DNA of 64,000 nucleotides, taken from contig NC_085843.1 in the NCBI RefSeq assembly GCF_035594765.1, forward strand, positions 125,465,971-125,529,970, given 5' to 3'. Both the position numbers and the translations under genes were made by a program. The DNA comes from Anolis carolinensis (lineage: Eukaryota). Numbering within the stretch: position 1 is the stretch's first letter; each line of letters opens with the position of its first letter. The notes under the pieces were generated by a model. The model did not search any database. It was not told the origin of the DNA and saw only the letters and a program-made list of their open reading frames with translations. Below are positions 1 to 64,000 of the stretch, piece after piece.

Positions 1-1916
1 CCTCTCCATTTGTATCATACCTTTTAGGCAAAAATATTCTCCAGGACAGATCCTATTAATAAAAATGTCATATCCCATGGTACAAGGCAAATAAGTGAAA
101 ATAAAAGATAAGTAGATGGAAAAGATGACATAACTTTGAGAATGCCAAAGCAAAACTGACAGTGACTAATAGAAAGTTATAACTAGATGGAATCAGATTG
201 ATCTTCGATTGCAGATATGGAGGCAATGAAAATAGCAACCTGTGGTTTCTGACTGGTATTGTATAAAATCCTAAAAAAATAGTATCAGTATGTCTACCTA
301 TCTATAGCAGTGATAACTTGTTGGCCCATATTCTTCAAAATGTGACAGATGTTTTTTTATTGTCTTCCAGTTTGCAGTGCCAACTTTCTATTCGAAAATC
401 TAAAATCCAAACTGAGGTGGTAAATAGGGATTGTTAGAAGCAGAAAACAATAAAAAGCACAATTCATTGGGAGATACAGGGACAGCACTATTAGTAAGGT
501 AGGAATATAAGGTAGGAAACAAGAGAGAGTTAGGGCACTGCTGCTAAAATTCCAGAGGTTAAAGGTGATGAGAAAATGGGAGAGAGTTCTCTGAAGTAAG
601 ATTGCTAAGGTAAAAAGGGGGAAAGAGTGTGAAAAACAGTAACCCCCTGGCACTGGGTACACTTAGTTACACATAAGTTTGTTTCTCAATCGCAAACAGA
701 AAAACCTAAGGAATTTTTTTTTTGAAAGCAGAATGATACGATGAAACCTCTCTGTGACTGAAGCATTACGTCTCCTTGGTTCAGACACCATGATCCAATA
801 AAGCATGTTTATTCGGTAAGGGATGAAATTTATGACTATTATGTGCTTGCCGCTATTCTTTGCCACTCATATACTAGCTTCTGCATATATGAAACCACCA
901 ATTCCATTGTAATTGAAACCTGGAGACAGTAGCCAACCTAAATCTTTCTTTCCATGCCAACCTAGACTCAATACACTAAACTTCTTGATCTGGTTATGAG
1001 TGATGCTATAAAATGCATAGAAAAGGTTGAAAAACCAGGAGTTTTTGCTCCTGTTCTCTGAGGTTTTCTTGTCTCTATCTATATCTAGAATGCCATTGCC
1101 CTTAAATCCATCTTAAGTATCCCACAATGACAGCTTCCTGCCCTGCCCTGCCTAATGGAAAATAGTTACATAAAACCTCCCCTCTATACACCTCTCCTCT
1201 ATATACACAACCCTGGGAAGTTAGCAGGACTACCCATTCAATTCCACATCTCTGTGTCCTGTTTTTAAATGGCAACAATTCCTTCTCTTTACTGTTCAAT
1301 ACATTGTCCTTTGGACTGTGGAAAATAGCTACAAGTTTAGGTGTCTGTGTGAAATACACATCATTTAATAACCTTTCCCCTAATGTGATGATTGATTGCT
1401 TGATAGTTAGCTTCAGACAGTGGTAAAAATGATGGGAATTGTGGTCCAAGCATCTGGATAAGCCAAGGTTTTTAGAAACAGGTTAATACAATAATCCTCT
1501 TAGGTATTACTATCATTGATCAAGACAGTTGATGTTTAGGGATTTGGTAATGGAAATCTCTAGGTTGTCATTATTTCCTTTCCCGAGTAGGACAAGATCA
1601 GTGTGGACAAGAACTGGTGGAGCAGCTACTTCCATCTCTATATATATAAAAGAGTGATGGCATCACGGCAATTCACAAAACAACAAAAGTACAGGCCCCC
1701 CAACCTCAAAATTTGACAACACAACCCATCATCCACGCCTCAAGGTTGATACAACAAAAAGAAAAGAAAAATAAAGCCCTAATTAGAGGGAGAGCAATAA
1801 TTTTTTTTATCCAATTGCTGCCAGTTTAGAGGGCTAATCTCTGCCCACGTGGTTGCCTAGCAACCAGCCAAGGGACAGCCAGGTTTCAGTTAGGGGACAG
1901 GCAGATTTAGGCCTCA

Positions 1917-2150
1917 CTGAGTCTTCTTCCACAGATTATCTAATTTGCACTGGATTATATGGCAGTGTAGACTCAAGGCCCTTCCACACAGCTATATAAC
2001 CCATTTATAATCTTATATTATCTGCTTTGCACTGGATTATCTTGACTCCGCACTACCATATAATCCACTTCAGTGTGCATTTTATACAGCTGTGAAGAAG
2101 GGGCCTCAGATAATCCAGTTCTGAGCAGATAATATAAGATTAGAAATATA
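1917..2150. mobile_element. Harbinger-like palindromic MITE with a same-family copy (1976-2105) nested inside; Helitron cargo
   Basis: Inner element has GGCCCTTCCACACAG-type TIRs flanked by TCA on both sides. It splits the outer motif gactca|gataatccag, which is intact in the free copy near 11340. Confidence 0.65.
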
Positions 2151-2813
2151 CAGTAGAGTCTCACTTATCCAACGTAAACAGGCCGGCAGGATAAGTGAAT
2201 ATGTTGGATAATAAGAAGGGATTCAGGAAAAGCCAATTAAACATCAAATTAGGTAATCGTTATACAAATTAAGCACCAAAACATCATATTATACAACAAA
2301 TTTGACAGAAAAAGTACTTTCATGCGCAGTAATGCTATGTAGTATTTACAGTAGAGTCTCACTTATCCAACACTCGCTTATCCAACGTTCTGGATTATCC
2401 AACGCATTTTTGTAGTCAATGCTTTCAATATATCGTGATATTTTGGTGCTAAATTCATAAATCCAGTAATTTCTACATAGAATTACTGTGTATTGAACTA
2501 CTTTTTCTTCCAAATTTGTTGTCTAACATGATGTTTTGGTCCTTAATTTGTGAAATCATAACTTAATTTGATGTTTAATAGGCTTATCCGTAATCCCTCC
2601 TTATTATCCAACATATTCGCTTATCCAACATTCTGCCGGCCCGTTTATGTTGGATAAGTGAGACTCTACTGTACTGTATTTACAAATTTACCGCTAAAAT
2701 ATCACAATGAATTTAAAACACTGACTACAAAAACATTGATTATGAAAAGGCAGACTGCGTTGGATAATCCAGAACATTGTATAAGCGAATGTTGGATAAG
2801 TGAGATTCTTCTT
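2151..2813. mobile_element. Tc1/mariner-type MITE with an inverted same-family copy (2349-2671) nested inside; Helitron cargo
   Basis: TIR CAGTAGAGTCTCACTTATCCAAC, with TA flanks on both outer and inner elements. The outer right TIR is degenerate (gagattcttctt). Confidence 0.9.
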
Positions 2814-2879
2814 TAATATGAAATAATTACTGGGATAGAATAAAGCAGAACAATATAATCTCTAAAACCAGGACAGTAA

Positions 2880-3190
2880 ATAAACAGGGGAATTCCACAC
2901 AGGAAACAATCAGGGTCAGCTAACACCTCCCAACAAAGTATTCCCATCCTCAAAGTCTGGCAAATCCTCTGTTTTCTCAGGGCCACAGACAGTAGAAGCA
3001 CATAAAATATCGCAAACAACACCACTCTGAAAACAAGGGAATTCCAGACAGGAAACAATCAGGGCCAGCTAACACCTCCCAACAAAAAATTCACTCAGGG
3101 AGGAAACAGCCAGGCTTTAAAGCTGCAAGGTCATTACATCCTAATCATTTTTCCTAATTGCAGCATTCATACTTGCCTCCAACAAACAAA
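2880..3190 (+). mobile_element. Penelope-like segment with a ~50-bp direct repeat; Helitron cargo
   Basis: GGGAATTCCAsACAGGAAACAATCAGGGyCAGCTAACACCTCCCAACAAA occurs at 2888 and 3037. Resembles lizard Penelope terminal sequence (from memory). Confidence 0.5.
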
Positions 3191-3239
3191 AAAAACCAAT
3201 CAGAAATATTGTATATTCACAGCCTTTAAGAAATAATAT

Positions 3240-3567
3240 CCCCTGATGGCGCAGCGTGTTAAAGCGCTGAGCTACTGAACTTCTGGACTGAAAGGCCGCA
3301 GGTTTGAATTGGGGGAGCGGAGAGAGCCCCCACTGTTAGCTCCAGCTTCTGCCAACCCAGAAGTTCGAAAACATGCAAATGTGAGTGCATCAATAGGTAC
3401 TGCTCCGGCGGGAAGGTAACGCCGCTCCATGTAGTCATCCCACATGACCTTGGAGGAGTCTACGGACAACGCCGGCTCTTCGGCTTAGAAATGGAGATGA
3501 GCCCCAATCCCCAGAGTCAGACACGACTGGACTTAATGTCTGGGGAAAATCTTTACCCTTGACCTTA
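3240..3567 (+). mobile_element. Sauria SINE; Helitron cargo
   Basis: tRNA-like head, the same body as the copies at 23359 and 46743, and an (ACCTTT)-like tail. Confidence 0.9.
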
Positions 3568-3756
3568 ACTACCACCAATTCCTCAATACTTTATTTCCCA
3601 TACCACCAGATTTCGCCACAGCAACGCGTGGCCAGGCACAGCTAGTAGCATTATAAAATCCAACATTTTCATGCAGCACATGCAGCTGGATTTCAGTAAC
3701 TGCCAGGCATTGCAAGTTGCTCATAATGATCAATAACAAAAGAGTTGCCTTTAAGT

Positions 3757-3951
3757 ATAGAATCATAGAATCATAGAGTTGGAAGAGACCTCATGGGCCA
3801 TCCAGTCCAACCCCCTGCCGAGAATCACATTCAAAGCACACCCGACAGATGGCCATCCAGCTTCTGCTTAAAAACTTCCAAAGAAGGAGCCTCCATCACA
3901 CTCTGGGGCAGAGAGTTCCAGTGCCGAACAGCTCTCACAGTTAGGAAGTTC
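3757..3951 (-). mobile_element. CR1 LINE 3' end (5'-truncated)
   Basis: (CATAGAAT)n tail; near-identical to 47918-48131 apart from a small deletion. Confidence 0.88.
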
Positions 3952-5186
3952 GGAAATATATGTAATCATACTTGTAATCCACCTTTTCTTTTAAGCTGGG
4001 AAGGAGTCCAGCTGCTTAGTTTCTGCACGCAAACCTTAAAACTGCTAGTGAAAAAGATCCAGAATCAATCAGTGCATTTCACTGCACTTTCAAAATCACC
4101 TCTCTGTCCTTTATTCCAAAATAGCCCTACATTGTGATGCACATTATAAAGGTATTGAAGGATATACCATTTATACACTATCTTTTAGTTTGTGGAAGTC
4201 TGAGATTGTTGCCTGCAAAATCATGATATGTGATTTGTCTTCAGGGTTTGCTAGCATTCAGCATGCTTTAATGTATCTCGCTATTATTGATCTTGATGCT
4301 TAATAATGATTTCATACTGTTAGCTGCCTTGGGGACTGCTTGACCCTCAAGATATATTACAAACAAAGTCAATAATGATCCTGTTTCAAACAAACAAAAA
4401 AAAGCCCAGCAAATGAACCACCAAATGCTGGATGGAATGGGAGGGAAGAGTATGAAACAGTCTGTGAAGTAAGATACTAGGCAGTGTTACAGGTATCCTC
4501 CGTGTTATCATACCAGAAGTTGTAATGCTGTTTGTTTTCACAAACCAGGACTTTATAGTTTCGGAGCAGGCGACTGCTGAGAGGGGACTTTAACCTCTTG
4601 ATTTCAAAGGGATCGTGGTTTCCATTGGTGCCTCCCTGGCTAATGTAAGAAAGGTGTTTTGCCATAAATGGTTCAGAGGTATTTGGTGAGGTTGGAGAGG
4701 GGTCGGCCCAAGCAGGAAGCCCGTTGTCTGCCCTGCAAAGAAAATAGCGCATTACAAAATGAAAGCATCAAAGAGCCAACAGGATGCAGTCCCTGGAGTC
4801 TCTTCTGGCATGTGGGTCCTCCTTGAAAGTTAGCACTGAGTGAAGAGTGACCTTAAAACTCACTTTATTCAAACAGACTGAGCTCAGGTTTAAAGTTCAA
4901 GGCATTTTGTTTTTTCACCTGTTTCCTACAGTTTTCAAAAACTTCTGAAGAATTAATATGTAACTATATCTGGTCACTGAGCCAACAGCAAGGATATTTT
5001 GTTCTCAAGGGAAAAGAATGTTACTGTATTTAAAAGAAGGAAGAGAGAATGCTATATTGGATTGTGGGAAACCATTTCAATGCTAGCATCTCTGGAGCCA
5101 CTGCAACAGAGCACGTAGGACTCAAAATTTTTCCGAACTCCTATGAATCAGAACAATTTATCATGAAGTCTTCTGTTCGGAAAGTA

Positions 5187-5486
5187 CAAATTGAGTATCC
5201 TTTTTCCAGAGTTTCAAAATACTCTCAAATCCTCCTCATAGGTGTCTGAGATAGTGACACTTTAGCTTTCTGAGAGTTCAAAGTACACAAACTTTGCTTC
5301 TTGTACGAAATAATTAAAATACTGCATATAAAATTAACTTTAGGCAATGTGCATGAAACACAAATAAATTTCATGTTTAGACTTGAGTCCTATCTCCCAA
5401 GTATCTCAATATGTATATGCAAGTATTCCAAAATAATAATAATAAATAAGAGCTTCAAGCATTTAGGATAAGAGATATTCGATCTG
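5187..5486. mobile_element. Tigger/pogo-like MITE (older)
   Basis: TA-flanked degenerate TIRs of the CAGGTTGAGTATCC type; internally related to 35361-35694. Confidence 0.65.
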
Positions 5487-6407
5487 TAGTATATGGTGTT
5501 ATAGGATACTAGGCGAAACCATATATAATCCTGACATATTTAAATCTTCCCTTGCAAGCAGGGCAACTCAAAATGTAAGAGGTATCCATCTATGAATCTA
5601 AAGAAGTTCTTCTCATTCCATGACAGATTCAGAATTAGGCCAGCCTTGCTAGAGTAAGTTATCTGATCTCTAGGAGAAGTTTCAATCTTCACTAATGGGG
5701 TCCCACTTACTTCCTCCCAGATAAGGTAAACATTGGCATCCACTGTTCAAGGGAAATATAATGACATATTGGAGGGAGCATGAACAAAAAACCTTCCCTT
5801 GGGGTGGCACAGTATTTGATGAGAGAAAAACTTGGGTGTATGTGCTTGTGTACAGTCTGGAGCTTGACAATTTTGCATGTTTGGATCCCAACTGTCAGAA
5901 TCTTTTCATCAGCATGGCCAGTGGTCAGAATAAATGATCTGAAATAAAAAGAGAGAAAAATCTGCTTTTTGGGGGGACATCAATAGGTGACCCCAAGTTC
6001 TCTCATTTGTTTTCGTCTATATAAAGATGATTGGCTGTCAGTGAGAAACAGATACTAATGTGCTGATTTTAACACTGGATATTATTATTAGTAGTATTCA
6101 TATCCCGCTTCTTCTCTCCCAAAGGAGACTCAAATCAGTTAACATTAAAAATCATACAATATGTAAGTTAAAACCCAAAGCATATAAACATAAAAAGTTA
6201 AATTAAATAAAGGACTTATCTAAAATACATAGTTAAAACCAATAAAAACATTAAAAACCTGGTAGCTACATAAAACACAGCACGTTGTGGCTCAGTCTTT
6301 AAAAAATTCTTCTTTACAAGCCTGCCTGAAAAGAAAGATTTTAGCTTACATATATATCCTATCATTATTATTGGCACTCTTATGGTATAAAATAATGTAT
6401 TAAAATA

Positions 6408-6730
6408 CAGTAGAGTCTCACTTATCCAACCTGAACGGGCCGGCAGAAGCTTGGATAAGCGAATATCTTGGATAATAAGGAGGTATTAAGGAAAAGCCTA
6501 TTAAACATCAAATTAGGTTATGATTTTACAAATTAAGCACCAAAACTTCATGTTGTACAACAAATTTGGCAGAAAATGTAATTCAATACGCAGTAATGCT
6601 ATGTAGTAATTACTGTATTTATGAATTTAGCACCAAAATATCACCATATATTGAAAACATTGACTACAAAAATGGCTTGGATTATCCAGAGGCTTGGATA
6701 AGCGAGGCTTGGATAAGTGAGACTCTACTG
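6408..6730. mobile_element. Tc1/mariner-type MITE (free copy of the Helitron-borne family)
   Basis: Perfect TIRs CAGTAGAGTCTCACTTATCCAA; TA TSD. Confidence 0.92.
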
Positions 6731-7149
6731 TATATGGTTATTTTGGAAATAAGCTGAGTTGTGTCCAAGCAAGTGTTTATATGATTATTCACTGTAGTTT
6801 CTGTAAATCTCATAGCACTCCCTTAGGAGGTGGGATGTGGTTTAAAGCTAAAGGTGTTATGGCTTAGCACATTGCATATTTTTCAGAACTTTACTAGACC
6901 AGCTATTTGAAAAGAAGACCCAATTATAACAATTAAATAGCTAGTAGCCTGAAACAAATGCAGAATATTACACTTTAGTCTGGATAAGGCATCCTTACTG
7001 TGGTTTTCTAATCACATTTCAGTTGTTTTTCTCCCTCAGGTCAAACAATTTCTGTCCTTTAAAATTTCCTCTTCTAACATGTATTGTACACACTAATATG
7101 TAAGTTCAAAAAATGACAAAACATCAACCCAAAAAAGGTCGACTTCTCC

Positions 7150-7535
7150 ACGAGTCCATGCTGGAGGAAAACTGCAACATCCCATCGAATATGAAGTGTG
7201 CCCAAGGGCTGCTTGTAGTCTCTTGGTATCCAGTTTGTTAGTCGACATGTCCATCACTTGTCTTTTATTCATGCTGTATGCCCTGCCCATCTTCTTTTTG
7301 TCTCATAGATTTCATTGACCACGTCACGTACCCCGGTTCTTTGATGTAGCTCTTTATTGCTGTCTTCATCTGTTATTTTCACACCACACATTCTTCTTTC
7401 CATTGCTGTCTGAATCACCACTAGTTTTCCCTCTAACTTTGTTGTTGCCCATGTTTCAGATGCGCATAACGTTGCTGGGAAAACTGTAGTGTTGAGGACC
7501 TTCATAGGCAGCTTATCATCTGTTAGCACTGTCCG
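7150..7535 (-). mobile_element. RTE-clade LINE 3' ORF fragment (degenerate)
   Basis: VLNTTVFPATLCASETW...QTAMERRMCG...RTGV.DV....KRRWAGH, followed by W...NWIPR....G....RWD, typical of the RTE C-terminus. Confidence 0.8.
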
Positions 7536-8570
7536 GTTTCAATTAAAAATTATTCAACTGTATTTGTTGTCAAAATCTGTTCAGCCAGAAATGGAAAAGA
7601 AAAGCCCAGGATTGTATAGTTTGGCAAATGGTAGATCTGCATGAAGCCCGAAGGAGTGGATCGATGACAAATTGGATAGGATATGATAAGATTTGTATAG
7701 ATGTAGACATTGTAAACACTCAGATAAAAAGATCTCCTTCTTCTCTTTACTTCTTCCTAAGTATATTTCCCTCTATGCATTTTAAAGGAAGAGGGAAAAA
7801 TTTGTTTGCTACATGCTCCTATGTTTTACCCTTGATTTGTACATGAGGTCAACTTATACTTGAGTCTGTAAGGTAGTCCTAAGCAAATAAGCTGTACCAA
7901 CAATTGGATAGGCTGTCAGTTGTAGTTAAAAGAAATTGCTGGAAGAGATGACATACAGATTTCACTCATTTTCCCAGGATATTAAACTTTAATGGCTGGG
8001 GCATGAATATTTCATGACAGTATCTTTTCAGTAGGTTGTTTTATCCTGGAGGATATTGTATATTATAAGGGCTGATTTGTTTCTAGGTAAAGCTGGTGAA
8101 ATGTTGGGAGTATTGACTTCTCCCTCCTTTGGTTACAATATAAAGCATATTTCTGTCGTTGAGTCTTCCACTTCTACGAGCTACTATGTATTTATTTTTT
8201 GATGGTTCATTATATAAGCCTAAACATTAAATACTATTCTTTATTCTTGCCACAAGGTGGCTAAATGATCTTTTAATGCAGGTTGAAGTGGTTATTTTGT
8301 TGCCTTTATTTTACATTCATGCTTTGGCATAGCATAAAAAACCTACAGAGGTATACACACTGTCCTATTAGAAAATATCTAAAGCCACAGGAGGGTAATT
8401 GCTTTGTTAAGATTGACAAACATGTAACAGATAGAGCCAGCCTTAGGAGGTCAGTGAGTTGGGCTATCACCTTGGATGCGGAGGTGAAGACAGTGCTGAG
8501 ATGCGATCCATGGCTTGGTATTTCCTGCCTCTAGTGCTTCCAGTGAGCTAGGAAGGAGAAAAACTAATAA

Positions 8571-8766
8571 GAGTACATCTACACTGTAGAATTAATTCAG
8601 TTTGAAATCACTTGTAACAGTCATGGTTCAATACTAGTACTGTAGTTTAAAAAAATCTTTATCCTTCTCTACCAAAGGGTTTTTGTGCCCCATCAAACTG
8701 CAACTCCTATGATTCCATTGAATGCAGCCATGGCGGCTGCATTAATTCTACACTGTAGACACAGCC
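8571..8766. mobile_element. Harbinger-like palindromic MITE
   Basis: Inverted ends tctacactgtagaattaat / attaattctacactgtaga. Related fragments at ~42960-43075 and ~50645-50697. Confidence 0.6.
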
Positions 8767-10511
8767 TGTGTCTTTCCCCATTTGCTGGAGCTTGAAAAAG
8801 TAACACTTAGCACAATACCTCCCATGATCCCCAGCACAGGTCAGGGTCATGCATTCTGGGGGATTCTGGGAGTCATAATACAAGGCATTTTTTTCAAGCT
8901 CTGTTTTGCCCTCCTGAAATTCCATAGGATGTATTAACTGCAGGAATTAATGCCTGCAAAAGGAAATGCCTGTCATTTGGCTGTAATCTTTTTTCCTCCA
9001 ATTTCTACTGTTTTTGAAGTAGCATTTACCAGCCGCCATTGAGTCTTATTTGGGAACGCTGTAAAACTGCTAACCTTCAAAAGGCTCCCTGCCAAAAGTG
9101 TCCCCCTCTAAAGCCTGGCCCAGACCACAGAACAGCCAGAATGCCATTGTGGATTCAGAGTAATTGTGAATCATTTCACAAAAGGATACACACACACACC
9201 CTAGTTCTAGAGTAGATAAAACCATTACATCTATCAATAAAGATGCAAAGAGGGCTGTGTTTGCCTGTCTTTTGCAATGTTAGGTCACCTTCTTTCAGGG
9301 GCTTTACAAGTCCTGACTTGTTGTGTTTTATGTCCAGGTGGGTCAAGGGCTCCAGCCACAACCACTGGCCTTGATTTAAATGTCAATTTCCTCACCAGCT
9401 TTTCCTTTCCATGAAACAGCATGTCAGCAACTAGGAACCATAATGGAAACCATATTCCTAAGTGTTAAGCAGGACCTTGGAGACCTCTTGCCTCTCGGAA
9501 TCAATTGTAACAAAATGTGCAAAGCCTCTGTTCTGTTTGATAGATGAATGGGCAAGGAAGTGCTATCTGATTTCAGTTGTGAGAAGTCCTCTTCCCCCAT
9601 GAAAAATTTCCCTTTTCTAAAACCAGCGTAGCTCTATATCCGCAGTAGAGAAATTGCTTCATGTAAATCAAGCGTATCTTCTGCAGACAGATGCTCTACT
9701 TGCAATGGAGATTTTAAAGTGTATTTCCATTTTTCCTTTTGTATGGTAACTTATTAACTCTGACAAGTAACCTCTTGGTTGTGAACAATTTAATTCACAA
9801 TTCACTTTTTCTGATTCAAAGTGAACACGAGTGCCCTAATCCCCTAATGGGAATTAATTGCATGTTTCAGTGCTTAACTCTGATCCTTTCTCAATCCCCA
9901 CTGGGACAAGTTTCTTCCAGAAGGATCTGTGTTTGTTATTCAAAACACAATCTGAAAGGTAATGATTTTTTTTTTTTTGCCCTCCAAAAGGGAACCAGAG
10001 CAACTGAATATTAATGTTCTCTCCTTTGTCGGGAAGCAATCTATAGTCTCACACCCATTTGATGTCATGAAGAGTAAACATACAAAGCTAAATGAGGATG
10101 AAATAACAGGGCAAATCAGGGTGGCAATTTGAAAACACCGCCAAAAAAGGGGGAGCATGTGATTTTGAGGGCAGGATCTTGTGAATCTCTAAGAAATAGC
10201 ATCACTTTGTGGGAAATAACTGAAGTCTCAATCAGTAGACAGAAGAAAATGACAGGGGTTTTTAAAGACATCAGTGCTTTTGACAAGATTCTCTGTTTCT
10301 AGGTATTTTGAATAGTGTTTTTAGTGTAAAAATTATTCTCAAACAGATTTGTGGAATACATTATCTCTGAACTGCAAACAATATGGAAAGTGCTGAGCCT
10401 TAGACATTTTCTTGAGGCCACTATTCCTTTCTTTTTAATCCCACCTTTCTCCCAAGAAGATCAAGGTGGCACAAAGCTTACTTTCAGTCCCCACATTTCT
10501 AGCATTGGAGG

Positions 10512-11767
10512 CAGGCCTGTAGCCAGAAAAAAACTTCAGTAGGGGTGGAAACTTTTCCCCCCCAAGATGACTTTTCAGGTCAGTGTCTCCTGATCTGGCA
10601 TGATATCTCAACAAGGTCCTGAAATCATTATGCATTATTATGCAAAGATTCTTCATGGGTAATAGGCCCTGAATGATTGCTCCCTCCTTAGGTCAGCTCT
10701 TGTTGGCCACAAAAGACAATAGTTTCCACAACTGGCAGAAGTTTCTTTCTGTGTTCTTCTGCTTTCTTATTATTTCCTTTATCATGATGACTGGTTAAAC
10801 CAAGGTGTTTTCCACTGTGAATTAGCAAGAGATTTTCAGTCAAGCACAAGTTGTTCTGATGGTATTCTGTTTTTTTGGGGGGTTTTATCTATTGAACTTG
10901 TATTGCATCTTTCCATTGCACAAATGGTTTAGCAACCAATGCACCAAGCTGCTGATGACCAGCTTTACCCCCAACTTCTCCTCCAAACACCACACAGTAC
11001 TTACAGTTTGCACCTTTTACATGAAATGAGTAGGCTAGCCAGGGAAATCTGCTGAACCATTTGGGTTGAAAATTTAGATGTGCCTTCTTATCCACAGGAA
11101 ATACATATTTTGGCAATGAGCTTTCACTTGGTCATCAGAAACAGCCTTGTTCATATAGAGTCCAAAGTCTAACAATGACAGCTCTTGTCTTTGCTCCTGT
11201 TCCATGGCTTCTTTGACAGGGTTTGGATTAGATGAACCGGTGGGAGACACCGTTTCTACAGTTTTTTCAGGCCCTTTCCACAAAGCTGAATAAAATCCCA
11301 AATTTTCTGCTTTGAACTGGAATATATGGCAGTGTGGACTCAGATAATCCAGTTCAAAGCAGATATTGTAGGGTTTTCTGCCTTATATTCTGCGTTACAT
11401 GCCTTTGTGAAAGGGCCATCAGTTTTCACCTGCAATTCAGGTCAAATTCCACCCCCACCCCCCACATACACCTTAAGCTTTGCTGCTGGCTGAGGATAAA
11501 TCAACTGGTCTCTTCCACCATGTCAGCTATTGCTGCTATTGCAATGTAAATTGGTGTAAAGGTAGGTAATGATAGTGTGAATAATAAAAATTTTGGTTGA
11601 GATAGTGCTTGCAGTTCTGGAGGGACTCTAATTTTTGCTTCTCATATACTTGGCATGAGGATTTGGTTAACCAGTTAAAATTCATGTGTAAACCAGGATT
11701 TCTTTTGACTTGAAAAATTCCAGGGGTTGTTTGAACCCCTAAACCACCCCCCTTGGCTATGGGCTTG
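10512..11767 (-). mobile_element. Internally deleted hAT (Tip100/TTF-zinc-finger type) transposon with a decayed transposase N-terminus
   Basis: Imperfect TIRs CAGGCCTGTAGCCAG / CAAGCCCATAGCCAA. Broken minus-strand frames give FQPKWFSRFPWLAYS....GANCKYC, L.PVVETIVFCGQQEL and NDFRTLLRY...GD..LK.HL. Confidence 0.82.
11270..11418. mobile_element. Harbinger-like MITE inserted in the hAT element
   Basis: TIRs GGCCCTTTC(C)ACAAAG; internal palindrome ctgctttgaactgga / tccagttcaaagcag; TCA on both flanks. Confidence 0.75.
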
Positions 11768-12459
11768 ATAAGACACTGAAAATTGTTCACGTCTTAATTC
11801 ATATACTTGCCTGCCCCTTTTCTAAATGCTCAATGGAGTTGAAAGTGACCGCAAAGCTAGAAATTTTGGGGACTGTCATGCCACAAGGAGGCAAACATCA
11901 TCTGCTGCCCTGTTCCTTTAAGATTCTAAAGGGGCAGAGCTTAGCCATGGCTCCTGCCAACCTGGAAATGGCAGTTATTTTTTGTCAGTTAGATTTTGTC
12001 AGTTGGTGAAGCACTGGAAGGAAGCGTGGAAGTTAAAAGGAGCACAGAAATTCACGTCATGTCGGAACTGTATTCAGATTAGATTAAAAGGCCATAGAAT
12101 ACAGCAATAGAGAAAGTCACGACAACATTGTATTAAAGTCACCTCAAAGCTACAAAGAATCCAGTCATGACAAGACTTTATACTGTGTGGCAATATCTAT
12201 CCAGAACTGCATAGACGTAAAGATTTCTTTCCTCCTAAGAGACTTTATAGTGGCAACAAGAGGAAAAGAGATCAGTTTTGTCTATTAATAAAATATTTTG
12301 ATTTACCAAATACAGTCTCCAATCTGTCCTTCTTGCTATGGTGCCTTCTTTTAGTTAAGCATGGAGGCAGAACAGGGACTGAAGGAGTATTTACTTGGGA
12401 CAGAATTCTCCCCGGTGAATTGTAATCTTCCTTTCATCGGTGGAATTTAACTTGTATTA

Positions 12460-12460
<1 letters not shown>

Positions 12461-12507
<47 letters not shown>

Positions 12508-12580
12508 CTTTATATCCTGTCCTATCTCCCTGAGGAGACGGTTAACAACAAATAGTGGCAAACATTCAATGCCGTAAAAA
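12461..12580 (-). repeat. (AAT)n microsatellite attached to an L2-type 3' tail
   Basis: About 15 AAT units followed by tttatatcctgtcctatctccc, the reverse complement of an L2 tail. Confidence 0.7.
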
Positions 12581-12743
12581 CTAGACCAAGACAAAATTTT
12601 AACTATGTCTGTCTTATTGTATGTCTTTTAATAGTGTTTTATCTCTTGTTTTAATAATGTTGTATCCTGCCTCGAGCCCCAGGGAAAGGCAGGTAATAAT
12701 TCAGTGGTTGTTGTTGTTTTTGGAGGGAGAAAACTACATAACT

Positions 12744-13910
12744 ACAGGCGGTCCTCTATTTCCATAGGTTCTGCATCCATGGATTCAACCATTTTTAAAA
12801 AACCCAAAAAGGAAACCCTGATTTTCTGATATGCCAAGTACTATACTTATATGTAATCATACCCTGCTGTAGCCTCCTGCCATTTCATAGATCCTCAGGC
12901 TCTCTCCAGCGCTCATTTGAGTTATTTGTCATTTTTTACAGGGACACCACTTTATTATGTCACTGTATATAATGGGACTTGAGCATCCAGGTCTGTATTT
13001 GATTATCTATGCATTTTATCTCATCATTGTACTCTTGCATAGATATTTTAGAAAATTGTATTGATGGTTGATTGATATTATTAATTATTATAATACCTCT
13101 GTTTTATGTATTTTTTTGTTTTTATTTTGTTATATTGTAAGTTGTATGTATGTTGTTTTTACCTGATCATGTAGTTCTGAGAGAGACGTGGGTTTAAAAA
13201 GAATTTTCAAAGATACTTGTAATGACTATAAGTCCCATATGTTTTGATTGACCTAAGTTGCAAAAGGCCTGTGTTTGAGAAAAGGCCTGCGCTTGAGAGA
13301 AAATGCTGATGTTTGGGAAAAGAGTTGTTCCAGAGAAAAGAAGTTACTTTCAAATAATAACAATACATCAAGTCAGAACCGGTTCCCATAGGATTTCGAG
13401 TGTATACTTGCAACAAGTCAGGGTCAGTAACATGAAAGCACCATTGTCTAAAGAATTACATGTTGTTACAGCATAGAAACCAATGGGATTGCATGATGTT
13501 TAAGATGCTTGTGACGTAGACAACATTAGACAAATGGGATAAATGATCTTTATAAGCCAATAAGGATATTCTTGCTAATTTCTGTGAAGGTGATAAAACC
13601 CTTGCAACCATTTTGGAAATGTGGACAAATCCTTTGATTGCATGTATGCATGTATTTGTCACATTGCTATGGCCACGCAATAAATAGTTCTTTTGCAGTT
13701 TGAAGATCCAATTTTTTGTGGTGTTTTTACTCACCCTCTTCACAGAAAAGGGGCCTCCTGCTTTTGACTTTGCATTAAGAGGAGTATTTTTACATCTTTT
13801 ACATCCTTACCCCTTCCGTTTGGGCTTTGCCCCATGTAAGCCCCCCGAGTCCCCTTGGGGAGATGGTGGCAGGGTATAAATAAATTATTACTATTATTAT
13901 TATTATTATT

Positions 13911-13945
<35 letters not shown>

Positions 13946-14013
13946 TGGATTTTGGTATCTGCAGGGATGGCAGTGACCGAAAACCAAGTCCCAGTGGATA
14001 CAGTGGCCCATTG
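12744..14013. mobile_element. Tigger-like MITE interrupted by an L2 3' tail that itself contains an LTR-like insert
   Basis: MITE halves join at gagcatcca|tggattttggtatc. The insert ends in an L2 tail plus (TTA)n(TCA)n at ~13830-13945. Confidence 0.55.
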
Positions 14014-17000
14014 TACTCCCCTGGCTGTGACACTTTGCATGATTCTCCACTCTGCTGATGTTTATTTGAGGCCTACTAAGACCTGCAAACTTTGTATTTA
14101 AGTCTCACACATTTCCTCCCCTAAAGAATGAGGGGAATTGTAGTTGGCTATGGTTCTGAGAATGCTTTACAACAGAGGGAGGAAAGCGCTGTCTCCAGAT
14201 TTGGTTGATGATGAGTTCTGTCATTCCTGAATACTGGTCATGCTGATTGGGAATTGTGAGACTTAGCCCCTGCTGCAAAAGAAAGCCACAGCATCAGCTG
14301 TAGTGGATAGCAGGTCCAGTGTTTCCCAGAGAGAGAGAAGGACAGTTAACACAAATCAAATCTGTAGGGCCAGTAGGCCCTGAGAATGGCGAGCTCTGCC
14401 CTGCCTTTCAATCTGGCATGACTGGATCTCTTTAATTATTCCTATTCTGACGCACAAAGGCACCCCAACTGCCCTCAGAGTTAGTTCTCTGTGTGAGTCA
14501 TTGCCACTGCCAAACCAAAGAGATATGTCTGATGATTCCTACAGGAACAGAGTGGGTAATTCATTCTTGACACTCTTAGTCCCAGCCTGGCATTTGCTGA
14601 GAGCAAAGCTACGACAGATAAATTGTGACCACTGCACTACTCCATCCTAAACAAATCTTTAATACATGTGCCTCCTCTTTGTTTTCAAGTTTTGTTCTTC
14701 CTCTAAAATGATCTAATGGCTCCTTGTCTAAATTCAGGGCCAGGTGTCTTGCCCACCTTCTGACTATGCTCTGCATCTGGCAATTAGAGACCAAACTGCT
14801 GTGCTGGGGAAAACCAGAGACAGTTTGTCCTATCGGTTCAGTTGACTGATAGCAAAATTTGGGAAAGCATCAGATGTTCTGGGCTTTAGTTCGAACCTTC
14901 ACAAAGGGAGGTGCAGCTGGGAGGCAGACTGCTTTGAACAGTAGCCAAAGAAAAACATGGGAACTGTTTCATTACTTTAGTAAATAGGAGTCTCTTTTGC
15001 CCTACACTGTTCTTAGAACAGAAGATGAAAATAATCACCCAGGTGTACTGCAAAATATTCCTTCCATACATGTGCCAAAAGCTAGAGCCGCAATCTGTAA
15101 CTGATGCATCCTGATGGTGAACATCAAACATTTTGGAAATATCGTAAAGGCATGAAGACCCCATCTTCCACAGGGTATGAGCAGCACCCATTGTGTGAGT
15201 CTTGCTAAAGTTAGCAGATGTGATGGACAGGAAAACTGAAACTCAATCTATGCTTAAAATAGGGATGGAAATTTCCTAAGAACTATAAACTGTGTGTGTG
15301 ATGTTCAGTTACAATAGGAAAGAGTAGTCTGGATCTGGATAGTAATGTCCTTGGGGATTTTACCAGACACATTTTGTATTATTTATTAGAACTATCAGAG
15401 AACTTGGGTTTCCCCTCTTTTCTGAAAAATACAGATACACAGAAGTACATATACCGAGCAGAAAACCGTACTTTGAACCTCACAGTAGCTTCGGAGCCAT
15501 CAGCTGGAACCTTGCTTTGGAAGAACCAGTTTGACAAAAACTTCACCGCAGGGAATTTCTAAAACATGTTGCGTGGTAGGAAAAATTGGCCCTCAGAAAC
15601 CACCTTAACAAGACTTGGCCAAGGGAACAGAAATGCCAAATGCTGATTTCCACCCTATGGGACTGGAATGCTTCTAGTTTTTCAAGGTATTAGCATTTAT
15701 AAATATGGATTCAGGAAACTGTGGTTTAAAACAACCATCCAGTACATTTAGTTCACCAGCTGCATGCTGAGGTATGTATGTGTTTGCATGTGTGTGAGCG
15801 TGAGGTCCGAGTATCACTCGTGTGCAAAAGGAACTTGTTGCATCTTTGAGACTTACTGGGAGAATGAGGCTTTTGTAGGCTAGGTCTACTTTTTCAGATG
15901 TATGTACGTGTATGTAATTTGTTCTGCTTTCAAAGAAAGTAGTATATTTCTACTGTAAAGAATCTTGGTGACATAAGAATTTCTGGACTTGCCACACACA
16001 AAAAAGCTGGAAGTGGCTGGAAACCCACTTTAGTTTTTGAAGAACATGTACTTTTGTATACTGTAACTTATAAAAAGATTAATTTTCATCACCACCTGTG
16101 ATGAAAATTTGGGTTAGTTTGCTGAAGGAAGGCTATGGGTTAGTTTGCTGAAGGAAGGCTATGATCAGATTCCCGATGAAAGCATTGTTTCCAAAAGGTC
16201 TCCTGAATAAAGTAGCACTAGATCCTGGGTTGTTTTAATTGCTCTTTTATCCTTTAATTATATTTCATCTTTGTGGGTATAGTTTTAATGCTGTCAATAG
16301 TTTTGTCCCATTTTAATGTTCACCTTCTTTGGAATGTTTTTAGCTGGATTGCTTTTACATTGTAAGCCATCCTGAGCTTCAGTTTTGGGAGAAATAATAC
16401 CTTTCAGAGTTTGTGCTAACCAAGTAGTGGCTCAAGGATAAATGGTTTCTCCTCTGGTCCCAGCTTGTCACAGAGGACTTATACTAATGTTGTGCTTTCA
16501 AGTTACCACTTGAAGCAATTGCTTAACTATTTGAAATTGGCTGATTTATCTTAAATTGATCAATTCATATTCAAAAGCCAGGTACATAGCCAGGTCTGTT
16601 GTAATTTTTGATAATGACACAATTATCACCAAATTGGGAAAACTGGTTGTATGAGATCTGACTACACAGTTGGGTGTGCAGAGTTCAGCTACTTCTGGAC
16701 ACTGATGCAGTGGCTAAAGAGATTATGATCATGTTTAAGACAGCATATTTCAAATTAAGATGACCATGTATTCATGGCAACTGTATGGAGTGGTTATTGC
16801 ACACCATCCTTTTTTTACTTAGGACAGTAGCTGCTATCCAGTGTGTTAAGTGTTTGATTGCTTGTGGGAATTGCTTCCTCTCCTCGTTTCTCCTGCTGGA
16901 AACACTTCTGTCCAGTATAACTCTGACAGATTCCATTGTGTGGTTATGTATATTTGCCTTTCATTGTAGGTTTTAACCAGCAAGTTAAAGGCAGCTTGAC

Positions 17001-17110
17001 TTCATTTGCAGACTTTGCTGCTATAAGAGCCAGCTTTTAAAGAACGATGATTATGCAAATAATACTTATAACGCTTCTGTTTGTTTCTTTTAGTTCCTTC
17101 AGTTGGAAGA

Positions 17111-17584
17111 ATGGCCCGTGTCTTTGTCTATGGCACCCTGAAGAAAGGCCAGCCAAACAACCCACACATGATAAACGGTGCCCATGGGACATCCTTGTTC
17201 CAGGGAAGGGGACTCACAGTGGAGAAGTACCCCCTTGTGATTGCTGGAAAGTATAACGTTCCTTTTTTACTGAACAAGCCAGGAATAGGGCATCGGGTCT
17301 TGGGAGAAATCTATTCTGTGGACGACCAGATGTTGCAATTCCTGGATGAGTTTGAAAGTTGCCCAGATATGTATCAACGTACTTCAACGAAAATTAAGGT
17401 GATTGAATGGGAAGACAAAAGCAGTACACCTGAAGGGAGATCAGGTGTGAACAGCATCCTGGAATGCTGTGTGTATATCACCAGTACTTACCAGCCAGAG
17501 TGGGTACATCTCCCTTACTACGACAACTATGACTCCTTTGGGAAACACAAACTTGAGTATGTGATTCGAGAGTGCAGAAATTAA
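17111..17584 (+). CDS. GGACT: Gamma-glutamylamine cyclotransferase (A2LD1), 157 aa, single coding exon
   Basis: ATG at 17111 gives MARVFVYGTLKKGQPN...YPLVIAG...GEIYSVDDQMLQFLDEFESCP..YQR...YDS.G..L.Y..RE, matching vertebrate GGACT, including the VFVYGTLK loop and the catalytic Glu in FESCP. A polypyrimidine-AG acceptor at 17081-17093 lies just upstream, so the track's TTG start at 17081 is intronic. Adjacent to PCCA, as in mammals. Confidence 0.97.
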   Translation: MARVFVYGTLKKGQPNNPHMINGAHGTSLFQGRGLTVEKYPLVIAGKYNVPFLLNKPGIGHRVLGEIYSVDDQMLQFLDEFESCPDMYQRTSTKIKVIEWEDKSSTPEGRSGVNSILECCVYITSTYQPEWVHLPYYDNYDSFGKHKLEYVIRECRN

Positions 17585-17821
17585 AACTGGAAGATGAAGC
17601 TGTCCTTTAAAAGATAATATGAAGATATGGAGGAGTTGAATCGAATTGCCCATACTTTTTCCTGGAATACTTTTCACAGATGTTTTCAATTGTTGATGGT
17701 TTCAAATAGTCAGGTTTGCAAACACTAACTTGCCTAGTCATGCAAGCTAACTATAGTTAAGGAGTTTTCTGTTCTCTTGCTGTAATTATACTTTTTTTTT
17801 ACACAAGGGAAAGAGGAAATA

Positions 17822-18165
17822 CAGTGTTTCCTCACTACTTCGTGGTTCACTTTTCGTGGATTCGCTGTTTCGCGGTTTTTCAATAAACTCTAAAAGACGA
17901 TTATAAATAATAAAAAAATTAGAATTTACTGTCTAAGGGAGGGAGGGAGGAGAAGCCAAAGGAAGAAAAAAGGAGTCTAAGCAGAAACGGGAGGAGAAGG
18001 AGGCGATTTATCACCACACGATTGGTTGATAAAGACTTAAAATAGCGTATAACTACTAAAATAATGTATAAATATTAAAATAAATATAGTTCCCCTGCTT
18101 CGTGGATTTGCACTTATTGCGAGTGGTCCTGGAACCTAACCCCCGTGATAAGTGAGGGAACACTG
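17822..18165. mobile_element. Tc1/mariner-type MITE in the GGACT 3' region
   Basis: TIR CAGTGTTyCCTCACT; TA TSD; second copy at 38246. Confidence 0.9.
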
Positions 18166-18267
18166 TAGTGCCTATTTTTTAACCAGTATATGAGTGCAGG
18201 GGAGGGGGGATTCATTATAACTCATTATAAACTTTTTATTGCACAGCATTCTCATGGTATGTGTCTC

Positions 18268-18273
18268 AATAAA
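18268..18273 (+). terminator. Candidate GGACT polyadenylation signal
   Basis: First non-transposon AATAAA after the stop, followed ~22 nt later by a U/GU-rich tract (tttttgtgttatttt). Confidence 0.5.
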
Positions 18274-18562
18274 TATGCTCTTAATCTTAAAACAGTTTTT
18301 TGTGTTATTTTCTAGTCCTCATTTTAATTGGTTTTTAAAAAGGAATATTGAGCATGTAGTAGGAAGCAAACAACCCATCATCAGATATGTTGTCTGGAAG
18401 GATGGTAGTGTGAGAGTTCTATTACATTCTTGAGGCCATGCAGGAATCTGGGTCTTAAGAGTTAGATACTGATGCAGTAAAAGAGGGATGGAAGAGGAGA
18501 TGATGCCTGATTGCTAGATTCCTTGCAATGGCATCTATAAAACCATTTTGTTTTCTGATTAA

Positions 18563-18563
18563 T

Positions 18564-18596
<33 letters not shown>
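18563..18596. repeat. (ATCA)n microsatellite
   Basis: About 8 ATCA units. Confidence 0.9.
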
Positions 18597-18597
<1 letters not shown>

Positions 18598-19018
18598 TTC
18601 TCTCTCTCCAATGCTAGAAATTCGGGGATTGACGGAAAATGTTATGGTGATGAAAATTCTCAATTGGAGGGCCAATGCCATCATTCTTTCCACCTTCACA
18701 TCTACTAGTTATACCTTTGCAGCACAGATTAAAATCATGGTGTGCCTCCTTTGCCTAAACCCCCTCTACTCCTATCTGTATGTAGAAAACTTCTTGCTGT
18801 GCTAATTTCTGGAGGGAAATTTTACACCATTGGGATTGACAAACACTGCAGTATGGCACAGTTTACTCTATTGCTACTATCATCATAATCTTGCCCAAGG
18901 TGGCTTCCAATAACAATTAAAAAGAAAATGAAATTTAAAACAAAACCATGTAAAACAGATTTAAAAGCAAACAAAAGAATATCACACAAAAAAGCTTCCC
19001 TATAGAGGCATAGGTTAA

Positions 19019-19084
19019 TTTATTAAAGTTGTGAAGAAGCTGAATAATACACTTCACTTCTATGCCAAAAGGTTTCATTTTATT
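19019..19084 (-). terminator. Candidate PCCA polyadenylation signals (AATAAA at 19079-19084 and 19019-19024)
   Basis: TTTATT on + occurs ~260 and ~320 nt downstream of the PCCA stop. Which one is used is not testable from sequence. Confidence 0.55.
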
Positions 19085-19339
19085 GATTTGTTTCATACCA
19101 GTAGAATTGTTGAAGAGAATTACAAATCTCATATGTACAAGTATTTATAAAGGAGTGAAATCTGAGATCCAGAGGCAATTTCAAGGTGATCTCAATGGCC
19201 CCTCACCACTTGTGCAACATATTATTATTATTTAAAAGTCATAACAACACTTGGGTTTACATTATTCTTTTGATATTCATCTGTAGATGGCCTAAAAAAG
19301 GCGGTAGTCCAACTGTGGAAAAGTATGGAAGAAACGGTT

Positions 19340-19408
19340 TCATTCCAACTCCACCAGCTCATCTCCCTCCCCAACAGTTTCTCCAGCTTTGCAGTGCACA
19401 GCTTTCAC
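19340..19408 (-). CDS. PCCA: PCCA last coding exon (22 aa plus TGA)
   Basis: tag|GTG...GAA TGA. Translates to VKAVHCKAGETVGEGDELVELE*, the PCCA C-terminus, in frame with the two upstream exons. Confidence 0.96.
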   Translation of the reverse strand: MKAVHCKAGETVGEGDELVELE

Positions 19409-20417
19409 CTACAGCGAGAAAGAAGCAAGAGCGATTTGATTGTGAGAACTACTTTTGAATAAATATTTGGCCGGCTTTAAATTAAATTCTGCAATTTACA
19501 CAAAACCTAATAATTAGGTTAGTGTAAAGAACTGTACAAATTTTATGCAGTCTTTCATTCTGTGCTCCAAGCCCTTAAACTTGTTTTAAAATGTCTCCCA
19601 GTGCCCATATTTCTGCAACATGCAAGCCCTCCAACCTCTTCACTGCTAAAGAAACGGCAAAGGTTTAAATTCAAATTCACACATCACATGAAAGGTCAAT
19701 ATTATTGAAATATGCACTCTGGAAACCAGGTCTGAATCCCTCATCAGCCATAGAGACCTTAGCCTCATAGGAAGGCAATGACAAACCTCTGTATAAGTCT
19801 TGCCAATTCACTTTTATGTGCCATAAAGTAGAAATCCTGTAAAGGCTCTAAATAACAACATGTCAAGCTTCACAGATAAGAAACAGGCCCAGAATCCACT
19901 AAGTAACTTACAAATGTGTAATCTAGAACAAGGCATTTGTGACTCTTTTGTATTCACAATCTCTATGGATTTCCTAGTCTAGGAGATACACAGGGACCAT
20001 GTCAATCAAGAAGCAGCTAACATTCTGCTGTATGAGTTATATTTGGTATTGCAAGTGGGACACTGTTTCTGACTGTTGCACTGGAGACCATTTATGAAAG
20101 AGAATGGGACTGTCAGTCAGCTGCTTCCTGGTCAAAAGGGGAACAGACTTCTGACAACTGAAGCAGCTGCTGCCCAGTAAGTGGAAACTGGGAGGGCTGT
20201 GGCAGGAGTCAGTACATAGCTACATTGGTGGTTATGGATTCATAACTACTCAAATGAATTCTAGTCGATGTTATTCAAAATAATAAGAATATAACTTTTT
20301 GGAAAAACAGCTGCAGTTATTCTAAGAATATATTTTTGCAAAAAAGAAGAGGAAAAATATCTGCAATTATCATAACTACACTTTTTAGAATTTTATGACT
20401 AGTTCTATATGCTAGTA

Positions 20418-20552
20418 CAGTGGTTCTCAACCTGTGGGTCCCCAGGTGTTTTGGCCTACAACTTCCAGGAATCCCAGGTGGTTTACCAGATGTTAGGATT
20501 TCTGGGAGTTGAAGGCCAAAACATCTGGGGACCCACAGGTTGAGAACCACTG
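20418..20552. mobile_element. Palindromic hAT (Charlie-type) MITE
   Basis: Long TIR CAGTGGTTCTCAACCTGTGGGTCCCCAG; 8-bp flanks tgctagta / tactagtg. A half copy sits at 40482-40562. Confidence 0.88.
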
Positions 20553-21458
20553 TACTAGTGAGTCAGACCAAAGGTGGAAAACCCTCAGCTTGAGGAAAGA
20601 TAGAACTTTTATACATGGGCAAAATAAAAAGAATAACTCTTCTATATAAACTCTAGGCCATCTTTCCTAACTTGTGGTCTACTGATCCAATTTAGAAACA
20701 ATAACTGTGAAAATATAATCTCATGATTTCTGAGATCCAATACAAGATATTTAAAACAGGATTGAATCCAGATGCTGTCGGAGAAGATAGTGTAAAAATC
20801 CTCCCTTCCTGGGAAGCAGCCACTTGATGGGAGGGCTATTTCCCTGCTGGGAAGTAGCTAAAGTTATTACTATTCCTTTCCTGCGAGAAATCTCTAGTGT
20901 GGCATGCAAAACAGGGCCCCTGTTGCAATTCCTTCTTGCACCAGCTAGCTGCCTCTCAATGGACAAAGGAACCAATCCCCGTTGATTGCAACACAGTTAC
21001 TTCCACAGTTCTTCCCTATACAAGCCCTAATCTAGAGGCTACATAGGGATTGTGCATATAGAACGATCACAAATGCATAACTCTAGGTTACACATTCATA
21101 ACTACCATAGAGAACTCCAGCTGATTAATTTAATCTGATTTCACTGAAATCTCACAGATTTCAATAGGTTTATGGTTGAGTTTGGATTCAAAGCTGTATT
21201 AAATTGTGTCCTAGATCTATATCAGGAAAAACAATGGCAGCTAGAATAAAATCCATTTTGGGCCACTGCTAAACAGTTATGTATTTAAAACAACCACAAC
21301 AACACAGTTTCAGAATGGTACCATGTGGTTCAAAATTGATGTCAACCTTAACAACGTCTGAAAAATATTTTTATATTTTCTTTTAAAATGAAGCTTCTGT
21401 GGTATTTGGTGTCACAAGGCTTCTGTAATAGAACTAAACTACATGACAGAAATTATAC

Positions 21459-21536
21459 CTTGCCAGTTTTTGCTGCAACCAAACTGTTCTGCATTTTCAT
21501 AGCTTCAATGACACAGATCTCTTGACCTTCTGCGAC
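21459..21536 (-). CDS. PCCA: PCCA penultimate coding exon (78 bp), contains the biotinylated lysine
   Basis: cag|GTC...AAG|gtataa. Translates to [26 protein letters not shown] with the canonical EAMKM biotin-attachment motif. Confidence 0.97.
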
Positions 21537-21917
21537 CTGGCAAAAGCAAAAACATTACATTAAAATATTGACTTTTTAAAAAATGTCCGCTGAGAACATT
21601 TGTACTCACCCACTACAGCATATACAAAAACGAAAATCAAAGACCTATGAACAATGATTCTCTTCTCTGTAACATTTTTCAAAACCCATATAACTACATC
21701 TGCTTAGTTTTTCTTAATCTCCAATCCCTTCTATGTTATTATGTATGATAAACGCCCCTGCCCTATATGCTTCAACACATAAACATGACATGGGAAAATA
21801 CCAGAACGTTCTGAGAAATATATAGAAAACAAAGTAAAAACCACACACACATTTCAAAATTTAAACTACAGTGTAGGATCTACAAGTAATATGATATGTA
21901 TGAAATAAATTACAGAA

Positions 21918-22492
21918 TGGCTCTATACTGGCTGCCAGTCTGCTACCGAACACAATTCAAAGTGCTGGCTTTAGCCTATAAAACCCCAAACGGTTCTACC
22001 CCAGCTTACCTGTCTGAACGTATCTTCCCCTATAAACCATCTCAAAGATTAAAATCATTTGTGGAGGCCCTGCAGGCGTGACTGGTGGGGACGAGAGACA
22101 GTGCCTTCTCAGTGGTGGGCCCTCAGCTGTGGAACTCCCTTCCCAGTCACATTAAATCGCCTCCTCCCTCCTGGTCTCCAGAAAGAAAGTGAAAACATGG
22201 CTTTGGGAAAAAGCCTTCAGAGAATAATTGTAGTACAATAATAGATATGGATTATGTGCCATGACTACTCAAATGGCCCCGGATTATGACTGTGGACAGT
22301 GTGATTTTTAACAGTAAATATAATGTTTAAATGTTTTAATGTGCATCAATTTTAATTCCTAATTCAAATCTTTTAACTGTACGTTGTTTTAAGGCATTGA
22401 ATAGTTACCTATATGTGAAGCTGCTTTGAGTCCCCTTCGAGGTTGAGAAAGGTGAGGTATAAATAGGGTAAATACATAAATAAAAAATAAAT
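21918..22492 (+). mobile_element. L2 LINE 3' fragment
   Basis: LYWLPVCYRTQFKVL.LAYK motif, followed by a gagtcccc...ggtataaat..(AAAT)n tail. Confidence 0.85.
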
Positions 22493-22562
22493 ATACAACA
22501 TGTAGTCTCAATCCAGAATGTCACACTATAACCTAGCCTTCCCCATCAGGTGTTCTCTAGAT

Positions 22563-23000
22563 CAAAGCTTATTAAATTGTGGGTCGCAACCCCAAATGGG
22601 GTTGCCATAACTTTATGTTAGGGTCATGACAAATTTCTGAGAGGGTGGGACCAACAGGAAGGAGGCAAGGGAGGGAGAAGGGAGGGAAGAGGCATCCTCT
22701 TTTGAGCCCGTTTCTCCCCAGAACCCTATTGCCTTTACTTGCCATAAAGAGAAAAATGGGAGGCGGCAAGGAGGATGGAGGGCTTCGTTGAGGACCCCGG
22801 CCTTGAGGTGTGTGGCGTGGAGGCGGGATGTGCCCCTCCCACCTGTGAGTGTGTCAGGATCTTCCCTTCCCATCTTGGGAGTTGGGTTTTTCCCTTTTCC
22901 TTTCCATCTTGGGAATTGGGGGGGGGGGGGTGTCTCTCTTCTCATCTTGGGTGTCTTAGAAAAAACAGGGTCATGAACTGAAAAAGTTTAAGAAGTCCTG
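22563..23000. mobile_element. Non-autonomous hAT (Charlie-type) element
   Basis: Perfect 8-bp TSD CTCTAGAT (22555-22562 and 23001-23008); degenerate CAGGGCTTCTTAAACT-type TIRs. Confidence 0.88.
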
Positions 23001-23358
23001 CTCTAGATGTTTCATAATGTGATTTCCAGGACTGCAACTGCTGACTCCTTGGAAAGCTGATACGTAAAATATCTGGAGGCATCAAGCTAGGAAAAGCTGC
23101 AATAACCCATCTTCCATGAAAACATCTACATGTGTTCCTTAAATGAACCTGCTGGCAAGGATCTGTATGCAAATGATACAAAGACTTGGGGAAAGAGAAT
23201 TAGATGGGCCTCACCACTGAGTTCGCCATGCTCCGCTCCAGACAGCTTTGTCTGAAGACTCAACCAACCTAGCATGGATTTGAATGTAACTCTATTGATA
23301 TTTGTGGGTTGAATAAAGTACCTACACTGATCTCTGACTTGTGTGACCACCATATATA

Positions 23359-23683
23359 AAAGGTAAAGGTTTTCCCCTGACGATAAGTCCAGTTGTGACC
23401 GACTCTAGGGGTTGGTGCTCATCTCCATTTCTAAGCCGAAGAGCAGGCGTTGTCCGTAGACACCTCCAAGGTCATGTGGCCGGCATGACTGCATGGAGCG
23501 CCGTTACCTTCCCGCCGGAGCGGTACCTATTGATCTACTCACATTTGCATGTTTTCGAACTGCTAGGTTGGCAGGAGCTGGGGCTAACAGCGGGCGCTCA
23601 TTCCGCTCCCGGGATTTGAACCTGGCACCTTTTGGTCCACAAGTTCAGCAGCTCAGTGCTTTAACGCACTGTGCCACCAGGGG
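23359..23683 (-). mobile_element. Sauria SINE, full length
   Basis: (ACCTTT)n tail, tRNA-like head, 11-bp TSD CACCATATATA (23348 and 23684). Confidence 0.93.
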
Positions 23684-26600
23684 CACCATATATAGCATTA
23701 GGAAAATGGATGGAGAGAAGTATTTTACTAGCATACTGCCATGCAGAGTCTGGAAGCACTGATTAGAAGCGACAATCTTACCAGTAATGTTACAACTTCC
23801 ATCATCCCCAGGCAACTGCAGTGTTGGTTGGAAATAGTGGGAGTTGTAGTCCAATGCATGTGGAAGGTATCTAGGTTGAGGAATGCTGCTATGTGCCTTT
23901 TTGATGCATACATACACCATGTTACATAAACAGATCTTTAGTGACCTGTAAGAATATGTCCACACAATCCCTCATGTCTAAAAACACTCTTCAGGGAACT
24001 CAGGAAACTCTGCCTATGATTCCACAATTTTTTTAAAAAAACACAAACATAAATTATATACAGGGTGTTGATGGGATGGGCCTCTGATTTTATTCCTTAT
24101 GCATCTGTGGCCACAAAGACCTATATATATACCCAGTAAAACCTAAGAGAAAAACTAAATTAGTTAGGAGAAAACTGTGTACTTCCACAGACACCCAATC
24201 TTTAAATACAGCAGCATTACTTCTAATAATAGCCCATTTGTTTAAAACGGCTTTAGTGGTAAGTGTCACTTAAGCATCCACACTTCATAATTGTTCCTTA
24301 TGACAACCCTTTGTAGCTTTCCCCCACCAACTGTGTTGCAAAACAGTAAATCCTAAAATGAGTCCCCAATATCTCTCTCTTTCCTTTTTCATTCATTCTC
24401 TTGGGCTTTGTTCAGCCTCCTTCACTGCATAATTGTATGTATCTTTTTGCCTGCCTGTATTATTTAAGCCGGAAAATGAATATCTCCGAGATCTCAAAAA
24501 TATCCTCTTTCCTCATTTAAGGATTAAGTTAGATTTTTTTTAAATAAAAAAGTATTCAATAACTTTTCTAAAGATACTGATCTGGAATAAAGGCACAAAA
24601 ACATACATTATAGTACAGTTTGTAACAATGAAAACCAATTCTAATTAAAAATTCTCTCTATACTTTAATCGTAGCTTTATCGGTGACCTGAAATAGGGGG
24701 AAAGTATCAAACAACCCCCTTTGAATTCTTATTCAACTGAATCCATGATAATCAATTTCATCTGTAAGTTCTCTGACTTCTAGAAAAGGCAAATTAAAAG
24801 AACAAAACAAAATGCAGATTTTCATTAAACAACTTCTCTCTTCAGGAGAATCCAAATTGAAACTGGTGGAGTTAAAATTAATATGAAAAAAATAATATTT
24901 AATTTCATTGTTCATTGACTAGGAACTAAGATGCATCTCATTTCAAAAATGAAGTGTAACACCAGATTTTTGATGGTGCCTTACATTAAAATTCTCCTGA
25001 TTTCCATTTTTAAAGTTTTAACATGGACCTGTAAAAAAATATAATCGGAAAACGCAATTTGGAATGAAATGCAGTGACAGGCTGCTTAAATAATGATTTT
25101 TCAGGACTTGGACATTCTTGGAAGGTTCTACATTGACAAAGAATGTGATGTCAATGAGTCTTTGCCAGACTAATTCTTGAAAAATGTGGAAAAACAGACA
25201 AGTAGTAACCTTCTATGTGTTTTCACTGCCTACAAGAGAGTAACAGGAGTGTAAATTGTCCTTCTCTTTACATTGGGAGGTACAATGCAGAGAGATCTTT
25301 GTGAGTCTGGCTCACTCCCTTAAGACTTTTGTGAATCATCTGATAAAGACTTAATGATTGTGACAGGATGTCTTCAATGTTAGGCTTACAAAACAGTCAC
25401 AAGCCCCGCAAGTCTTTTTGATAAACCCAATCGGCACTGATGTATTTCTCCACTCTGTCTAATTGGTGTAAAGTTTGCAGATCTGAGTCTCATATCTTTC
25501 ACCCAGCTTGCTGCGTCCTCTCCTTTGACACCGGGTCAAGGTTCACATTCGCATCCGATTATCAAAGTGGCATTCATTAAGCAGCGGCCTGCCTTGCACC
25601 AAAATGAGTTAGCTTGAAGGGAAGAAAGCTCGGCCCATTTACTCAGCAGATTTTAGCATTTTAAGGAGGCCCAAATGTCACACAGTATTGCTACGTTCTG
25701 AAGAGTTTCAGACATCTCCAGCTGATGATTAATTGTGAGTGATGGGAAATAAAATCCAGTAAAGCCAGCTGCTTGCCATGGTCGGCAAAATTACTATAAT
25801 GGATATAGGCTGCCAATTTTCCAGTTTTACTGGCAAGTCTTCCAAGTGTAATTAAGGGAAGTTATAAATGATATGGAAATCTATCAAGTCCCATTTATTT
25901 TCAGAGGACTCCTTCCCCCAGGGACTTTTATCTTCAAGCTTATAGTTTGCTTTGTTGTGCTAATGATTTCAGCCACTTCTTATTTCTATTAAAGCCCCCA
26001 ATATCCCATCATAAGAAGTTAGATCCACAGTTCTTATAATGGTTTAAAGAAACAGAAACCTCTTCAAAACTCACTGGCCTTTTATTTGGCCATTAAAAAA
26101 AGCGAAGGGGGCTTTGCTTACTTTCTGGAAACTTCCATTCAAAATGCCTTTTCAATTAGATGGAGGGACAGGGGGCTTTAAAAATGAGCAAGATTTTGAG
26201 AGAAGGAGATATGATTTGCCCACCTTTTTGAAAGAAAAATAAAATAAAATATCAGCACTGCGGGGGGAAAGTGAGCTTTGATGCGACACCCTTTAGCAGA
26301 GGGTGGTGTTGCTCACTAATGTCGTTTGATTTGGAATAAAAGCATGAAAATGATGTGCAAGGGCCTAAAATTGGAGAGGTAAAGGATGAGTGCACCATAT
26401 TCCATTTCTCAATTTCATCCTTCAGAACCACAAAATGGGGGGTTATACAGTTACTGGATGAGATTTATGGGAACAGCTGTGGTCCTCCCACACAAGGGAG
26501 GACCTTCTAATGGGGTACGGTCTGTTTGGAACAGACGGAGGAGAGTTACAAAACAAGGATCCCTATTAAGGATGAGCTCTCTAATATCCCTGGCGAAAGA

Positions 26601-29600
26601 ACAGAAGAGCAGTAGTCAGGCTGCCTTGAAGAAACCCTAAACTGCACATTTTTGCTGCTTCAAGGGCCCATGCGCTCAGAACCTGGAGCTATTTTGAAAA
26701 ATGCAAACTGTTCACAAATGGCAGGATGCAAATGCAGGAGAATCCCCCCCCCCCACCCTGCCCCTCTCCAGCTACTGTAAAGAATACACAGGAATCAGTG
26801 CCAGTGACATATGGCTTTCTACTGGGCTAAACATTCATACAAAAGACAGGTTCATCAGTCATTGGCGGATCTGATTTTAAAAAAAACATTCAAAAATTAG
26901 CTCCTGATGGATGTTGTTTAGAGCTTACCTGCTGCTAATACATTACTGGGGCTAGAAACCCTCATGACACTGGAACGGCAGACCATGAAATACAGGGCCT
27001 GCAGAACATACCAGGTTTGCCAGCTTATCCAAAATAATAAATAAGCGATTTAAACCCTGTGCCTGAGACTGGGCCCGCTGCAAGGAACCCTGGGTCAGTC
27101 CTACCCAGGCCAATTAATGCACAGCATCTGCTGCACAGAAGCCGGGCACGAAGCACTTCCGAATGATTTCAGCAATTAAAAGAAAACTGTTTCCTGCCTG
27201 TTCCGACAGCAACTGTTTCAATGCAAGAGTGAGCATCAAATCATTGTGTGCGGCTGAAAAAATTAAGCTTCTTTTTTTTTGCAGTTGGAAAAGAAGGAGG
27301 AGGGTGGGTGGAAATTTCTTACGGTATCGGATCGTTCTTTTGTTGCCCGACATTGTGTTTTTCTGCCAAATTAGACAGAAGGACTCCGAGGACTTGCAAG
27401 GCCCTCTCTACTATATCACCTTCTGGTGCACTGGGGCTCCCTAAAAAGCAAGATCAATATCAACCCCGCTGACTTGCCTACAAAAGTAAAAAACCATCAA
27501 CCCCATTTTTAACAGATCTTTATATTTTTGCACACAGGTGCTTGAATAAAAATGCATATGAAAGATTCAAGTGTCTGGACATGGGTGAAGGGAGGGGAAA
27601 AAATCATGAATAACTTTAAGCAAAAATCCCCAAATGAACAAACGTGGGGACAAAGTGACAGGAAACAAAAGCTATCTTTATCTGAGACACCATTAGAGTC
27701 TTATTTTATTACTGCTTCTGAACTCAAGGAAAAGTGGAAAAGAAAGTCCTTGATATTCATATAGAATATGATTTAAATAACTTATCTAAATGCTAACTAG
27801 TAGTATTGTTACAACCTGATGGCGAACTGAGATGATAGGGTCATCAGTGATTGGGCTGAACATGCCTATGAGCCGGGAAAAATGGCGAGAAAAGCATGTG
27901 ACTCAACACCCGACATGAAGCATCCATTGTACATTGGTCTTGATGCTACATGTAGATCCCCCTCTCCTCCCAAGCGGTTGAATTGTTTTGGCTATTGCTC
28001 ATCCTTGAGGTTCTCCCTATCTCTGTGACTTGTTGGCGTCAGACACCTATGTAGAAAACAAAATCAGGAGGAACCGGAGTCTTGACATTGTCCAAATCTG
28101 TGTAAAATAATTAGTGCCGTTTCCCCCTTCCACCCAAATTAATTTTGAAATGGGAGCTACAGAGTTGAAAATATAATTAGCGGCAATTAACAGTACTTGA
28201 CAGATGATTATTAAACTTTTTACGCCACACTCCTTTAAAGAATGAATTTCGGTAGAGCGCATCCCAGCTTTTCTGACCCTTGATTAACTAGAGGTCAGTG
28301 ACGTTCCCCTGACAGCAATAAGCACCAATCATTGTACCCCCACTTATCCACAACAGAAGTGCTCCCAGAGGTTCAAGAAATGTCCAGATTTCCCTTTGGG
28401 ATTGGGGCAAGGTTGACAGCCAAAGGGGGGCAAAGACGTTAGTTTAGAAATATTTTGAGATCGTTGAGAAATGTTCATAAGGGAAGTTAGCATATATCTT
28501 ACAAATATGAAACAAAAATGTCATTGTTTCGTCAGCATATGAAACTAAAAGAAAGAAAGCCTACAATTCTGCATTTAGAGGAATGTTGTGTTAAATCCAA
28601 CAACTCAAGTGGAAGGAGGTGGAAGTCACCCAACACCCATATAAACATCTCTAAAAACAAGGTGTGTCTCAAAATCATGGATTGTGTGTGTGTGTGTGTA
28701 TTTCTGTTGGTGATACTGAAATTAGTGTGCATCTTACAATCACACTTTTTTTAAGGCATCAGCACCATTTTCTTTTTCTAAAGTGTTAGTGTGACAGGTG
28801 ACTATGTGTACATAAAGTTAACACCAAACCAGAATATCATTAGAAATGCTAACCCTTTTCTTCAACAAAGGGCTACAGTAAAATAAAGGAGAAAACCGTG
28901 GGTTGTTTACACAAGAGTGACAAGTGCAGCTAATCAATATTTGATGCCCATTAAATTATATCACAAAACTACGTAAAAGGCGTTTTTTTGAAAGTGTGAC
29001 TTCATTAACTACTATTTTCCTAGGCTTTCATTGTTTTACAAAGCATTACTAATTAACAGAGGCCATAGAATTTATTTCAGACTTTTAAGAGCTGAACAGC
29101 AAGTCAGGTGTTAAAAGAAAAGGGAGGAGGTTACAAGCAACAAGTAGTATATTAAAAATATAACCTTACATTTTACAAGAAATTGCAGCCTCCTGCGGTG
29201 AGCTTAGTGAAGTGAGGGAAAGAGAGAGGATTGTAAGGTGTTTTTCGGTTTGCTACATTTGAGCATTTTGAAAGACAGAACAATGGCTGGACATTATCTG
29301 TAATCCCAGCAAGACGTTTTTCCCTAGGCTTTTAAAATTGGGTGTTTTGGAGCAGAGAGGTATTGGTCTAAAATTAAATAATTCTGAAAACAGACACCTA
29401 TCACTTAACTAGCAAAATACTTCAATTTTCCTTTGACATAACATGGAAGAAATCTCCTATGTTTTGTTTCGGAAAGAAACCTATTACTGCAACATTATCA
29501 AGCATATCAAGTCAAACACTTTATTTGAGCAATTTCTGAATTAAGAATTGTCTCTAAACCACTACAATTTTACTCCAATATGCCAGGTACTGTTTGGCAT

Positions 29601-29712
29601 AATGAAATGCCTTTTTCTTTTATTTTAAATTTAAAAGAGAGAAAGAGAAATTGAAGTTTAAATGTACATTAAAAGTAAATGGAAAAATAACATTAAAAAT
29701 ATCTAGTTCACA

Positions 29713-30005
29713 TTTTTTTCCGTGTCAGGAGCAGCTTGAGAAACTGCAAGTCACTTCTGGTGTGAGAGAATTGGCCATCTGCAAGGATGTTGCCCAGGGG
29801 ACACCTGGATGTTTTGATGTTTTTACCATCCTTGTGGGAGGCTTCTCTCATGTCCCCGCATGAGGATCTGGAGCTGATAGAGGGAGCTCATCCGTGCTCT
29901 CCCCGGGTTGAATTAGAACCAGCAACCTTCAGGTCAGCAACCCAACCTTCAAGTCAGCAGTCCGCCGGCACAAGGGTTTAACCCACCGTGCCACCGGGGG
30001 CTCCA
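29713..30005 (-). mobile_element. Anolis SINE2-like tRNA-derived SINE
   Basis: Sauria-like head with a different body, A-rich tail, TSD AGTTCACA (29705 and 30006). Partial copy at 45507. Confidence 0.82.
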
Positions 30006-31773
30006 AGTTCACACTGTAAGCCCTATTTGTAATTGCATTTTAAAAATCAGATCCCCTAGTAATATTTTGATTTATGTATTTATACAAGAATGTAAATTGA
30101 TGTGTCTATTCCAGAGAAATCAATTATTGATTTATTTCAAGTTTATTGATGTTAATAATAATTGGCTAGTAATTTTAGCAATTTTCACTACAGAAAAAGT
30201 GCAGTACCTCATGGGAAAAGATCATGTTTATTATCAGGAAGCCCATGATTTTCTATAACAGGAACCACTCAGCATAAAATACATTGAAGAACTAGGTGGA
30301 AAGCTATGAAGATATTATAGAGGCCTCTTCACACAACTTCCATTTTATTCCTGCCATATAATTCTATATCCCGCAACACAGAGCACCATTTTATTTGCTC
30401 ATGAGCACATTTTTGCTGACTCTTAACTAAGTTTTCTTCCTCACTCACCATGGCATACCACAAAGCAGCATGTTAGTAAAGCTTGGAAATTATTTATTTC
30501 AAAAATTCCTTCAATGAAGCAAAAGAACTGGAAAACTTTGGGAAAGTCTATGAATTTAATACATATCATTGGATAACTGTAATTTCCAAACAATTGCTCT
30601 AAAAAGGATGATCATCCTTAACAAGACCAAAGTGGGTGAATATTCTGTCTCTAGGCAATCTGTTTTATAAAACACATCCCTCATAGACTTTGTACCTGAA
30701 TTTCCTTTTGGTCTTATTGTTAAAATGGAATGTCACTAGAAACAGAATTAAAATCAAAGTGCATAAACATGAATCTAACAAAATGGAATGCTGTGTATGA
30801 TGAACTAAAATAATAGTCTTGAAAACTGCTTTTAGTCCACGAATATGTTACTTAATGTTTGTTTGTTTAATATTGCCCATCCTTGGAAGCACCAAAAGGG
30901 TATTTCAATGTCAATTAAAGATGTGTCCTACCAGTATTACTCAAACTATGGGGAAAAGTGGCACTTGCACACATACAAAGGTCAGGTGAAATCACAAAAT
31001 CACAAAATGAGATTGTCTGTTCCTAATAGAAAACATCAGAGTTTAATACTCCGAGATGATGATCTACTTCTGTACAACTGGTCATGAACTAAAATGAATG
31101 GCAGCAGATGGTAATGTGCATTCCTATCAAAAGATACATTCTGCCAGTTCAACAGGATTGGATTAGCATCCAGATGTACATAAGCTGTGCACAGGGATCA
31201 GCGTGCATAGTCTGTTTTCCTTCTTGTCCTGGTTTTACAAACTCTAAAAGAGTGAGTTTTGTTAATTACATAACAAAATATTCTCAGTCTTAGCATCTAA
31301 CACCGTAATTCAAAACATATTCAGCTAGCCCAATGGAACTCTGGGTTTGATCCCGTGTCATTTTCTTCTATGTCAAAACACATTTGGTGAGGCAACTATC
31401 TAAAGATAATGTTGGGCTTTTACTTGAAGGACAACAAACCACCTCCACATATGATGAGAACATTAAACTGGGATCAAGGAAATGCTCCAGATGTGTACAC
31501 ATTGAAATGCTTAGACAGTCATTTCTACAAAGAAGACGTATGAAAAACTTGTTCACACTGAAGTCTCCTTGCAATCAAAACTCAGGTTCTCTATATCCAG
31601 CTGTATAAAAGCCAATATGTAGCCAGCAGCTCAAAAGTGTGGTATCTTGCTACCCCAGTCCATCTGAATGAATAGATGGGTACAAGCTGAGAAAGCAAGG
31701 CAGTCTTGCTCCCAGTAATGAGCTATTGCTTCCTTCACATGATACATACATTACCCGAAACATTCTTCTACAT

Positions 31774-31878
31774 CAGAGATTCTCAAACTGTGCTTCTCCA
31801 TATGTTTTGGCAAACTGGCTGGGATTTCTAGGAGCTGAAGTCCAAAACATCTATAGGAGCAGAGTTTGAGAAACACAG
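31774..31878. mobile_element. Small hAT MITE
   Basis: Inverted ends; 8-bp TSD ttctacat / ttctagat. Confidence 0.75.
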
Positions 31879-32109
31879 TTCTAGATGGTCTAAAATTGTT
31901 TCTAGGGATCCCATCAATTATACAGAAATAAATTCTATATATTTCAGTAAAATGTGATGGCTGCATTCTGTCTATAAATTATGAGCTCCAAATTCCTATT
32001 ATTTGAGTGCAACTAGCCACTGTGTAATTTAAGCGGAACAGCGTTCTTTCAACTAAACATATTGGCCTAAATTCAACTTCTAGTACCAGTCAGAATCAAA
32101 ATAATTTTA

Positions 32110-32310
32110 CATGTGCTTCAAGTCTTCTATGGTGACCCCATGAATTGCATAGGGCTTCCTCAGGCAAGAAATACTCAGGAATGGATTTGCCAGTTCCTTC
32201 CTCTGAAAAGTAACCTACAGCATCTTTGGTGGTCTTCCATCCAAGGATAGACCAGGGTGATCCTGCTTAGATTCCAAGCTCAAAAGAAATCTGATGCCTT
32301 TAGGGTATTT
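32110..32310 (-). mobile_element. 5S rRNA-headed SINE with an RTE/Bov-B-type tail (5S-Sauria-like), degenerate
   Basis: Minus strand ggaatctaagcaggatcaccctggtctatccttggatggaagacc..tgctgtagg aligns by eye to the 5S rRNA internal control region. Confidence 0.72.
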
Positions 32311-35117
32311 AGGAATAACTGCTGCAAAATTGCTGATTTATCATTCTGATTCACTGATTCACTTTAGCTGGGACTAGTCATTGGATTATGCTATATTTTC
32401 ACATTGGTGCGTTGAAGTGCCCCATACTTTTCAGCTCCAAAATAAACATGACATGAAAATCATCACTATGCAACAGGCCACAAAGTTTTCTTATTGGTGT
32501 TAAGCACACAATGTAATTTTTCAAAAATAAAAAAACATGCAAAAGCATATTGCCAAATAACAACACACACTTCAGACAAACAGACCACAAGGAAAATAAT
32601 TGAGTAAAAATCAATGTAAGATGTTAGAAAGCAAGCACAGACATAATATTTACCCAGGCAAACATAATCATTCCACAGTCTAAAAATCTGGCCATATTCA
32701 AACAAAAATGGTCAATCATTCTTTATACACAAACATCCCAATGTATTTCTTTTTTTTAAATTAAAATACATTCCGGAAAATCATAAATCTTTGTGACACT
32801 ATGTAATAATGCTTAACCCTGCTTCTCCAGATTATCATGCAGTAAAATTTACCAAAGTTTATGCAGACAAAATTGGTGGTATATCCTAAGTTTTAGTATA
32901 GCCTTCAACTCAAAATGTTTTTACCATTTCCCAGTAATATTGTTTCACAGGCTCATTATATTATTAACTGGTAAATACTCTAGAAAATACAAAGGGTACT
33001 TAAGTACTCCTTAGGCTGCCTGAAATGTAGAGGGAAAAACACTAAATCAGGACACATTCAAACACTGGGACAAAAAGAAAAAAAAACCCCTGAATGTATA
33101 AGAGTTCCCTTCCCTTGTTCTTTGAGGCTTTGAACCGCATCGGTAATGATCCTTCTCCTGATGGACAGCCAAAACATGTAAGCTGCATTGCACCATCTCG
33201 CCGCTTATTCAGTCTGGATGGCTGATACAACCTCATCTCCTTTCAAAAAAACTTTTTAACATCAGTCCTGGAAAGGAAGGATTTACGCTAAACTCCCTTT
33301 CAACGCCACAAACGTGTTTTTGCAATTAAAGCTGCCCAATTACCATTGACAAGTCCAAGTCGGCAGAACATAAGCCTGGGCTGTTCAAATGCTCTGCCTC
33401 TTCGTGCTTCTTGCAAAAACCCACAGGCAGCGAGAAACAGGGGCAGCGGCGGGAGGAGAGAGCAAAATCTTGTCTTGTTACTAAACAACTTGTTTGGTTT
33501 TGGGCTGCACTTCTTTTGGGATGTTTTATTGTATGGAAAGAATGTTTTCCCCATTTTAATTTTTTGGCTGAAGGGTCAAGCTTCTTGCGGGCCGTTCTGC
33601 TTCTTCATGTACACAAAACACACACCAGAAACATATTAAAAGAGACACTATAGCATCTTATGATTTTCAATCTACCTTAATATGATGAAAATAAAATACA
33701 TTTTGTAAAAGTGAACGGTTCTGTCCTAAAAATATTTTTCTCTTTCTCTCTCTCTCTTTCTCACCCTCTCTCACAAATACAAACATATATTTGTTTAATG
33801 TTTCTGCATGAAGGAATAGTAGGATTCATTCTCCAATGACACAAAGGAACTAGCATTCAGTAATCAGTTTACAATCCGCAACTTGTGAAATAGTTTATGA
33901 AAGCTATTAGGCAAAACATTTCACAATTTGTTCTGGGTTAAACTCAAGTGTAAAAAAAACCCTGTTCACTCAACAAATTTCTTTTCCCTTGCATGTTGAT
34001 TAGTTTGCGATTTCAACTGAAGCAACATGGTTCAGATGTTGCGTATATATTTTTTAAATATTCAAATTTACCTTAAATAATATCTGTCCCCCTTTGCTGG
34101 AGTATTCCATCTAGTAACACAATGGGAGAAGAGAGACCTGGGAGTAAACAAACTATGTGTATCAGCATACTGTCCATTCATAGTAAGCCAACACAAGATG
34201 GGAATTCTGACTTACTGTTCTGTATGAACAAAGTCATTATGTTCACAGAGGTAAATATTAGGGGTCCAGTTTTGATTAGTTTAATTGGTGCATTTAGTGG
34301 GGTAATTTATATGGCCAATTGTAATCAGTGGTCATACTTTTAAAAACAGAAGATTGTTATTTATTTGGGATGTTTTTATAAGCTGAATTAATATGGCTTT
34401 TGCCTGTGCTAATGTAAAAACTGAGAGAAGTGTGATTGATTCCTTTTTTAAAATACTAGGAGTGAGCCGCTTAAATATTCATTATAAAAGGGGAAAGTGT
34501 TTTTTATTATTATTGATATAAAATGTTTCTTGCTAATATCTTTAGAAGATACCACACCACCTGAATAAATTTGTTTTCTACTGGCTGAAAAAGATTATTC
34601 ACACCACCACAATGATTTCCATTCAATATTTCTCTAAACATTAGCTGTGGGTGATTTTGTTAGCCTGCAAAATCTCAAAAGAAGCTGATCGGTATTTTCA
34701 AGAGTAACCAGAGTGTGGAGAACTTGCCACCACGAATACTAGCAACCACAAATCACAGCCAGAGCTCTCTGTTACATGTAGGACATTTGCATCCCCTTGT
34801 TCACAACCATACATTTTTCAGCAAACAGGAAAATCATCTTAAATAAAACTTAAAATATTCCAGAACTGCCCTGATATTTATTATTTGTTTTGTTTTGTTT
34901 CATATCATGCCTTTCTCCAGGAAATTGGATAGTTTTGTATAAATTTAAAAAACAATTTAGTAATTCTATTAAAAGCACAAAGTTTCATATTTTTATTCAT
35001 GCATGCATTCATTCAATTTTTACCACCTCTTCCTCCCACCATAGGCCCAAGTTAAAACAGCTTAAAACGTATTCTAACACCTGTCAGGAGTAACAGTACA
35101 AGAAGAAAATGCTTTAC

Positions 35118-35258
35118 CATGTCTCCTGGTTTTACAGAAACTGCCACCACCGCTCCAGGCATTGGTGACCTCACAATGCTGCTGGTATCTTCCACCACTT
35201 TTTCTGGCATGTATTTGCTCAGTTCTGCAGCAAGTTTGGTCAGGATATGTAACTTGTA
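35118..35258 (-). CDS. PCCA: PCCA third-from-last coding exon (141 bp)
   Basis: Minus strand reads cag|TAC...ATG|gtaaag. Translates to [47 protein letters not shown], the start of the biotinyl domain (RSPMPG motif). Phase 0 at both ends. Confidence 0.96.
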
Positions 35259-35360
35259 CTGGGAGCAAGGGAGGAGAGAATGGAGAAAAATGTTACAAAA
35301 TCAAATAATATCAAATAATATGTAAATGATATGACTAATCAAATAGACACCAGGCATATA

Positions 35361-35694
35361 CAGGCTGAGTTTGTATCATCCAATATGCTAGGGACCAGAT
35401 GTGTTCTGTATTTCAGACTTTTTTGGATTTTGGAATATTTCTAAATGCATAGTAAAGTATCTTGGAGATGGGACACAAAACAAAACATAAAATTAATTTA
35501 TGTTTTATATGAGTCGTATACTTGAAGGTAATTTTATACAATAGTTCAAAAATAGGTTTTTTTACATGAAACAAAGTTTATGTACATTCAAACTTCAGAA
35601 AGCAAAGGTATCACTATCTTGGCCACTCCTGCAGACAATTTTGGATTTGGATCATTTCAGATTTTGGAATTTCAAATAACAGATTCTCAACCTG
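35361..35694. mobile_element. Tigger/pogo-like MITE
   Basis: TA-flanked caggctgag / ctcaacctg ends; related to 5187-5486. Confidence 0.7.
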
Positions 35695-36117
35695 TAAAAC
35701 ATTCTACGCTTTCACATTTTTATCTGATATAGGTTTTGTATTTGTATGTGACTTAAAAACGTGCTTTCTTGCTTGTAATTATTGATATTTTTAAAAAAGA
35801 AAACGAGTATGGGTAATGCACATATCTGCTGAAACTCAGTTAAAAGCAGTGTTGTGTTATTTTGTAAGGTACAAAATAAAATAAAAAAATTAATATATTA
35901 ATTATATTAATATTAATATTAATTAATTAATTAATAATTAATATATAACTATTATATTTCTCCTTACCAAGAATTATACACTTTAAAAAAAAAAGGAAAA
36001 TAAGACCAACACTATGGTATTCTACTAAAAAAGATCTGTAGTGTTTTTGCAATGTTTATGTGTTTAATTATTCCGTAACCCATCACGAGCCATGTGAAGA
36101 AGCAAGTACAAAATAAA

Positions 36118-36167
<50 letters not shown>

Positions 36168-36176
36168 TACTACTAC
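36118..36176. repeat. (ATT)n(ACT)n microsatellite
   Basis: Direct reading. Confidence 0.9.
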
Positions 36177-62311: not shown

Positions 62312-64000
62312 CTAGCTGTGCCCGGCCACGTGTTGCTGTGGCGAAGTATGGTGGTATGGGAAATAAAGTATTGAGAAATTGGTGGTAGTTAAGGTAAAGG
62401 GTAAAGGTTTTCCCCAGACATTAAGTCCAGTCGTGTCTTACTCTGGAGGTTGGTGCTCATCTCCATTTCTAAGCCGAAGGGCCGGCGTTGTCCGTAGACT
62501 CCTCCAAGGTCATGTGGGATGACTGCATGGAGCGGCGTTACCTTCCCGCCGGAGCAGTACCTATTGATGCACTCACATTTTCATGTTTTCGAACTTCTGG
62601 GTTGGCAGAAGCTGGGGCTAACAGTGGGGGCTCTCTCCGCTCCCCCAATTCAAACCTGTGGCCTTTCGGTCCAGAAGTTCAGCAGCTCAACGCTTTAACA
62701 TGCTGCGCCATCAGGGGATATTATTTCCTAAAGGTTGTGAATATACAATATTTCGGATTGTTTTTTTTTTTTTGTCTGTTGGAGGCAAGTATGAATGCTG
62801 CAATTAGGAAAAATGATTAGGATGTAATGGCCTTGCAGCTTTAAAGCCTGGCTGTTTCTTCCCTGAGTGAATTTTTTGTTGGGAGGTGTTAGCTGGCCCT
62901 GATTGTTTCCTGTCTGGAATTCCCTTGTTTTCAGAGTGGTGTTGTTTGCGATATTTTATCTGCTTCTACTGTCTGTGGCCCTGAGAAAACAGGATTTGCC
63001 AGACTTTGATGATGGGAATACTTTGTTGGGAGGTGTTAGCTGGCCCTGATTGTTTCCTGTGTGGAATTCCCCTGTTTATTTACTGTCCTGGTTTTAGAGA
63101 TTATATTGTTCTGCATTATTCTATCCCAGTAATTATTTCATATTAAAGAAGAATCTCACTTATCCAACATTCGCTTATACAATGTTCTGGATTATCCAAC
63201 GCAGTCTGCCTTTTCATAATCAATGTTTTTATAGTCAGTGTTTTAAATTCATTGTGATATTTTAGTGGTAAATTTGTAAATACAGTACAGTAGAGTCTCA
63301 CTTATCCAACATAAACGGGCCGGCAGAACGTTGGATAAGCGAATATGTTGGATAATGAGGAATTAAGGATAACCCTATTAAACATCAAATTAAGTTATGA
63401 TTTTACAAATTAAGCACCAAAGCATAATGTTAGACAAAAAATTTGTCAGAAAAAGTAGTTCAGTACACAGTAATGCTATGTAGTAATTACTGTATTTATG
63501 AATTTAGCACCAAAATATCACGATATATTGAAAGCATTGACTACAAAAATGTGTTGGATAATCCAGAACATTGGATAAGCGAGTGTTGGATAAGTGAGAC
63601 TCTACTGTAAATGCTACATAGCATTACTGCGCATGGAACTACTTTTTCTGTCAAATTTGTTGTATAATATGATGTTTTGGTGCTTAATTTGTATAACGAT
63701 TACCTAATTTGATGTTTAATTGGCTTTTCCTGAAAATCTTCTTATTATCCAACATATTCACTTATCCTGCCGGCCTGTTTACTTTGGATAAGTGAGACTC
63801 TACTGTATATTTCTAATTTTATATTATCTGCTCAGAACTGGATTATATGAGGCTCCTTCTTCACAGCTGTATAAAATGCACACTGAAGTGGATTATATGG
63901 TAGTGTGGAGTCAAGATAATCCAGTGCAAAGCAGATAATATAAGATTATAAATGGGTTATATAGCTGTGTTGAAGGGCCTTGAGTCTACACTGCCATATA
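62312..64000 (-). mobile_element. Composite non-autonomous Helitron, copy 2 (5' ~320 bp lies beyond the window)
   Basis: a|CTAG plus hairpin at 62312-62342. The reverse complement is colinear with 1956-3645 across all modules. Confidence 0.92.

What the first reader, a model, noticed from the sequence alone, without database searches (positions are those of the whole stretch)
1635..3645. Composite Helitron that moves several other transposon classes as one unit
Seen: canonical Helitron termini (A|TC, hairpin, CTAG|T, no TSD) enclose, in order, a Harbinger-like MITE pair, a Tc1/mariner MITE pair, a Penelope-like segment and a full Sauria SINE. The same modules in the same order recur inverted from 62312. 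Both copies share the same damaged outer-MITE TIR (gagattcttctt), so the cargo was copied with the Helitron rather than inserted twice. Inference: rolling-circle transposition amplified a SINE and cut-and-paste MITEs without their own enzymes, which would inflate their copy numbers and distort age estimates. Composite Helitrons are, to my recollection, already reported in Anolis, so the phenomenon may not be new even if this exact architecture is.
Basis: partly seen in the sequence, partly recalled or inferred. Interest (0 to 1): 0.7.

Follow-up and report, generated by a model that had tools for sequence, protein, structure and literature searches.

The report
Helitron carrying six nested transposon pieces
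This 2-kb rolling-circle transposon, found in about 1,900 or more copies, carries six pieces of other transposons as passive cargo and is likely an already published anole lizard family, but cargo held long in its lineage shows a one-strand loss of guanines that likely arises during repeated copying.

Summary
Confirmed, but largely known. Window 1635-3645 is a non-autonomous Helitron. It has A|TC and CTAG|T ends, no TSD and unrelated flanks, and its damaged-TIR marker occurs 1,882 times. It carries a nested 3-bp-TSD MITE pair, a nested Tc1/mariner MITE pair, a Penelope-like 3' piece and a near-full SINE.

An older 1.15-kb family lacks the Tc1 pair and the SINE, so cargo arrived stepwise and was then copied. 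Intact RepHel elements share its ends and are the likely drivers. Inflation of cargo counts is modest (about 4-7% of MITE TIRs, about 12-20% of one SINE motif), but cargo SINEs look five times too old.

Side lead: four cargo pieces inside RepHel-type relatives lost 63 of 146 non-CpG plus-strand G against 18 of 198 C, with G>C 32 against C>G 2. Post-insertion changes and hobo cargo are symmetric; one piece shows no bias. This scan noted both the family and the strand bias earlier on other DNA of this genome.

The parts
1635..1920 (+). Helitron 5' body; family start TC at 1637, extra TC at 1635-1636 in this sub-lineage
   Evidence: Shared endpoints; 1637-1758 is 88% identical to the 5' end of RepHel element L047
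1921..2147 (.). Outer 3-bp-TSD (Harbinger-like) MITE, right end truncated, interrupted by the inner one; boundaries approximate
   Evidence: Inverted repeats; free relatives; present in the older family
1976..2105 (.). Inner 3-bp-TSD MITE, flanked by TCA/TCA
   Evidence: Sequence; TCA duplication also in relatives
2151..2813 (.). Outer Tc1/mariner-type MITE, TA TSD, right TIR damaged at three positions
   Evidence: Empty site in the older family; TIR equals that of TcMar-N7/N8_AC; marker count
2349..2671 (.). Inner 323-bp Tc1/mariner-type MITE in opposite orientation, TA TSD
   Evidence: Free copies up to 95% identical with TA flanks; length equals TcMar-N7_AC
2816..3192 (+). Penelope-like 3' segment with a 149-bp unit present twice here; about 2-5 units in other copies
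   Evidence: Same sequence follows RT/endonuclease-like frames in free copies; unit; length classes
3193..3239 (+). Remnant of the last codons of the RepHel gene; the SINE sits at its stop codon
   Evidence: Translations match the RepHel C-terminus of L045 and the older family
3240..3565 (+). Near-full SINE (Sauria SINE name recalled), no TSD, altered B box
   Evidence: Empty site in the older family; clade apart from free copies
3566..3645 (+). Helitron 3' body with short hairpin (3615-3632) and CTAG end
   Evidence: Last 31 bp match RepHel elements L044-L047 at 30 of 31; fold
62312..64000 (-). Second copy, runs 315 bp past the window end, in head-to-tail tandem with a deleted relative

Best explanation
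The stretch is a non-autonomous Helitron whose six nested transposon pieces are passive cargo, likely copied in trans by the RepHel enzyme of intact 7.2-kb Helitrons that share its ends. Shown: termini, dispersed copies, shared cargo junctions, an older family with empty Tc1 and SINE sites, a RepHel C-terminal remnant, and intact RepHel genes with the same 3' end. Inferred order: a deleted Helitron gained the 3-bp-TSD MITE pair and Penelope-like piece, then the outer MITE, the SINE and the inner MITE. One such master then amplified and spawned shorter deletion derivatives. Inferred from Helraiser work: RepHel nicks the plus strand at TC, peels it, stops after the hairpin at CTAG and inserts at A|T. 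Targets with TATAA just downstream are preferred, which resembles its own 5' end and would explain the head-to-tail tandems. It is likely Helitron-2N3_AC of Novick et al.
For: Ends and flanks. Copy marker 1,882; 61 of 62 sampled copies keep at least one Helitron end or continuous element sequence, L077 is the exception. Older family: all 24 fetched loci match the SINE-free 3' end, and most show the MITE-free site. Partners: L044-L046 have open frames of 1,381-1,511 aa; L044 and L045 carry Helitron_like_N and PIF1. Remnant. Derivatives: 10,284 exact SINE-tail/Helitron junctions; all 40 fetched carry the Helitron 3' body. Target: TATAA in 53 of 99 non-tandem 3' flanks, 13 expected by shuffling. 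Literature: PMC3014272 Helitron passage, Tables 1-2 and Discussion part 1; PMC4778049 and PMC5876387 passages.
Against: Identity with Helitron-2N3_AC rests on length, copy number, divergence and cargo type only; the supplement could not be read, and 2N5 is also 2,000 bp. That paper names only Poseidon and SINE fragments. The intact partners L045/L046 share only about 15 terminal bases and a 75% stretch with the composite's 5' end; the best 5' match (L047) has a broken frame. The SINE has no TSD. Counts come from exact motifs and from the start of one contig.
Confidence: 0.92

Rival explanations
1. The two window copies are a segmental duplication, or the modules inserted independently at each locus.
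For: TA-rich sites are hit repeatedly: L077 and L203 show MITEs at other nearby sites.
Against: Flanks are unrelated in 30 of 30 loci. Junctions and TIR damage are shared. Cargo SINEs form one clade.
Confidence: 0.01
2. The SINE and Penelope-like pieces were captured by the Helitron (end bypass or template switch) rather than inserted into it.
For: The cargo SINE has no TSD and lacks a few 5' bases, while most full-length free copies show 8-15-bp duplications. End bypass is shown for Helraiser.
Against: The older family has the same sequence on both sides of the SINE, with only a few bases lost, which end bypass would not give. Both Tc1 MITEs have TA TSDs.
Confidence: 0.2
3. The plus-strand G loss in long-held cargo comes from selection against strand structure, or from transcription of autonomous elements, not from damage during rolling-circle copying.
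For: The effect is strongest in RepHel-type elements. It is absent on the short recent branches of the non-autonomous subfamilies (G 10/424 vs C 13/527). The internal hairpin of the captured piece is destroyed. A Penelope frame is also G-poor at 4-fold sites.
Against: G>C equals G>A (32 each), unlike post-insertion singletons (25 vs 72). The stem of the non-coding composite shows it too (G 26/233 vs C 13/270, p=0.015). It follows the Helitron strand, not the cargo orientation.
Confidence: 0.35
4. The element is an unpublished family, distinct from Helitron-2N3_AC.
For: It holds four MITEs not named in PMC3014272. Divergence from majority is 1.4% against 0.85% published.
Against: The paper calls 2N3 the only composite Helitron family, with the same length, copy class and cargo types.
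Confidence: 0.18

Closest known systems
Helitron-2N3_AC, Anolis carolinensis (Novick et al., PMC3014272; passages, sections 8 and 13 part 1 read)
   Same: About 2,000 bp, more than 1,000 copies, about 1% divergence, Penelope (Poseidon) and SINE fragments, no TIRs
   Different: Two MITE pairs, a variable 149-bp unit, the assembly order, the deletion derivatives and the partner elements are not in the passages read. The 'TA TSD' listed there fits chance at AT-rich sites (2-bp match in 13 of 44).
Composite hobo-N families of the anole (same paper)
   Same: A non-autonomous DNA transposon amplifies SINE and Penelope cargo; the paper already states that this raises cargo copy number
   Different: Cut-and-paste with TIRs and 8-bp TSD; their cargo shows no G>C signature here
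Helraiser and bat Helitrons (PMC4778049, PMC5876387, PMC4224331; passages read)
   Same: TC/CTAG ends, hairpin, A|T target, AT-rich 3' flank, tandem copies, nested retroposed cargo shown by empty sites
   Different: No strand-biased mutation of cargo in the passages seen; a defined TATAA motif is not stated there
TcMar-N7/N8/N12_AC MITEs (PMC3014272 Table 2)
   Same: Same first 20 TIR bases, TA TSD, 323 bp for the inner MITE
   Different: Here moved passively; outer copy has a damaged TIR

Membership tests
Canonical non-autonomous Helitron | 5' TC and 3' CTRR ends shared by dispersed copies | tested here: met
Canonical non-autonomous Helitron | Insertion between A and T without TSD | tested here: met
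   45 of 48 A before TC; 58 of 58 T after CTAG; 5-bp TSD 0 of 44
Canonical non-autonomous Helitron | Subterminal hairpin | tested here: inconclusive
   Palindrome 3615-3632 is conserved with RepHel elements and folds in two of three ends tested, but not beyond shuffles
Canonical non-autonomous Helitron | RepHel-encoding partner with matching ends | tested here: met
Canonical non-autonomous Helitron | Mobilisation by RepHel | not testable with these tools
   Needs a cell assay
Helitron-2N3_AC | About 2,000 bp, more than 1,000 copies, low divergence | tested here: met
   23 of 44 measured copies 1,973-2,057 bp, 16 of 44 about 2,150 bp; 1,882 markers; 1.4%
Helitron-2N3_AC | Poseidon and SINE fragments | tested here: met
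Helitron-2N3_AC | Identity to the published consensus | not testable with these tools
   Supplement not readable; no repeat library on hand
Tc1/mariner MITE (TcMar-N7/N8/N12_AC) | TIR sequence and TA TSD | tested here: met
PIF/Harbinger MITE | 3-bp TSD | tested here: inconclusive
   Inner MITE TCA/TCA; the few free copies have TNA-like but imperfect flanks
PIF/Harbinger MITE | Autonomous DDE_Tnp_4 element with the same TIR | tested here: inconclusive
   No TIR pair within 1.5 kb of any of 20 DDE_Tnp_4 matches; 3 loci have single loose hits. Flanks are short. PMC3014272 reports only domesticated copies.
Penelope-like element | Follows a frame with RT and GIY-YIG endonuclease | tested here: inconclusive
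   L237 frame of 341 aa has RVT_1 at E=0.0013, below cut-off, and no GIY-YIG Pfam hit; L244 has none. GIY-YIG-like motif read by eye from recall. Cargo-like DNA follows it.
Sauria SINE | tRNA-like head with A and B boxes, ACCTTT-type tail, TSD in free copies | tested here: inconclusive
   Features seen by eye; definition recalled; Rfam gave 0 matches
Sauria SINE | 3' tail shared with Bov-B LINE | not tested
   No Bov-B element fetched; link stated in PMC3899998 passages

The most novel reading that the evidence does not exclude
Rolling-circle copying is itself mutagenic on one strand. Helitron lineages lose plus-strand guanines (minus-strand cytosines) by G>C and G>A at about seven times the rate of A/T change, so nested cargo records how often a lineage was copied and which strand lay exposed.
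Probability: 0.55. Interest if true: 0.7.

Novelty: already known. Interest (0 to 1): 0.42.

Why it matters
The composite itself is probably a published anole family, so it matters mainly for annotation. A few percent of one MITE family and roughly a tenth or more of one SINE motif are passengers, and cargo SINEs would be dated about five times too old. The strand-biased G loss matters more if it holds. It would point to the exposed strand of the Helitron intermediate in a germ line, explain G-poor Helitron plus strands, and break the neutral-clock assumption used to date Helitrons and judge their horizontal transfer.

Tried and rejected
Strand bias inside the young composite family: none in singletons (G 122 vs C 178 on 350 and 439 sites) or in alleles shared by 3 or more copies; doubletons lean to G (32 vs 18, p=0.006). 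SINE and inner-MITE cargo of the composite show none.

One-time burst at capture: not favoured, since G loss continues after the L045/L287 split (9 of 121 G vs 6 of 200 C, not significant alone). APOBEC or AID motif: no clear context. Bias over all codon positions of RepHel: none.

Pieces without bias or without power: L285 Penelope piece (G 3/38 vs C 7/62), L292 pieces, L048 MITE, L051 and L052 3' pieces.

Free SINEs derived from the cargo copy: 0 of 24. Harbinger partner: not found. Protein search of the Penelope-like piece gave one unrelated lectin-annotated Anolis protein. Rfam: no match.

Paper searches for Helitron strand bias (listings only) and a passage search of PMC9099904 showed no report; the library lacks most subscription journals. 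Piskurek et al. 2009 was not read; it is known only as cited in PMC3014272.

Full report
Observation. Window 1635-3645 and the inverted copy from 62312 align at 95-97%. A search of the own genome (1.85 Gb) gave 9,433 candidates; all 40 scored are full length at 97-100%. The 30 loci fetched all end at CTAG followed by T, with unrelated flanks. The family starts at 1637; only this copy and L002 have an extra TC. For a sample not chosen by similarity to the window, I took the first 62 of 1,882 exact matches to the damaged-TIR marker (loci). The 3' end was found in 58, always before T. A 5' TC was located in 48, after A in 45. None of 44 has a 5-bp TSD. Mean divergence from the majority is 1.4% over 58 copies. 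The organism is likely the green anole: an inference from one UniRef hit and from the match to PMC3014272.

Anatomy. Inside the ends lie an inner MITE with a TCA duplication (1976-2105) within a truncated relative, then a 323-bp MITE (2349-2671) within a related MITE (2151-2813), both with TA duplications. A Penelope-like piece, a RepHel remnant and a SINE follow. The Tc1 TIR equals that of TcMar-N7/N8_AC. The Penelope-like piece follows RT/endonuclease-like frames in free copies, but Pfam support is weak. Its 149-bp unit varies in number, giving classes near 2.0 and 2.15 kb. The Harbinger label stays unproven. Bases 3193-3239 translate like the last codons of RepHel, and the SINE sits at the stop, so the element descends from an autonomous Helitron.

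History. A neighbour in L010 and 23 relatives form an older family of about 1.15 kb. It has the 3-bp-TSD pair and Penelope-like pieces but empty sites for the Tc1 pair and the SINE. A sister composite at about 91% shares part of the TIR damage. All 22 Helitron-borne SINE rows form one clade apart from 24 free ones. Inner MITEs of the two subfamilies each form a clade, and their common origin is unresolved. The SINE-tail junction has 10,284 exact matches. Of the first 46 on C1, I fetched 40, leaving out five that belong to composites already held and one other; all 40 carry the Helitron 3' body, and most are short deletion derivatives.

Driver and target. PF14214 gave 26 matches; 21 regions were fetched. 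L044-L046 have open frames of 1,381-1,511 aa and end in the same 31 bases at 30 of 31; L044 and L045 carry Helitron_like_N and PIF1. In 99 non-tandem 3' flanks (22 of 121 dropped as tandem or microsatellite), positions +7 to +11 are 97-99% A/T. TATAA occurs in 53, against 13 by shuffling and 40 of 709 AT-rich background sites. Five of 58 3' flanks begin with another Helitron 5' end. An AT-rich 3' target bias is known for Helraiser (PMC4778049 passages).

Inflation and age. The intact TIR motif has 120,506 matches and composites hold 2.6 each. That gives about 4% from marker-bearing copies, or 6-7% if the true number is near 2,750-3,100 (my estimate from divergence and from 18 of 30 hits carrying the marker). 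The SINE core motif has 48,627 matches. Six of the first 30 are Helitron-borne, and at least 12 of the first 100 by my comparison of the lists. Cargo SINEs are 10.2% from the free majority but 2.1% from their own; inner MITEs 4.1% and 1.2%.

Prior art. PMC3014272 (abstract, passages, section 8 part 1, section 13 part 1) lists Helitron-2N3_AC: 2,000 bp, more than 1,000 copies, 0.85% from consensus, with Poseidon and SINE fragments, the only composite Helitron family. It states copy-number inflation for hobo cargo. Its supplement could not be read and may hold the deciding consensus. Nested retroposed cargo is described in bat Helitrons (PMC4224331 passages). PMC2997563 and PMC3899998 were seen as passages. 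The phenomenon is therefore known.

Side lead. L044-L046 carry upstream of RepHel a 500-bp piece of this lineage with the same SINE junction and a destroyed terminator. It has 61 changes on the autonomous branch against 7 on the composite branch: G>C 18, C>G 0, G lost 37 of 96, C 14 of 118. Three more pieces agree: a reverse-oriented unrelated SINE in L047 (G 15/29, C 6/32), a MITE in L052 (13/31, 4/34) and a Penelope piece in L047 (7/21, 1/20). The first of these was noticed by eye before testing. Pooled over these four, non-CpG G 63 of 146 against C 18 of 198, p=2e-13; A and T changed at 28 of 484 sites. The pool leaves out pieces that showed no bias, so the p-value overstates.

Further support for the lead. 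The composite stem shows a weaker excess (G 26/233, C 13/270), partly polarised against a sister family rather than a true outgroup. Four-fold RepHel sites lean the same way with small numbers. Controls are symmetric: composite singletons and free copies, old-family private changes and seven other insertions in or near RepHel loci (G 48/409, C 43/373, summed by hand; not all are surely outside the elements). Hobo cargo has G 5/111, C 11/122 and no G>C; its residence time may be short, and two free SINEs were in that group.

Against the lead. The L285 piece shows no bias. Recent composite branches and its SINE and inner MITE show none, and all-position RepHel changes show none. My preferred mechanism is inferred: cytosine damage on the reused minus-strand template, bypassed by translesion synthesis. 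Template reuse is in PMC5876387 (abstract and passages); the abasic-site/REV1 step is recalled. Five searches showed no report of it. An earlier unreviewed note of this scan reports the same bias elsewhere in this genome; I read it after obtaining my result, and it is not independent support.

Verdict. Interest rests on the mutation signature.

Noticed in passing
L045:2148-2647 (also L044, L046, L287): Intact autonomous Helitrons carry the 3' end of this non-autonomous lineage, SINE included, upstream of RepHel, with its terminator hairpin destroyed. A splice-acceptor-like sequence just before the frame suggests the piece lies in an intron.
   Followed up: yes
L077:1354-2286: A piece of the composite (both Tc1 MITEs and the start of the Penelope-like part) lies without Helitron ends next to further MITEs; it may have been re-mobilised or rearranged.
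   Followed up: no
L160-L163 (G000:C1:1304769-1305222): A SINE whose 3' half is repeated four times in tandem at about 144 bp.
   Followed up: no
L009:1325-1500 and L016:1325-1500: A 176-bp minimal Helitron made of a 145-bp 5' end and the 31-bp 3' end, in tandem with composites; it may define the minimal cis sequence.
   Followed up: partly
L048 and L294: The 9-kb contig C193 is 99.9% identical to a stretch of C3 around a Helitron; possibly a haplotype duplicate in the assembly.
   Followed up: no
L049, L050, L053, L290, L292, L293: A second RepHel family, about 50-60% identical in protein, with internally repetitive 5' regions; the two copies counted (L049, L050) are also G-poor at 4-fold sites.
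   Followed up: partly
P0001: A UniRef Anolis protein named C-type lectin contains a translated piece of the Penelope-like repeat; possibly an exonised repeat or a gene-model error.
   Followed up: no
window 6406-6735, 23359-23683, 46770-47047, 50889-51254, 11269-11417: Free copies of the Tc1 MITE, the SINE and the 3-bp-TSD MITE within the window; used as outgroups.
   Followed up: yes
window 44370-44542: A 173-base run of N, outside the finding.
   Followed up: no
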